Positions 1-64,000 of a stretch of 64,000 nucleotides of DNA are shown in pieces. Positions within the stretch are counted from its first letter, which is position 1. Every line of letters begins with the position of its first letter. The position numbers were made by a program, and so were the translations under genes. This DNA is from Bacteroidales bacterium (lineage in GTDB: Bacteria; Bacteroidota; Bacteroidia; Bacteroidales; GWA2-32-17). The notes under the pieces were generated by a model. That model did no database searches. It had not been told where the DNA came from and saw only the letters and a list, made by a program, of their open reading frames with translations. The stretch lies in the NCBI GenBank assembly GCA_026417155.1, contig JAOADU010000056.1, positions 28,229-92,228 of the forward strand, written 5' to 3'.

Positions 1-166
1 TTTATTAAAAGTGTAAAAACATTTATATAAAACCGTTATGGTAAATTCTTTTAATATTTTTCAACCACAGATAAAATTTACAAACATGAATTTTTTTTAA
101 GAGCACATTAATAAATACCTTTTAAAATTTATGAGCTTTTGCATGCATATAAATAAATATATTCTA

Positions 167-174
167 TACCTTTG
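167..174 (+). promoter_or_regulatory. Bacteroidota-type -7 promoter box TACCTTTG (consensus TAnnTTTG) upstream of mutA
   Basis: Exact match to TAnnTTTG 19 nt upstream of the ATG at 193. The box overlaps the TTG that the ORF track used as a start at 172. Confidence 0.45.
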
Positions 175-192
175 CATGTTAATTTTTTAGCT

Positions 193-2088
193 ATGAATGA
201 AACACATCGTTTGTTTTCAGAATTTCCTCCAGTTACAGCTGAACAATGGAAGGAAATTATAATAAAAGAACTAAAGGGCGCTGACTATGAGAAAAAACTT
301 TTATGGAATTCGCCCGAAGGAATAGTAATAAAACCCTTTTACACAAAAGAAGATGTACCTTCGAATTTTTATCAATCCGATTATTCTGAAAATGTCCATA
401 TTCGAAGGTCGTGTAAAACAAACAATAATTGGGTTATTTTCGAAGAAATTTATGTGTCCGATATAGAAAAAGCAAATTATCAGGCAACAGATGCCCTAAA
501 ACGAGGTGCAGAAGGTATTGAGTTCATAATACAAGATAAAATTCATTATGAACTGACTTCATTATTAAAATCAAAAAATGATTTAGCACGATTGCTACAA
601 AATATTAATTTAGAGAAAGTGCCCATTCGATTTATTTGTGGCTGCAATACTGGCTTAATCCTTTCATTGTTTGACGAATATTTGCAACAAAACTATGTTG
701 ATAAAGAAAAGGTTCAGATAATTTTCGATTACGATCCTATTGGACATTTAATTTTAAATGGCAACTTTTTTACTGCAGAGGAACATGTATTTGCTCAGTC
801 TGCATCATTAGTTAAATATGCGAAACAATTATTGTCTGATAAATCAACAGCTCTTGCTGTAAATGGATATTTCTTTCAAAATGCAGGGGCAACAGTATTG
901 CAAGAATTAGCATTTTCGTTAGCTATAGCTGCTGAATATTTAACAAATTTAAGCGAACATGGCATTGCAGTTGAAGATGTTGCACAATACATGACTTTTA
1001 ATTTTGGAGTAGCTTCAAATTATTTTCTTGAAATTGCTAAATTTAGAGCAGCACGGTATTTATGGTCTAAGCTGCTCGAAGCTTACGAAGTTAAATCACA
1101 AAATATATTTTTAAATGCTCATGCTGTTACAACTACTTGGAATAAAACAGCATACGATCCTTATGTAAATTTATTGAGATTAACCACCGAAGCAATGTCG
1201 GCTGTGCTGGGAGGAGTTAATTCTTTAACAGTTAGACCTTTTGATGTTGTGTACAAGTCGCCCGATTCATTTTCTCAGCGATTATCGCGAAATATTCAAC
1301 TGTTGCTTAAAGAAGAAGTACATTTAGACAGAGTTATTGACCCTGCAGGAGGTTCGTATTATATCGAATCTTTAACTTTTTCGCTCATCAACGAAGCATG
1401 GAAAATGTTTTTACAGATTAATGAAAAGGGAGGATTTGTTCAATTATTTAAAGAGGGAATAATTCAATCTATGGTAGAACAAACCCAACAAAAACGAGAT
1501 ATGGCAATAGCCATGCGACAAGAAATTTTATTAGGAACAAATCAATACCCCAATATCAACGAAGTGATTAAAGAACAAGTGCTACCATGTATTTTAAAAG
1601 GCATAATGCCATCTGGTAAGCCTACATATAAGCCTATCAAAATATATCGCGGAGCAGAAGCATTTGAAAACTTACGCCTCGAAACCGAACAAATGAAAAA
1701 ACGTCCGAGTGTATTTTTATTGACTTTTGGTAATTTGGCAATGCGCAAAGCTCGTGCTAATTTTAGTACTAACTTTTTCGGCTGTGCTGGATATGAAATC
1801 ATGGATAATCCAGGATTCTCTACCATTGAAGAAGGTATAAATGAAGCAAGAAAATCTACTGCAGAAATAGTTGTGATATGCTCTTCCGACGAAGAGTATC
1901 CTGAAATAGTTCCTCCTATTGTACAAGCATTAAATAATGAAAAAATACTTGTATTAGCAGGTTATCCAAAGGAGCATTTAGAAAACTTTAAATCTTTAGG
2001 ATTAAAACATTTTATTCATATTAAATCTAATGTGTTAGAAACTTTAAAAGGATTTAATGCATTAATAAAAGAAGGTAGTTATTGTTAA
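193..2088 (+). CDS. mutA: Methylmalonyl-CoA mutase small (beta) subunit
   Basis: Mutase-family motifs are present (RAARYLWSKLL, GGSYYIESLT). It sits directly upstream of the catalytic large subunit. The start is moved from the TTG at 172 to the ATG at 193 (MNETHRLF) because the -7 box overlaps 172. Confidence 0.8.
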   Translation: MNETHRLFSEFPPVTAEQWKEIIIKELKGADYEKKLLWNSPEGIVIKPFYTKEDVPSNFYQSDYSENVHIRRSCKTNNNWVIFEEIYVSDIEKANYQATDALKRGAEGIEFIIQDKIHYELTSLLKSKNDLARLLQNINLEKVPIRFICGCNTGLILSLFDEYLQQNYVDKEKVQIIFDYDPIGHLILNGNFFTAEEHVFAQSASLVKYAKQLLSDKSTALAVNGYFFQNAGATVLQELAFSLAIAAEYLTNLSEHGIAVEDVAQYMTFNFGVASNYFLEIAKFRAARYLWSKLLEAYEVKSQNIFLNAHAVTTTWNKTAYDPYVNLLRLTTEAMSAVLGGVNSLTVRPFDVVYKSPDSFSQRLSRNIQLLLKEEVHLDRVIDPAGGSYYIESLTFSLINEAWKMFLQINEKGGFVQLFKEGIIQSMVEQTQQKRDMAIAMRQEILLGTNQYPNINEVIKEQVLPCILKGIMPSGKPTYKPIKIYRGAEAFENLRLETEQMKKRPSVFLLTFGNLAMRKARANFSTNFFGCAGYEIMDNPGFSTIEEGINEARKSTAEIVVICSSDEEYPEIVPPIVQALNNEKILVLAGYPKEHLENFKSLGLKHFIHIKSNVLETLKGFNALIKEGSYC

Positions 2089-2106
2089 TCAATCAACGAA
2101 GACGTT

Positions 2107-4236
2107 ATGAAACCCGATTTTTCAAAAGTAAATATACTTGAAACAAATTTTGTTCAAAAGATACACAAACAAGAAGTTTGGAAAACTTCTGAAGGAATTA
2201 GCGTAAACAACATATTTACAAAAGAAGAGTTAGATAAATTAGAACATTTAGATTATGTAGCAGGTATTCCTCCCTATTTAAGAGGCCCTTATGCTACTAT
2301 GTATGTAATGAAACCATGGACAATTCGTCAGTATGCAGGATTTTCTACTGCCGAAGAATCGAATGCATTTTATCGTCGTAATTTAGCTGCAGGTCAAATG
2401 GGCTTGTCTGTGGCATTTGACTTGGCTACCCATCGTGGATATGATAGCGACCATGAACGTGTTGTTGGAGATGTAGGCAAAGCAGGGGTAGCTATTGATT
2501 CTGTGCTCGATATGAAAATACTATTCGACCAAATACCGCTCAATAAAATGTCGGTATCCATGACGATGAACGGAGCTGTAATACCTATTATGGCTTTCTA
2601 TATTGTTACGGCATTAGAACAAGGAGCTAAACTCGAAGAATTGAGCGGTACCATTCAAAACGATATTCTCAAAGAATTTATGGTTCGCAATACATATATC
2701 TATCCGCCCGAACCTTCCATGCGAATTATTGCCGATATATTCAAATTTACATCTCAATACATGCCTAAGTTTAATAGTATCAGTATTTCGGGTTATCACA
2801 TGCAAGAAGCCGGAGCAACTGCCGATATAGAATTAGCATACACATTAGCCGACGGTTTAGAATATCTTCGTACTGGAATTAAAGCAGGAATGAGTATTGA
2901 CGATTTTGCTCCCCGTCTATCGTTTTTCTGGGCAGTAGGAATGAATCATTTTATGGAAATAGCAAAAATGAGGGCAGCAAGGTTGTTATGGGCAAAGATT
3001 GTTAAACAGTTCAATCCACAAAACCCAAAATCATTAGCTCTTCGCACGCATAGTCAAACATCGGGTTGGAGCTTGACCGAACAAGATCCCTTCAACAATG
3101 TCGCTCGAACATGTATTGAAGCACTTGCGGCGGCACTTGGACATACCCAATCGCTTCATACTAATGCACTCGACGAAGCAATAGCCTTACCTACAGATTT
3201 TTCTGCTCGTATTGCACGTAATACTCAAATATACCTTCAAGAAGAAACGCAAATTTGTCGCACTGTCGATCCATGGGGTGGTTCATATTATGTAGAATAT
3301 CTTACCGACCAATTGGCGCACAAAGCTTGGTCGTTGATTCAGGAAATTGAAGAATTGGGTGGAATGGCAAAAGCTATAGAAACTGGTATTCCGAAAATGC
3401 GAATCGAGGAAGCAGCTGCTCGTAAACAGGCTTTAATTGACACCTGCAAAGAAATTATTGTTGGAGTGAATAAATACAAGTTAGATAAAGAAGAACCCAT
3501 AGAAATACTCGAAGTTGATAATACCGCAGTTAGAGAAGCTCAAATAAAAAGATTGAATGAACTAAAAGCAACCAGAAATAATCAAGCAGTGCAAGAAGCT
3601 TTAGATGCTATAACTAATGCTTGTGCAACAAATTCAGGCAATTTATTAGAACTAGCCATTGAAGCAGCCAAACGCCGCGCTACATTAGGCGAAATATCTT
3701 ATGCAATGGAAAAAGTTTATGGTCGATACAAAGCCAATATACGTATGATATCAGGAGTGTATAGTTCCGAGTCGCACGATAGCGAGCAATTTAAAGAAGC
3801 CCGTCGCTTAACCGATCTTTTCGCAGAAAAAACAGGTCGTCGTCCTCGCATAATGATTGCAAAAATGGGACAAGATGGACATGATAGAGGAGCAAAGGTG
3901 GTAGCTACAGCTTATGCCGATATGGGATTTGATGTAGATATGGGTCCGTTATTTCAAACACCTGCCGAAGCAGCCAAACAAGCTGTAGAAAACGATGTAC
4001 ATGTTTTAGGTGTATCAAGCCTTGCAGCAGGACACAAAACACTTGTTCCTCAAGTGATGGAAGAATTAAAGAAATTAGGAAGAGAAGACATTCTTGTTAT
4101 TGTAGGAGGTGTGATACCACAGCAAGATTATGAGTTTTTATATAAACTAGGTGTAGTTGGAATATTTGGACCTGGTACACCTATTGCCGACGCTGCCATA
4201 AAAATAATGAATATATTAATCGAACAACATGAATAA
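2107..4236 (+). CDS. mutB: Methylmalonyl-CoA mutase large (alpha) subunit, B12-dependent
   Basis: Full-length 709 aa protein. It has the N-terminal TIM-barrel motifs ([20 protein letters not shown]) and a C-terminal cobalamin-binding DxHxxG motif ([12 protein letters not shown]). Confidence 0.95.
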
Positions 4237-4308
4237 ATAAAATACAAAACGAAAATATTTTTACAATTCGAGTAAATTATCTAATTTCGAAACTTTAATC
4301 AAAGGCAC

Positions 4309-6194
4309 ATGGAAACGACTAACATGAATGAACATTCTAATTTGAACGAGAAAGAAATGAACGTAATGTCGGAAACTGAACCCGTATTTCAGGCACAAAT
4401 AGAAGATGAAACATTTGGCGAAGAACCATTAAAAGAGCCTGAAGATATAAGTGACGTAATTATGCAATATACAGTTATTGATTATTCGTCACTTTCGCGC
4501 GAAGAACTTATTGAAAAATTCAAACAATTACTTGGTCAGTCAAATATTACTCAACACAAAGACGATTTTGAGCAAATTAAACTACACTTTTACCGAAAAT
4601 TAAAACAAGAAATCGATCAAAAAAAGAAAAAACAACTTGAAAGTGGCGAAAATGTTGAAATAGATGAAGAACCCGATAAGCTCGAACCAATATTTAAAGA
4701 ATTATACGATGCATATAAAGAAAAACGCAATGAAATAATTGCCGAAATTGAGCGGCAAAAACAAGAAAACTATAAAAAGAAGCTCGAAATTATTGAAAAA
4801 ATTAACGAACTAACTACGCGTCCCGAAGCTCTTAAAACCACAATGGACGAATTTAGAACACTTAACGAACAATGGCGTAATATAGGTGTTGTTCCACAAC
4901 ATCTTGTTAAAGATTTATACAATAAATATAATTTAGCTCGGGATAATTTTTACAATTGGCTAAAATTAAACAAAGAAGCTCGCGATTATGACTTAAAACG
5001 CAATCTCGAAGCTAAATTAGAACTTTGCGAAAAAGCTGAGCAACTTATATTAGAACAAGATGTTGTAAAAGCTATAGGACAATTACAAATATTACACGAA
5101 CGATGGAGAGAAATAGGACCTGTTTATCCCGATAAAAAGGAAGAAATTTGGGAGCGATTTAAAGAAGCTACTCATAAAATTCATAAGAATCATCAGGAGT
5201 TTTTTCAACGTAAAAAAGAAGAAGAAGAAAACAATCTAAAAGCCAAAACAATTCTTTGCGAAATTGCCGAAGAAATTGCATCAAAAACCTACAATCGTTA
5301 CAAAGAATGGGAAGAAGCTACAAAGCAAATGATAGATTTACAGCATCGATGGAAAACCATAGGTATGGTGCCTCGTTCTGAAAATCATGCCATTTATAAG
5401 CGTTTTCGATCGGCACTCGACCAGTTTTTTGCTGCTAAAAAAGAATATTATGAACAAAAAGCTGAAGAAGAAAACCATAATTTACAGCTAAAAACCGATT
5501 TATGTATCAGAGCCGAAGCACTAAAAGATAGTACTAACTGGAAAAAAACAACACAAGAGTTGATACAATTACAACGCGAATGGGAAAAAATAGGTCCTGT
5601 TCCAAGAAAAGATGCCGATGCTTTGTGGAAACGTTTTAGAGCTGCTTGCAACGAGTTTTTTGAAAGAAAAACCAATCATTTTAAATCAATCGAAACACTT
5701 CAGGAAGAAAATTTATCCAAAAAACAAGAAATATTAAATCAACTCGAAAATTTTGAATTTACAGATAATCCAGAAGAGGATCTAAATAAAGTAAAACAAC
5801 TACAAAAACAATGGTTCGAAATAGGCCCAGTTGCTGAGCAGTATCAGGAAGAAGTACAAAAACGCTACAAACAAGTTGTGCAAAAATTATACAATAATTT
5901 GAAAGTTGACGACAAGCGAAAAAACACATTAAGTTTTAAACTTCGCATTGATAGTTTATTACAAACACCCAATTATATTGAAAAATTAAAAATTGAAAGA
6001 AATCAAATTGCACGACAATTGCATAAAATTGAAAATGACTTAAAAGTTTTAGAAAACAATATTGGTTTCTTTTCTAAATCAAAAAATGCTGAAAACTTAT
6101 TAACAGAATTCGCTAAAAAAATTGATGAAGGAAGAAAACAAGCCGAAATTTTAAAAGAGCAAATACAATACATCGATAATATTATAAAACAAAA

Positions 6195-6198
<4 letters not shown>
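4309..6198 (+). CDS. DUF349 repeat protein
   Basis: At least five tandem modules of the form W..IG.VP....(D/E).(L/I)(W/Y).RF......FF, which is typical of DUF349. The sequence is highly charged and looks coiled-coil. Confidence 0.7.
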
Positions 6199-10989
<4,791 letters not shown>

Positions 10990-10990
<1 letters not shown>

Positions 10991-11613
10991 TACGACTTTT
11001 GTAAGATTTGATTTTTCCAGTGTTCGAGTTGAGCTGAAAGAATTTTTTGGATGTACTTTCCTATGATGTCGAATTCAAGATTTACAACGGTTCCAACCTG
11101 AATTTGATGAAAGTTCGTAACTTGATATGTATAAGGAATAATAGCAACTGAAAATTTTCCAATTTGAGAATTAACTACGGTTAAACTTACACCATTGACG
11201 CTAATGGAACCTTTTTCAACGGTAATGTTTCCTGTTGATGGGTCATACTCGAATGTGTAATACCAACTTCCGTCTACTTCTTTAACCTCAGTACAGATGG
11301 CAGTTTGATCAACATGTCCTTGCACAAGATGCCCATCAAGCAGTTTATCTAAGGTCATGCTTCGTTCTAAATTTACTTTATCGCCAATTTTTAATAGTCC
11401 AAGGTTTGTTTTTTGCAAAGTTTCGTGAATGGCTGTTACTGTATATGTTTCATCGTCTTTTCGAACAACAGTCAAACATACTCCGTTGTGAGCTATGCTT
11501 TGGTCAATTTTTAAATCCTTCACAAACGAACATTTCATGGTAATATGAAGATTACCACCTTCTTTTTCCAGTCGAACTACGGGAGCAGCTTCTTCTACAA
11601 TTCCTGAAAACAT
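10990..11613 (-). CDS. ribE: Riboflavin synthase alpha chain
   Basis: Canonical MFSGIVEE start and two lumazine-binding repeats (GVCLTV, GVSLTV). The start is moved from the TTG at 11628 to the ATG at 11613. Confidence 0.9.
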
Positions 11614-11625
11614 ATTTTTTTTTTT

Positions 11626-11633
11626 CAAAGGTA
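11626..11633 (-). promoter_or_regulatory. -7 promoter box TACCTTTG for ribE
   Basis: The plus strand reads CAAAGGTA, which is TACCTTTG on the minus strand. It lies 12 nt upstream of the ribE ATG and contains the TTG mis-called as a start by the ORF track. Confidence 0.45.
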
Positions 11634-11789
11634 CTAATAATCGTTAATACATTTTATAATAATTGATTAAAAAAATTAATTCTGAATGTAATTTGTAGTA
11701 ACGAGTGAAATAGTTTATTGAAATTTTTCAATCGCTTAAAATATTTGTTAATTCTATTTTTTTCCTTTTATTTTGCAAAAAGTCGTTTA

Positions 11790-12368
11790 ATGAACCTAAT
11801 GAGATGGTTTAAAGAAAAACTTTCGAGCAGACTGTCGGTATATGTCAAACCTTTAATTTTACCTCTAAAGTATTTAAACAACAAAAAATTAGAAAATGTT
11901 CGAATTAGTAATACAACTTTTATTGATTCGAAAGAAAAGCTTATTTTAGGAAATAATGTTTTTATTGGTCATTTTAATTATATTGAAGCAAGTAGTGGTA
12001 TAGTTATAGAGGAAGGCTGTCAAATTACTAATTTTATTACCATTACAACACATTCGAGCCATATTTCGATTCGGCTATACGGTAGCGAATATTGCAACCA
12101 TAGCAATTTGATTGGTTATGTAGTAGGACCTGTTCATATAGGAAAATATACGTTTGTTGGTCCTCATAGCGTCATTATGCCCAATACTAAGATAGGGAAA
12201 GGTTGCGTAGTTTCTGCTTTTAGTTACGTAAAGGGCGATTTTCCAGATTTTTCTATAATTTCGGGTAACCCTGCACAAGTAGTTGGCGATACGAGAAAAA
12301 TTGATGAACCGTATCTGAAGCAATATCCCGAATTACAATCATTGTACAATACATGGATAAAGGATTAA
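11790..12368 (+). CDS. Hexapeptide-repeat (LbH) acetyltransferase
   Basis: Left-handed beta-helix hexapeptide repeats (IGHFNYIEASSGIVIEEGCQI...IGKYTFVGPHSVIMPNTKIGKGCVVSAFSYV). The ORF track starts at the TTG at 11718. The first ATG is at 11790, so the start is uncertain. Confidence 0.65.
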   Translation: MNLMRWFKEKLSSRLSVYVKPLILPLKYLNNKKLENVRISNTTFIDSKEKLILGNNVFIGHFNYIEASSGIVIEEGCQITNFITITTHSSHISIRLYGSEYCNHSNLIGYVVGPVHIGKYTFVGPHSVIMPNTKIGKGCVVSAFSYVKGDFPDFSIISGNPAQVVGDTRKIDEPYLKQYPELQSLYNTWIKD

Positions 12369-13642
12369 AACCTAAGATATCATACTTGTTATCGTCTAGT
12401 TTTTTGAAAAATTCTTTTACAATTTTTTACGGTGGTTTTATTGCTCAGCTTATACCATTTATAGTTGAGCCTTTTTTAACCCGTATATATTCTCCTTCGG
12501 AATTTGCTGTTTTTGCTCAGTTTTTAAGCTTTACTTCACTTTTTGCCATTATTGCTACTGCTCGATACGAATTAGCCATTGTACTTCCAAAATCAAACAG
12601 AAAATCTATCAATATAGTAGCATTGTCGTTTATTATTTCTGTCATTGTAGCTGTAGTATTATTTCTAATAGTTTTATTTTTCAGAAAGAACATTTCTTTA
12701 TTTTTTAAAAATGAATTCTTGCAAGTATGTCTTTGGTATAGTCCTTTTATCGTTTTATTGGTAGGTGTATATCAAATAATGAATTATTGGTTTTTACGCG
12801 AAAAACACTTTCGTTTAATTAGTATAGCAAGAATTATTAATTCGCTTACTTATTCATTGTTTAATTTGTTTTTAGGATTTGCAAAACTTAAAAGCTTGGG
12901 CTTAGTTTGGGGATATTTCATAGGTCAACTTTCTACTGTATTGTTATTGATATCGGTATTTTTTAAAAAGAATAAAAGATATACCAGATTGATAAACAAG
13001 AAAGAGATAAAAGAAACAGCAAAACTATATATTGATTTTCCAACCATTAATAGCTTGCATGCGTTTTCTGACATATTGCAGCAAAGTGTAGTGATATTTT
13101 TACTTAGCTATTTTTTTAGTTCCGACGATGTTGGTTATTATTCTCGAACGTATCGTTTGTTAATAGCACCAGTTAGTTTAATAGGAGCATCGATGGGGCA
13201 AGTGTTCTTTCAACGGGCATCCGTATATGTTAACGATGGAATTAAATTGCGAAACTTCGTACTAAAAAATTTATTATTGATGATTAGTATTGCTGTCCCT
13301 TTTTTTACCATACTTGCGTTATTTAGTCCTTATGTGTTCGAATGGTTTCTTGGAAAGGGTTGGTCGTATGCAGGAGAAATGGCACGTTACATGACACCTT
13401 GGTTAATGTTTTCCTTTATTGTAAGTCCTCTTAGTACATTGCCTTTAGTATTAAATAAACAAAAAAAAGCGTTTATTTTTAGCATATTGGGAAATTCTTT
13501 AATTATTCTCTGTATTTTTGTGGGAGGCAAGATTTTTCATGACGTTTTTACTAGTTTAGCTATGGTTAGTATATCCATGAGTGTATATTTTGTAATTGTA
13601 ATTGCATGGTTCATATCAATTAGTTCTTCAAATAAAACATGA
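12353..13642 (+). CDS. Polysaccharide flippase (Wzx/MOP-family)
   Basis: 429 aa with about 12 predicted TM segments, located inside a glycosyltransferase cluster. Overlaps the upstream gene by 16 nt. Confidence 0.7.
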   Translation: MDKGLKPKISYLLSSSFLKNSFTIFYGGFIAQLIPFIVEPFLTRIYSPSEFAVFAQFLSFTSLFAIIATARYELAIVLPKSNRKSINIVALSFIISVIVAVVLFLIVLFFRKNISLFFKNEFLQVCLWYSPFIVLLVGVYQIMNYWFLREKHFRLISIARIINSLTYSLFNLFLGFAKLKSLGLVWGYFIGQLSTVLLLISVFFKKNKRYTRLINKKEIKETAKLYIDFPTINSLHAFSDILQQSVVIFLLSYFFSSDDVGYYSRTYRLLIAPVSLIGASMGQVFFQRASVYVNDGIKLRNFVLKNLLLMISIAVPFFTILALFSPYVFEWFLGKGWSYAGEMARYMTPWLMFSFIVSPLSTLPLVLNKQKKAFIFSILGNSLIILCIFVGGKIFHDVFTSLAMVSISMSVYFVIVIAWFISISSSNKT

Positions 13643-14541
13643 AATTAGTATTAATAGTAGGATTACCATATTTTGCAAAAAAAATACAAGTAAAGCTTAA
13701 ACAAAACGATAAACGTAATGTGTATTTATGTCTGAATACGTATTATAATTTTTTTCATAAGATATTGTATTTATTATTCTTACCTTTTTCGACGGCAATT
13801 TATTCTGTGAATGGCACAATAGAAAAAAGCAAAAGCATAACCTTAGCTTTGTTTTTTAAAAAGAAAATCGTAATGCATTGGGTAGGAACTGATGTTTTAC
13901 TTGCGAAGATTGCATACAGCAAACAAAATCACAAGCCTTCGTATATTAATAATATTTTTCATATTACAGATACACCATGGTTTGAAGATAGCCTAAAAGA
14001 AATAGGTATAGATGCGAAATTTTTACCCTTATATGTTGCAGAAAATAAAATGCTAGAAAATATCGAATTTCCTGACAAATTTAATGTATTAGTATATATA
14101 CCTCAACATAAACAAGAATTTTATGGAATAAAACGATTGCAATATATAGCTTCTTTGTTGCCAAATATTAACTTTTATGTGGCAGGAGTTGAAAAATCAA
14201 TTGTTTCATTGCCGCCGAATGTTATTTTGTTAGGTTGGGTTACGGATATGTCGAAGGTTATATTAAATTCAGTAGTATGTATGCGCATTCCTGAGCACGA
14301 TGGATTATCATTTTTTGTTTTAGAAGCATTACAGCATCAACGATATGTATTATATAATCAACCATTACCTCATACGTTTTATGTTAACGATGATAATGAA
14401 ATTATTGAAAAACTAAAGGAACTTATAAATTTACATAGCGAAAAAAAGTTATCCCTGAACAAGGATGGAAGAGAATGGGTAATAAATGTATTTTCTGAAA
14501 AAAATATTGATCATTTAAAATACTTGTTGACAAATGAATAA
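13639..14541 (+). CDS. Putative glycosyltransferase (GT-B-like C-terminal half)
   Basis: ATGA overlap with the flippase gene. There is a weak GT-B nucleotide-sugar motif (GLSFFVLEALQHQRYVL). The assignment rests mostly on context. Confidence 0.4.
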   Translation: MKLVLIVGLPYFAKKIQVKLKQNDKRNVYLCLNTYYNFFHKILYLLFLPFSTAIYSVNGTIEKSKSITLALFFKKKIVMHWVGTDVLLAKIAYSKQNHKPSYINNIFHITDTPWFEDSLKEIGIDAKFLPLYVAENKMLENIEFPDKFNVLVYIPQHKQEFYGIKRLQYIASLLPNINFYVAGVEKSIVSLPPNVILLGWVTDMSKVILNSVVCMRIPEHDGLSFFVLEALQHQRYVLYNQPLPHTFYVNDDNEIIEKLKELINLHSEKKLSLNKDGREWVINVFSEKNIDHLKYLLTNE

Positions 14542-15751
14542 CAAAAAAATTAAATTGTTTATCATTGCTGCATATTATCCACCCATAATATCGGTTGCCA
14601 GTCAGCGTATTCATGCATTGGCAAAGTATATAGATAAGTCTTTATATGAGGTTTATGTATTAGTCCCCAGTAATGATAAGGTAAATTCTGATATTGAGGG
14701 TGTTAATGTAATTTCAATAAAAGCAAAATCTATTATTCAATACGCTAAATTCGATAAAAATACTTCATATTTAATACATAAGCTTAAAGCACTTTGGAAT
14801 AGAATATTAATTAATTTTAGCATATCGCACTATCGAAACTATGAAAAACCAATTCTAAAAATTATTGAGAAATTTGTGGATAATAATCCTTTTGTAGTTA
14901 TTACTTCTTCGCCACCTATTGAAATGTTGCATATTGGTATCAGTTTAAGGAAAAAATATAATCAGTGTCGTTGGATTGCAGATTTAAGAGATGCTTTAAG
15001 TAATAATCCTTATATACCAAAAAGTCAGCGACATAAACATTTACTAGTCGAAGATTCTGTTTTAAATAATGCCGATGCTATTGTTTCCGTGTCGATGCCT
15101 ATAGTTGGCAATTTACGTGCAAAGTCCAATCGCGACATTCCCATAGTAGAAATAAGAAACGGCTTTGATTTTGAAGCACGATTAAGTTTTAATTTTAATA
15201 ACCAATTTACAATTGTTCATGCAGGAACATTCTACGCAAATAGAACTCCCGAAACAGTATTTTGTGCTTTTGAAAATCTTTTAAAAAAGCAACAAATCGA
15301 TGATTTTAAGCTTATTTTAGTAGGTCAAACTTCGGCAATAACAATTCCCGATACAATTAAGCCATATGTACAACGTATTGATAAAGTTCCTTATACGGAG
15401 GTAGTAAAATTACTTCGTATCGCCGATGCATTGTTGTTAATACATCCGCCTAGTGATTATAAAGGTGTATTCACTGCAAAGCTTTTCGATTATTTAGGAG
15501 CCATGAAGCCAATTATTGCTGCAATAGATACCAATGATGTAGCAGCACAGCTTATAAAAGATTGTCAGGCAGGTTTTATAGCAAATTTTTATTCCATTGA
15601 AGAAATAGAGCAGGCAATACTTTCGGCATATACATTATGGAAAAATAAGCAAACTCTGAATTTCAATACAAGTTTAATTTATTTGCATCATCGGGCATAT
15701 CAAGTAAAACTTTACGAGCAATTAATTTATAAAGTTTTATATGAAAATTAA
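14534..15751 (+). CDS. Glycosyltransferase, GT4-like
   Basis: GT-B architecture with a central FTIVHAGTFY..R.P segment and a C-terminal donor-binding half. Overlaps both neighbouring genes. Confidence 0.6.
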   Translation: MNNKKIKLFIIAAYYPPIISVASQRIHALAKYIDKSLYEVYVLVPSNDKVNSDIEGVNVISIKAKSIIQYAKFDKNTSYLIHKLKALWNRILINFSISHYRNYEKPILKIIEKFVDNNPFVVITSSPPIEMLHIGISLRKKYNQCRWIADLRDALSNNPYIPKSQRHKHLLVEDSVLNNADAIVSVSMPIVGNLRAKSNRDIPIVEIRNGFDFEARLSFNFNNQFTIVHAGTFYANRTPETVFCAFENLLKKQQIDDFKLILVGQTSAITIPDTIKPYVQRIDKVPYTEVVKLLRIADALLLIHPPSDYKGVFTAKLFDYLGAMKPIIAAIDTNDVAAQLIKDCQAGFIANFYSIEEIEQAILSAYTLWKNKQTLNFNTSLIYLHHRAYQVKLYEQLIYKVLYEN

Positions 15752-16799
15752 ATACATCATTTTTGGTGATGGTCAAAGTCCGCATTTAATTAAATGGATT
15801 AAAGAATTATATCAATATTTCGATCTTTATGTCGTTACTTTGCAATCAATTTCATCTGATATTTATTCAATATTAACAAAAAATAAATGTTTTGAACTTA
15901 ATGTTCCGACAAAACAATCGGGAAATAATATTAGATTAATTTTTCAAATAATAAAGTTAAAAAAAATATTTAATTCTATAAATGCCGATATTATACATGC
16001 TCATTATATCACAAGCTATGGTTTTTTATCGGCATGGTGTAAAACCAGTCATTCAAAATTAATCTTATCTGCTTGGGGGACAGATATTTTAAAAACTCCC
16101 GACGAGTCGTTTGTAAAAAGAAAAATAACCCTATTCGCACTAAAAAGAGCACATTTATTAACTTCTGATTCAATATTTATGACGAAAAAAATTTTAGATC
16201 TATACAGTAATGCCAGTGTTTTAACTTTTCCTTTTGGATTAAAATGTTTACCCGATGCTGATTTGAAAGATAAAAATCCCAATTTGTTTTTCTCTAATCG
16301 AGCATTAACAGAAAATTATAGAATTGATAAAGTATTAAAATTGTTTGCAGAGATAAAAAAATATAATCGTGACGCAATGTTAGTTATTGCCAACAAGGGC
16401 AATAAAGAACAAGAATTAAAAGAGCTAATGAATCAATTAAATATAAGCGATTCTGTTTCGTTTGTTGGCTACTTAAATGAAGATGAGCAACAAAAATATT
16501 ATTTAATGGCTCAATATTATTTCAGCATGCCCGAGAGCGATGCAACATCCGTATCATTACTCGAGGCAATGGCTTATGGTTGTGTGCCTATTGTTTCTGA
16601 TATTCCTGCTAATCGTGAGTGGATTGTATCATCAGAAAATGGCATTATAGTTACCGATGAAATGAATTTAATAGGTGAGCTGAAAACGATAGATATTTTA
16701 AAAGCCTTTAATACGAATAGGGCAATAATAAAAGAAAAAGCAATTTTTCCCGATAGAATTAAGCAGTTTGTTCAGTATGTTAATGAAAATTTATTGTAA
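15741..16799 (+). CDS. Glycosyltransferase family 1/4
   Basis: E-x7-E-type donor motif (SLLEAMAYGCVPIVSDIPANREW). Confidence 0.7.
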   Translation: MKIKYIIFGDGQSPHLIKWIKELYQYFDLYVVTLQSISSDIYSILTKNKCFELNVPTKQSGNNIRLIFQIIKLKKIFNSINADIIHAHYITSYGFLSAWCKTSHSKLILSAWGTDILKTPDESFVKRKITLFALKRAHLLTSDSIFMTKKILDLYSNASVLTFPFGLKCLPDADLKDKNPNLFFSNRALTENYRIDKVLKLFAEIKKYNRDAMLVIANKGNKEQELKELMNQLNISDSVSFVGYLNEDEQQKYYLMAQYYFSMPESDATSVSLLEAMAYGCVPIVSDIPANREWIVSSENGIIVTDEMNLIGELKTIDILKAFNTNRAIIKEKAIFPDRIKQFVQYVNENLL

Positions 16800-17818
16800 T
16801 GGAACAAAAGGTTGCCATAGTGATACCGTGTAGGAATGAAGAACAGTACATTTCAAAATGTTTACATTCCCTTGTAAATCAGACATATCCATTGCATTTA
16901 TTAAAAATTATTGTTGTTGATGGTCAAAGTACCGATAATACTAAAATGATTGTTTCGGAATGGTCGAAAAAATATAGCGAGATAATATTATTGGAAAATA
17001 TACATAAAACGACACCATATGCATTGAATATAGGAATACAAAACGCAAAAGATTGCGATTTAATTATGATTTTAGGAGCTCATGCCGAATTAGATACAAC
17101 TTATATTCAATTTGCAGTAGAAATAATGAAAAATAATCCCGCAATATCATGCGTTGGAGGAGTGTTGAAAAGTATATCCGAAAATCATACAACCGATGTA
17201 ATAAGTAAAGCGATGTCATCGCCATTTGGAGTCGGTAATGCATATTTCAGAACGGGCTTGTCTGAGGGTTTTGTTGATACAGTAGCATTTGGACTTTATC
17301 GCAGTGAAGTATTTAATTACGTTGGTTTATTTGACGAAGAATTGGTTCGGAATCAAGATGATGAATTTAATTATAGAATATTAAAAAAAGGTTTTAAAAT
17401 ATTTTTATCTCGAAAACTTGCGGCGACATATTATGTTCGTACTTCATTTAAAAATTTGTTTCGACAGTTTTATCAATATGGGTATTGGAAAGTTTATGTT
17501 AATAAGAAGCATCGCACCATTACAACGTTACGCCAATTAGTTCCGTTTTTATTTGTAATGTACTTATTTTTTCTGTTTATTGCCTTAGTAGTTTTTTCTT
17601 CGACATTTATTTTTCTCTTAATCCCATTGTTGATATATATAATTGTCGCGATTTCAGTTTCGTTTCAATATTATTCGAATATTTTGAATAACGTTCAATT
17701 AGTTTGGGCATTTTTTGTATTACATATTTCTTATGGTTTGGGTTATGCAAAAGGGATTCTTGATTTTTATGTGTTGTCGAAGAAAATGAATAAAAAAGAT
17801 GAAAAACTTAGTCGTTAG
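16799..17818 (+). CDS. Glycosyltransferase family 2 with C-terminal TM segments
   Basis: Motifs VIPCRNEE, DGQSTD (DxD-like) and QDDEF, followed by 2-3 hydrophobic helices. TAATG coupling to the upstream GT gene. Confidence 0.8.
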   Translation: MEQKVAIVIPCRNEEQYISKCLHSLVNQTYPLHLLKIIVVDGQSTDNTKMIVSEWSKKYSEIILLENIHKTTPYALNIGIQNAKDCDLIMILGAHAELDTTYIQFAVEIMKNNPAISCVGGVLKSISENHTTDVISKAMSSPFGVGNAYFRTGLSEGFVDTVAFGLYRSEVFNYVGLFDEELVRNQDDEFNYRILKKGFKIFLSRKLAATYYVRTSFKNLFRQFYQYGYWKVYVNKKHRTITTLRQLVPFLFVMYLFFLFIALVVFSSTFIFLLIPLLIYIIVAISVSFQYYSNILNNVQLVWAFFVLHISYGLGYAKGILDFYVLSKKMNKKDEKLSR

Positions 17819-18266
17819 TTTATTGCTAATTTGTAACATTGGTCTATTATTTTCTCAGAATGATCTGCCTCAAGATACAATTAAAAAAATGTATAAAAGA
17901 GCGGATATAATATTTACAGCAGTGGTAGTACACGAAACGGTTGTTGCAAGTACAGTTGGTGAGGAAAGACGAATGATAGATTTCGATATTACCGAAATTC
18001 AGAAGGGTAGAGATTATAGCCGATTGCTTGTTTATACTTTAAACGATACTACAAGTTTTATAAGAGGCAAAGAGTACTTAGTTTTTGCACAAATGAATAA
18101 ACATGAAAATCGGTATCAGTTGTTTTATAGCGAACAAGTTTGCAAATCGTGTACCAACTATACTATTCGCAAAGTTTATGAAATAATTGATAAAACTCCA
18201 TTTGCAACTATAAAAAAACCACGCGAAAAGACTCCATGGCATGAACGTGGATGCGGTTGTCATTAA
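17799..18266 (+). CDS. Small secreted Cys-containing hypothetical protein
   Basis: Signal peptide (MKNLVVSLLLICNIGLLFSQ), a CKSC motif and a C-terminal CGCH motif. Overlaps the GT2 gene by 20 nt. I recognise no family. Confidence 0.5.
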   Translation: MKNLVVSLLLICNIGLLFSQNDLPQDTIKKMYKRADIIFTAVVVHETVVASTVGEERRMIDFDITEIQKGRDYSRLLVYTLNDTTSFIRGKEYLVFAQMNKHENRYQLFYSEQVCKSCTNYTIRKVYEIIDKTPFATIKKPREKTPWHERGCGCH

Positions 18267-18298
18267 GTACCTTTAAAATAGAGTAATTAAATTGAATA

Positions 18299-19972
18299 TT
18301 AAATCAAAGCAATACGTTGTAATTCGTTTAGGACGTTTTTATATTCTTCGCTTTTATTTTCACAATGGGATAAAGCATTGTCTATAAGTTTTATTTCGTT
18401 TAATATGTATTGAAGCGTTTGATTTTTGCACATATCAATTTGATGTATAATAATTTCTGAAAGATCTGAAATTAAACGTTGAATATTTTTTTCAACTTCA
18501 CGATGAATTTGTTTCTTAAAATGTGAATAAAAGAATTTTTTGAAAATAATTGAGGGGAAAACAAACCATAATAGCTCAATATGTGAGTCAAAAACACGAT
18601 AAACCGACACATCAGGTTGTTTTATGGGAGGGATTCCTGGCGACCATTCTAGTGCTGATAATTTTATACCTAAAATTTTTTCTACATTATCACTAAGGCG
18701 ATTATTTAGATGTTTAGAATATAAAGATAATCGTTGGGCAGATTCCTGTATTATTTTTTCAATTTTTATTTGCTCTTTTTGTTGTATATCTTGGAGCTGA
18801 ATAGTTAGTTCTGTTTTTAGCCAAAACTTAAATTTATTGGTTAGTTGATGCAAATTTCCTTTCCATGAAACAAATTCGATATCAAACTTTTGTTCAATTT
18901 TTGCGATAGTAGGTTTATAATATGATTCAAAAATCTGATTCAATGTATGGCGTACATTTGATTTTAAATCTTTTGATATAATTGTTAGTTCATACGTGAT
19001 GTGAGCTTGAGTAGTATATTCATCTAATATTTTTTGCTTAAGCAACTTTTGTTGTTCCTCATTTTTCAACGAAGCTTGATATGCTAATTCAAAATAGTTT
19101 ATTGTTTTTTGTATGATGTAACGCTGCTTTTGTTTACAAACTGCTTCAATGGTAAAATTGTATTGATGTATGATAGGTGTAATGATTTCATTGATGATTT
19201 GAAGATTAAAATATTCGGTTTTTCTAAATATCGAATAGGGAAAGATAGGAATTTCTTTATTAAAAATGCGAATAAGAGTTTGACTGATAAAATGAAGTAT
19301 ATCATTGATTTGAATCTCGTTGAAATAATCGGTTTTTGTGAGCAAACAAACTACTTTATACGAATATTCGTTTAGTGTTTTTATTAATGAAATATCTTGT
19401 TCAGCTAACGGCCTTTCGGAGCTAATACATACAACGGCAATCATTGTTTCAGGTGTCCAACTTTCAGTTGTGCTGGTATTGTTTTTAAAAATACTTCCTA
19501 TACCAGGAGTATCTATGATTCTGATTTGCTCAAAAGGTTTTAATTGCGGTAAGTAAATTATCGCAAAATTTACGTTTTTTACGTTTTGTGGATTTTTTAG
19601 TTCTGATGTATATTCTTCAAGTTGATTTATGTTGATTTCTTCTATAGAATTATCTAGAAAATGTATATATGCTTTTTCTTTTTCGCCATACTGAATTATT
19701 GTAATTATTGAAGTAGTGGGAATGACGTTAGTTGGTAATATATTTTTTCCAATAAAGCTATTGATGAAAGAGCTTTTACCAGCTTTGAATTGCCCAAAAA
19801 TGCTTATATCAATATATTTGATTGTTAAAAATCGTTGTAGTTGTTGAATATAAGCGTCCCAACCAGTTAGTTGATATTTCTCGGCAATTTTTTTAATATA
19901 CTCAATTGTTTCCACAAATATTTTATGTTTTATCTTCTTCGTATTTGGGCATATACCATCGTTGTGCAACAA
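18299..19972 (-). CDS. Bacterial dynamin-like GTPase
   Basis: G1 motif GQFKAGKSSFINSFIG, G3 motif DTPGIGS and G4 motif TKTD, followed by a long helical C-terminal region with a hydrophobic patch (LLWFVFPSIIF). The ORF-track start at 19972 is a TTG that overlaps the antiporter gene by 50 nt. An in-frame GTG at 19915 lies 8 nt after the antiporter stop. The gene is operonic with either start. Confidence 0.75.
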   Translation of the reverse strand: MLHNDGICPNTKKIKHKIFVETIEYIKKIAEKYQLTGWDAYIQQLQRFLTIKYIDISIFGQFKAGKSSFINSFIGKNILPTNVIPTTSIITIIQYGEKEKAYIHFLDNSIEEININQLEEYTSELKNPQNVKNVNFAIIYLPQLKPFEQIRIIDTPGIGSIFKNNTSTTESWTPETMIAVVCISSERPLAEQDISLIKTLNEYSYKVVCLLTKTDYFNEIQINDILHFISQTLIRIFNKEIPIFPYSIFRKTEYFNLQIINEIITPIIHQYNFTIEAVCKQKQRYIIQKTINYFELAYQASLKNEEQQKLLKQKILDEYTTQAHITYELTIISKDLKSNVRHTLNQIFESYYKPTIAKIEQKFDIEFVSWKGNLHQLTNKFKFWLKTELTIQLQDIQQKEQIKIEKIIQESAQRLSLYSKHLNNRLSDNVEKILGIKLSALEWSPGIPPIKQPDVSVYRVFDSHIELLWFVFPSIIFKKFFYSHFKKQIHREVEKNIQRLISDLSEIIIHQIDMCKNQTLQYILNEIKLIDNALSHCENKSEEYKNVLNELQRIALI

Positions 19973-21056
19973 AAGTAGGAATTACAGCACTGGCAATAAC
20001 TACTCCAACTAATATGGAATATTGTGTTTGATTGATAAAACCCGATTGCAAGCCAAATAGACTAGAGATTGTGCCGAATGTTAAGCCTGTGCTCATTAGT
20101 AGGCTAGTGTACATTCTATTTTCTTTTAAATATTTTGTAACAAAGAGCCAGATACCTAAAAATTTTGACAATATTTTAAGTGCAAATAATATAACAAACA
20201 TTGCAAATGCCGAAATAATTAGTGTTAATGATACTTTCATGCCCCCAACGATAAAAAAAACAGGTGTAATAAAAGCATAGCTTATAGTACGCAGTTTTCG
20301 GCTAATGATAACTGTTTTGCGTTCTTCTTTAAAATGCTTCGACATGAGCATTCCTAAAATAAATGCAGGTAATATGGCATGTTGTTCGCCTAATTTTGCA
20401 AGAAAAATAAATAAAATTAATATAGCGAAAATCAGTTTAATTTCGGGTTCGATGACTTTATTGGACATGGTTTTATTACGTAACAGGAATAAAGAAAAGC
20501 GATATACCAAAATTATTACAATGGTAGAAACTATCAAAAAAATTAGTGTATATTTTGTGGGTTTAATAAATAAAATACTAAGTGCTAAAGCTGTTCCCAT
20601 GTCGGTAATAAAAGTAGATGTCATGATAATTTTTCCTAAGAATGTTTTTGTTAGTCCGGTTTCTACCAATACAGAATAAACAACAGCAAGTGATGTCGTT
20701 GACAAGGCAATTCCTGCAATTAGTGATGCTTTTAGTTCCCAATGAAATATGTAGTATGTAAACAGTAAAACTATAATAAATGGTGTAAAAAATGAGAAAA
20801 AGCCAATGAAAAAGCTAGCTTTAAATTCTGATTTAAAAAGTTTAGCATCAATTTCAGTACCTGCTAAGTAGGTAAGCAAAATTCCTCCAAAATTTGCTAA
20901 ATATATCATCCATTCTTGAGGATGAAATCCAATATTACCCAAAATGGCTCCAAAAGTAATTTCTATGATGGCAACCGATAAACCTAATCGAATAGATATT
21001 AAACTGGAAAGAAAAATAACACCTGCAACAATTAACGGAAGTGCTTGTTCGTGCAT
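19923..21056 (-). CDS. Cation/proton antiporter (CPA2/Kef-like membrane domain, no RCK domain)
   Basis: 377 aa with about 11-12 TM segments. Na_H_Exchanger-type motifs are present (FGAILGNIG, LLTYLAGTEID, ALSTTSLAVVYSVLVETG, ITDMGTA). ATG at 21056. Confidence 0.8.
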   Translation of the reverse strand: MHEQALPLIVAGVIFLSSLISIRLGLSVAIIEITFGAILGNIGFHPQEWMIYLANFGGILLTYLAGTEIDAKLFKSEFKASFFIGFFSFFTPFIIVLLFTYYIFHWELKASLIAGIALSTTSLAVVYSVLVETGLTKTFLGKIIMTSTFITDMGTALALSILFIKPTKYTLIFLIVSTIVIILVYRFSLFLLRNKTMSNKVIEPEIKLIFAILILFIFLAKLGEQHAILPAFILGMLMSKHFKEERKTVIISRKLRTISYAFITPVFFIVGGMKVSLTLIISAFAMFVILFALKILSKFLGIWLFVTKYLKENRMYTSLLMSTGLTFGTISSLFGLQSGFINQTQYSILVGVVIASAVIPTFVAQRWYMPKYEEDKT

Positions 21057-21061
21057 AATTT

Positions 21062-21092
21062 TAACTCCTTTACATTTTGTTTGTAGGAGTTA
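21062..21092 (-). promoter_or_regulatory. Putative SD-sequestering hairpin, the expression platform of the fluoride riboswitch
   Basis: On the minus strand, UAACUCCU (21092-21085) is a perfect 8-nt complement of AGGAGUUA (21069-21062). The second segment contains a GGAG that lies 8 nt upstream of the antiporter AUG. Confidence 0.55.
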
Positions 21093-21130
21093 TCAGCACT
21101 ATTGCGGTTAAAGGTGAACTCCATCACCCG
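21083..21130 (-). promoter_or_regulatory. Fluoride riboswitch aptamer (crcB RNA motif)
   Basis: The minus strand reads CGGGUGAUGGAGUUCACCUUUAACCGCAAUAGUGCUGAUAACUCCUAC. P1 is GGUG/CACC, the pseudoknot is GGAGUU/AACUCC, and the short P3 is GCA/UGC. The conserved GAUGG, AACCGC, CUGAU and CCUAC segments are in the canonical order. Confidence 0.8.
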
Positions 21131-21141
21131 AATCCTTTTTG

Positions 21142-21149
21142 CAAAGGTA
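21142..21149 (-). promoter_or_regulatory. -7 promoter box TACCTTTG driving the riboswitch-antiporter-GTPase transcript
   Basis: The plus strand reads CAAAGGTA, an exact TAnnTTTG on the minus strand. It lies about 12 nt upstream of the first aptamer nucleotide. Confidence 0.5.
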
Positions 21150-21183
21150 ATATTATTTTACTTAGTCACGAAAATTTTTTAAT

Positions 21184-22443
21184 TTATTTAACTTTGAGTA
21201 TGTCGCTCCAACGAGTAGTGTAGCGTGGCGATAGTTTTTGTTGTAATGTTCGCCATTTAAGTGATGGTTCATGCGAAGCTAAATGGATAGAAAAGTCGCC
21301 ATAACGCTTATTGATGTCATCTATAACGTTCATCAAGATATGCTCTTTCTCTTTAAATTCTTCAAATAAACTTAAGTTAATATATTTATTGGGCAGAAGA
21401 TTTGTTAATATAATACCTGCTTTTTTGATAGCTTGACCTTCAGGATATATTTTTTGAAGAGCAAATTTAGCGTATTTCGAAATTTCTATGCTCGAAGCGG
21501 TTTGAATAGGAAGTGTAATATAGCTTTGACGATAAAAAGGAACTTCGTTTTTTTTATGAAAATTAGAATGTATGTATATTAAAATGCTACTACAAAGCGA
21601 TTGTTGTTTGCGGAGCTTTTCTGCAGCTTTTGATGCAAAAGCCGATATACGTTCGTTTAATTCTTGAAGTGTTTTCAATTCTTTTTCGAATGTACGCCCT
21701 ACAGAGATGTTTTTTTTATCAACAACCTCATCGAGTGTTAAACATGAAATGCCTGTTAGTTCTTTTTTTAAACGTAATCCCTGAATTGTCATGTGTTTAT
21801 GTATCCAGGAATCGGGTAATTGAATGAAATCGTATCCTGTGTTGATGTTCATGCGGTATAACTTACGTGAATATTGTCGTCCAATGCCCCAAATATCTTC
21901 TACTTTAATCCATCGTAATGCTTTTAATCTTTTTTCGTCTGTATCTATCAGATATACATGATTAGTTTTATCGGGAAATTTTTTTGCAATGCGGTTAGCA
22001 ATTTTTGCTAATGCTTTTGTTGGAGCTATACCTATACTTACAGGAATTCCGGTCCATTGAAGTATCGTTTCTCTAAGCTCTGAGCAAAATACGTCTAAAG
22101 GAATGTTTGTCTGTTGTTTGTAAAAATCAATAAATACTTCGTCAATGCTATAAATTTCTATATTGGCACAAAAATTTGCTACAGTATTCATGACTCTTCG
22201 ACTAAAATCGCCGTAGAGTGAAAAATTGGCAGAAAAATATTCTACGTTTTCTTTTTCGATAAGCTCTCGATATTCAAAAATAGGGGCACCCATAGGGATT
22301 CCAAGGGCTTTAGCCTCATTGCTGCGAGAAATAACACAACCATCGTTATTAGAAAGCACAATAACAGGCTTACTATTCAAATCGGGACGAAATACGCGTT
22401 CGCACGATACATAAAAATTATTGCAGTCTAACAAGGCAAACAT
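21184..22443 (-). CDS. umuC: Y-family translesion DNA polymerase, UmuC-like
   Basis: The N-terminus [22 protein letters not shown] is typical of UmuC, and the length is 419 aa. It lies 2 nt downstream of umuD. Confidence 0.9.
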
Positions 22444-22445
22444 GG

Positions 22446-22892
22446 CTAAACAGCCTTAATGATGTGAGTTACAATACCCCAAATGATAAAATTATTGTCG
22501 GAAGTAATTTTTATAGGTTTAAAATTGCTGTTTGCTGGCATTAAATAACATTCGTTATTTTTTATATGTAGTCGTTTAACAGTAAATTCGCCATCAACAA
22601 AGCATACAGCAATTTTGCCATCAGAAGGTTTAATGCTTCTGTCTATGATAAGTATATCACCATGGTCAATATTGGCGTCTTGCATCGAATTGCCTACAAC
22701 ACGTGCAAAAAAAGTTGCAGATGGATTTTTTATGAGTGCTTTATTTAGGTCAAGAGGTACTTCGATAAAATCATCAGCAGGCGAGGGGAAACCTGCTTTA
22801 ATGGTTTCAATCAGAGGAATTTCTATATGCGAAGAGGTATCAGGACTATAAAAAGTTAGTGTATTGAGATTTGTAATTTTTCGTGCTTTCAT
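22446..22892 (-). CDS. umuD: UmuD-like S24 self-cleaving peptidase
   Basis: Ala-Gly cleavage site (IKAGFPSP), Ser nucleophile in VGNSMQD, and Lys in FTVKRL. Confidence 0.85.
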
Positions 22893-22900
22893 AAGGACAA

Positions 22901-24880
<1,980 letters not shown>

Positions 24881-24892
24881 TTAAAGGAAACG

Positions 24893-24900
24893 CAAAGTTA
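24893..24900 (-). promoter_or_regulatory. -7 promoter box TAACTTTG for gyrB
   Basis: The plus strand reads CAAAGTTA, 27 nt upstream of the gyrB ATG at 24865. Confidence 0.45.
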
Positions 24901-24967
24901 CAAAAATGTAGTGGATAAACCTATGAAAAAAGCATGAAAAATAGGGATTGTTAATAAATTTTATAAG

Positions 24968-27505
24968 TTAAAAATTATCAATAAATGGGCGTTTCCGAGC
25001 CAATTTAAGATCTTGTAAAACGGACGATTTTACATTGATTTGAAAGCTATAACTCCGATAGGTTCCGAATGGTATCCACGAAAGCCGCATTTCCCAGCAG
25101 TGTAAGTCACGATAAATATTAAGAGATGTATAAGTAAATTTTTTATTTTCGAAATCATAACCCGAAGAATAAGATATTTTCCATTTGGGAGTTAAACTTA
25201 TATCGCCCGAAAAAGTTAGGCCTTGTATGGTTTTATATTCAAATTGTTTTTTTTGCTGATTAAAATAGCTAGTGCTACTTAGATTGTATGAAATATAAAT
25301 AGTCCATGGAACTTTAAAATCAACATAATATTGCATGTAATTATCGGGCAAACCAGCTGCAACGGCTGCTTGTCGTGCCGCTTCAGTTGTTTGTGTTGCT
25401 GGGTTTTTAACAAATCCATCTGAGTTTAATGAAATACTTGACGACAGGCTTGCCGATGTGAGGTTTGCAAATTTTTTATTCGTATTATATTGAAGTTGAT
25501 TAATAAAACGCCCTAATGTGTCATATGTATATATGTTGTAGTTAGCACTGGCATATAAGTTTAGTACTTTAAATAACGTTGTACGTGCTTGAAATAACAC
25601 AGGTTGCCATCGTAACGAATCGAGAGCTATATTGTATGCCGTGCTCATTGAAAATTGTTCGAGTAAAGGTATTTTTTTTATGGTTTGTATGGTGTCTGAT
25701 TTTGATTTATACTTCATTTCTAAATTATTGTTGATTGAAAAGTTAATAGTTCCATATTTTCCGATAGGTGGAGAGCCAAATATTCCGTTCTGAACAATGG
25801 AATATGATTGAGTTTTACCACTTTCATTGATTTGGACAGATTTATAATATTTAGTTTTAAGGTAATCTGGTCTGTATGCAAAGCTAATACTTGGCGTAAT
25901 CATGTGTCTCAAACCTTGAAATCTCCAGTTAGTATTTTTGGGCATATAAAAGCCATAAATTTGAGTAGTAAATGGCATCGAAAAACTCCAATCACTGGCT
26001 CGTGTAAATTTGTAAATGGTATCGGTTTGTAAATAGCCTGGTATCGTATCGTTGTTAATTATTTGTGTTGGGATCCATGTTTTACGTAATTGGTTCGGAT
26101 ACCATCGTTCGGTATATGTAATAGAAGGATTTAAGTTAAAGTAACGAAAAACTTTAAAATTAGCCATTACAGGTATGCTGTGGCGTACTCCGTTTCGCAT
26201 TTGATGAATTGTTTGAGATGTAAATAACTTATTTTCCTTACTAGTAATGCTATTTTGTAAATTTGAGTTGTATGAAATTCCAATTTTTTTGAAAATAGTT
26301 TGCCTCGACATACTAAAATAAATATCGGGCAAGCCTATAGTAATGGTACTATCAGTAAAATTTTGATTGTGACGAATATTGGCAGATAAATTAAATGGCG
26401 AATTAGGCCATTGTTGTCGAAAAGAAATGCTCGATTGCATATCACTTCGTAAACGATTTTCGTAGCTAACCATGTTAAATCGGTTATAAATTTGTGAGCC
26501 GACGTTTACATTTGCTGAAAAATTTCTAAAAGGGTGTGCCTTTGCGTCTTGATTATGATACCAACGGATGTAATATGCTTTGTTATTTTGGTAATTAGGA
26601 AGTCCTCTTTCGCTGATAATGATATTGCTGTATGAAATATTAAGATTTCCTTGATATTTGTATCGTTTTTTGTAATTCGAAATTCCGGTTATACCCCAAG
26701 AACCTTTTGTATAGGCTTCGCCCAATATTGATAAATCCATATAATCGTTAATGGCAAAATAATATCCTCCATTTTTAAGAAAAAATCCACGCACTTCTTC
26801 TTCACCATACTCTGGAATTATAATTCCTGATTTGCCCTTTTTTTTGTTAGGAAAAAAACCAAAAGGAATACCTAACGGAACAGGTATATCTTCGACAACT
26901 AAATAGGCAGGTCCTGATACTATTTTATCATCAGGAATAACTTTTGCTTTGGTTAGAGTGATATAAAAATGCGGGTGTTCAAGGTTACAAGTAGTGTAAC
27001 GCCCTTGTGTAAGACAAATATGATCGTTTTCGAGTTTTTTTGTTCTTGAAGCATGCAAATACCCCCCACTTTGTTCGGTTGTTACTTCTGTTATAATACC
27101 TCTTTTTGTATTAAAATTGTACCGTATAGACGCAGCTTGAAATTCATCGGCACCATCGGCAAATTCAGGTTTTTCTGTTAGATTTCCTAATGAATCTTTT
27201 TTCCCAGTAGCATACGCTTCATTATTATTTAAGTCTATTTCTATATAATATGCTTTGAGATCTTTATCCTGGTATTTTAATGTTGACTGATTATACAAAA
27301 ATGCTTTTTGTGATACTAAATCTAATACAATGGAGTCGGAACATGAGTATATAACGGGAGCTTCTAAATTAAATGAAGAAGAATTTTTTTTTAAAGTATC
27401 GGTTGAAACTTTTATGGAATCTTTTTGCTGCGAGTATAAAAAATTGTAAACACAGCAACTAATTGTGATAACAATAATTCGTATGAAAGTGTTATTTTTG
27501 TACAA
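24968..27505 (-). CDS. Large outer-membrane protein, LptD/OstA-like (tentative)
   Basis: 845 aa with a signal peptide, an N-terminal OstA-like region and a long Tyr/Asn/Ser-rich beta-strand region. It is divergent from an amidase gene, an arrangement I recall for LptD-like genes in Bacteroidota. Apparent TTG start. Confidence 0.5.
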   Translation of the reverse strand: MYKNNTFIRIIVITISCCVYNFLYSQQKDSIKVSTDTLKKNSSSFNLEAPVIYSCSDSIVLDLVSQKAFLYNQSTLKYQDKDLKAYYIEIDLNNNEAYATGKKDSLGNLTEKPEFADGADEFQAASIRYNFNTKRGIITEVTTEQSGGYLHASRTKKLENDHICLTQGRYTTCNLEHPHFYITLTKAKVIPDDKIVSGPAYLVVEDIPVPLGIPFGFFPNKKKGKSGIIIPEYGEEEVRGFFLKNGGYYFAINDYMDLSILGEAYTKGSWGITGISNYKKRYKYQGNLNISYSNIIISERGLPNYQNNKAYYIRWYHNQDAKAHPFRNFSANVNVGSQIYNRFNMVSYENRLRSDMQSSISFRQQWPNSPFNLSANIRHNQNFTDSTITIGLPDIYFSMSRQTIFKKIGISYNSNLQNSITSKENKLFTSQTIHQMRNGVRHSIPVMANFKVFRYFNLNPSITYTERWYPNQLRKTWIPTQIINNDTIPGYLQTDTIYKFTRASDWSFSMPFTTQIYGFYMPKNTNWRFQGLRHMITPSISFAYRPDYLKTKYYKSVQINESGKTQSYSIVQNGIFGSPPIGKYGTINFSINNNLEMKYKSKSDTIQTIKKIPLLEQFSMSTAYNIALDSLRWQPVLFQARTTLFKVLNLYASANYNIYTYDTLGRFINQLQYNTNKKFANLTSASLSSSISLNSDGFVKNPATQTTEAARQAAVAAGLPDNYMQYYVDFKVPWTIYISYNLSSTSYFNQQKKQFEYKTIQGLTFSGDISLTPKWKISYSSGYDFENKKFTYTSLNIYRDLHCWEMRLSWIPFGTYRSYSFQINVKSSVLQDLKLARKRPFIDNF
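27493..27500 (+). promoter_or_regulatory. -7 promoter box TATTTTTG for the amidase-mlaD unit
   Basis: Exact TAnnTTTG 39 nt upstream of the ATG at 27540. It lies inside the first codons of the divergent LptD-like gene. Confidence 0.4.
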
Positions 27506-27531
27506 TTTTTATGGTTTAATTTTTGTGGCTT

Positions 27532-27539
27532 CAAAGCTA
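27532..27539 (-). promoter_or_regulatory. -7 promoter box TAGCTTTG for the LptD-like gene
   Basis: The plus strand reads CAAAGCTA, 26 nt upstream of the TTG at 27505. It abuts the amidase ATG. Confidence 0.4.
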
Positions 27540-28757
27540 ATGAATTTTTTAATGAAATGGGTAATTTTGGTACAGGTCTCTTTTTTAACGACTACTAGTC
27601 TTTTACTACATTCGCAAAGTAATGTTAATGCTGTTTCTACAATAGTTATCGATGCTGGTCATGGCGGTAAAGATCCCGGAGCAGTGGCTTTCGGAATAAA
27701 GGAAAAAGAAATAACATTATCTGTGGCTCTAAAACTTGGAAAGCTTATTAAAGAAAATTATAGAGATGTAAAAGTTGTTTACACAAGGACTAACGACGAA
27801 TTTATTGAATTGTACCGTCGTGCAAAAATTGCTAATAATGCCAAGGCCGATTTATTTATTTCCATTCATGTGAATAGTAGTAAAAAGCCCGACCCATATG
27901 GAGCAGAGACGTATGTTATGGGTTTATCTAAGTCAGATGCCAATCTCGATGTTGCTATGACAGAAAATGCTGTTATTCTCAAAGAAGATGATTACAAGAG
28001 TCAATACGAAGGCTTCGATCCTCATTCGCCCGAAGCATATATTATTTTTTCTCTCTATCAGAACGCTTTTTTAGATCTTAGTTTAACATTTTCTTCCTTT
28101 ATTCAGCAGGAATATTTAAAAATTAACAGAGAAAATAGAGGAGTTAAGCAAGCTGGTTTTTTAGTGCTATGGAAAACTGCTATGCCAAGCGTATTAACAG
28201 AAATAGGATTTATTAGCAATGCAGAAGAAGCAGCATATTTATCGGACGAACGAAACCATTGGTTAATTGCTAAATCAATATTTAATGCGTTTAGCAAATA
28301 TAAGGCACAACTCGAAAATGCAAAACCGATAGAATTGGAATATAAAGACATCAAACCATATATTGCTGATACTAAACAAGCAACCGATACTATCAAGAAA
28401 AACAAATTGCCCAAAGACACATTATACAAAGCAACAATTTCTACCGATAGTGTTCAAAAAAATGATTTTCAGAAAGTTGCAGAACAATTCATTCAAACTA
28501 AGTCAAACGATTCGGTGTATTTTTATGTACAAATAGCATCGTCCGATAAGCCAATTAAACATTTTAAGGTATCTTCGGTAGAAGAAATTAAAGTAGAAAA
28601 TTCGTTTAAATATATTTGTGCAAAATCGCTTACCTATGCCGAAGTGCTTGAAAAACAAAAAGAAATAAAAAAAATGTACCCCGATGCCTTTATTATTGCT
28701 ATTAAAAATGGAAAAAAAATTCCTATAAACGAAGCATTGAAAAAAACAAAAAACTAA
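27540..28757 (+). CDS. N-acetylmuramoyl-L-alanine amidase (Amidase_3) with a C-terminal SPOR domain
   Basis: Amidase motifs IDAGHGGKDPGA and SIHVNS. The C-terminal SPOR-like module is YFYVQIASSDKPI...YKYICAKSLTYAEVLEKQKEIKKMYPDAFIIA. The start is moved from 27465 to the ATG at 27540, which precedes the signal peptide. Confidence 0.85.
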   Translation: MNFLMKWVILVQVSFLTTTSLLLHSQSNVNAVSTIVIDAGHGGKDPGAVAFGIKEKEITLSVALKLGKLIKENYRDVKVVYTRTNDEFIELYRRAKIANNAKADLFISIHVNSSKKPDPYGAETYVMGLSKSDANLDVAMTENAVILKEDDYKSQYEGFDPHSPEAYIIFSLYQNAFLDLSLTFSSFIQQEYLKINRENRGVKQAGFLVLWKTAMPSVLTEIGFISNAEEAAYLSDERNHWLIAKSIFNAFSKYKAQLENAKPIELEYKDIKPYIADTKQATDTIKKNKLPKDTLYKATISTDSVQKNDFQKVAEQFIQTKSNDSVYFYVQIASSDKPIKHFKVSSVEEIKVENSFKYICAKSLTYAEVLEKQKEIKKMYPDAFIIAIKNGKKIPINEALKKTKN

Positions 28758-28778
28758 CTTTACACGTTTAAATATAAT

Positions 28779-30080
28779 ATGGCGAAAATATCACGCGAAA
28801 TAAAGGCAGGTGTTATTGTAATTATCGCTATAGCTTTTTTTATTTGGGGTTATTCGTTTTTAAAAGGAAAAGATTTATTCGAGAAAACTTATTCATATTA
28901 TGCAATATATGATAGGGTTGATGGATTAATGACTTCTGCTCCCGTATATGTTAATGGATTAAAAGTTGGAAATGTTGGAAACATTAGTTTCGTAAACGAT
29001 AGCAATAGAAAAGTATTAATAGAAATAAAAGTTACTAAAGATTTTCTTATTCCTCAAAAAACAATAGCTGAAATATACAGTGCCGACTTAATGGGGACTC
29101 GAGCTATTAAACTTGTTCTTAGTAACGAAAAAAAATATCATTTGCCTAATGATACTATCTTATCTTCAGTTGAAGCCGATTTGAAATCGCAAGTTAGTGC
29201 TCAAGTACTGCCTCTTAAACACAAAGCAGAAGAATTAATAATGTCAATAGATTCTGTAATGACTGTTGTACAAAGTATTTTTGATAAACAAACGCGGTAT
29301 AATATTACTCGATCTATTGAAAACATTAGAGTTACGCTCGAAAATTTAGTAAAAACTTCTGTTACACTCGATACTTTAGTTCAAAGCGAAAAATATGCTT
29401 TAACACGAATAATTGCCAATATAGAATCAATTTCAGAGAATTTAAGAAATAATAATGAATTGATAAACAATATAATGAAAAATTTATCGGCAGTTAGCGA
29501 TTCGCTAATGCAAGCCAATATAAAGCAAACTGTATTAAATGCAAACAAAGCATTATATGAAGCAAACATCATCTTAGACAAAATTAATAAAGGTGAAGGA
29601 TCATTAGGAATGCTCATACATAATGATCAACTTTATAAAAATTTAGAGAGTTCTTCAAAAAATTTAGACTTATTGCTTCGCGATTTGAGGGAAAACCCCA
29701 AACGTTATGTTCACTTCAGCTTATTTGATTTTGGCCGCACCGTAATACTTGAGGATAATGAAAAAAATAGAAAAAAATATAAACAAGAAGACAAATCGAA
29801 TAACGATACCCTTACATCATTTAGAATTCAAATAAAAAGTTCAAAACAACCTATTTCCAAAAGATCACCCGAATTTAAGGGCTTTGAAAATATTCAAGAA
29901 ACTTATGTTGAAGGATGGTACAAATATACCATTGGTCAATTTTCCACTAAAGAAGAAGCTTTGCAATATAAAAATGATATAAGCAAAGCATTCCCCGACG
30001 CTTTTGTAGTTGTTTATAAAGGCAATTATCCCCAACAAATTAAAAATACTGTACCAAAAGATACCTTAATATTAAAGTAG
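28779..30080 (+). CDS. MlaD/MCE-domain protein fused to a C-terminal SPOR domain
   Basis: N-terminal TM segment plus MCE domain (VDGLMTSAPVYVNGLKVGNVGNI...ADLMGTRAIKLV), then a long helical region. The C-terminal SPOR-like module is FRIQIKSSKQPI...GWYKYTIGQFSTKEEALQYKNDISKAFPDAFVVV. Confidence 0.75.
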   Translation: MAKISREIKAGVIVIIAIAFFIWGYSFLKGKDLFEKTYSYYAIYDRVDGLMTSAPVYVNGLKVGNVGNISFVNDSNRKVLIEIKVTKDFLIPQKTIAEIYSADLMGTRAIKLVLSNEKKYHLPNDTILSSVEADLKSQVSAQVLPLKHKAEELIMSIDSVMTVVQSIFDKQTRYNITRSIENIRVTLENLVKTSVTLDTLVQSEKYALTRIIANIESISENLRNNNELINNIMKNLSAVSDSLMQANIKQTVLNANKALYEANIILDKINKGEGSLGMLIHNDQLYKNLESSSKNLDLLLRDLRENPKRYVHFSLFDFGRTVILEDNEKNRKKYKQEDKSNNDTLTSFRIQIKSSKQPISKRSPEFKGFENIQETYVEGWYKYTIGQFSTKEEALQYKNDISKAFPDAFVVVYKGNYPQQIKNTVPKDTLILK

Positions 30081-30368
30081 TTAACTATTCTCATATTTTT
30101 CAATCACACGTTTATTAAACCACTATTTTATTTGGCATTTTGTAAATAAGATATTACATTTGTAAGGTAAAACAGGCTTTTTATAAATATCTAAATATGT
30201 TCATACACTATAATGTTTTTTTGACGAAAGATTTAATTCAGAGCTTTGCCATTTATGAAAAAAAAACTTTATTTGCAATACGAAAAAAATTTTTTTCTAA
30301 ACTTTTTTTTTCACAATATTGCATAATGAAAAATGTAACTATAAGTTTAAGCTAAAACGTTGGAATAG

Positions 30369-31796
30369 ATGAGCAAAAGTCATATAGAAGTTTGGAATAG
30401 TTGTTTAAAAGTAATACGCGACAACGTTAAGCCTATAAGCTTTAAAACGTGGTTTGAACCTATTGTGCCGTTAAAATTAGAAAACAATGTATTAACAATC
30501 CAAGTGCCCAGTCCTTTCTTTTATGAATACATAGAAGAAAAATATATCGATTTATTAAGCAAGGTATTAAGAAAAGAAATTGGCGAAGATGCCAAACTTG
30601 AGTATAAAATAGTAGTTGACAATAATTTAGCATCTTCAAAACCATACACTATAAAAGTACCTACAAAAAATATTAGCGATTTGTCAAATCAAGATATTCC
30701 TATTCCTATTAACACAGAAGATAAAAATATTAAGAATCCATTTATATTACCTGGGATTAAGAAACTTAACGTAGATCCGCAACTTAATCCCGATTATTCA
30801 TTCGAAAATTTTATCGAAGGAGATTGCAATCGTCTTGCTCGATCGGCGGGTTATGCTGTTGCTTGTAATCCAGGAGGAACAGCATTTAATCCATTATTTA
30901 TTTACAGTGCAAATGGACTTGGTAAGTCTCATCTATCACAAGCTATAGGTATTGAAGTAAAAAAGCGTTATCCCGATAAGATTGTGCTGTATGTTCAGGC
31001 TCACAAGTTTGTTACCCAATTCATGGAAGCCATTCGCAGCAACAATAGCAACGACTTTGTTCATTTTTATCAAATGATCGACGTTCTTATCATTGACGAT
31101 GTCCACGATTTTGCTGGTAAAGAGAAAACGCAAGATATATTTTTCCACATATTCAATCATTTACACCAATTAAATAAACAATTAATTCTTACTGCCGATA
31201 AAGCTCCCGTAGAATTGCAAGGATTTGAGCCACGATTATTATCTCGATTCAAATGGGGATTGGCAGCCGATTTACAAGTTCCTGATTATGAAACTCGCCT
31301 AGCAATACTAAAAAGAAAGATTTACAACGATGGCATAGAAATGGCCGATGAGGTTTTGGAATACATAGCTTCGCACATTACCACAAATATCAGAGAAATG
31401 GAAGGAGCACTCATCTCTATATTAGCTCAATCGACATTAAATAAAAAAGAAATTACTATAGACCTTGCCAAACAAATTATAGATAAAATCGTTAAAAGTA
31501 CTCGCAGAGAAGTATCTATCGATTATATTCAAAAGGTAGTATGCGATTATTTTAATATTTCGGTAGATGCTTTGAAGTCAAAAACACGAAAGCGCGAAAT
31601 AGTACAAGCACGTCAAGTTGCAATGTATTTTGCAAAATCGTTTACAAAGAATTCGCTTGCAGTTATTGGTTCTATCATAGGCGGAAAAGATCATGCTACT
31701 GTTTTACACGCATGCCGAACTGTACAAAATTTGATGGAAACCGATAAAAAATTTAAACAGTACATCGATGAAATTGAGAAAAAACTTAAAATGTAA
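30369..31796 (+). CDS. dnaA: Chromosomal replication initiator DnaA
   Basis: Walker A (GANGLGKSHL), Walker B (IDDVHDF), and the domain IV DNA-binding signature (VQARQVAMYFAK, GGKDHATVLHACR). Confidence 0.97.
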   Translation: MSKSHIEVWNSCLKVIRDNVKPISFKTWFEPIVPLKLENNVLTIQVPSPFFYEYIEEKYIDLLSKVLRKEIGEDAKLEYKIVVDNNLASSKPYTIKVPTKNISDLSNQDIPIPINTEDKNIKNPFILPGIKKLNVDPQLNPDYSFENFIEGDCNRLARSAGYAVACNPGGTAFNPLFIYSANGLGKSHLSQAIGIEVKKRYPDKIVLYVQAHKFVTQFMEAIRSNNSNDFVHFYQMIDVLIIDDVHDFAGKEKTQDIFFHIFNHLHQLNKQLILTADKAPVELQGFEPRLLSRFKWGLAADLQVPDYETRLAILKRKIYNDGIEMADEVLEYIASHITTNIREMEGALISILAQSTLNKKEITIDLAKQIIDKIVKSTRREVSIDYIQKVVCDYFNISVDALKSKTRKREIVQARQVAMYFAKSFTKNSLAVIGSIIGGKDHATVLHACRTVQNLMETDKKFKQYIDEIEKKLKM

Positions 31797-31805
31797 AAAT
31801 AACCA

Positions 31806-31829
31806 AGCAGGGAACCCCTGCTTTTTTTG
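31806..31829 (+). terminator. Rho-independent terminator after dnaA
   Basis: AGCAGGG-AAC-CCCTGCT forms a 7-bp GC-rich stem and is followed by TTTTTTTG. It begins 10 nt after the dnaA stop. Confidence 0.7.
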
Positions 31830-31844
31830 TAATTATACCGTTGC

Positions 31845-32720
31845 ATGTTGTATCTTTTAATGGCAATATTTTCTTCCACGTCAATTTTCATCTTATTTAA
31901 AATATTCGAAAAATTTTCTGTTAAACCATATCCCGCTATTGTGTTAAATTATTTTGTTGCAGGCATATTAGGTTTTATTATTTTTAAGGGATATCATACA
32001 GATTTTTTTTATAATCTTTCCGTTGACTGGAGAATATGGATTATTGTTATAGGATTACTGTTTTTTTTGAATTTTTTATTAATCCAATATTCAACAGCTT
32101 TTATAGGAATGGCAACAACTTCGGTTGCTTGCAAAATTTCGGTTGTTATTCCTATAGTATTTTCTATTTTTTATGATAATGAACAAGTGGGATTTGCCAA
32201 ATTTGGCGGAATTTTAATGGCATTAGTTGCCATATTGCTTTTAACGTATAAAAAAAATGAACAAAAGAATGTCATTCGCTGGTGGCAATTATTATTGCCA
32301 GTTATTTTATTTGTTGGGTTAGGCTCTACCGATACAATGGTGAAATTTGTACAACAAGAACATGCAAAACAGTATTCAGCTTCGCAATTAACATCGTTTT
32401 TTTTTGGTTTTTCTTTTCTTAGTGCTTTTTTGTGGGGAATTTTTAAAAATAACTTTTTTAAATCTTTTGTTCATGTTAAAACATTCGTATTGGGTTCATC
32501 TTTAGGAGTTGTAAATTTTGGTTCAATTTATTTTTTGATATTATCATTGCAAAATGTAAGTTTAGACGATTCGTTGATCTTTGGTATTATAAATTTAGGG
32601 ATTATTTTATTATCTGTACTCATCGGACACTTTATTTTTAATGAAAAATTATTGAATTTAAATTGGTTAGGTATTTTGTTGGCTTTACTTTCATTTATTT
32701 TGTTAAGCATACATGGATAG
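31845..32720 (+). CDS. Polytopic membrane protein, possibly DMT/EamA-type permease
   Basis: 291 aa with about 10 hydrophobic segments arranged as two similar halves. No diagnostic motif recognised. Confidence 0.4.
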   Translation: MLYLLMAIFSSTSIFILFKIFEKFSVKPYPAIVLNYFVAGILGFIIFKGYHTDFFYNLSVDWRIWIIVIGLLFFLNFLLIQYSTAFIGMATTSVACKISVVIPIVFSIFYDNEQVGFAKFGGILMALVAILLLTYKKNEQKNVIRWWQLLLPVILFVGLGSTDTMVKFVQQEHAKQYSASQLTSFFFGFSFLSAFLWGIFKNNFFKSFVHVKTFVLGSSLGVVNFGSIYFLILSLQNVSLDDSLIFGIINLGIILLSVLIGHFIFNEKLLNLNWLGILLALLSFILLSIHG

Positions 32721-33309
32721 TTTTTTAACCATATCGAACAAATATACTGCTGTTTTTAAAGATAAAAAGAGTTCTTTTCATGCCGTTTTATATCCAATAA
32801 ATAAAGATTCAGAAATTAAAGAAATACTTAAAAAGATAAAAAAAGAGTATCACGATGCCAATCATCATTGCTATGCCTACCGTTATTTAAATGTAAATCA
32901 AACACTTATTGAATACTATAGCGACGATGGAGAACCAGCAAATTCTGCAGGTATTCCTATATTACACGAATTACAAAAAAAAATGCTTGTTAATGTATTA
33001 GCAGTAGTTGTTCGATATTTTGGAGGTATAAAATTAGGTGTTCCAGGTTTAATATACGCGTACAGACAAGCCACACGATTGGCAATTCAACAAGCTGACA
33101 TTTTATCGAAACAAGTTATGAAACCATTAAAGATTGAATGTAAATACCAGCATTTTGATACTGTTATGTCGCTAATAAAAAAATTTGATGCGGAAATAGA
33201 ATCGAAAAATATAGATGAAATGTGTGTAATTAATGTTTTTTGTCCGAAAGCAGAGTTTAATACATTTGTCCATGAATTAAGGAAGCAAAAGGTAACCGTA
33301 TATGCATAA
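32713..33309 (+). CDS. YigZ/IMPACT-family protein (UPF0029)
   Basis: Motifs KKSSFHAVLYP, ANHHCYAYR and DDGEPANSAGIPIL are typical of YigZ. Confidence 0.75.
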   Translation: MDSFLTISNKYTAVFKDKKSSFHAVLYPINKDSEIKEILKKIKKEYHDANHHCYAYRYLNVNQTLIEYYSDDGEPANSAGIPILHELQKKMLVNVLAVVVRYFGGIKLGVPGLIYAYRQATRLAIQQADILSKQVMKPLKIECKYQHFDTVMSLIKKFDAEIESKNIDEMCVINVFCPKAEFNTFVHELRKQKVTVYA

Positions 33310-34213
33310 TTTTTCATTATTACAACAATTGTGTAGTATTCACGCACCATCGGGCGAAGAGTATAGAGTTTTCGATTTTGTTCAGCAATGGCTTAAATTA
33401 AATGACCCGCATGCGATTATTGACAGAGATTCGCTCTATAATGCCATGTTTATTAAAAAAGGATTTTCATCGGTAGCATTTTTAGTACATGTCGATACAG
33501 TTGGATTTATTAAACAATATAAACAAAAAGTACTACCTATTGGTAGTCCCGATATTGCCAATTATGCAAATGTAAAAACATCATCAGGAAAAATTTATCG
33601 TGTATTTTCTGCAGGTGAAACATATCAAATAGATGATTATCAACAAACAAACACTGGTACTACATTTACTTATGAAACCAAACTTAATGTTAATTCCAAT
33701 TATATTCAGGGAACATATCTTGATAATCGTTTACATGTAACAATTGCCCTCGAAACAATTGCTAACTCCGAAAATTGTTTATTTGTTTTTACATCGAACG
33801 AAGAAATTTCGGGCGGTTGCACAGAAAAAGTAGCTCGTATTTTATATGAATCTTATCATATAAACAAAACTATTATTCTAGATACAACTTTTGCTTCTGA
33901 AGGGATACTTTTAGACAAAGGAGTTGTCTTGTCTCTTAAAGACGAATATTTACCAAGTCGCCCCTGGGTTGATGAAATACATCAATTATTATATAAAACA
34001 AAAATCCCCTTTCAAATAGAAGTAGCCGACTTTGGCTCAAGCGATGGAGCATACATCAGCAAAAGTCCGTATCCCATTCAATGGTGTTTTTTAGGAATTG
34101 CTTGTCAAAATTATCATAGTCCCGACGAAAAAGTATCTCTTTACGATGTGAATTTAATGGAAAAAACTGTAAATTTATTGATAATGCAGAATACAAATCT
34201 TAAATTTATATAA
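33302..34213 (+). CDS. M42-family metallopeptidase-like protein
   Basis: APSGEE near the N-terminus, then metal-ligand-like positions [26 protein letters not shown] and YHSPDE in M42 order. At 303 aa it is shorter than typical members. Confidence 0.6.
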
Positions 34214-34215
34214 GC

Positions 34216-35133
34216 ATGAAAAACAAGAGTTTAATTTCTATTCATGATTACAGCAAAGACGATTATTTTAAAATTCTGGAGTTAGCAGATAGATTTCGTA
34301 AAAACTCCCAAGAATATGAAAATTTATTAAGTGGTAAAGTGGTTGCTACATTGTTTTTTGAACCATCAACACGCACGCGGTTAAGTTTTGAAAGTGCTGT
34401 TCAGCGTATGGGTGGCAGGATAATAGGTTTTTCCGACCCTGGTTCGTCAAGTGTTCAGAAGGGCGAATCACTCAAAGACACCATTCTGACAGTGGCTCAA
34501 TATGCCGATTTGATAGTTATGCGTCATCCAATAGAGGGGAGTGCACGGTGGGCAAGCGAAGTTTCGCCCGTTCCTATTATCAATGCGGGCGACGGGGCCA
34601 ATCAGCACCCTACACAATGTTTACTCGATTTATATACTATTAAAGAAACCCAAAATACTTTGGAAAACCTTACTATTACATTTGTAGGCGATTTAAAATA
34701 TGGTCGTACGGTGCATTCACTTATTCAGGCCATGTCGAATTTTAATCCGGTATTTTTCCTGGTTTCGCCCGAAAGCTTGAAATTGCCCAATGAATATAAA
34801 TTATTACTCGATGAACGAAATATAAATTATTCCGAACATAAAGATTTGCAAGAAGTAATAAAACAATCGGATATAGTTTATGTTACCAGAGTACAGCGCG
34901 AACGTTTTTCTGATCCCATGGAATACGAAAAAGTGAAAAATGCTTATGTATTAAGTGCATCTATGCTCGAAGGAACAAAACCCAATTTAAAAGTTTTACA
35001 TCCGCTTCCACGTGTTAATGAAATTTCTACCGATGTTGATGATACACAAAAAGCTTATTATTTTCAACAGGCATTAAATGGGGTATTTACCCGCATGGCT
35101 ATTATGGCTTTAATGTTAGGACTAAAAAATTAA
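34216..35133 (+). CDS. pyrB: Aspartate carbamoyltransferase catalytic subunit
   Basis: Motifs [15 protein letters not shown] and HPLPRV. Confidence 0.95.
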
Positions 35134-35139
35134 CAATAT

Positions 35140-35598
35140 ATGGAAACAAAAAAAGAATTAGTAGTAAGTGCCATTAAAGATGGAACTGTTATTGATCATA
35201 TTCCTGCTAAAAGCTTGTTTAAAGTTATTAGTACATTAGAGTTAAATAACATTGAAACACCGATAACGATAGGCTTCAACCTTGAAAGTAAAAAACTTGG
35301 TAAAAAAGGTATAATAAAAATATCCGACAAGTTTCCCAACGACAATGATTTAAACAAAATAGCTTTGTTTGCTCCCGAAGCAAAGATAAATATTATTCGA
35401 AATTATGAAGTTGTTGAAAAGAAAGTTGTTCAGTTGCCCGATACAATTGAAGGTATTGTAAAATGTATGAATCCCAAGTGCATTACTAATTTCGAGGAAG
35501 TAAAAACGAAATTTACAGTTATCGATAAAAAAAATGTAGCTTTAAAATGTCGTTATTGCGAAAAAATTACAAGTCAGGAAAATTTTGAAATGAAATAA
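35140..35598 (+). CDS. pyrI: Aspartate carbamoyltransferase regulatory subunit
   Basis: N-terminal allosteric domain ([11 protein letters not shown]) and a C-terminal Zn cluster (CMNPKC...CRYC). Confidence 0.9.
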
Positions 35599-35612
35599 AA
35601 AATTGCCGTTGC

Positions 35613-36374
35613 TTGAAAGTAACTTTTTTGGGAACAGGTACATCGCAAGGCATTCCGGTAATAGCGTGTGATTGCAACGTTTGTCAGTCGAACGATAAGC
35701 ACGACAAACGTTTACGTTCTTCGATATTGGTCGAAGTAAATGATAAAGTTATTGTTATTGATAGTGGTCCCGATTTTCGACAACAAATGTTGCGCGAACG
35801 CGTAAAAAAATTGGATGCTATTTTATTTACACATGAACATAAAGATCATATAGCAGGGCTCGACGATATACGATCGTTCAACTGGATTTATAAAAAACCG
35901 ATGGATATTTATGCCGAAGAAAGAGTATTAAATGCTTTACAATTAGAGTACTCTTATGTTTTTGCTGATGATAAATATCCTGGAATTCCCGAAATGAATT
36001 TACATACTATTAGCGAAGAACCTTTTTTTATTGATAATATCTGTATTGTTCCTATTCGAGCCATGCATTATCGCTTGCCAGTATTGGGATTCAGAATTAA
36101 TAATATGGCATATATTACCGATGCAAATTATATTCCTGATTTTCAGTTTGAAAAACTTAAAGATTTGGATGTTCTTATTTTAAATGCATTACGAAAACAG
36201 CCACATATTTCACATTTTACATTGTCCGAAGCTATCGAAGTAGCCCAAAAAATAAATGCTCACATGACATATTTTACTCATATTAGCCATGTCATGGGAT
36301 ATCATCATGAAGTACAGAAAGAACTGCCACCTCGAATGGCTTTAGCTTACGATGGGCTTACCTTACAAATGTAA
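35613..36374 (+). CDS. MBL-fold metallo-hydrolase (PhnP/GPMC-like)
   Basis: MKVTFLGTGTSQGIP at the N-terminus and an HEHKDH (HxHxDH) motif. TTG start. Confidence 0.75.
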   Translation: MKVTFLGTGTSQGIPVIACDCNVCQSNDKHDKRLRSSILVEVNDKVIVIDSGPDFRQQMLRERVKKLDAILFTHEHKDHIAGLDDIRSFNWIYKKPMDIYAEERVLNALQLEYSYVFADDKYPGIPEMNLHTISEEPFFIDNICIVPIRAMHYRLPVLGFRINNMAYITDANYIPDFQFEKLKDLDVLILNALRKQPHISHFTLSEAIEVAQKINAHMTYFTHISHVMGYHHEVQKELPPRMALAYDGLTLQM

Positions 36375-36412
36375 CGATGCTTAAGTTTATTATTCAAAAA
36401 TTAAATGTCACA

Positions 36413-37051
36413 TTATTTGAATTCTATGCTTAAGATGGGACATAAAATGAATTTAAAGCCATTGTATTCTGTGTGCAGTTCGTTAAATGGGATTTGATTT
36501 ATTTTAATAAAATGGGTAAAACTGAAATCTAAAAAAAGTGCTTTAACATAAGGGAACATTGGAAAGTAATAGGGATTAAAATTTTCAACAAAAATTAAGT
36601 TGTTGTTAAGTGTGTCTATGTTTACTTCAGTTTTAGTAGAATATATTATTTTACGAATTATTTTGTTATGATTCAAATAGTTATACGATACATGATGAAT
36701 GTCTGAAAAGCTATAAACGTAAATGGAGGATAAGTGCAGACTGTCATATTCAAACACAATACTGTTTTCTAGTGTTTGAATGTTTGTATCTACTTTGTTA
36801 TTATTTATATGACAAAATTTCCATTTCAATTCAGTACAAAGCCCTTGATTATTGTAAGTAAATAAGAACCATTGAGCATTAAGCGATGAATCGAAAGCAT
36901 TATGCCTATTTATCCAATCTTTCGAAACAGGAATGACAAGTTCTATAGTTTGTATATTATGATGTTGAAAGTAATTTCTGTCAAATATTTGTTGCGGGAA
37001 TAAGTATAAACATTGTAAACAGAATAGTACACACAAGATTTTTTGGTACAT
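36413..37051 (-). CDS. Secreted hypothetical protein
   Basis: Signal peptide (MYQKILCVLFCLQCLYLFPQQ). TAATG coupling to the upstream small ORF. No family recognised. Confidence 0.5.
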   Translation of the reverse strand: MYQKILCVLFCLQCLYLFPQQIFDRNYFQHHNIQTIELVIPVSKDWINRHNAFDSSLNAQWFLFTYNNQGLCTELKWKFCHINNNKVDTNIQTLENSIVFEYDSLHLSSIYVYSFSDIHHVSYNYLNHNKIIRKIIYSTKTEVNIDTLNNNLIFVENFNPYYFPMFPYVKALFLDFSFTHFIKINQIPFNELHTEYNGFKFILCPILSIEFK

Positions 37052-37236
37052 TATTTTTTTCTAGAAACATTTTTGATTGTATCGGTTACAATACGCATGG
37101 AGTCTTTTTCTTCAATGGTTTTTACTAAGGGATCTTTTTCTTCAATTATTTTTACTTGGTGGGGTGGAGTTGTACGACAGGATAAAATAGTCAGCACAAG
37201 TATAAAAAATAAAAAGCGCAAAAAATTATTCTTCAT
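37051..37236 (-). CDS. Small (61 aa) lipoprotein with an internal 10-aa tandem repeat
   Basis: The sequence from the internal Met of the 37051..37314 ORF is MKNNFLRFLFFILVLTILSC, a signal peptide plus a lipobox Cys. Its start overlaps the stop of the upstream gene (GATGAAGAATAA) and its stop overlaps the downstream ATG (TAATG). Confidence 0.5.
   Translation of the reverse strand: MKNNFLRFLFFILVLTILSCRTTPPHQVKIIEEKDPLVKTIEEKDSMRIVTDTIKNVSRKK
37103..37162. repeat. 2 x 30-nt imperfect tandem repeat inside the small lipoprotein gene
   Basis: TCTTTTTCTTCAATGGTTTTTACTAAGGGA and TCTTTTTCTTCAATTATTTTTACTTGGTGG share 24 of 30 positions. They encode IIEEKDPLVK and TIEEKDSMRI. Confidence 0.7.
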
Positions 37237-37675
37237 CTTTTTCTTTTTCAAGTACTTTTTTCTTACTTTCGGTGGCTTCTTTCGATGTATTAGTAGTAGT
37301 TCTTCGCAATACACCTTCTAATTGAAAGCCCGGAGTTTTGTAACCAGCTTCTTCTTTATTGTTGGTAAAATATATGCGACCTTGAATGGAGTATTGTACT
37401 CCCATTTCTTCATCGTTTAAAAGCGAATCATTAGGATTTTTGGTTAAATAAACAGAAAAGTTCGAAAATCCCCATTTTTTAAATTTCCATTTACAATTCC
37501 ATTCTTCGTATTCTTCTTTTTTATCGGTTTTATACACAATGATATCAGCATCCTCTGGTTTATCTACTTCAAGCAAAACAAGATTAGCATCACCTGGATG
37601 GGTCATTTCAATAACAGTTTGAGCTTTTAAAAAGCTAAAAAGTAAAATACTCAAGATAGTAAAAATTAATCTCAT
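37226..37675 (-). CDS. Secreted hypothetical protein with an acidic/lysine-rich tail
   Basis: Signal peptide (MRLIFTILSILLFSFLKAQ). First gene of a three-gene coupled unit. No confident family. Confidence 0.55.
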   Translation of the reverse strand: MRLIFTILSILLFSFLKAQTVIEMTHPGDANLVLLEVDKPEDADIIVYKTDKKEEYEEWNCKWKFKKWGFSNFSVYLTKNPNDSLLNDEEMGVQYSIQGRIYFTNNKEEAGYKTPGFQLEGVLRRTTTNTSKEATESKKKVLEKEKDEE

Positions 37676-37697
37676 GTGCTATTAATATTTACACTTT

Positions 37698-37705
37698 CAA
37701 ATATA
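37698..37705 (-). promoter_or_regulatory. -7 promoter box TATATTTG for the 37675-36413 unit
   Basis: The plus strand reads CAAATATA, 22 nt upstream of the ATG at 37675. Confidence 0.4.
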
Positions 37706-37757
37706 TAAAGGAAAAATATAAATGTCAATATTTTATAGCTAATTTTTCAACGAAAAA

Positions 37758-37871
37758 ATGTTCATTTTATTGTTACGCAAAACAACATTTTTTACAGATA
37801 AATCATTTTTTTGAATAAAAATTGGTCGAATTGCTCTTGTACATGTTCATAAAAAATAGAGTCATGTTCAT
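37758..37871. repeat. Clustered direct repeats of (C)ATGTTCAT
   Basis: ATGTTCAT at 37758-37765, CATGTTCAT at 37842-37850 and CATGTTCAT at 37863-37871. The last two are 21 nt apart. Confidence 0.5.
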
Positions 37872-37882
37872 GGGCTAAAGTA

Positions 37883-40321
37883 TTATTGTAACCATGAAAT
37901 GAGGCTATTTAAAATAAAAGCTATAGACCAAGCCAATAAGGTAGAAAAAAATATTACGTAAATGGCCCATTTCCATTTGGCTGTTTCTTTTTTGATGGAT
38001 GCAATGACTGCGATGCAAGGGAAATAAATTAAAACAAAAGCTAAGAATGCAACAATAACAGGCAGGGTAAATAACGGTTGTTGCTTATAATTACTGGCAG
38101 CCTTTAAATTGTTGCTTAAGCTGTCGAAGTTTTCCTCATGATTGTTAAACAATACTGCCAAAGTGCTAACGACAACTTCTTTGCCAGTAATACCTGCTAT
38201 TAAGCTAACTGAAATTCGCCAATCAAAACCTAAAGGCATCATGATTGGCTCAATAAATCTGCCAATATTAGCTAAATAGGAATTTTCGAGTTGATAAATA
38301 TATATCTTATTTTTTAATTGATTTAATGAATTGTGCGAATTAGCAGGCAAATTATTCTTTTTTTCTAGTTGCACAATTTTATCTAGAAGGTCATTTGTTT
38401 GTAATGAAGTGGGGAAGTAGCTTAAACTCCATATAATGATAGAAGCAAAAAGAATTATACCCGACATTTTTTTTAGGTATTGTTTTGCTTTATGCCACAT
38501 GTGTTTTAGAATATTTCTGTATGTTGGTATTCGATATGGTGGTAATTCCATTACAAATGGGATTTCATTCTTATTAAAGAGTGTTTTCTTTAATAGTAGT
38601 GAAAGTAATGCCGCCAATACAATTCCAGATAAATAGATGATAAAAATAGCCGTGCCTGCATGCTTCCCAAAAAATGTTCCGGCAAACAAAACATAGATGG
38701 GAAGCCTTGCACTGCACGACATAAGTGGATTAACCAAAATGGTAACTAATCTATCGGAGTGACTTTCTATGGTGCGTGTTGCCATTATTGCAGGAACATT
38801 GCAGCCAAATCCCATAAATAGCGGAATAAATGATTTTCCATGAAGCCCCATTTTGTGCATAATTTTATCCATCAAAAAGGCAACACGTGCCATATATCCC
38901 GTATCTTCCATGATAGATATAAAAAAGAATAAAAGCAAAATATTGGGTAAAAAGACTAAAACACCTCCTACGCCTTGAATAATGCCATCGCTTAATAAAT
39001 CTTTAAATATACCAGATGGCAACCATGTTTCGGTTAAATTGCCCAACCATTCTACAGATTGCTCAATCCAATGCACAGGATATTGTCCGATAAAAAAAGT
39101 GGTTTCGAAAATAAACCATAGAAAAATAAAAAATATCGGAAGCCCTAATATTCTATTGATAAGAATTGCATCAATTTTCTTTGAAATGGTTCGGGCAGAA
39201 TCTTTATTTTTCTTGTATGTTTCGGCTAAAGCACCGGAGATAAATCCGTATTTGGCATCGGCAATGATTGTTTCGGGCAATTCGCCAAAGTCTTTTTCTA
39301 AGTTTTGGATGTGTTTTTGAGCAAGCGATAAAATTTTACTGCCATTGGGGAGTTTTTCTATTATTTGATGAATATCTTTATCATTTTCTAATAGTTTCAA
39401 AGATAAAAAACGCGAAGAATACTGATCGAGTAAGCTTTTATTTTTTTTTAGTTCGTGTTGTATGTCAGAAATAGCATTTTCTATATTTTGTCCGTAGTGA
39501 ATGTGAATGTGTCGATATGTATTGCTACGATTTTCATAAATTGCTATTACTTCATTAAAAAGTTGAAAAATGCCTCTTCCCCTTGTACTTACGGTAGGAA
39601 TGATAGGAACACCTATCATTTTACCAAGTTTATCGTAATTGAATTGATCGCCTTTTTTTTGAAGCTCATCGTACATGTTTAATGCCATTACGACGGGCAT
39701 GTCCATGTCTATGAGTTGGGTTGTTAGATACAAGTTTCTTTCCAAATTAGAAGCATCAACAATGTTAATCACAACATCGGGGAATTCGGTTGTAAGATAG
39801 TTTCGCACAAATAATTCTTCGGGCGAATACGCCGATAATGAATACGTACCAGGCAAATCGGTAATTTCGAAAGTATAACCGTTGTATTTATATAATCCTT
39901 TTTTTATATCAACGGTAACACCACCATAATTTCCAACTCGTTCGGATAAGCCTGTGCAATAATTAAATAAAGTTGTTTTTCCGCAGTTGGGATTACCTAC
40001 TAATGCTACATGAATAACTTTTGATTTATCGCCGTTGAAAGAATTTTTTTCCTGATTGATAGAAACAACCGAGTTATTAAATGTTGTTGTAGGAATGGGT
40101 TCGTTTTGAATTTCGATAAGTGCAGCTTCACTTTTTCTTAATGTTACTTCATAACCTAAAATTTTGAATATGATAGGGTCATTAAGGGGAGCTTGTTGTA
40201 CATATTCGACTTGTTCGCCACGAATAAAGCCCATTTCTATAATTCTTTTGCGAAAGCTTCCTCGTCCTTTTACTTTAACTATATAGGCTTTATCACCAGG
40301 TTTTAAATCTGTGAGTAGCAT
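37883..40321 (-). CDS. feoB: Ferrous iron transporter, FeoA-FeoB fusion
   Basis: N-terminal FeoA/SH3-like segment of about 75 aa, then the G-domain (GNPNCGKTTLFN, DLPGTYSL) and the polytopic FeoB membrane domain. Length 812 aa. Confidence 0.93.
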   Translation of the reverse strand: MLLTDLKPGDKAYIVKVKGRGSFRKRIIEMGFIRGEQVEYVQQAPLNDPIIFKILGYEVTLRKSEAALIEIQNEPIPTTTFNNSVVSINQEKNSFNGDKSKVIHVALVGNPNCGKTTLFNYCTGLSERVGNYGGVTVDIKKGLYKYNGYTFEITDLPGTYSLSAYSPEELFVRNYLTTEFPDVVINIVDASNLERNLYLTTQLIDMDMPVVMALNMYDELQKKGDQFNYDKLGKMIGVPIIPTVSTRGRGIFQLFNEVIAIYENRSNTYRHIHIHYGQNIENAISDIQHELKKNKSLLDQYSSRFLSLKLLENDKDIHQIIEKLPNGSKILSLAQKHIQNLEKDFGELPETIIADAKYGFISGALAETYKKNKDSARTISKKIDAILINRILGLPIFFIFLWFIFETTFFIGQYPVHWIEQSVEWLGNLTETWLPSGIFKDLLSDGIIQGVGGVLVFLPNILLLFFFISIMEDTGYMARVAFLMDKIMHKMGLHGKSFIPLFMGFGCNVPAIMATRTIESHSDRLVTILVNPLMSCSARLPIYVLFAGTFFGKHAGTAIFIIYLSGIVLAALLSLLLKKTLFNKNEIPFVMELPPYRIPTYRNILKHMWHKAKQYLKKMSGIILFASIIIWSLSYFPTSLQTNDLLDKIVQLEKKNNLPANSHNSLNQLKNKIYIYQLENSYLANIGRFIEPIMMPLGFDWRISVSLIAGITGKEVVVSTLAVLFNNHEENFDSLSNNLKAASNYKQQPLFTLPVIVAFLAFVLIYFPCIAVIASIKKETAKWKWAIYVIFFSTLLAWSIAFILNSLISWLQ

Positions 40322-40388
40322 GGTAGTTTAAATTCTTTGTAAAATTACAATTCAGAATGATGGTAATATATCCCTAAATGTGGTGAAT

Positions 40389-40844
40389 TTAAAGTATGCT
40401 AATAGCTTCTAATTGTAATTCAGCTTTTTTAATTTTAACTACTTTACATATGTACTGCTGTGGTAAATTTTGTACGTTTACTTGTTGATAATTGATAACA
40501 ACAGCTTTGTTTGTTTTATCATTGTATGCAAGAACTACATAATATGGCTCGCCTGTGCGTTGCTTGATGCGTTGTTGAATGCTTGTTAGCGTAAACTTAT
40601 CCATATCATTTAAACGATAAATGGGATGTTGGGGTTCGAGGAAAATTTTGCCATTACAATTTATTTTATTGACGTTGCATATAATATTTTTCTTTTCTTG
40701 TATGGGATAATCAATATAGTATTGTTGTGGTAACAAGTATTTTCTTCCCCAGTCGTCAATAAGGATAAAATATTTCCCATCGGGTAAGGATATAAGTTTC
40801 TCTACAAAAAAATTATATTCTTTACCTTCTTCTAATGTTACCAT
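40389..40844 (-). CDS. Hypothetical cytoplasmic protein (151 aa)
   Basis: No signal peptide. Overlaps the upstream SPOR gene by 7 nt. No family recognised. Confidence 0.5.
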   Translation of the reverse strand: MVTLEEGKEYNFFVEKLISLPDGKYFILIDDWGRKYLLPQQYYIDYPIQEKKNIICNVNKINCNGKIFLEPQHPIYRLNDMDKFTLTSIQQRIKQRTGEPYYVVLAYNDKTNKAVVINYQQVNVQNLPQQYICKVVKIKKAELQLEAISIL

Positions 40845-41605
40845 GTTGATGTTTGTACAACACGTTGATAATTTTCGTATTTAACAACAAAAGCTCCAAA
40901 AATTCCGCAAGAACTACGAAAGTTTTTTGCATCGTCGAGTGTAGCAAAGTCGCCAATAGTGTATTTGTAAAGCCCATCAATAAATTCTTCTTTTATAAAT
41001 TCCACATCAGGATAAAGTTCTGAAAGCTGAGCTTTTGACAGTTTTCGTTTAAAAGCAGCTATTTGAACACGATAAAAGTTAGGTTCGCTAATTTTTTGTG
41101 GTTTTACTTTAACAACTTCATCTGTTTTAGGATATTCTTGTGTTTCTTTGTAGGCAGGGTTGTTTTTCCACGACATATCGTTTTTAATTTGAAAAGGTAT
41201 AATGCCTATAGATACTTTTGATTTATTTTTATCCTGAATGAAAAAGAAATTACCATAAATTTCCTTGTAGCCAACAATTCTAAAGTCAATAACAATATTT
41301 GCAGTGATTTTAATATCTTTTACGGGTGGCAGTTCTATCCATATATATTTGAGTAATTGACCTTGTTTTATTAATGTAGCTCCAGCATTATCTATAGGAT
41401 TGAGTTCGACTCCGACAGGCATATATAATTCTAATTTGGCAAAACCTGAAATATTTTCTTTATGAATAATAATATCTATCGGATAAGATTTGCCTGCTTC
41501 TAGTTTGGAAGGTAAAACAATATCGACAAAAATATCGCCTTGGGCAATGGTATTATATGCAATAAACTGTAAGAAAAAAATTATATACAAAAATTTTGTA
41601 AACAT
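40838..41605 (-). CDS. Secreted protein with a C-terminal SPOR domain
   Basis: Signal peptide. The C-terminal SPOR-like module is FYRVQIAAFKRKLS...GLYKYTIGDFATLDDAKNFRSSCGIFGAFVV. Confidence 0.6.
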   Translation of the reverse strand: MFTKFLYIIFFLQFIAYNTIAQGDIFVDIVLPSKLEAGKSYPIDIIIHKENISGFAKLELYMPVGVELNPIDNAGATLIKQGQLLKYIWIELPPVKDIKITANIVIDFRIVGYKEIYGNFFFIQDKNKSKVSIGIIPFQIKNDMSWKNNPAYKETQEYPKTDEVVKVKPQKISEPNFYRVQIAAFKRKLSKAQLSELYPDVEFIKEEFIDGLYKYTIGDFATLDDAKNFRSSCGIFGAFVVKYENYQRVVQTSTW

Positions 41606-41619
41606 GTGAAAACAATGCT

Positions 41620-41627
41620 CAAAAATA
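41620..41627 (-). promoter_or_regulatory. -7 promoter box TATTTTTG upstream of the SPOR gene (possible internal promoter)
   Basis: The plus strand reads CAAAAATA, 14 nt upstream of the ATG at 41605. Confidence 0.35.
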
Positions 41628-41633
41628 CATAAA

Positions 41634-41858
41634 TTATTTAATGAAACGATAGAGTATATACAGAATAATACTTAATAATATGCTTAGAATAATGCTAGTC
41701 ATTAATGGAAAAAATACGGTAACGTTTTTGAACTGAAAAACAAAATCGCCTGGTAACTTTTTAATGTTTGGAAAATACGTTTCTACTGCCCAAAGAATAA
41801 CTCCGATGATAATAAAAACAAATCCTATAATCATAAATATTTTCCACATCATTTTCAT
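41634..41858 (-). CDS. DUF2905-like small membrane protein
   Basis: 74 aa with two TM helices flanking an LPGDF motif. Confidence 0.6.
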   Translation of the reverse strand: MKMMWKIFMIIGFVFIIIGVILWAVETYFPNIKKLPGDFVFQFKNVTVFFPLMTSIILSILLSIILYILYRFIK

Positions 41859-43054
41859 TTTCCTTTACAATATCGTTGAATATATGATTCGGCTTTTATA
41901 TATCCCCACTGCTTTGCTTTCTCGAAATCACGGCATGCTGCCAAAGCATTTTTCATAGCATGGTATATAAGTGCTCTTTGAAAAAAATACTTTCCTTGCA
42001 TCGCTTTTAAATCCATTGCCATGCAAATGTCGCCGAAAGCGTCTTCGTATCGGTTTAATTCGTAATAACAAGCACTTCTTTCATAGTAATATTCAGAGTT
42101 TCCAGAATTTAAAGAAATAGCTTTAGAAAAATAACTGATGGCATCTTCTAATTTATTTATATTTTTACAAGCTATGCCAGTTTGATAGTACATTTTGTCC
42201 GATAAAGTATCGTAACGTAAATATTGTAGTGCACATTCGTACGATTTTTTGTAATCTTCGGCATAGTTATAATTCATGGTAGCCATAGATAACCATTGTA
42301 TTTTATAGGGTTGTAAATGGAAAAGCTGCTCATATATCTCGGCTAATAACTTGAATTTTTTGTGAGTTTCTAATATTTGAGCTTTTAATAAATAAGCATC
42401 AACTAATAAAGTTTTACTTTTTATTATTTGATCAATGCTTCGCATAGCTTCTTTCGTATTCTGACCAGCCAAATATGCTCGGGCTCGCCAAAGCAATAGG
42501 GTAGAGTTGTTGGGGTATTGTTGTAATGAATTATCTACCAAATCAATTAAATCATTAATTTCTTTTCTGTCGTATAGGTATTCAATTTCAGCTATTCGAT
42601 TTTCGAATTCATCAAACCACGATTGTTTCCAAAGGTCATTCCATTGTTTATCGTTATTTAGAAAATTAAATGCAGGATGAGTTCGTAGTTTGTTTTCGGG
42701 AAGTTTGTTTCTTAATTTAAGATATTGTTTTAGCCAAAATAGACAACTATCAGTATTTTTTTGCATTCCATAAGCAAGAGCAATTTGAAGCGAGGCTGAA
42801 GAATCATATCTTAATAGTTTAAAGTTTGTACGAATGGCTTCGTTAAATTTTTTTTGTTTGTAATAAATAGACGACAATTCTTGCAAAGAGATATTTGTAT
42901 AAAAGTTTTTTTCTATGAGCTCATTGAATAATTTTATTGCAGTGTTTGTATCACGGTATTGTATGGCGATATATGCTTTAATAAGCATTTCATTTTGTGA
43001 AAATGTCCAGATGCTTGTAAAGTAAAATAAAAACAGAAATATTAGTTTATTCAT
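41855..43054 (-). CDS. Secreted tetratricopeptide-repeat protein
   Basis: Signal peptide and multiple TPR-like 34-aa units (A..Y..G......A...F..A). ATGA overlap with the downstream gene. Confidence 0.7.
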   Translation of the reverse strand: MNKLIFLFLFYFTSIWTFSQNEMLIKAYIAIQYRDTNTAIKLFNELIEKNFYTNISLQELSSIYYKQKKFNEAIRTNFKLLRYDSSASLQIALAYGMQKNTDSCLFWLKQYLKLRNKLPENKLRTHPAFNFLNNDKQWNDLWKQSWFDEFENRIAEIEYLYDRKEINDLIDLVDNSLQQYPNNSTLLLWRARAYLAGQNTKEAMRSIDQIIKSKTLLVDAYLLKAQILETHKKFKLLAEIYEQLFHLQPYKIQWLSMATMNYNYAEDYKKSYECALQYLRYDTLSDKMYYQTGIACKNINKLEDAISYFSKAISLNSGNSEYYYERSACYYELNRYEDAFGDICMAMDLKAMQGKYFFQRALIYHAMKNALAACRDFEKAKQWGYIKAESYIQRYCKGK

Positions 43055-45656
43055 TTCCTGTTTTTTTAGTAGTTATAATGTGTATGAATCCAGTAATGGC
43101 TCGCGGTTCAATGCCTGTTAATCTACGTTCGTAAACATCACAAATGTAATAATATACTCCGTTGGGCACTATTTTTTTAGTGTCTATATCTCTACCATCC
43201 CACATAATATCGGGGTTTTCAGTTCGAAAAACGAGTTTACCCCAACGATTGTATATTTTTAAATCTATTTTTTCGACAAATTGATAAGGTCCGGGTCTAA
43301 AATAATCGTTTTGACTGTTATTATCGGGGGTAAATATGTTGGGAAGTTGGTAATATGTACATTCATCAACACACGATTTATGAATTTTTGCACTTTCATT
43401 GTAAAATGAGTCGACAGCAGTTACAATATAACATCCTGCTAATGAATAAGTTGGAATGTGAATGAATGTTGTGTCATTAGGATTATTCTTTTGAGCAATT
43501 AATGTCATATTTCCATTTAGGGTGGGCGAATAATAAATATTATAACCAATAACATCGTCGGCACAGGTTAGATTTGGATTGTTCCATCGCAAAACGTTTT
43601 GATACAAACTACATACAGAATTAACTTGCAATTGGGGCATACATGGAGGTGTTGTATCTTTTGGTGTTTCACATTTTATTTGAGAAAAATTGATGAAAGG
43701 CATATTGTAATTTCCAGTCTGATAATAACCGTAGCCTTTTACTTTGTAACAATATGTATTACCATTTACCAAACTATCATCGATATACGACGATGATTTA
43801 GTCTGACTTATAGAATCCCATATATTGTTTTGTGCATTTAACCGGTAAACAACATATAAAGTATCGGTCCATGGAACATTTTTTTGCCACGATAGGTGTA
43901 CTTTATTGTCATCGGGGATTGTGTTTAATCGAATACTTGATGCGATAGATGGTGAGCCAATTAAGAATCTATTTCCTGGTTGATCATTGTAAAATTCAAT
44001 TTTATACGAATATGGAAAATTAGTTGTATTGAGCAAGGTATCTGTATATGTAGTATCATTAATATTGTTAAGTGTATCAATAGCTTGTGCATATTGTCCC
44101 CAAAAATCGTTGGAGTGATAAACAATATATTGATAGGGTCCGGGTGCTGCTAATGTATCAAATTCAGTTGGTTTTGACCATTCGACATAAATTTTTCCCT
44201 GATTTGTATCAGTACTATCTACGCTTACATGGGTGATAACAGGAATGCCTTTAACTAAATTTGTGCAAACTTCCTTTGAAGCGATGCTTTCGGCATTGTC
44301 GGGGAATACACTAACGATGCGATAGCAATACTCGTATCCTTGTGGCAATCCAATGCCATAATTATTGTCTAAAAAAGAAGTATCGTTAATAGAAGTTGTG
44401 GAATGAATTTTTACATAACCTGTAAAGGATGGAATTCCTGTTGTGCAACTGTCAGGATCCCAACCCGATGGTGAAATACGCCGATAGATATCGTAACGAA
44501 TGGCTTGAGGGCATGGAGCTTTTGACCAAATTAGCTGAACAGAATTGGAAGTTGGAATCAGTAATAAATTTTGAATAGGTGGGCAAATTACTTTTATATA
44601 AACTTTTTCTTGTTTTACCAAGCTCACGGTTGAGTTATGATCTTTAGCTCTGAAGACAACTAAATAAGGGAAATGTTTGACATGCGAGCAAACAGTTTGC
44701 CACCAAAAAGTTCCAGTAACAGGGCTAGGACCTATAATAGTGTCGAAATGTGCTTTAGATTCAGAAACTTCGAAAGGTCCTCCATAAGCATTTAATGTAA
44801 TTATTTCATTTTGTGGGTCGGCAGCTGTTACGTTGAATGATATGGAATCGCCTGCCCAAACACATAAATCGGGAATATCGCTTATTATTGGGGGTAAATT
44901 ATTAGCGTCAATAACTTCAATCTGAATATCACGTAATAATTCACTTATTTTAATATAAGATTTTGTCTCACTATAATATCGCCATTCTTCAATAATCATA
45001 GCAACATTGTATATTCCTGTTTGTTGAGGACGTTCCCAAATAAGGTCGCCTGTTATTTTGTTAACAACTAAGGAGTCGCTAGCGTAAGGGAATGTATAAT
45101 TGGGAATTGGAAGTCCATTATTGCCCAAACATACAGTAAGCCTATATGCTAAACTGTCGCCATCGGGGTCGTATGCACCAGGATTGTGTATAAAAGTAGT
45201 ATTGAGTTTTGCTTTATCAATTGGCGGATACGTTAATATTGGAGTCGAATTTCCTGCAAATGCAGGATTTATATTGATAATTGTTTGTAATGTAAAAGTT
45301 ACATTTACCGAGTTAGGTATATTTTTTACACCGTAATTTCGATTTTGGTCTTCCATGGTAATTTTATAAATGCCTGGTCCGGGATAAGTGTGTTCGCCGA
45401 TGTATGTATTTTTTACATAATAATCGGCAAGTTCAATTTTTGAAACTCTAGGCACAATGGAAGTAGTTCCGTCACCCCAGCTAACTTCTAATTCAGGACG
45501 ATCGGCTTGAGAAAGTGAATAGGTATATGTTACCATCGTAATTTCGTAAGTATAGCCACCTTTGTGTTTGTAGCGAATTTCACCTGCTCTATTGTGTGTA
45601 GCCAAAACAGATAAGTATGTAATAAAAAATGATAATATAAAAAAAATATTTTTCAT
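43047..45656 (-). CDS. Large cell-surface protein with a T9SS type-B (gliding-motility-associated) C-terminal sorting domain
   Basis: The C-terminus matches the TIGR04131-type signature (LPNIFTPDNNSQNDYF...IYNRWGKLVF...WDGRD...VPNGVYYY). Signal peptide followed by THNRAGEIRYK. The middle is long, beta-rich and Ig/FN3-like. Confidence 0.75.
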   Translation of the reverse strand: MKNIFFILSFFITYLSVLATHNRAGEIRYKHKGGYTYEITMVTYTYSLSQADRPELEVSWGDGTTSIVPRVSKIELADYYVKNTYIGEHTYPGPGIYKITMEDQNRNYGVKNIPNSVNVTFTLQTIININPAFAGNSTPILTYPPIDKAKLNTTFIHNPGAYDPDGDSLAYRLTVCLGNNGLPIPNYTFPYASDSLVVNKITGDLIWERPQQTGIYNVAMIIEEWRYYSETKSYIKISELLRDIQIEVIDANNLPPIISDIPDLCVWAGDSISFNVTAADPQNEIITLNAYGGPFEVSESKAHFDTIIGPSPVTGTFWWQTVCSHVKHFPYLVVFRAKDHNSTVSLVKQEKVYIKVICPPIQNLLLIPTSNSVQLIWSKAPCPQAIRYDIYRRISPSGWDPDSCTTGIPSFTGYVKIHSTTSINDTSFLDNNYGIGLPQGYEYCYRIVSVFPDNAESIASKEVCTNLVKGIPVITHVSVDSTDTNQGKIYVEWSKPTEFDTLAAPGPYQYIVYHSNDFWGQYAQAIDTLNNINDTTYTDTLLNTTNFPYSYKIEFYNDQPGNRFLIGSPSIASSIRLNTIPDDNKVHLSWQKNVPWTDTLYVVYRLNAQNNIWDSISQTKSSSYIDDSLVNGNTYCYKVKGYGYYQTGNYNMPFINFSQIKCETPKDTTPPCMPQLQVNSVCSLYQNVLRWNNPNLTCADDVIGYNIYYSPTLNGNMTLIAQKNNPNDTTFIHIPTYSLAGCYIVTAVDSFYNESAKIHKSCVDECTYYQLPNIFTPDNNSQNDYFRPGPYQFVEKIDLKIYNRWGKLVFRTENPDIMWDGRDIDTKKIVPNGVYYYICDVYERRLTGIEPRAITGFIHIITTKKTGNE

Positions 45657-46150
45657 TGCACTTTAATTCTTGTATTATGCTTAGTAAAGGTTAATCCTTG
45701 TTCCTCATTTCCCCAATTAATGATAACAAGATTGGTCATATCGGGATATAATTGATTGAGTAAATCATTAAAAATTTCTAAACTATTAATTTTTGAAGTT
45801 ATGGGATATTCTAAATATATCCATGTGGCATCTTCAACAACAGTATATTTAATAAATCGTATTTTTTCTTTTGGAATAGCTTTATTGTTAATATAAATCA
45901 TTAGTTTAGATGCAATATAATCGCATAGCAATTGATGAATATTAGAAACTGGGCGATTCTGAGTAAGCATAATATTGTTTTGAGAATATAAAAGTATGGC
46001 ATGCTCCAAATCATCGGTAAAAATTTTGCACGAAACTTCGAAAACAGCTTTATCAGCTTTGGGTTCGATATTGACTACAGTAATGTGTACTGGATGAGAC
46101 TGTAACCACAGTGACAATCCTAAAAACATTGATAGTAGTAGATATTTCAT
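45653..46150 (-). CDS. Secreted hypothetical protein, DUF6702-like (tentative)
   Basis: After the signal peptide the sequence reads HPVHITVVNIE....FEVSCKIFTDDLEHAI, which resembles my recollection of the Bacteroidota DUF6702 family. ATGA overlap with the T9SS cargo gene. Confidence 0.4.
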   Translation of the reverse strand: MKYLLLSMFLGLSLWLQSHPVHITVVNIEPKADKAVFEVSCKIFTDDLEHAILLYSQNNIMLTQNRPVSNIHQLLCDYIASKLMIYINNKAIPKEKIRFIKYTVVEDATWIYLEYPITSKINSLEIFNDLLNQLYPDMTNLVIINWGNEEQGLTFTKHNTRIKVQ

Positions 46151-46161
46151 AGCAAGAAAAT

Positions 46162-46169
46162 CAAAGATA
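46162..46169 (-). promoter_or_regulatory. -7 promoter box TATCTTTG for the 46150-40389 operon
   Basis: The plus strand reads CAAAGATA, 11 nt upstream of the ATG at 46150. Confidence 0.45.
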
Positions 46170-46329
46170 AAGTTACAACAAAAAAATGTTATTAACCAAA
46201 GCTAAACAACTATGAATGAAAAAATTTGTTAAAGTAGAATTTAATCATTTGAAATATAAAAATACGTTAAATTTTTTTGATTGAATAAAACATACTAACT
46301 TTACCTATGTAAAGCAATTGATTTTACTA

Positions 46330-48606
46330 ATGAAATTAATTTCAAGCCTTTTGCCTATAATTGCGAGGAAAAAATTTAATATTCGTCAATATTTTTTTAT
46401 ATCTGTTATTATTTATATTCTTGGCATAACTACATATTTAGTTATATCTTACTTTTTAATAAATGAGGAGATAAATGAAAAAATAAACCAGCAACTTATT
46501 AAAGCTGCCCGCAGCGTTGATTATTTATTACCATTGAACTATCACGATCGAGCAACTAGCAGAAAATCAATAAGTGAGATAGAGTTTAATGAAATAATGC
46601 AAATTTTGAGTCAGCAAGCCAATAATCTTGAAGTAAAATATATTTATTCGATGATCGAAAATAATGGACGATTATTCTTTACTTCATCATCGGCTACAAG
46701 TTACGAAATACGAACGGGTCAGAACTTAACATATTATTGGCAAGAGTATGTCGAAGCCGATCCGAGATTTTATGAAGCTTTAAAAAGCATGAAAATTACT
46801 TTTTTGGATTATACCGATCGATGGGGTACTTTTCGGAGTGTGTTAATACCTAAAATATCTCCAGCGGGTAATAAATATTTGCTTGGAGCAGATGTTGAAA
46901 TAAGTTACATAGACAAAACAATATGGAGAGGATTATTATTCATATTATTAAAAGCATTATTTTTTACTTTAATTATTTTGCCTTTCTTTTATGTATATCA
47001 TAAATATTATAAAATTACAAAAGATCATTACACTAAAACTCTTTCGCAAAAAGAACTTAAAGCCGTACACGAGCAAGATTTAAGAAAGCAATCATTTCTT
47101 AAATATCAGCAAATCGATGAAAAATATGAAGCTCTATTAAATCATATTAATATACCTACCATTGTACTAGATGTCAAAGGAAAAGTTATTGAGGTTAATC
47201 ATGCATTTCTAGAATATATCGGTAAAACACAATACGATATTAAAGATAACATAATATTTACTATACCTTTTTTTCAAAGTGTCAACGAATTCGAAGAGTT
47301 AATTAATTTGACACAGAAAAATCATATATTAAAGAACTATCCATTAACACTTTATTCCAAAAAAGGTGAATCTTCATGTAAAGTAACATGCATTTTATTG
47401 AATAAGCAGGAAAAACAACAATTTTTAATATTGATAAACGACATTACACAAGAGAATAAATATTTACAAGAGATTGCAAAAGCAAAGCTATTAATGGAAG
47501 AAATGTTGCAACGAAAATCACTCTTTATTGCCACAATGAGTCATGAAATGCGAACACCCCTTAATGTTATTATAGGCTTTCTTGAAATATTAAGAGACGA
47601 AAATGTTGCAGAAGATTTGAAAAACGAATACTTACAAGTAATACAATCCAATGCCGAACATTTACTTGCGTTAATTAACGATATTATTGATTTTTCGAAA
47701 ATTGAGGCCGGTCAATTTACCGTAAAAGAAGGTCCATTTTATTTGAATTATAACTTAAATCAATATAAGCTGTGGTTAATTGAAGAAATAAAAAGAAAGA
47801 ATTTAAACATTGATGTTGTACTTACTATTCCTTTAGATGACCAAGAATCTATCATTTATACCGACGAATTACGTGTTAAGCAAGTAATAACCAACTTATT
47901 AACTAATGCGTTGAAGTTTACCGAATCAGGAACTATTGAATTTGGTTATAAAGTTGTAGGTTCATATATTGAAATTTACGTAAGCGACACAGGTCCCGGA
48001 ATGAACGAAGAAGAAATTAATAATTTGTTTAACTTCTATATTCAAGGCGTTGAAGGGAAGAAAAGCAAATACAAAGGTTTTGGTTTAGGATTGGCTATAA
48101 GTAAAAAGATAATAGAAATATTAGGTGGTAGCATTCGTGTTCAAAGTAAGCCAGATAATGGTACTACGTTTATTGTTTCATTACCATACAAAAAGCTAAA
48201 TGCAAACATTGACCAAATAAATTCAAAAATTGAAGATAAAGAATGGAAAGATGTTGAAATAATTATTGCCGATAACGATAATAACATGAAAGAGTTATTA
48301 AATCGTATAATTCTTAAGCATAAAGCTATACCCATAATTGCCAATAATTACAACGAATTGATAGAGAAGATAGAAACTAGCAATAATGCAAAATTTGTTC
48401 TTTTCGATTTTGATTTTTCAATACCCAACATTTCTCAGTTTGTTTCTTATGTCAAACGAAAAGAAAAAATGAAAATTATTGGAATGAGTTCAAATATTTA
48501 TTTGATAAACATTAACCGTTCGAACAATATAGGATTCGATTACATTTTAGCAAAACCTTTTTCAAGAAGAGAGTTTGAAGAAGTCATTGAAAGCTATTTG
48601 CAATAA
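46330..48606 (+). CDS. Hybrid sensor histidine kinase (TM/periplasmic sensor, PAS, HisKA, HATPase_c, receiver)
   Basis: H-box SHEMRTPLN, G-boxes DTGPGM and GFGLGLAISK. The C-terminal receiver-like domain has IIIADND, FVLFDFDF and LAKPF. The start is moved from the TTG at 46318 to the ATG at 46330. Confidence 0.85.
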   Translation: MKLISSLLPIIARKKFNIRQYFFISVIIYILGITTYLVISYFLINEEINEKINQQLIKAARSVDYLLPLNYHDRATSRKSISEIEFNEIMQILSQQANNLEVKYIYSMIENNGRLFFTSSSATSYEIRTGQNLTYYWQEYVEADPRFYEALKSMKITFLDYTDRWGTFRSVLIPKISPAGNKYLLGADVEISYIDKTIWRGLLFILLKALFFTLIILPFFYVYHKYYKITKDHYTKTLSQKELKAVHEQDLRKQSFLKYQQIDEKYEALLNHINIPTIVLDVKGKVIEVNHAFLEYIGKTQYDIKDNIIFTIPFFQSVNEFEELINLTQKNHILKNYPLTLYSKKGESSCKVTCILLNKQEKQQFLILINDITQENKYLQEIAKAKLLMEEMLQRKSLFIATMSHEMRTPLNVIIGFLEILRDENVAEDLKNEYLQVIQSNAEHLLALINDIIDFSKIEAGQFTVKEGPFYLNYNLNQYKLWLIEEIKRKNLNIDVVLTIPLDDQESIIYTDELRVKQVITNLLTNALKFTESGTIEFGYKVVGSYIEIYVSDTGPGMNEEEINNLFNFYIQGVEGKKSKYKGFGLGLAISKKIIEILGGSIRVQSKPDNGTTFIVSLPYKKLNANIDQINSKIEDKEWKDVEIIIADNDNNMKELLNRIILKHKAIPIIANNYNELIEKIETSNNAKFVLFDFDFSIPNISQFVSYVKRKEKMKIIGMSSNIYLININRSNNIGFDYILAKPFSRREFEEVIESYLQ

Positions 48607-49112
48607 TTTGCCGACATAATAATTGAGCGTAATAATTTTGGCGAAACTCGACTTGGATTGATAGTTATATGTGCCTGAGAATAATAATATTCTCTATCGT
48701 TTAAAGTTGTATTTATCCAACCAACAAGTTCATCAGGGTTTATATTTTTTAACAGCGGTCGTTGTAAGGTTGTGTGTTTAATTCGTTCGCAAATTACGTT
48801 TGATGATAATTGCAAATATACAGTGATCCCGTTATTTATCATTGTTTTCATGTTATCATTAAAACAGGGTGTGCCTCCACCAGTTGCTACAACCAAATTG
48901 TCAAAATTTTCTACAATATAATGAAGATAGTGAGTTTCATAATGACGAAATTGTTGTTCACTTTCTTGTTCAAATATTTCACTGATTGATTTTTTTGTTT
49001 TTTCTTCAATCATTGTATCTAAATCGAAGAAAGTAAATTGAAGTAAATTAGCTAATTCTTTGCCATAAGTAGATTTACCACTTCCCATAAAACCGATCAG
49101 GAATATTTTCAT
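48594..49112 (-). CDS. aroK: Shikimate kinase
   Basis: Walker A GFMGSGKST and a GGG motif (ATGGGTP). Length 172 aa. ATGA overlap with parC. Confidence 0.85.
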   Translation of the reverse strand: MKIFLIGFMGSGKSTYGKELANLLQFTFFDLDTMIEEKTKKSISEIFEQESEQQFRHYETHYLHYIVENFDNLVVATGGGTPCFNDNMKTMINNGITVYLQLSSNVICERIKHTTLQRPLLKNINPDELVGWINTTLNDREYYYSQAHITINPSRVSPKLLRSIIMSANYCK

Positions 49113-51751
49113 ATATCCAATTTCATTTGTTCTATTTGATCGGGATCTATGTTATTATCGAGATCAGAAAATGTGGTATGACTATATGTGTCGATAATAT
49201 TAATTTCTTCAATTGTTGGTGTAGGCAAAGCTTCTTCTTCTTTTTTGATTGGTTCTAACCAATTTACTTTTGAAATTTGATAGGGGCTTAACCTTTTACC
49301 TATGGCTTTATCGTTTTTAATAGAAATAAAAGTATCTACATCAATGATTTCTTCGGGGCGTTGCTTATGTTTTCCGCCAAAAATAATTTGCAAACGTGGG
49401 TATGTTTCTATTGAAAAATCAATCAATTTTGTTTTCGGATGATCGTTTATGAATTTTATCAGTTTATCGCTAATATCGGGCTTAAAACGTTTAATGTAAT
49501 AATAATCGCTTTCACCATCGTAGTATATCGCTGTAACTATTTTACCCGGTATGTATTTTTCTATGAAGATCAAATCTTCTTCAAAATGCAAATCAATGTC
49601 GGGTGGATATGTTTTATATTGACCCGATTGGGTGATAATGAGTATTTTATCACTGGGTAAAAAGGAGCCTAAAAATTTACCATTTGCTTGTGTTGTCAAT
49701 CGACGCACTTGCTCATCGAAGTACAACGAGATACCTTGTTGCTGAGAAACGAATTGTTCTTTTAATTGTACTTTGTGAATTTCGTGACGGGTAATTATAT
49801 TTCCTTGAGCCGATCGACCTTTGATAGCATAATCAGCAACATTAATTTCAAATACTAGTTTTTTTAATTTGGGTTTGGGTTTTAATATGATTTTCAAAAT
49901 TTCTGCTTCACCATTTTTATTGGCCGAAAACCAAAGTATTGAACTACCTTCTTTGCCTTGTGTGGCTTGATAAAATTTATCGCGAGTAACACCCGTGATC
50001 TGAAAACGTTTTAAATAAACAGGTCCGTATTTTCCATCACGATATAAAATATGATAAACAGTGCGATGATCATTTTTCTTAAATACAGCAACATGAATGA
50101 TGTCTTTACCTATAAAAGCCTTTTCGCTAACTTTTGTTACAACATAACTTCCATCTTTTAAAAATACAATAATATCGTCAATGTCGGAGCAATCGCATAC
50201 ATATTCATCTTTCTTAAGCCCTGTCCCAACAAAACCTTCGCTGCGATTTACATATAACCGAGCATTAGCTATGACAACACGGGTGGCTTCAATGTTTTCA
50301 AAACTACGTAATTCGGTTTTGCGGGTTTTATCTTTGCCAAATTGTTTTTTTATTTGTTTAAAATAATTTATCGTGTATTCAACAATATTTGCCAAGTGAT
50401 TTTTAACTTCGTCAATGTTTGTTTCAATGTTTTTAATGTGTTTGTCGGCTTCGATAGAGTTGAATTTAGATATTCGTTTAATGTGTAGTTCAAGCAGTTT
50501 TATAATGTCGTCAGTGGTGATAGGTTTTTTAAGATTTTTTTCAAATGGTTTTAAGGAAGTATATACAATATCGGTTACTGCTTCCCATGTTTCGCAATCT
50601 TCTATTTTACGATAAATTTTCTTTTCTATAAAAATTTTTTCGAGCGAGGCAAAATGCCATTCATCTTCGAGTTCTTGAAGCTGTATTTCTAATTCGCGTT
50701 TTAATAATAGCAATGTTCGGTCTGTGTTAGCTTTTAAAATGTCAGTTACCCCTATAAATAAAGGTTTGTTATTGCTAATAACGCACGCATTGGTGCTAAG
50801 GGTTATTTCACAATCGGTAAAAGCATATAAGGCATCAATAGTTTTATCGGGTGAAACTCCTGGTGCAAGTTGAATAAGTATTTCTACATGTTCAGATGTG
50901 TTGTCGTCTATTTTTTTTATTTTAATTTTTCCTTTTTCATTTGCTTTTATAATCGAATCTATAAGTTTATCGGTAGTTATACCATAGGGCAAGTCGGTTA
51001 TAACTAAGTTTTTATTATCGATTTTTTTGATTTTTGCTCTGACTTTTATACTTCCACCACGTAGTCCATTGTTGTATTTCGAAACATCAGCCATTCCGCC
51101 AGTTGGGAAGTCAGGGTAAAGTTCAAACTCTTGTCCTTTCAGATATGCAATAGATGCGTCAATTAGTTCATTAAAATTATGAGGATATATTTTCGAAGCA
51201 AGTCCAACTGCAATTCCATCAACGCCTTGAGCTAGCAGTAATGGAAATTTTACAGGAAGGGTTACTGGTTCCTGATTACGCCCATCGTACGAAAGCTTCC
51301 ATTGAGTAAGTTTAGGGTTGAATAATACGGTATTTGCAAATTTTGAAAGTCGAGCTTCAATGTAACGGGGTGCTGCAGCAGGATCACCGGTAAATATATT
51401 GCCCCAATTGCCTTGTGTGTCGATAAGTAAATCTTTTTGCCCAAGTTGTACTAGTGCTTCTCCAATGCTCGCATCGCCGTGTGGATGGTATTGCATGGTG
51501 TAGCCAATGATGTTGGCAACTTTATTGTAGCGTCCATCATCCATTTTTTTCATTGCATACAGAATGCGACGCTGAACAGGTTTTAATCCATCATCTAAAT
51601 GAGGTACGGCTCTTTCTAAAATAACATACGAAGCATAATTAACCCACCAGTTTTTGTATAAATTTGAAAGCTTTGTTTCGGCAATGTTTATAGAATCGTC
51701 CGAAGAATTTGAATCTATATTTTCTTCTTGACGGATAATATCGTCGTTCAT
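49109..51751 (-). CDS. parC: DNA topoisomerase IV subunit A
   Basis: DGLKPVQRRILYAM, the catalytic Tyr context AAAPRYIEARL, and QGNWGN. It is paired with a short B subunit, while a separate full-length gyrB is present in the window. Confidence 0.8.
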   Translation of the reverse strand: MNDDIIRQEENIDSNSSDDSINIAETKLSNLYKNWWVNYASYVILERAVPHLDDGLKPVQRRILYAMKKMDDGRYNKVANIIGYTMQYHPHGDASIGEALVQLGQKDLLIDTQGNWGNIFTGDPAAAPRYIEARLSKFANTVLFNPKLTQWKLSYDGRNQEPVTLPVKFPLLLAQGVDGIAVGLASKIYPHNFNELIDASIAYLKGQEFELYPDFPTGGMADVSKYNNGLRGGSIKVRAKIKKIDNKNLVITDLPYGITTDKLIDSIIKANEKGKIKIKKIDDNTSEHVEILIQLAPGVSPDKTIDALYAFTDCEITLSTNACVISNNKPLFIGVTDILKANTDRTLLLLKRELEIQLQELEDEWHFASLEKIFIEKKIYRKIEDCETWEAVTDIVYTSLKPFEKNLKKPITTDDIIKLLELHIKRISKFNSIEADKHIKNIETNIDEVKNHLANIVEYTINYFKQIKKQFGKDKTRKTELRSFENIEATRVVIANARLYVNRSEGFVGTGLKKDEYVCDCSDIDDIIVFLKDGSYVVTKVSEKAFIGKDIIHVAVFKKNDHRTVYHILYRDGKYGPVYLKRFQITGVTRDKFYQATQGKEGSSILWFSANKNGEAEILKIILKPKPKLKKLVFEINVADYAIKGRSAQGNIITRHEIHKVQLKEQFVSQQQGISLYFDEQVRRLTTQANGKFLGSFLPSDKILIITQSGQYKTYPPDIDLHFEEDLIFIEKYIPGKIVTAIYYDGESDYYYIKRFKPDISDKLIKFINDHPKTKLIDFSIETYPRLQIIFGGKHKQRPEEIIDVDTFISIKNDKAIGKRLSPYQISKVNWLEPIKKEEEALPTPTIEEINIIDTYSHTTFSDLDNNIDPDQIEQMKLDI

Positions 51752-51754
51752 ATT

Positions 51755-53578
51755 CTAATCCTCAACCAGCACTAAATTGTTAATGATAAATTCCTGACGT
51801 TTGGGAGTGTTATTCCCCATGTAAAACGACAAAAGCTGATGAATAGTATCGAGTTTACTGAGAATTACAGGTTCTAGGCGCATTTCTTTTCCAATAAATT
51901 TTTTGAACTCGTCGGGCGAAATTTCGCCTAATCCTTTAAACCGTGTAATTTCAGCATTTTTTCCTAACTCTGCCACAGCTTTTTCTTTTTCGTTTTCATT
52001 GTAGCAATATATGGTTTTTTGTTTATTGCGTACTCTAAACAATGGTGTTTGAAGAATGTATAAATGTCCGTTCCTGATTAAATCGGGGTAGTATTGTAAA
52101 AAGAATGTGATAAGCAGTAAACGTATATGCATTCCGTCGGCATCGGCGTCGGATGCTATGATTACATTATTATAGCGTAAGTTATCGATACCTTCTTCAA
52201 TATTGAGTGCAGCAATTAATAAATTAAGTTCTTCGTTTTCGTATATGATGCGTTTAGGTTTTCCAAAAATATTTTCAGGTTTTCCGCGTAAGCTAAAAAC
52301 TGCCTGTGTATTGGCGTCTCTTACTTTAGTTATTGAACCGCTGGCAGAATCGCCTTCGGTTATAAACAGAGTAGATTCGAGTTTGCGTTCATGATTAGTA
52401 TTGAAGTGTATTCGGCAATCGCGTAATTTTTTATTGTGCAAACTGACTCTTTTGGCTGTTTCGCGAGCTTTTTTCTGAACAACTGCAATGGCTTTACGTT
52501 CTTTTTCCGATTCGAGAATTTTATTAAGTAATATTTCAGCTGTTTGAGGGTTTTTATGTAAATAATTATCGAGGTGCTGTTTTATGAAATCACCAATAAA
52601 ATTGCGAATACTAGGTCCATTCGGTCCTACATCTTTCGAACCAAGTTTTGTTTTGGTTTGCGATTCAAAAACAGGTTCTTCGATACGTATGCTTAATGCA
52701 GCAATCAATGACATTTTGATGTCGGCGGTATCGAAATCTTTTTTGTAAAATTTGCGAATGGTTTCTGTAAAAGCTTCTTTAAAAGCAACTAAATGTGTTC
52801 CGCCTTGAGTAGTATGTTGACCATTGACAAATGTAAAATATTCGTCTATATAACTATCACCATGAGTAAAAGCAATTTCTATATCTTCGCCAATTAAATG
52901 AACAATAGGATACAGAGCTTCGGTATTTAAGTTTTCGGCAAGTAAATCGGCTAAACCATTCTTTGAAAAGTAGGGTTGTCCGTTTAATTTTAGCGTAAGT
53001 CCTCTATTCAGAAAAGCATAATTTTTTATCATGCTCTCGATATATTCTATGCGAAAGTGAAACGATTCGAATAGTTCGCTATCGGGAATGAAAATAACTT
53101 CTGTTCCTGTGGCTTCAAACGATGGGATTTGTTTTTCGTTGACTAATATACCTTTTGAAAATACAAGTTCTTTGCATTGTTTATCGCGGAACGAACGAAT
53201 AATAAAATTTTGTGATAAAGCATTAACTGCTTTAATACCAACACCATTAAGTCCTACAGATTTCTTAAATACTTTGGAATCGTATTTTGCACCGGTGTTC
53301 ATTTTTGAAGTAACATCAACCAGCTTTCCTAACGGTATTCCTCTGCCATAATCTCTAATCCTTACTTGTTGCTCGTTGATGTCAATATCAATTACCTTAC
53401 CAAAGCCCATAATAAATTCATCAACAGCATTGTCGATAATTTCTTTAATAAGTACATAAATGCCATCATCGCGTAGGCTGCCATCGCCAAGCTTACCGAT
53501 GTACATACCGGGCCGCTTTCTTATATGCTCTTGCCAGTCGAGGGTTCTAATGCTGTCTTCGGTATAATTGTCGTGCAT
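51755..53578 (-). CDS. parE: DNA topoisomerase IV subunit B
   Basis: Motifs [28 protein letters not shown] and DADADGMHI. At 607 aa it is shorter than the gyrB in this window. Confidence 0.85.
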
Positions 53579-53591
53579 AGCAAAAATTTTA

Positions 53592-53599
53592 CAAAAATA
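53592..53599 (-). promoter_or_regulatory. -7 promoter box TATTTTTG for parE-parC-aroK
   Basis: The plus strand reads CAAAAATA, 13 nt upstream of the parE ATG at 53578. Confidence 0.45.
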
Positions 53600-53741
53600 A
53601 ACAAAAAAATGTGCTAAAAATTAAGCTGTCCTTTTGTTTTTTCCACTATTTTATTCACATTACGGAGATAAATAAAGAAATAGTTTTTTTTGCATGGTTA
53701 ATGTTTTATCGTTACCTTTAAGGTTCGAAAATAAAGTAATT

Positions 53742-54194
53742 ATGTTAACAGTAGGAGACAAAGCACCTTATTTTGAAGGTTACGATCAAAACAATAAAAG
53801 AATTTGCTTACATGACTTTAAAGGTAAAAAGTTAGTTCTTTATTTTTATCCTAAAGATAATACACCGGGTTGCACTGCCGAAGCTTGTAGCATTAGAGAC
53901 AATATTCAAGATTTTTTGAAGAATAATTATATCGTAGTAGGAGTTAGTTCCGATAGCATTGAATCTCACAAAAAATTTGCTGAAAAATATCAACTACCAT
54001 TTTCTTTAATTGCCGATGCCGACAAAACAATTCAGCAAAGTTATGAGGCATATGGCGAAAAGAAAATGTATGGTAAAGTTGTAAAAGGGACTATTCGTAA
54101 GACTTTTATTATAGACGAAAACGGAATTATAGAGAGAATCATTGAAAAAGTTGACACCAAAAATCATGCGATTCAAATATTAAAAAACATATAA
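53742..54194 (+). CDS. bcp: Peroxiredoxin, Bcp type
   Basis: Peroxidatic Cys context [14 protein letters not shown]. The start is moved from 53694 to the ATG at 53742 ([11 protein letters not shown]). A near-consensus -7 box TACCTTTA lies at 53713-53720. Confidence 0.9.
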
Positions 54195-54198
54195 AGCT

Positions 54199-55209
54199 AT
54201 GGAAAACAAAAAAGAAAAAAACGATGTTTTAAAAGACAAGCTAAAAGCCTTGCAAGCTACTATCGATAAAATAGAAAAAGACTACGGTAAAGGGTCTATC
54301 ATGAAATTGGGAGACGAGTCATTTGCTAACATTGAAGTCATACCATCGGGTAGCATTGGACTAGATGTTGCATTAGGGATAGGAGGGTATCCACGTGGTA
54401 GAGTTGTTGAAATATTTGGACCTGAATCGTCGGGAAAAACTACTTTAGCTATTCATGCCATAGCCGAAGCTCAAAAATTAGGAGGTATTGCTGCTTATAT
54501 TGATGCCGAACATGCTTTCGATAGAACTTATGCCGAAAAATTGGGAGTTGATTTGGACAATCTTTTTATATCACAACCCGATCATGGCGAACAAGCATTA
54601 GAAATTGCCGATCATTTGATACGAAGTGGTGCAATTGATATTATCGTTATTGACTCTGTAGCTGCCCTTACTCCAAAAGCGGAAATTGAAGGCGAAATGG
54701 GCGACTCTAAAATGGGATTGCAAGCTAGGCTTATGTCGCAAGCATTACGAAAACTAACTGCCAATATTAGTAAAACTAATACATGCTGTATTTTTATTAA
54801 CCAATTACGCGATAAAATTGGTGTTATGTTTGGAAACCCCGAAACAACTACTGGTGGGAATGCACTGAAGTTTTACGCTTCCGTTAGGTTAGACATTCGA
54901 AAAATCAGCCAACTTAAAGAAGGCGAAGATGCTACAGGCAATCGAGTAAAAGTCAAAGTTGTAAAAAATAAAATGGCTCCTCCGTTCAAGAAAGCCGAAT
55001 TCGATATAGTCTTTGGTGAAGGAATTTCTCGAATAGGTGAAATTATTGATTTAGGAGTTGAGTTTAATATTATTAAGAAAAGTGGCTCATGGTTTTCATA
55101 CAATGATATTAAATTAGGGCAAGGTAGGGATGCAGTGAAGCAATTACTTACCGATAATGCCGAATTGATGAACGAGATTGCTCAAAAGATAAAAGAAATA
55201 TTAAAATAA
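54199..55209 (+). CDS. recA: Recombinase RecA
   Basis: Walker [21 protein letters not shown], and L1/L2 loop regions. It starts 4 nt after the bcp stop. Confidence 0.97.
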
Positions 55210-55229
55210 ATTGCTGATTTTGAAGGGAT

Positions 55230-56243
55230 ATGTATAGATTGATGCAGGTTTGTTTTTCGAGTATTTTATTTTTGTTTATTTTTTCTTGCAATCAGCAGCA
55301 AAGTGTAAATATAACTCATAAAGACACCACAGGTATCTTTGAGATAAGCGAAAAAATACGCGAAAATCCGTTCAATGCTTCCTTATTTGCACAACGAGCA
55401 GCATTATTTTGGCAATACAATAAACCCGATAGTGCAATTAATGACTTAGTTATTGCCATAAAACTTGATTCGCTCAACGAAAAGTATCACATTCAGCTAT
55501 CGGATTATTATATAAAAATTTCTAAATCCGATCAGGCAATAAAGGTATTAGAAAACTATTTGCTTCGTCGCCCACAATCTCCTACAGTATTAACTAAAAT
55601 AGCCAAATATTATTCATACTTAAAAGATTACAAAAAAGCAAAGGAATATCTCGATAAAGCGTTTCTTTTAGACCCGCAATATGCTGAAGCTCACTTTGTT
55701 AAAGGAATGATACTTTATGAAACCAAGCAACTTAAACAAGCGAGAGATGCGTTTTTATCGGTTATTCAATACAATCCCGACGAATCGGAAGCATATATGA
55801 TGTTAGGACTCATTCATTTAGAATGGAAAGATTCTTTAGCTATTCAATATTTTCAGACTGCTGCACGATTAAAAGAGAAAGATCCTTGGCCATATTACAA
55901 TATGGGATATTTTTATCAAGAAACAGGACAATATGCAAAAGCATTTGATGTGTATAATTATATTCTTCGAAAAATTGATCGTAGATATGCCGATGCTTAT
56001 TTTAATCAAGGTTACATAAACATGGTGTATTTAAAAAATTACGAACGAGCCATGACGTATTACGATTCGGTTTTGATGTTACAACCTGAGCGGGTTGAAG
56101 CAATTTGTAATAAAGCATACTGCTACGAAATGTTGAACGATTTAATATCTGCCCGAAGCTTGTATATTAAAGCAAAAGCTATTGTACCAAATTATGAAAT
56201 TGCCATTGAAGGATTAAATAGAATAGATAAAAAATTAAAATAA
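55230..56243 (+). CDS. TPR-repeat lipoprotein
   Basis: Lipobox (LFIFSC) and multiple TPR units (AEAHFVKGMILYE, SEAYMMLGLIHLE, WPYYNMGYFYQE). Confidence 0.7.
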   Translation: MYRLMQVCFSSILFLFIFSCNQQQSVNITHKDTTGIFEISEKIRENPFNASLFAQRAALFWQYNKPDSAINDLVIAIKLDSLNEKYHIQLSDYYIKISKSDQAIKVLENYLLRRPQSPTVLTKIAKYYSYLKDYKKAKEYLDKAFLLDPQYAEAHFVKGMILYETKQLKQARDAFLSVIQYNPDESEAYMMLGLIHLEWKDSLAIQYFQTAARLKEKDPWPYYNMGYFYQETGQYAKAFDVYNYILRKIDRRYADAYFNQGYINMVYLKNYERAMTYYDSVLMLQPERVEAICNKAYCYEMLNDLISARSLYIKAKAIVPNYEIAIEGLNRIDKKLK

Positions 56244-56250
56244 GTGTTTT

Positions 56251-58407
56251 ATGCAAAGTAAAATTTATTTGTATTTTATTATTTCTTTTTTGGTGTTATT
56301 GGCTTGTAAAGAAAATAAAGTTATTCAAACAAGCAAAGTTAAAAAAAGTACCTTTGATTCATTAGCTAATCAAGTAATTCATGAAAAACGCTTTACTCCC
56401 GAATTGTTGTGGAAGTTTGGTCGAATAGGAGAGTTTGATCTTTCGCCCGATGGTAAAAGTATCGTATATCAGGTAACGCGTTATTCTATTGCGGCCAATA
56501 AAGGCTACACCGACTTGTTTTTATTAAATATCGGAAGCAAAGATCCTATTCATCTTACAACGTTTGAAGGTAGCGAATACAATCCTCGTTGGCATCCCGA
56601 TGGAACTAAAATTGGTTTTATTGCCACAGAATCGGGCGAACCGCAAATATGGGAAATTAGTCGCGATGGTAAGCATATAAAACAAATTTCGAATATTTCC
56701 GGAGGCATTAACAGTTTTGAGTATTCTCCAAAAGGAAATAAAATTCTTTATACAAAAGACGTACAAGTAAAACCAACTTTGAAAGAAATATACCCCGATT
56801 TACCTAAAGCAAATGTTTATATGGCTGAAGATTTAATGTATCGTCATTGGGATCACTGGGAAGATGGAGCTTATAGCCACATTTTCGTTGCCGATAGATT
56901 GGGTGACAGCATTACTAATTCAATTGATATCATGCAAAATGAACCTTATGATAGTCCATTGTCGCCTTACTTTGAATCGAATGAAATAACATGGAGTAAC
57001 GATGGAAAGTATATTGCTTATACCTGCAAAAAACTTTATGGCAAAGAATATGCAATATCAACTAATAGTGATATTTATTTATATGATATTGATTCAAAAA
57101 GTACTATAAATTTAAGCGAAGGAATGCCCGGATATGATAAATACCCTGTATTTTCAAATAATAATAAATTTTTGGTTTGGATGACAATGAAAACACCCGG
57201 TTATGAGTCGGATAAAATGAACTTAGTAATTTATAATTTCGAAACAAAGGAAAAGAAGATTTTAACCGAATATTTCGACCAGAATGCTTTTGATTATGTT
57301 TGGAGCAGCGACGATTCGTATTTATACTTTATTTCAGAAATTCGAGGAACAAAGCAGATTTATAGTATTAACATCAAGGAGTTGATTAATGCTAATGTTC
57401 AAGATAAAGAAAAGTTTATTGCTTCAATACGGCAATTAACTGATGGCATGCACGATTTCACAAGTATTAAACTCAAACAGCAAACTATGATTGCAAGTAA
57501 AATGTCGATGTTAATGGCTACAGAAATATATAAGGTTGATATAACAAGCGGCCAAGATGAACAGCTTACATTTACTAATAAAACAATATACGATAATGTC
57601 TCATCGGCTAGTATACGAAAGCGTTGGGTAAAAACTATTGACGGAAAACAAATGTTGGTATGGCATATATTGCCACCAAACTTTGATTCTACTCGTAAAT
57701 ACCCGGCTATTTTGTATTGTCAGGGAGGACCGCAAAGTATGGTTAGTCAGTTTTTTAGCTATCGATGGAATTTTCAGATTATGGCTGCTAACGATTATAT
57801 TGTTATAGCTCCTAATAGAAGAGGGCTACCGGGTTTTGGTCAGGAGTGGAATGCCCAAATTTCGGGCGATTATGGTGGACTTAATATGAAAGATTATTTA
57901 TCGGCAGTGGACGATGCCAAAACATTACCGTATATTGATGCTCAAAATATTGGTTGTGTCGGTGCTAGTTATGGAGGATTTTCGGCATTTTGGTTGGCAG
58001 GAAATCATCAAAAACGATTTAAGGCTTTCATTGCTCATTGTGGTATGTTTAATCTCGAAAGCCAATATGCCTCCACCGAAGAAGTATTTTTTACAAACCA
58101 CGATTTAGGAGGACCATTCTGGGATAAAACTAATGCTATTGCTCAAAGATCTTATGCTAATAGCCCTCATAGGTTTGTACAAAATTGGGATACACCAATA
58201 TTAATTATTACAGGAGAAAAAGATTTTAGAATTCCTTATACCGAAAGCATACAAGCGTTTAATTGTGCTCAATTACTGGGTGTTCCTAGTAAATTATTGG
58301 TTTTCCCCGATGAAACACATTTTGTGTTAAAGCCTCAAAATAGCATACTTTGGCAACGCGAATTTTTTGCATGGCTCGATCGTTGGCTAAAACCTAAGAC
58401 TTTGTAG
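56251..58407 (+). CDS. S9-family serine peptidase (prolyl oligopeptidase/DPP-like) with an N-terminal beta-propeller
   Basis: Lipoprotein-type signal (LVLLAC) and a propeller region. The C-terminal alpha/beta hydrolase domain has the nucleophile motif GASYGG and downstream Asp and His residues (GEKDFRIP, DETHFV). Confidence 0.85.
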   Translation: MQSKIYLYFIISFLVLLACKENKVIQTSKVKKSTFDSLANQVIHEKRFTPELLWKFGRIGEFDLSPDGKSIVYQVTRYSIAANKGYTDLFLLNIGSKDPIHLTTFEGSEYNPRWHPDGTKIGFIATESGEPQIWEISRDGKHIKQISNISGGINSFEYSPKGNKILYTKDVQVKPTLKEIYPDLPKANVYMAEDLMYRHWDHWEDGAYSHIFVADRLGDSITNSIDIMQNEPYDSPLSPYFESNEITWSNDGKYIAYTCKKLYGKEYAISTNSDIYLYDIDSKSTINLSEGMPGYDKYPVFSNNNKFLVWMTMKTPGYESDKMNLVIYNFETKEKKILTEYFDQNAFDYVWSSDDSYLYFISEIRGTKQIYSINIKELINANVQDKEKFIASIRQLTDGMHDFTSIKLKQQTMIASKMSMLMATEIYKVDITSGQDEQLTFTNKTIYDNVSSASIRKRWVKTIDGKQMLVWHILPPNFDSTRKYPAILYCQGGPQSMVSQFFSYRWNFQIMAANDYIVIAPNRRGLPGFGQEWNAQISGDYGGLNMKDYLSAVDDAKTLPYIDAQNIGCVGASYGGFSAFWLAGNHQKRFKAFIAHCGMFNLESQYASTEEVFFTNHDLGGPFWDKTNAIAQRSYANSPHRFVQNWDTPILIITGEKDFRIPYTESIQAFNCAQLLGVPSKLLVFPDETHFVLKPQNSILWQREFFAWLDRWLKPKTL

Positions 58408-58441
58408 GTATATTTCGAAAATACGATGAACCCGTGTTTAT

Positions 58442-58466
58442 AAATTCAATCTTTGCGATTGAATTT
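58442..58466. other. Perfect 10-bp inverted repeat with a 5-nt loop, between convergent genes (possible bidirectional terminator)
   Basis: AAATTCAATC-TTTGC-GATTGAATTT. There is no adjacent U-tract on either strand, so terminator function is uncertain. Confidence 0.3.
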
Positions 58467-58578
58467 CGCAATGAAAAATAAATTATTTGATTTGTATAAT
58501 GATTTTTTTTTTGCATTACTGTTAAAAGTAGTGCGACGGAAATTCATCGATAGCAATCTTTATATCATTGAGTAATTA

Positions 58579-61500
58579 TCAAAACCATGCTCTTACTTCA
58601 ATATTTCCTGTATGAATTGTTTTGGCTAGTTGAGATGCTCGAGCCTGATAAGAAATAACCATTTGTACTGTTGATGACAAATTTCTTTGTACTTGTAGGG
58701 TATAAATTTGATTCCATCCGGGTTGCAGAGCTTCGAGCATTTCGTACGCTACGGATGTCGCTGTATGGCCTCTAAAGTTATTGCGAATAAGTTCAGCTTT
58801 AGCAACAATGTAATTATCAGATTTTATGCTCTTACGCATTTCTAAAGAAAAATTATAAGCCATTAATTGTTCTGTGTTTAGCTTATTTATTTTTGATGTT
58901 AATTTTCCTGTCAATGTCCATCGTGTTTCATTATTTGGTTGATAACTTGTATTGCTTTCTATTTGTTGAGTGTAAATTTTATAGTTTTTTTGAGTGAAAA
59001 ATTCAGAATGAAAACGCCTTGTACTATACATAGGTACAATTTGTAAACTATACCACTCGTTGATATTCCATCGAAAAACCAGAGAATGTTGCTCATTCCA
59101 TCGCTTGTCGGTACCTTGAATAAGTAATTGTGTATTTTGCTGATGCAAAAAAAGATATTGCATGCCTATTGACGATGAGTTTTTTAAAATATTGAATGAA
59201 TTTCGCAGTAATGTGTTGATAAGCAGCAAATTGCTATCGTTAGGAGCAAAAGGCAAAAACTGGTAAATAATGTTTTTTGAAAACGTTTTTACTTCGTGTA
59301 AAAACGAAGTATGATTTGAAAAATTTGTAAGAAACTTTCGAATACCGGAATTATTGTACCAACATGCTTCTGGATTTAAGCTAATGGTTTGAGATAATTT
59401 GCTGTAGTATGCTTTAATATATTCTAATGTGCTCGATGTTATGCGTATAAATGTAGCTTGATCGGCATATTGTGCAATTTCAAACTCGTTCAATTCTTTT
59501 ATTCCATTTTTATTATAATCAATCCATGTGTATGTGCCTTGTCCAGCTGGAACTTCTACATACATAAATTGTCGCTTGGGCTCCATAGAAGCATTGTTTT
59601 CGTGTACAGTATTAAGTGTAATGGCATTTTTTGCTAGTTTAACCAATAATTCGTTTCGGCTAACTATATTCTCACTGCTTTTGATGGAATCTCTATATCC
59701 TTTAAGTTTTCTATATGTTATTATTGAAGAAATTGATAGCTTTTTAGTTTTACTGGTGTTAATTTCTATTGCGGCCTCATTAGTTGAAAATGTTTTATGT
59801 AGCTTATTGTGTAAAGGCAAAAAATCGTCTCTTATCCCATATCTTATATTCCAAAAGAACTTGCTACTGTCGGGAGAACTTAAATATGCGTCCCATCTAA
59901 AATAGCTAAAACTGTTGTAAAGCAAACTGTCGTTGTTGATTAATCTCCAGTGATTTTCTTCTAATTGTGTTTTAACACCTGTTTTAAACAATGCTAAACT
60001 TTTTTCATTTGTACTATAGTGTCTTAGAAATGTTGTTTTTATTTGATTTTGTTGTGTTTGTAAAAAGCTTCCATGATGTAAAAAATTCCATGTGTTGGGT
60101 TTAATGTGAGCTTGTGCAAATATTTTTCTGCCTTTATAATATCGTTCGAAAGATAACCAATCGGCACCTACTGATGATAAAACTGCTTCTTTTCTTTTAA
60201 AATTTAAAACTATACCAGTCATTATTTCGTTGTTTGAATTGTAAAGATTATTATTCCAGTCTCTACTGAATTCAACGTGTTTAATGTTTTCGGGAGAGTT
60301 ATAGGTAGATGAAATATGTTGTAAATAGGTTTCATAATTTAGTTGGTATTTGGAAGTATCTTTGTTTAATTGATGTTTTAAGGCAGTTCGAAGTGCAATA
60401 CCTTTGTTTAAATGCTGGTCAAACTTTGAAAATGTATTTTTATCGTAGTCGGAAATGGAAAAATCAATAGTTGTGCTAACTTTTCGATGAATGCGATAAT
60501 TTAGCGAAGTTGCCATAATGGTATGTTTCATGGGTGGAATAAGCTTTTTTATAGGTTCAAATTCTCCTTGTGGAATACCATTTACAGGTGCAACCCATCG
60601 AAAAACACGTCCATTGGCAGTTGATGCAACTTGTATGTAATTGCCTTTGTTTTTGCCTACATATGCAAATCCTGCACGATAACGAGCAGTAGTGTCTGTA
60701 GAATATACCAAAACGCTATCGTAAGTAACTCCATTTACGATAGTATCAATCAAGCGGTAATATATTTGATTTTCATTCCGAATGCTATCGAGTGTTATAA
60801 ATGGAACAACAGCCTTGCTTTCATCAATTCCCGATAAACGTAAAATTTCTTTTTCTTTGTCTGTTAAACTTTGTTGTAGGGTTTGATTTTTTGCATCAAA
60901 TTCATGATATAGCTGAAGTTTAAAATTTACTTTTTCTTCTTCGATATTAAGTTGGTTAAAAGTCATAAAACGTGCATAATTTCTGTCGCTATATTCAAAT
61001 TCGGCAACAATACGGGTATCTTTGGTTATGACATTTTTTGCTGTAAAAGTAAGTTCGGCAGTATTATAGTCAATGATATAGTCGTTATTTTCGCCACGCA
61101 GCAATAATTTTCCATCAATATAGATACGCTCAGTGCCAGCAAGAACTACGATAAATGGCTCTTGATTAGCCCCAACTAATTTATATGGTCCTTGAATACC
61201 TTCGCGACCATTAAAAGTCATGCGATGGTATTTACCTTTACTTACCGACTGACTAGTTCGGAAAAGTATCGCATTTGAATTATTTTTTTTTCGATATTCA
61301 TACTGTAATCCTTGTAATTTTCGATTTATTCGTAAAAAACGATGTTCATTTGCATGCAATTCATAATCGCCAATAGTAAAACTATTATTTGGATTGAAAA
61401 TTTGAATGTATATTTTATCAAACTCTTGGATTTGTTGTGTATTACCACTGGGTTGAAAAGGAACTTGGTTGTCGGTTAGTGCTGCAACAATTTCGTAATC

Positions 61501-62007
61501 GTCGCTAATTTTTCCCGAAAGTTGTAAATTTAATGTTGACGATACCGACATATTTTGATTATTTCCAATACGAATGCCGCGAGTAATGCTACCACGTTTT
61601 TGAAGCTCATTATCGAAATAAGAAAAATTATTTTCGTTCGAATAACTCAAAGAATTATTAAGGTTGCTTATGGATGTTGAGTCTTTAATAATTAAAGAAG
61701 CAGGTTTATGATAGTATTTTGTTGGTAAAATCTTATTTAACGGAACATATTGAATGATTAGAGTATCATTATAAATTTTTTTTAAAATTACTGTCGAACG
61801 AGTGTAATTGACAAAAAATAAGGAATCGTGAATGATTTCATTTTTCGTATTTCGAATGCTAAACCATAATGGGCTTATAGCAACGCTATCTATTGTAATA
61901 AAGGTGTCGGTCTGAAATACTTTTTTTTCTGTGGGAATAATTAAATTTTGGGCAAAGAGACTTTTCGATAAAAATATTACAAATATGAGAAATCGTATTT
62001 TACTCAA
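58579..62007 (-). CDS. Very large (1142 aa) predicted outer-membrane beta-barrel protein, family unknown
   Basis: Signal peptide (FVIFLSKSLFAQ), pervasive alternating aromatic/polar beta-strand pattern, and a C-terminal aromatic residue (VRAWF). Apparent TTG start. Confidence 0.5.
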   Translation of the reverse strand: MSKIRFLIFVIFLSKSLFAQNLIIPTEKKVFQTDTFITIDSVAISPLWFSIRNTKNEIIHDSLFFVNYTRSTVILKKIYNDTLIIQYVPLNKILPTKYYHKPASLIIKDSTSISNLNNSLSYSNENNFSYFDNELQKRGSITRGIRIGNNQNMSVSSTLNLQLSGKISDDYEIVAALTDNQVPFQPSGNTQQIQEFDKIYIQIFNPNNSFTIGDYELHANEHRFLRINRKLQGLQYEYRKKNNSNAILFRTSQSVSKGKYHRMTFNGREGIQGPYKLVGANQEPFIVVLAGTERIYIDGKLLLRGENNDYIIDYNTAELTFTAKNVITKDTRIVAEFEYSDRNYARFMTFNQLNIEEEKVNFKLQLYHEFDAKNQTLQQSLTDKEKEILRLSGIDESKAVVPFITLDSIRNENQIYYRLIDTIVNGVTYDSVLVYSTDTTARYRAGFAYVGKNKGNYIQVASTANGRVFRWVAPVNGIPQGEFEPIKKLIPPMKHTIMATSLNYRIHRKVSTTIDFSISDYDKNTFSKFDQHLNKGIALRTALKHQLNKDTSKYQLNYETYLQHISSTYNSPENIKHVEFSRDWNNNLYNSNNEIMTGIVLNFKRKEAVLSSVGADWLSFERYYKGRKIFAQAHIKPNTWNFLHHGSFLQTQQNQIKTTFLRHYSTNEKSLALFKTGVKTQLEENHWRLINNDSLLYNSFSYFRWDAYLSSPDSSKFFWNIRYGIRDDFLPLHNKLHKTFSTNEAAIEINTSKTKKLSISSIITYRKLKGYRDSIKSSENIVSRNELLVKLAKNAITLNTVHENNASMEPKRQFMYVEVPAGQGTYTWIDYNKNGIKELNEFEIAQYADQATFIRITSSTLEYIKAYYSKLSQTISLNPEACWYNNSGIRKFLTNFSNHTSFLHEVKTFSKNIIYQFLPFAPNDSNLLLINTLLRNSFNILKNSSSIGMQYLFLHQQNTQLLIQGTDKRWNEQHSLVFRWNINEWYSLQIVPMYSTRRFHSEFFTQKNYKIYTQQIESNTSYQPNNETRWTLTGKLTSKINKLNTEQLMAYNFSLEMRKSIKSDNYIVAKAELIRNNFRGHTATSVAYEMLEALQPGWNQIYTLQVQRNLSSTVQMVISYQARASQLAKTIHTGNIEVRAWF

Positions 62008-62018
62008 TTATTTTTTCT

Positions 62019-62026
62019 CAAAATTA
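62019..62026 (-). promoter_or_regulatory. -7 promoter box TAATTTTG for the large OMP gene
   Basis: The plus strand reads CAAAATTA, 11 nt upstream of the TTG start at 62007. Confidence 0.35.
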
Positions 62027-62177
62027 CTAAGCTTCGTTAATAAACGAAAGAGATAAGAAAATATTATTTAATATAAGATTATATGCTATTTGTAATCGAA
62101 AAGATATGTTTTATAAAGTAAAATGAAACCATTGATAAATCAGTGAAAAAATACACTATTTTTACAAAAAATATACT

Positions 62178-63311
62178 ATGAAAAGAATTTTAATTTTAGG
62201 TGCTGGCATGGTAGGAAGAGCCATTGCCTTCGATTTAAGTAAAAGATATGAAGTAACCTCGGCCGATATTTCTGATGAAGCGTTGAATAAAGTATCAAAA
62301 ATGTATCATGTGCAAACAATAAAATTTGATATAAGAAATAAAGAACAGCTCTCTAATCTGATAATGCAGTATGATTTTATTGTTTCGGCTGTACCTGGAT
62401 TTTTGGGTTACGAAACTCTTAAAACTATAATTGAATGCAAGAAGGATTTTGTAGATATATCGTTTTTGCCCGAAGATGCTCTAACATTGCACGAAATAGC
62501 AAAGCAAAATAATGTTTGCGGTATAGTAGATATGGGGATCGCTCCGGGTGTTCCTAATTTGGTTGCCGGTTATTATTATAATCGCATGAATATTAATTTA
62601 TTTGAATATATGGTAGGTGGTTTGCCCAAAAAACGGGTGTATCCATTTCAATATAAAGCGCCATTTTCGCCTGTAGATGTGTTGGAAGAATATACTCGTC
62701 CTGCCAGACATAAAATTAATGGAGAAATGGTTGTATTACCAGCAATGAGCGATGCTGAATATGTTACTTTCGATAAAGTTGGCACTTTAGAAGCATTTAA
62801 TACCGATGGTTTACGTTCGCTTTTGTACACATTGCCCAATATTCCCACTATGAGGGAAAAAACGCTCCGCTATCCCGGTCATATTGATTTAATAAAAGCA
62901 TTGCAGTCATCAGGATTTTTATCCCATCAACCAATCACTATCAACAATCAAACAGTAGTACCATTTGATGTTACTGCACGTATTTTATTTGATAATTGGA
63001 AACTAAATGACACTGAACCCGAATTTACTATTATGAAAATTACTCTCAAAAACAATGAGCAATCTGTAGTAATTGATGTCTATGATGAATATGATGAGCA
63101 AACTCAATTATCTTCTATGGCACGTACTACTGGTTTTACAGCTACGGCTGGCGTAGATCTGATAATTAATGGCTACTTCCGCAAAAGCGGCATTTATCCA
63201 CCCGAATTAGTTGCTCAACAAGACACATGCTACGATTATGTGATTGAACATTTAAAAAATAGAGGGATACATATAAACGTTAGTGAAAGCCTAATCACAG
63301 GAAAGCTTTAA
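62178..63311 (+). CDS. Saccharopine dehydrogenase-family oxidoreductase
   Basis: N-terminal Rossmann motif [17 protein letters not shown]. The length (377 aa) and the C-terminal Sacchrp_dh-like region also fit. Confidence 0.75.
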
Positions 63312-64000
63312 CATCGTTGACAGTTATTTGATTATCACTTAAAATAACAAGGCGTTCGACAATATTATGCAACTCACGAATGTTTCCTTTAAATTCGTGT
63401 TGTTGTATCAGTTTTACAGCATCGGATTCAATTTTCTTTACAGGCATCCCGTATTCAGTACAAATTTTTTGTATAAAATAATGGATAAGTTCAGGAATAT
63501 CTTCTTTACGTTCATTGAGTGATGGAACATGTAGAACAATTACACTAAGCCGATGATATAAATCTTCGCGAAAATGATGTTTTTCAATTTCACTTCGTAA
63601 ATCTTTGTTTGTAGCTGCAATAACCCGTACATTAACAGTAATGTCTTTTTCTCCTCCAACGCGGGTTATTTTGTTTTCTTGCAATGCTCGTAAAACTTTT
63701 GCTTGAGCGGCTAAACTCATGTCTCCAATTTCGTCTAGGAAAAGTGTACCACCATTTGCTAATTCAAATTTGCCGATTCGTTGTTTAATTGCAGAAGTAA
63801 ATGCTCCTTTTTCATGACCAAACAGTTCGCTTTCGATAAGTTCTGTTGGAATGGCGGCACAATTTACTTCAACAAACGGACCTGCCGATCGTTTGCTTTT
63901 TTCATGAATCAGATGAGCCACAAGTTCTTTTCCTGTGCCATTTTCGCCGGTGATGAGCACGCGGGCATCGGTAGGAGCAATTTTTTCTATCATGTCGCGA
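63295..64000 (-). CDS. Sigma-54-dependent AAA+ transcriptional activator (partial; N-terminus lies beyond the window edge)
   Basis: Walker A GENGTGKE, a GAFTGA-loop variant (EKGAFTSA), Walker B LFLDEIG, and arginine fingers ([15 protein letters not shown]). The reading frame stays open to position 64000. Confidence 0.85.

Follow-up and report, generated by a model that had tools for sequence, protein, structure and literature searches.

What is a dynamin-like GTPase doing behind a fluoride riboswitch, and does it belong with the transporter gene that stands between them? The question is raised by a locus in a Bacteroidales bacterium, at positions 18299-21149 of a 64,000-nt stretch of genomic DNA (assembly GCA_026417155.1, contig JAOADU010000056.1, positions 28,229 to 92,228; hereafter the window). 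An earlier note on this DNA had described a fluoride riboswitch followed by a two-gene unit encoding a cation/proton antiporter and a bacterial dynamin-like protein (DLP), and had proposed that the two proteins form a specific module for transport plus membrane repair or for transporter regulation. The genes known to be controlled by fluoride riboswitches include those for the exporters crcB/Fluc and eriC-F/CLC-F, Na+/H+ antiporters, enolase, pyrophosphatase, HAD and MutS-related proteins, formate hydrogen lyase and chorismate mutase. All the sequence features that had been described were found in the window. The anatomy of the locus, the families to which its products belong, the link to riboswitches and the expression platforms were established in silico. 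We consider, with moderate confidence, that the whole is best explained as a two-gene fluoride-inducible operon composed of a promoter, a fluoride riboswitch, a CPA2-type antiporter gene and a DLP gene, with the following features:

21142..21149 (-), candidate Bacteroidota -7 promoter element TACCTTTG, fitting TAnnTTTG, directly 5' of the aptamer by sequence reading
21077..21137 (-), fluoride riboswitch aptamer (RF01734, crcB motif), 57 bits, E 3.7e-13, full model 1-64
21054..21092 (-), predicted expression platform; the minimum-free-energy fold joins UAACUCCU, from the 3' side of the aptamer, to AGGAGUUA
19923..21056 (-), RCK-less cation/proton antiporter of the Na_H_Exchanger/CPA2 type (PF00999), 377 aa, first gene of the operon
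18299..19915 (-), bacterial dynamin-like GTPase (PF00350), 538 aa from the GTG at 19915, second and last gene of the operon
18545..18622 (-), hydrophobic tip of the helical trunk of the GTPase, ending in PDVSVYRVFDSHIELLWFVFPSIIF, residues ~432-457, from family conservation and the AF2 model

The aptamer exceeds the gathering score of RF01734 (57 bits versus 34) over model positions 1-64 of 64, scores 59.4 bits with R1, a model made in this analysis, and is the sole Rfam match in the 64-kb window. It lies in the 5' leader of the antiporter gene, with 20 nt between its end and the ATG. Within this leader AGGAGUUA constitutes a Shine-Dalgarno-like sequence, 8-15 nt 5' of the antiporter ATG, and the minimum-free-energy fold (-25 kcal/mol, z = -3.6 versus shuffles) has it paired with UAACUCCU, together with part of the AUG region, so that the platform competes with the 3' pseudoknot strand of the aptamer. 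Because no U-run or terminator-type platform follows the aptamer pairing in the window leader, the switch looks like a translational ON switch, as predicted from its sequence. Without fluoride, the aptamer 3' strand would pair with the Shine-Dalgarno-like AGGAGUU before the antiporter ATG; in the fluoride-bound aptamer the pseudoknot would capture that strand and thereby free the antiporter ribosome-binding site. In its RF01734 aptamer and its apparent ON-switch logic the window resembles the known fluoride riboswitch regulon. The candidate promoter element fits TAnnTTTG, the consensus for Bacteroides promoters, and L001, the closest relative, has TATTTTTG at the equivalent place next to its aptamer; taken by itself the motif carries little weight, with about 0.84 matches per kb on each strand of the window. 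Aptamer, anti-Shine-Dalgarno pairing with its AGGAGTT, GTG start, tight gene junction and candidate promoter motif are all kept in L001.

The first gene encodes a protein matching PF00999 (Na_H_Exchanger) over residues 14-362 of 377 (134 bits versus a gathering score of 26.2, E 7e-39). It is CPA2-like, reaching 108 bits against a cutoff of 238.3 for the CPA2 subfamily model TIGR00932. Neither TrkA_N nor TrkA_C (RCK) matched the protein, which ends 15 residues past the transmembrane domain; the 377-aa antiporter devoid of an RCK domain had thus been correctly described, and it is not of the RCK-bearing Kef type. Among the classes of genes found with fluoride riboswitches, Na+/H+ antiporters rank second in frequency (PMC11139923), and the earlier note had correctly counted cation/proton antiporters among such genes. 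Among 80 loci picked by antiporter similarity, a fluoride riboswitch was found in 61, lying at most 300 nt upstream in 47. The fluoride exporters said to be missing from the window are indeed not found there: tblastn with CrcB and DUF190 queries across the 64 kb retrieved neither, no CLC-F signature was detected in the window, and a CLC domain was absent from all mid-size ORFs scanned.

The full ORF of the GTPase occupies 18299-19972 (-), and its junction with the antiporter gene is as described before: initiation at the TTG at 19972 would create an overlap of 50 nt, whereas the GTG at 19915 lies 7 nt past the TAA stop (19925-19923). The GTG is the better call, because an NCBI entry from a Bacteroidales MAG, deposited as 'dynamin family protein', is 100% identical over 538 aa and because L001 permits no upstream start, its homologous GTG being the first codon past an in-frame stop. 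The GQFKAGKSS, DTPG and TKTD motifs and the hydrophobic stretch LLWFVFPSIIF previously read in the GTPase are present in its translation, but the length of 557 aa does not hold, as the GTG start gives 538 aa. This GTG has no Shine-Dalgarno sequence of its own and stands so close behind the antiporter stop (7 nt, and 0 nt in L001) that coupling is favoured; the DLP would be expressed by translational coupling or relief of polarity, and we infer its co-translation with the antiporter in the window. Since the window switch looks translational, control of the second gene hangs on such coupling or polarity, which is assumed here.

A Dynamin_N G domain is clearly recognizable in the GTPase (PF00350, 82 bits versus a gathering score of 27, E 5e-23), and G1 GxxxxGKS, the G2 Thr68, G3 DTPG and G4 (T)KxD vary little or not at all among 98 homologs. 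The protein belongs to a large, unnamed subfamily of ~540-560 aa, represented at the 50%-identity level by over 150 sequences, all of them with E below 1e-98. The AF2 model of the protein (pLDDT 90) is all-helical from residue 233 to 537, and both this model and Foldseek place a helical neck and trunk (stalk) after the G domain. The two longest helices of the model span 355-415 and 455-515; the trunk tip that lies between them consists of a loop at 416-444 and a short helix at 445-452, and carries the conserved hydrophobic segment DLLWFLFPMFIF; the family consensus of this region reads PDISxxRxFDxHxDLLWFLFPMFIF, with W450 and P454 invariant. On the strength of the model, the tip is a candidate membrane-inserting paddle, and binding of the protein to membranes is inferred from it.

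The top Foldseek matches were IniA (6j72, E 6e-19), BDLP (2j68/2j69), Campylobacter DLP1/2 and Fzo1/MFN, over ~580-650 aligned columns. The matches to IniA, BDLP and the Campylobacter proteins are full-length with probability 1.0 and their TM-scores are low (0.27-0.42), which may reflect differences in hinge state in the models compared, an identical architecture not being proven thereby. Sequence matches to solved DLPs are confined to the G domain. The best structural match, Mycobacterium IniA (PDB 6j72/6j73; ~585 columns), is of similar size and is likewise a single-chain DLP, in which a G domain is followed by a helical neck and by a trunk whose tip interacts with lipids. As predicted for the window GTPase, its expression is induced by a specific chemical stress, the iniBAC promoter responding to cell-wall stress. 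The two proteins differ in that they share only 14% identity, with a sequence match restricted to the G domain (E 3e-18), come from different phyla, and that the window GTPase has no IniB or IniC partners and is governed by a fluoride riboswitch. Closest by sequence are Campylobacter jejuni DLP1/DLP2 (5owv, 5oxf; 5owv_C, E 6e-23) and Nostoc punctiforme BDLP (2j68, 2j69, 2w6d; E 3e-19), which share with the window GTPase Dynamin_N, canonical G1 to G4, helical neck and trunk, and hydrophobic tip, and align with it over their full length in Foldseek. BDLP exceeds the window GTPase by ~150 aa; the latter has no second DLP encoded alongside it, and its stalk sequence is unrelated; to our knowledge neither BDLP nor DLP1/DLP2 has any tie to fluoride or to a riboswitch. 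As a functional analogue we propose Bacillus subtilis DynA, a DLP of membrane surveillance and repair, on account of its protecting the cytoplasmic membrane under stress. With ~1190 aa, DynA is a double DLP fused into one chain, which we do not know to be riboswitch-controlled, and the window GTPase falls outside its equivalog, for which its 35.6 bits stay far below the cutoff of 1600 (NCBIfam NF052648).

Whether the association with fluoride is a property of the family was examined in 80 loci picked solely by similarity to the GTPase. A fluoride riboswitch was present in 73 of them (~90%), same-strand upstream in 71 and at most 300 nt from the GTPase start in 52. No switch was detected in the other seven, five of which have less than 2.2 kb of upstream sequence, the two with more being L009 (3.5 kb) and L039 (6 kb). 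The linkage spans at least five phyla and includes loci of Syntrophia, Bacteroidota, Spirochaetota, Bacillota and others. The switch directly precedes the GTPase gene in 45 of 47 Syntrophia-type loci, where the DLP is the first gene past the switch; direct and distal cases number one and seven in Bacteroidota, one and five in Spirochaetota, and four each in Bacillota. In Bacteroidota, Spirochaetota and Ignavibacteria the DLP is a distal gene in switch-led operons that also hold CrcB, DUF190, enolase or CPA2, and every distal case is a co-directional operon led by the switch. The homologous loci show the same platform pairing as the window plus a U-run: 29 of 46 leaders of directly preceded GTPase genes carry AACTCCT...AGGAGTTTTTTT, a terminator-like hairpin whose U-run ends at the GTPase ATG. 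More divergent DLPs met in the antiporter-picked loci (L086, L100, L121, L126, L131, L152 and L153) are switch-linked too. The DLP shares its operons and neighbourhoods with enolase (the commonest partner, in 27 of the 80 loci), CrcB, DUF190, MutS-V, USP and CPA2, which are established fluoride-regulon genes (PMC11139923). Homologs thus recur downstream of RF01734 aptamers in diverse lineages, and these data place the GTPase subfamily at the core of the fluoride riboswitch regulon in several anaerobic phyla; membership in this regulon, formerly argued from the spacing of the gene junction, now stands on far stronger evidence.

The same loci bear on the idea of a two-component module dedicated to this pair, in which that particular transporter would be regulated, assembled or protected by the DLP. 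Such a module would be consistent with the gene gaps of 7 and 0 nt in the window and L001, with the recurrence of the order switch, CPA2, DLP in an unrelated high-GC locus (L160) with a divergent DLP, with the adjacency of DLP and then CPA2 in L044, L046 and L062, and with a CPA2 homolog at most 6 kb away in 15 of the 80 GTPase loci. Yet 65 of these 80 loci have no CPA2 homolog nearby, order and orientation vary, each gene usually has a riboswitch of its own where both occur, and enolase (27 loci) partners the DLP more often than CPA2 does. From the antiporter side, a dynamin relative is present in 10 and absent from 70 of the 80 loci, and where 4 kb or more of downstream sequence is available, the nine closest relatives of the antiporter all lack one downstream; direct antiporter-then-GTPase adjacency is limited to the window, L001 and the distant L160. 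The earlier note had proposed a survey of the pairing across genomes and had itself named a lack of conservation as the result that would speak against the pair. Because the pairing is not conserved, that is the result obtained, and a dedicated module is quite unlikely. Each of the two genes belongs to the fluoride response in its own right; they are neighbours here by chance of local arrangement and not an obligate pair.

By analogy with IniA, DynA and BDLP, the DLP is most likely a fluoride-induced membrane-remodelling or membrane-repair GTPase. It would bind the cytoplasmic membrane via its conserved hydrophobic tip, remodel or reseal it through GTP-driven dimerisation of the G domain, and so keep up the permeability barrier and the proton-motive force under HF/fluoride and acid stress, though we know of no established reason why fluoride would damage membranes. 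Dynamin-family G domains are known to dimerise with GDP-AlF4-, and an account built on fluoride chemistry would have MgF3- and AlF4-, mimics of the gamma-phosphate transition state, lock such dimers, the cell either overproducing a fluoride-inhibited DLP as it does enolase or using the trapped protein as a scaffold or tether. The strict or near-strict conservation of the catalytic GTPase motifs fits this account, as does the frequent co-transcription with enolase, the textbook target of fluoride inhibition, which cells overproduce when exposed to fluoride (PMC11139923). Stoichiometric trapping could not detoxify millimolar fluoride, however, and in the same-MAG paralog pairs L022/L036 and L052/L063 all copies have a same-strand upstream riboswitch, which argues against a housekeeping copy with an inducible spare. 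We regard this account as unlikely. It is rather unlikely, too, that the DLP is a dedicated fluoride effector whose metal-fluoride-locked dimers would allow fluoride both to induce the protein and to trigger its assembly as a membrane seal, tether or vesicle-shedding machine.

The preferred reading, a fluoride-induced membrane GTPase, also presupposes that the switch reaches the second gene. It might gate only antiporter translation, the DLP being made constitutively by read-through or from an internal promoter: the window has no terminator-type platform, upstream read-through is possible because the aptamer begins only 46 nt past the umuC stop, with no terminator found in between, and a TAnnTTTG match lies at 19977-19970, in the 3' end of the antiporter gene and 55 nt before the GTG. 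That match, however, is not kept in L001 and is of a kind expected by chance at the rate given above, the GTG and its spacing favour coupling, and the DLP stands behind the switch in every co-directional homologous operon, which argues for selection for fluoride-dependent expression; we accordingly assign a low probability to an unregulated DLP. Very improbable is a role in DNA transactions or cell division, in the manner of CrfC or Streptomyces DynA/B and tied to the DNA-repair genes of the regulon. MutS-V pairs occur in six loci and a UmuC-like polymerase adjoins the switch in four, the window included, but a DNA-repair neighbour is absent at most loci; the NCBIfam match to CrfC (NF007368) amounts to 23.1 bits against a cutoff of 1146 and is limited to the P-loop region, and action on membranes is indicated by the conserved hydrophobic tip as well as by the closest structures (IniA, BDLP, mitofusin).

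No dynamin-family GTPase appears in the fluoride-riboswitch gene lists of a 2024 review or in the text and searched supplement files of Weinberg 2010, and our literature search found no paper joining dynamin and the fluoride riboswitch, the supplement of Baker 2012 lying outside both searches. The riboswitch-linked DLP subfamily points to a membrane arm of the bacterial fluoride response that is apparently undescribed. For annotation, this means that the antiporter-GTPase adjacency should be read as a local arrangement of two regulon members, which corrects a tempting over-interpretation as a conserved module. Bacterial DLPs are widespread, yet very few have a known physiological trigger; the present subfamily as a whole comes with a predicted chemical inducer, fluoride, and an RNA sensor, and its function is therefore directly testable. 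A putative membrane-remodelling GTPase joins a regulon whose known roles are export, pH and ion homeostasis, and the overproduction of inhibited enzymes, which implies that fluoride toxicity has a component at the membrane or envelope. These considerations are relevant to anaerobic digesters, sediments and organofluorine degradation, as well as to the fluoride-induced lysis that has reportedly been observed of late (PMC12700350). If the proposed function is true, membrane damage would be a real and earlier unrecognised part of fluoride toxicity in anaerobes, countered by a riboswitch-induced dynamin, and no earlier bacterial DLP would have had a small molecule defined as its inducer.

The fluoride operon of the window (GC 32.5%) lies on the minus strand and is led by the only RNA family that Rfam recognizes in the 64 kb.

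Features of the fluoride operon and its surroundings in the window
21184-22892, minus strand: UmuD-like (S24 peptidase) and UmuC-like (IMS/Y-family polymerase) genes, directly upstream of the riboswitch
Just 5' of the aptamer, minus strand: TACCTTTG, candidate Bacteroidota -7 element; consensus match, position kept in L001, the closest relative of the window
21077-21137, minus strand: fluoride riboswitch aptamer (RF01734), 57 bits against a gathering score of 34
21056-19923, minus strand: antiporter ORF, 377 aa, start 20 nt 3' of the aptamer
19970-19977, minus strand: TACTTTTG, -7 consensus match inside the antiporter 3' end, 55 nt before the GTG of the dynamin-like protein (DLP)
19915-18299, minus strand: DLP ORF, 538 aa from GTG; Dynamin_N, E 5e-23
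22901-24865, minus strand: gyrB homolog
30369-31796, plus strand: dnaA homolog
54199-55209, plus strand: recA homolog

The Na_H_Exchanger domain spans nearly all of the antiporter (Pfam, E 7e-39), Pfam finds no RCK/TrkA domain in it, and its NCBIfam CPA2 score of 108 bits falls under the curated cutoff of 238. The DLP translation contains GQFKAGKSS, DTPG, TKTD and LLWFVFPSIIF. The riboswitch, the RCK-less antiporter, the DLP motifs and the gene junction described in the earlier note were all confirmed by Rfam, Pfam and translation. That note had left two GTPase starts open. The TTG at 19972 (557 aa) was dropped in favor of the GTG at 19915, 7 nt past the antiporter TAA stop: the 538-aa product is 100% identical to an NCBI protein from a Bacteroidales MAG, and in L001 the aligned GTG abuts the antiporter TAA and is the first codon past an in-frame stop. 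The reported lack of a crcB or eriC-F exporter also held, as regulon proteins, CrcB and DUF190 among them, gave no tblastn match in the window and neither the CLC-F signature regex nor a Pfam scan of mid-size ORFs detected a CLC-F there; an exporter elsewhere in the window was thereby ruled out. Given the gyrB, dnaA and recA homologs, the operon may lie near the chromosomal replication origin.

In the minimum free energy fold of the leader (-25 kcal/mol, z = -3.6) the aptamer 3' strand UAACUCCU pairs with AGGAGUUA, shortly before the AUG. A terminator-type platform was dropped for the window because the anti-SD hairpin lacks a U-run behind it and scanning for terminators gave nothing between 21056 and 21077. 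The modeled layout is that of a translational ON switch, in which the fluoride-bound aptamer would keep AACUCC in a pseudoknot and the ribosome-binding site would be freed. Because this layout is translational, control would reach the DLP through translational coupling or polarity, which is plausible at a spacing of 7 nt for a gene that begins with GTG and lacks its own SD. The TACCTTTG match is to the Bacteroidota -7 consensus, a motif frequent by itself (0.84 per kb per strand); a sigma-70 promoter scan returned 29 sites against 24.7 expected. The TACTTTTG match, absent from L001, is probably due to chance and may otherwise act as an internal promoter for the DLP.

The fluoride link of the GTPase was followed through a full-length DLP family of ~540-560 aa obtained by protein search (alignment A1, 33 members). 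One genome per GTDB species was scanned, 421 DLP relatives were found and the best 80 loci (L001-L080) were retained, over all of which we ran R1, a covariance model built here from 18 Rfam-confirmed aptamers. Since selection was by protein similarity only, riboswitches were not favored by the choice of loci. Among these best 80 of 421, a fluoride riboswitch occurs at least once in 73 loci. A switch precedes the GTPase gene on its own strand in 71, and in 52 it is no more than 300 nt from the start of that gene, typically at 55-140 nt. Rescanning the seven switch-less loci with filters off added none, and weak riboswitches were discarded as an explanation for them; for five of the seven, the sequence upstream is shorter than 2.2 kb. 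The earlier placement of the GTPase in the fluoride regulon is upheld by these counts, and we consider it very likely that the DLP family as a whole is a member.

Position of the GTPase gene relative to the fluoride riboswitch, by lineage (best 80 of 421 DLP relatives)
Syntrophia/deltaproteobacterial type: 47 loci; 45 directly preceded, 1 distal in a switch-led operon
Bacteroidota: 13 loci; 1 directly preceded, 7 distal in a switch-led operon
Bacillota: 10 loci; 4 directly preceded, 4 distal in a switch-led operon
Spirochaetota: 6 loci; 1 directly preceded, 5 distal in a switch-led operon
Ignavibacteria/Chlorobiota: 2 loci; 0 directly preceded, 2 distal in a switch-led operon
Bdellovibrionota: 1 locus; 1 directly preceded, 0 distal

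The window layout, with a distal GTPase behind the switch, is therefore the usual Bacteroidota form. Of the 46 directly preceded genes, 29 have a leader of the form ...AACTCCTnn...nnAGGAGTTTTTTTATG, in which a hairpin uses the aptamer 3' strand and a U-run leads on to the start codon of the GTPase; the remaining directly preceded leaders mostly show SD sequestration, as in the window. In silico, the DLP family is thus shown to be under the predicted control, across phyla, of an aptamer and a competing anti-SD or terminator helix.

Several loci have arrangements of their own. Among cultured carriers, Syntrophus buswellii DM-2 (L078) has the DLP after the switch and Syntrophomonas palmitatica JCM 14374 (L066) has the order switch, enolase, DLP. 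Tandem aptamers share a single leader in L019 (1169-1228 and 1359-1420) and in L145 (3064-3127 and 3190-3255), and back-to-back divergent aptamers serve operons in both directions in L013, L016, L020, L040, L121 and L131. L039 (NZ_DAOOUJ010000087.1), a contig under the label of a Methanosarcina MAG, carries the gene for a full-length member of this bacterial DLP family, and no riboswitch was found in the 6 kb upstream of it; this could reflect mis-binning or horizontal transfer.

The earlier note had joined antiporter and GTPase in one module, a pairing that was not conserved. An antiporter homolog lies within 6 kb of the GTPase in 15 of the best 80 of 421 DLP loci, before, after or opposite it and as a rule with its own riboswitch. 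From the other side, 80 metagenome loci were fetched with an alignment of 14 antiporter homologs (A4); a fluoride riboswitch is present in 61 of them, within 300 nt upstream in 47, which confirms that the RCK-less CPA2 clade is itself part of the regulon. A dynamin relative of any kind occurs in only 10 of these 80 loci, and none lies downstream in the nine nearest relatives of the antiporter (53-66% identity) for which 4 kb or more of sequence follows. In both surveys the antiporter directly followed by the GTPase was seen only in the window, in L001, which shares the umuDC neighbors, and in L160, which has the order of the window (switch, CPA2, divergent DLP) in a high-GC organism. Together the two surveys ruled against a dedicated pair. 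The DLPs of the antiporter-fetched loci L121, L126, L131, L159, L160, L152, L153, L086 and L100 are distant (25-35% identity to the window DLP), some with the G1 motif G[QA]FKRGKS[ST]; most stand directly behind fluoride riboswitches.

Conservation across 98 homologs is complete or almost complete for G1 (GQFKxGKSS), for the threonine of switch I, for G3 (DTPG), G4 ((T)KxD) and WKGNL, and for the hydrophobic segment DLLWFLFPMFIF, in which W450 and P454 do not vary. The AlphaFold2 model from this alignment (pLDDT 90, pTM 0.75) places a G domain before an all-helical neck and trunk, with the hydrophobic segment at the turn joining the two longest helices. Foldseek against the PDB ranked IniA at the top (E 6e-19), then BDLP, Campylobacter DLP1/2, Fzo1/mitofusin and SynDLP, in full-length alignments of 14-17% identity and TM 0.27-0.42, low values that may reflect differing hinge states; sequence matches to solved DLPs are confined to the G domain. 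In silico evidence thus shows an intact GTPase site and a predicted BDLP/IniA-like fold with a conserved hydrophobic tip. A named family was dropped, as no NCBIfam model claims the protein and the matches to DynA and CrfC (both far under cutoff), YsxC and Der were all sub-threshold. In a profile search of 1.84 billion representatives, full-length clusters numbered more than 150 with E under 1e-98 and 2620 with E under 1e-30; the DLP belongs to a BDLP subfamily that is sizeable and has no name.

Clustering all ORFs of the DLP loci revealed a varied company.

Neighbor families in the 80 DLP loci (best 80 of 421)
Enolase: 27 loci, usual order switch, DLP, enolase
CPA2: 15 loci
Prenyltransferase-like alpha-alpha-toroid protein (~294 aa, PF00432): 13 loci
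HIT-domain proteins: 11 loci
DUF6062 Cys-rich proteins: 8 loci
GGGtGRT proteins, with a 230-aa partner: 8 loci
CrcB: 7 loci
MutS-V pairs: 6 loci
DUF190: 5 loci
Unannotated 315-aa and 233-aa pair: 5 loci
UmuC: 4 loci
USP: 4 loci

The loci are fluoride islands of independent switch-led units and not a two-gene machine. The alpha-alpha-toroid, HIT, DUF6062 and GGGtGRT proteins and the 315-aa and 233-aa pair recur in switch-led DLP operons (L015, L021, L025, L027, L032, L041, L059, L068, L069, L072, L073, L076, L080 and others) and are candidate further regulon members; a 2024 fluoride-resistance review mentions none of these five (PMC11139923). A UmuC homolog adjoins fluoride-switch units in the Bacteroidales locus L001 and in L059 and L068, both from Syntrophales, which with the six loci of MutS-V pairs hints at a recurring tie of DNA repair to fluoride islands. 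Directly upstream of the DLP gene lies a ~133-aa helical protein in Bacteroidota (L003, L004, L006, L007, L008) or, in Spirochaetota, one of ~74 aa that has two hydrophobic segments (L010, L013, L014, L019, L071). Both lack a Pfam match, are missing from the window operon and may be DLP adaptors or membrane anchors. In L044 a Syntrophaceae fluoride island contains, at 10888-11112, a domain of a group II intron (RF02005, 186 bits).

Under other envelope stresses, IniA and DynA keep membranes sealed or remodeled, and we liken the DLP to them in this role by analogy. At low pH, HF diffuses into the cell, where it lowers the cytoplasmic pH and dissipates the proton-motive force (PMC11139923). Upon fluoride entry the antiporter would be made, serving pH and cation homeostasis, and the DLP would be made too, keeping the membrane sealed or remodeled. 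This membrane-repair function is offered tentatively, as a reading with somewhat less than even chances. Fluoride might instead act chemically on the GTPase, by metal-fluoride trapping or with compensation as for enolase, the most frequent neighbor; we regard this as unlikely, and its spare-copy logic is at odds with paralogs that share a MAG, all of which have a same-strand upstream riboswitch. After the surveys from both sides, it is quite improbable that antiporter and DLP form a dedicated pair. Equally doubtful is a DLP unregulated by fluoride in this window. A role in DNA or cell division, for a protein with IniA as its top structural match, is highly improbable.

Our search found no paper combining the fluoride riboswitch or crcB with dynamin, and eight papers that mention the fluoride riboswitch together with a GTPase appear unrelated by title and abstract; the supplementary gene table of Baker et al. 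2012, outside that search, might include such a gene in one of its smaller categories. Dynamin is not mentioned in Weinberg 2010 or in the supplement files covered here (first 200 of 438). The 2024 review lists exporters, Na+/H+ antiporters, pyrophosphatase, HAD, enolase, formate hydrogen lyase and chorismate mutase, and no GTPase is on that list (PMC11139923). The interpretation of the earlier note was half right: its module is unconserved, and its GTPase is linked to fluoride far more robustly than a reader of the sequence alone could know. What appears to be new is a BDLP subfamily devoted to a riboswitch-controlled ion-stress regulon.

Follow-up and report, generated by a model that had tools for sequence, protein, structure and literature searches.

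At the level of translation initiation, a fluoride-responsive ON riboswitch probably controls a Na+/H+ antiporter gene and, probably as well, the dynamin-like GTPase gene found 7 nt downstream, in the window analysed here (the whole stretch of 64,000 nucleotides of Bacteroidales DNA). This reading is based on a full-length fluoride aptamer upstream of the antiporter gene, whose 3' pseudoknot strand is complementary to two mutually exclusive partners, one in the aptamer and the other in the initiation region of the gene, on the lack of a terminator between aptamer and gene, and on the recurrence of this arrangement in homologous loci.

Fluoride aptamer and putative promoter

The sequence-only reading had placed a fluoride riboswitch between umuC and the antiporter gene, and had proposed a covariance-model search as a check. 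Carried out on the whole window, this search gave a match to RF01734 of 57.0 bits, far above the gathering score of 34 (E = 3.7e-13), which spans model positions 1-64 of 64 and is the sole Rfam match in the 64 kb; the sequence quoted in that reading was accurate. The elements of the region, all in the minus strand, are:

21142-21149, minus strand: TACCTTTG, putative -7 promoter box, matching the Bacteroidota TAnnTTTG (motif match)
21077-21137, minus strand: fluoride riboswitch aptamer, crcB motif, RF01734 (Rfam covariance model, full length)
21113-21128, minus strand: P1 hairpin, GGUG (21128-21125) paired with CACC (21116-21113) (Rfam structure line and sequence)
21122-21117, minus strand: pseudoknot 5' strand GGAGUU, inside the P1 loop (sequence)
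21096-21105, minus strand: P3 hairpin, GCA (21105-21103) paired with UGC (21098-21096), loop AUAG (Rfam alignment)
21091-21086, minus strand: pseudoknot 3' strand AACUCC (sequence)

The Rfam alignment shows the blocks GAUGG, AACCGC, CUGAU and ACUCCUAC in order, and the pseudoknot GGAGUU/AACUCC is a perfect helix of 6 bp (read from the sequence; the RF01734 model does not score the pseudoknot). Alignment and sequence therefore agree with P1, pseudoknot, P3 and conserved blocks as they were first described. The single departure from the conserved blocks is GAU-A-ACUCC in place of GAU-G-ACUCC, a variant shared by 34 of the 75 compact platforms considered below. By its covariance-model score and these elements, the aptamer is a genuine member of the fluoride riboswitch class.

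The -7 box TACCTTTG, which was also proposed in the sequence-only reading, remains putative. It matches the consensus, forward-orientation copies of TAnnTTTG are enriched in the upstream intergenic DNA (11 versus 4.5 expected), and the Bacteroidales MAG L001, with which the window is fully syntenic (flanking proteins 52-86% identical), carries TATTTTTG at the same relative position. Across the window as a whole, however, the motif shows no enrichment (107 found versus 111 expected), and since only its upstream placement is supportive, the promoter assignment is tentative. TAnnTTTG usually ends 11-27 nt before the ATG; the copy of the antiporter gene ends 85 nt before it, which leaves room for a leader, and transcription would start around 21137-21133.

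Antiporter gene and its neighbours

The two genes that would be controlled by the riboswitch are:

19923-21056, minus strand: Na+/H+ exchanger family protein (CPA-type antiporter), 377 aa (PF00999)
18299-19915, minus strand: dynamin-family GTPase (Dynamin_N E = 5e-23; start taken from the L001 alignment)

The antiporter matches profile positions 4-372 of 375 of PF00999 with 134.2 bits (gathering score 26.2, E = 7e-39). Like the NapA/CPA2-type antiporters (4bwz, 5bz2, 5bz3), it belongs to the Na_H_Exchanger fold family, resembling them along its whole length, and NapA 4bwz is the closest solved structure. The relation is nevertheless distant (E = 1e-10), and the match to NCBIfam TIGR00932 (CPA2) reaches 108 bits, below the cut-off of 238.3; therefore, the protein is filed only as a NapA-related member of the Na_H_Exchanger family and not as a defined CPA2 member. 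In contrast to NapA, it is part of a tight clade in which control by a riboswitch is almost universal: its homologues, 51-83% identical across phyla, nearly all have a fluoride aptamer upstream.

The GTPase gene begins with a GTG located 7 nt past the antiporter stop codon, the same arrangement is found in L001, and both genes are probably co-transcribed. No CrcB was found in a Pfam scan of 10 small genes of the window. Two long intergenic gaps, 26741-27482 and 61552-62177, were rejected as artefacts of ATG-only start calling.

Switching strand and predicted folds

The 3' pseudoknot strand of the aptamer is part of a longer strand with a second partner near the start codon, on its upstream side. 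The features involved are:

21085-21092, minus strand: switching strand UAACUCCU, which contains the pseudoknot 3' strand AACUCC and is complementary to GGAGUU (21122-21117) and to AGGAGUUA
21062-21069, minus strand: anti-aptamer strand AGGAGUUA, Shine-Dalgarno-like (SD-like), perfect complement of UAACUCCU
21068-21065, minus strand: GGAG within AGGAGUUA, followed by an 8-nt spacer and the AUG
21054-21056, minus strand: antiporter start codon AUG, no other in-frame start precedes the conserved N-terminus (alignments to homologues begin at residue 1)
21051-21099, minus strand: predicted ligand-free (OFF) helix (minimum-energy and partition-function folds)

The coordinates confirm the 8-nt perfect complement UAACUCCU/AGGAGUUA, with a GGAG 8 nt before the start, that had been read from the sequence. 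The end of the aptamer is 20 nt from the AUG. About 1.2 occurrences of the 8-mer AGGAGTTA are expected in 128 kb (both strands), and the chance of finding it on the correct strand inside the 20-nt gap is roughly 1e-4. Pairing of the aptamer 3' strand with the initiation region scores -12.6 kcal/mol, versus an average of -4.8 for shuffled initiation regions, none of which (0 of 100) matches it. As to the earlier suggestion that an SD duplicating the aptamer loop looks designed, the resemblance to an SD is forced, because any competitor of the invariant ACUCC strand has to read GGAGU, and is no proof of SD function. The GGAG is most simply explained by complementarity to the invariant aptamer strand.

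In the minimum-energy fold, the OFF helix is formed by the pairs GUGC/GCAC, UGA/UUA, UAACUCCU/AGGAGUUA and ACA/UGU, so that 21099-21082 is predicted to pair with 21074-21051 in an interrupted helix of about 18 bp which covers the GGAG together with codon 2 and, in the AUG, the A and the G. The alternation of the 3' pseudoknot strand between the aptamer loop and the GGAG region, as first proposed, is thus supported, with the GGAG pairing as the predicted ground state. When both pseudoknot strands are withheld from folding, the mean unpaired probability of positions -15 to +6 rises from 0.36 to 0.74; that of the start codon alone shifts little in the same comparison, from 0.48 to 0.57. A further point against the switch is that folding with the pseudoknot strands withheld costs 12.4 kcal/mol in stability relative to the OFF fold; the pseudoknot and the ligand must offset this difference, or the decision must be kinetic, within the roughly 16 nt between the strands.

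From this arrangement we infer fluoride binding, an ON direction and action at the translation level. The leader would begin at about 21135 and the aptamer would form first. With Mg2+ and fluoride bound, AACUCC (21091-21086) would be locked in the pseudoknot with GGAGUU (21122-21117), and the A-rich initiation region AGGAGUUAAAAUUAUG would be single-stranded and accessible to the 30S subunit. Without fluoride, 21099-21082 would pair with 21074-21051, and this interrupted helix of about 18 bp would hide the GGAG and all but one base of the start codon, which would block initiation. A platform that overlaps the conserved 3' region implies gene-ON logic (PMC2864571).

Homologous antiporter loci

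Upstream DNA is retained in 77 GTDB-genome loci, and in 73 of them an RF01734 match lies directly upstream of the homologous antiporter gene; the aptamer-bearing loci come from many bacterial phyla and from archaea. Judged by this distribution, aptamer and antiporter form a standard, widespread cassette. In roughly three quarters of the loci, the aptamer ends at most 41 nt from the start and (A)GGAG is located 5-10 nt before it. For 75 distinct compact platforms, the mean energy of the real pairings is -11.8 kcal/mol, in comparison with -6.8 kcal/mol for shuffled initiation regions (p = 1.4e-12, phylogeny uncorrected) and -11.2 kcal/mol for swapped aptamer strands (p = 0.002, phylogeny uncorrected). 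By these predicted energies, the alternative pairing design recurs in dozens of homologous loci. Where AUGCC replaces ACUCC as pseudoknot strand, GGCAU is found beside the start (L017, L104, L106 and L109). At the single variable position, GAU-R-ACUCC and GGAGU-Y covary only weakly, with many mismatches besides A-U, G-C and G-U, and covariation there is not claimed. The metagenome scan found no relative closer than 71%, which puts fine-scale covariation within the host's own clade out of reach.

No conserved downstream partner gene was found across 159 loci, and each clade has its own neighbour, such as, in the Gammaproteobacteria-type loci, proteins of about 450 aa that form a 17-member cluster.

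Possible Shine-Dalgarno use and the nature of the proposed gate

Among the 48 long reading frames of the window, the antiporter gene is the only one with AGGAG or GGAGG before its candidate start, which bears out the earlier remark that a strong SD is exceptional here; any SD-like 4-mer was found in 2 of the 48 genes (background 5.5%). This SD poverty, together with synteny to one labelled MAG (L001), is the basis on which the analysis judged the phylum of the host. Among genes that flank Bacteroidota loci, 1 of 21 shows an SD-like motif, versus about 50% for Smithella/delta-proteobacterial and for Chloroflexi loci. The ribosomes of Bacteroidia are reportedly blind to SD sequences (PMC7797042, PMC13000453); they keep the anti-SD sequestered, and local structure, along with an A at -3 and at -6, tunes initiation (PMC7797042, PMC13000453, PMC6847099). 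The antiporter leader has A at both positions. In view of this blindness, "freeing the SD" may really mean unfolding the initiation region. We see about an even chance that, in this SD-poor Bacteroidales-type host, the GGAG mainly complements the aptamer strand, and that the gate consists in folding and unfolding of the initiation region rather than in SD/anti-SD recognition.

A canonical SD gate of the kind first proposed, in which fluoride frees the GGAG and recognition by the host 30S anti-SD drives expression, seems unlikely, although several observations agree with it. A GGAG located 8 nt from the AUG has optimal SD spacing, and a spacing of 5-10 nt is kept in nearly all compact platforms, SD-poor low-GC loci included; most of the SD-poor, low-GC loci show GGAG (or GGGG) at a canonical 4-9 nt. 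Furthermore, ribosomes without bS21 functionally read the one natural strong SD of Flavobacterium johnsoniae, that of rpsU (PMC13000453). However, the genome segment of the host is essentially SD-free, and Bacteroidia ribosomes do not recognise SD sequences in vitro (PMC7797042). The natural variants also count against this gate: in L001, the closest relative, just 2 nt separate GGAG and AUG, and the helix takes in the AU of the start codon, while the GGAG is missing from the metagenomic variants L108 and L121, with UAUUAGCC directly before the AUG pairing with the aptamer GGCUAAUA. Finally, the base after GGAG is U, matching the aptamer strand, in 8 of the 9 Bacteroidota and Ignavibacteria loci, versus 9 of 33 elsewhere, where G, matching the anti-SD, is common (Fisher p = 0.0014, phylogeny uncorrected). 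This preference for GGAGU fits the aptamer strand rather than the anti-SD, although anti-SD (CCUCC) and aptamer strand (CUCCU) are so nearly alike that sequence alone cannot separate both roles. The broader proposal that the "SD-sequestering" platforms of Bacteroidota work purely by unfolding of the initiation region, without SD/anti-SD contact, has in our judgement about an even chance.

Less probable alternatives: transcript-level control or an acquired relic

Control might instead be exerted mainly on the transcript: the ligand-free helix would trigger RNase cleavage or termination, either Rho-dependent or at an atypical terminator, and effects on translation would be secondary. This is improbable. 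Work by Bastet in 2017, a reference of PMC12667848, is said to show frequent coupling between Rho termination and riboswitches of the translational type, which counts for this explanation, and clear hairpin-plus-U-run terminators control the antiporter homologues of Chloroflexi, Planctomycetota, Omnitrophota and some Gammaproteobacteria. In the window, however, the terminator scan showed no terminator-like site between aptamer and ATG (21057-21076), the OFF helix is followed by AAAAUUAUG, without a U-run, the gap between aptamer and ATG is just 20 nt, and the helix directly overlaps the initiation region.

The least probable explanation is a horizontally acquired relic, with aptamer and platform intact in sequence and no useful regulation in the host: the 57-71% identity of the antiporter between unrelated phyla and archaea, implying that the cassette has often been transferred, and an SD-like motif foreign to the style of the host would fit it, but aptamer and platform are kept in the syntenic L001, where flanking proteins have diverged to 52-86% identity and the cassette has thus been retained through substantial divergence, the GC content of the antiporter gene and the A-rich leader (A at -3 and -6) fit the host, and the aptamer score is as high as in other lineages.

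Comparison with known systems

Translational fluoride riboswitches are known in Burkholderia pseudomallei and Pseudomonas syringae (PMC12667848; PMC8814607). The proposed switch shares with B. pseudomallei and with P. syringae eriC-F the aptamer class, the ON direction and the lack of a terminator. By the descriptions in PMC12667848 and PMC8814607, it would also resemble them in a predicted sequestering hairpin formed by the 3' part of the aptamer over the ribosome-binding region. It differs in its SD-poor Bacteroidales-type host, in its very compact platform (20 nt from aptamer end to AUG), and in its gene, which encodes a Na+/H+ antiporter and not CLC-F or CrcB; Na+/H+ antiporters are the second most common gene class associated with fluoride riboswitches (PMC11139923).

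Bacillus cereus crcB has the same aptamer, a 3' pseudoknot strand shared with a competing helix, and ligand-dependent activation (PMC2864571, PMC11077080). Its competitor is an intrinsic terminator, whereas that of the window is a predicted helix over the initiation region without a U-run; the antiporter homologues in Chloroflexi and Planctomycetota use the terminator version, as B. cereus crcB does.

F. johnsoniae rpsU is the nearest parallel for the GGAG, as a rare strong SD-like motif in an SD-ignoring lineage (PMC13000453), comparable to the antiporter gene, alone among 48. The SD of rpsU is an autoregulatory sensor of bS21 occupancy, while the motif of the window is explained by complementarity to a riboswitch strand. 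In a host whose ribosomes normally conceal their anti-SD behind bS21, the freed GGAG might, by analogy with rpsU, be read selectively by a bS21-free ribosome subpopulation, the one by which rpsU is translated in Flavobacterium, and antiporter output would then integrate fluoride with ribosome composition. We consider this very improbable; if true, the riboswitch would conditionally expose the only strong SD of the neighbourhood to bS21-free ribosomes.

Biological meaning

The pairing of a fluoride aptamer with a Na+/H+ antiporter is already well known, and this locus is unusual only in that a ribosome-binding motif of the classic kind occurs among bacteria whose ribosomes usually disregard it. 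The literature cited here gives no sign of a characterisation of the riboswitch-controlled antiporter clade; the near-obligate riboswitch control of so conserved a clade points to a dedicated role in fluoride tolerance. For annotation, the antiporter, and probably the GTPase behind it, are placed in the fluoride response of the organism, which is useful but routine. Beyond this, the same aptamer-plus-GGAG cassette is shared by bacteria that use SD sequences, by archaea and by Bacteroidales that are blind to them. This makes it a test case provided by nature, in which the window and L001 (spacing of 2 nt), together with L108 and L121, which lack the GGAG, could show whether "SD-sequestering" riboswitches need SD/anti-SD pairing.

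Fluoride aptamer in the antiporter leader

An Rfam scan of the whole window gave a single match, to the fluoride riboswitch family (crcB motif, RF01734); it scores 57.0 bits where the gathering score is 34, with E = 3.7e-13, and covers model positions 1-64 of 64. Rescanning the local region with permissive filters left the outcome unchanged. This confirms the fluoride riboswitch called in the sequence-only reading, whose quoted minus-strand sequence for 21149-21054 matches the window. P1 (GGUG/CACC) and P3 (GCA/UGC) are supported by the Rfam alignment, every conserved block was found, and the pseudoknot GGAGUU/AACUCC was taken straight from the sequence. The locus contains the following features:

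21184-22892, minus: umuD-like and umuC genes, ending 47 nt upstream of the aptamer
21057-21183, minus: umuC-to-antiporter intergenic region with the riboswitch leader
21149-21142, minus: TACCTTTG, a TAnnTTTG-type box
21137-21077, minus: fluoride aptamer RF01734 (Rfam match)
21092-21085, minus: aptamer 3' strand UAACUCCU
21069-21062, minus: Shine-Dalgarno (SD)-like strand AGGAGUUA
21068-21065, minus: GGAG, followed by an 8-nt spacer
21056-21054, minus: AUG of the antiporter gene
19923-21056, minus: Na_H_Exchanger protein of 377 aa (PF00999, E = 7e-39)
18299-19915, minus: dynamin-family GTPase, GTG start at 19915, beginning 7 nt past the antiporter stop codon

The proposed 8-nt complement of the aptamer 3' strand in the GGAG region is present (UAACUCCU versus AGGAGUUA). 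About 1.2 copies of the 8-mer AGGAGTTA are expected across the two strands of the window, so its place in the 20-nt gap and on the correct strand is not chance. Pairing of the aptamer 3' strand with the initiation region has a predicted energy of -12.6 kcal/mol; shuffled versions give -4.8 kcal/mol, and none of 100 was as strong. No terminator-like site was found by scanning from the aptamer to the ATG or from umuC to the aptamer. The proposed interpretation, a fluoride riboswitch that would act by sequestering the SD region, is supported, with a caveat on SD function.

The TAnnTTTG box shows no overall enrichment in the window; it is enriched in upstream intergenic regions in forward orientation, usually 11-27 nt before the ATG. 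That of the antiporter lies 85 nt upstream, the length required for aptamer and expression platform.

Predicted folding of the leader

P1 is retained in the minimum-energy fold, yet 21099-21082 pairs with 21074-21051. This predicted ligand-free helix (OFF helix) joins the UAACUCCU/AGGAGUUA and ACA/UGU pairings to UGA/UUA, which covers the A of the AUG, and GUGC/GCAC, which covers its G and codon 2. To mimic the ligand-bound pseudoknot, both of its strands were barred from folding; the mean probability of being unpaired at -15 to +6 then rose from 0.36 to 0.74, the biggest gain among 28 leaders. The end value was exceeded at one homologous locus only, L068 (0.79). Barring costs 12.4 kcal/mol of fold energy, which pseudoknot and ligand would have to pay back for the open state. 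The leader has A at -3 and -6, which are positive initiation determinants in Flavobacterium (PMC6847099). A minimal start-stop ORF (AUG UAA, 21070-21075, minus) occupies the OFF-helix loop and 3' shoulder just 5' of the GGAG; the Bacteroidales relative L001 and other loci do not share it, and it is probably due to chance.

Fluoride aptamers at homologous antiporter loci

Antiporter homologues (51-83% identity) were drawn from 80 species genomes of Bacteroidota, Ignavibacteria, Desulfobacterota-type lineages, Fibrobacterota, Chloroflexi, Planctomycetota, Gammaproteobacteria and methanogenic/methanotrophic archaea. Upstream DNA is available for 77 of the genome loci, and in 73 of these Rfam detects a fluoride aptamer immediately 5' of the antiporter gene; L013, L019 and L051 have upstream DNA without an aptamer at the gathering score. 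The antiporter scores under the NCBIfam CPA2 cut-off and its closest solved structure is NapA. Members of its clade from unrelated bacterial phyla and from archaea (Methanoperedens, Methanobacterium) share 57-71% identity, and antiporter and aptamer together have the appearance of a horizontally mobile cassette dedicated to the fluoride response.

At about three quarters of the aptamer-bearing loci, the distance from aptamer end to start codon is 11-41 nt. These compact platforms carry (A)GGAG 5-10 nt before the start, complementary to CUCC(U). L001 and L003 have 9-10 nt of unbroken complementarity, compared with 8 nt in the window, 12 nt in several delta-proteobacterial loci and 5 nt in archaea. 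Addition of 80 metagenomic loci gave 75 distinct compact platforms, whose mean pairing energy of -11.8 kcal/mol compares with -6.8 for shuffled initiation regions (p = 1.4e-12, kinship ignored) and -11.2 for aptamer strands swapped between loci (p = 0.002, kinship ignored). Single-position covariation between aptamer strand and platform is weak. The pseudoknot variant GGCAU/AUGCC replaces GGAGU/ACUCC in L017, L025, L027, L029, L031, L042, L073, L103-L109 and others (Gammaproteobacteria-type); in L017, L104, L106 and L109 the start-adjacent sequence shifts to match, GGAGGCAU (GGCAU).

A terminator platform, in which the 3' pseudoknot strand is built into a hairpin with a U-run behind it, takes the place of the compact one in Chloroflexi (L022, L041, L054, L058, L060), Planctomycetota (L028, L043, L056), Omnitrophota (L048) and some Gammaproteobacteria; in the first three, the start codon is 55-120 nt beyond the U-run. 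Tandem fluoride aptamers about 170-235 nt apart precede the antiporter in one Fibrobacterota and one Latescibacterota locus (L070, 2654-2718 and 2890-2963; L072, 1511-1572 and 1745-1805), and second aptamers farther upstream in L008 (140-209) and L061 (1030-1094) probably serve other genes. In the fetched loci Rfam also found three RNAs unrelated to the riboswitch studied here: a c-di-AMP riboswitch (L016, 723-863, 87.6 bits), a cobalamin riboswitch (L076, 563-800, 63.1 bits) and a DUF3800-X RNA (L018, 1200-1271, minus, 41.6 bits).

Role of the GGAG motif

The scarcity of strong SDs assumed for this host was borne out in the window itself, where an SD-like 4-mer precedes two of the 48 predicted genes (background 5.5%) and AGGAG precedes the antiporter only, even when any possible start within the first 100 codons is admitted. 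Predicted anti-SD pairing is -8.3 kcal/mol for the antiporter and -5.6 or weaker for all other window genes. An SD-like motif was found in one of 21 flanking genes at Bacteroidota loci, and in about 50% at Smithella/delta-proteobacterial and Chloroflexi loci. Bacteroidia ribosomes hide the anti-SD and do not recognise SDs in vitro, with rpsU as the known exception (PMC7797042, PMC13000453).

The GGAG had been judged to look designed. Its resemblance to the aptamer loop is real, but is accounted for by complementarity and does not imply SD function: the aptamer strand ACUCCU is almost identical to the anti-SD CCUCCU, so any competitor for the aptamer strand necessarily resembles an SD. We lean, at roughly even confidence, towards gating that would be purely structural, without SD recognition. 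In L001 just 2 nt separate the motif from the start (GAGGAGUUAUG), and the AU of the AUG is part of the helix. Two compact platforms from metagenomic loci, L108 (about 31 nt ahead of the start at 82) and L121 (ahead of its start at 2501), contain no GGAG; they have ...(G)UAUUAGCC or UUAUUAGCC right before the AUG, which can pair with the aptamer's GGCUAAUA(A/C) (P3 3' strand plus CUAAU), and would be natural SD-less forms of the sequestering helix. Furthermore, the base 3' of GGAG is U, matching the aptamer strand, in 8/9 Bacteroidota and Ignavibacteria loci versus 9/33 elsewhere, where G, the anti-SD match, is common (p = 0.0014, kinship ignored). Against structure-only gating, a spacing of 4-9 nt is maintained even in most SD-poor loci, and the change of GGAG to GGGG (L006, L082, L089, L090) keeps wobble with aptamer strand and anti-SD alike.

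Genomic context

The window (32% GC) is syntenic throughout with L001, contig CALGPK010000077 of an "uncultured Bacteroidales" MAG, with the common order gyrB, umuD, umuC, aptamer, antiporter, GTPase, 155-aa ORF and glycosyltransferase. Full-length protein matches are 52-86% identical; GyrB is 97% identical over its last 32 residues only, the rest being outside the locus. The GTPase follows the antiporter so closely that both are likely co-transcribed under fluoride control, and the arrangement is the same in L001 (GTPase at 3084-4691). An Ignavibacteriaceae and a Sumerlaeota locus (L037, 3780-4433; L063, 5641-6213) carry more distant GTPase homologues, 2-3 kb past the antiporter. We know of no described tie between bacterial dynamins and fluoride.

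Upstream of the aptamer are umuC, the S24 umuD-like gene and gyrB. Since no terminator is predicted after umuD-like/umuC, transcription of this SOS operon may possibly run into the riboswitch leader. The crcB motif was first noticed beside DNA-repair genes such as mutS; it was presented as an element that turns genes on, with terminators overlapping its 3' region (PMC2864571). Control by fluoride riboswitches is through terminators or presumably translational (PMC8814607), and forms that act on translation through sequestering hairpins are known (PMC12667848). Behind exporters, Na+/H+ antiporters rank second in frequency among associated gene classes (PMC11139923, citing Baker 2012). As aptamer, gene association and platform type are each known, the window locus adds one more instance, and its Bacteroidales setting is the sole feature likely to interest specialists.
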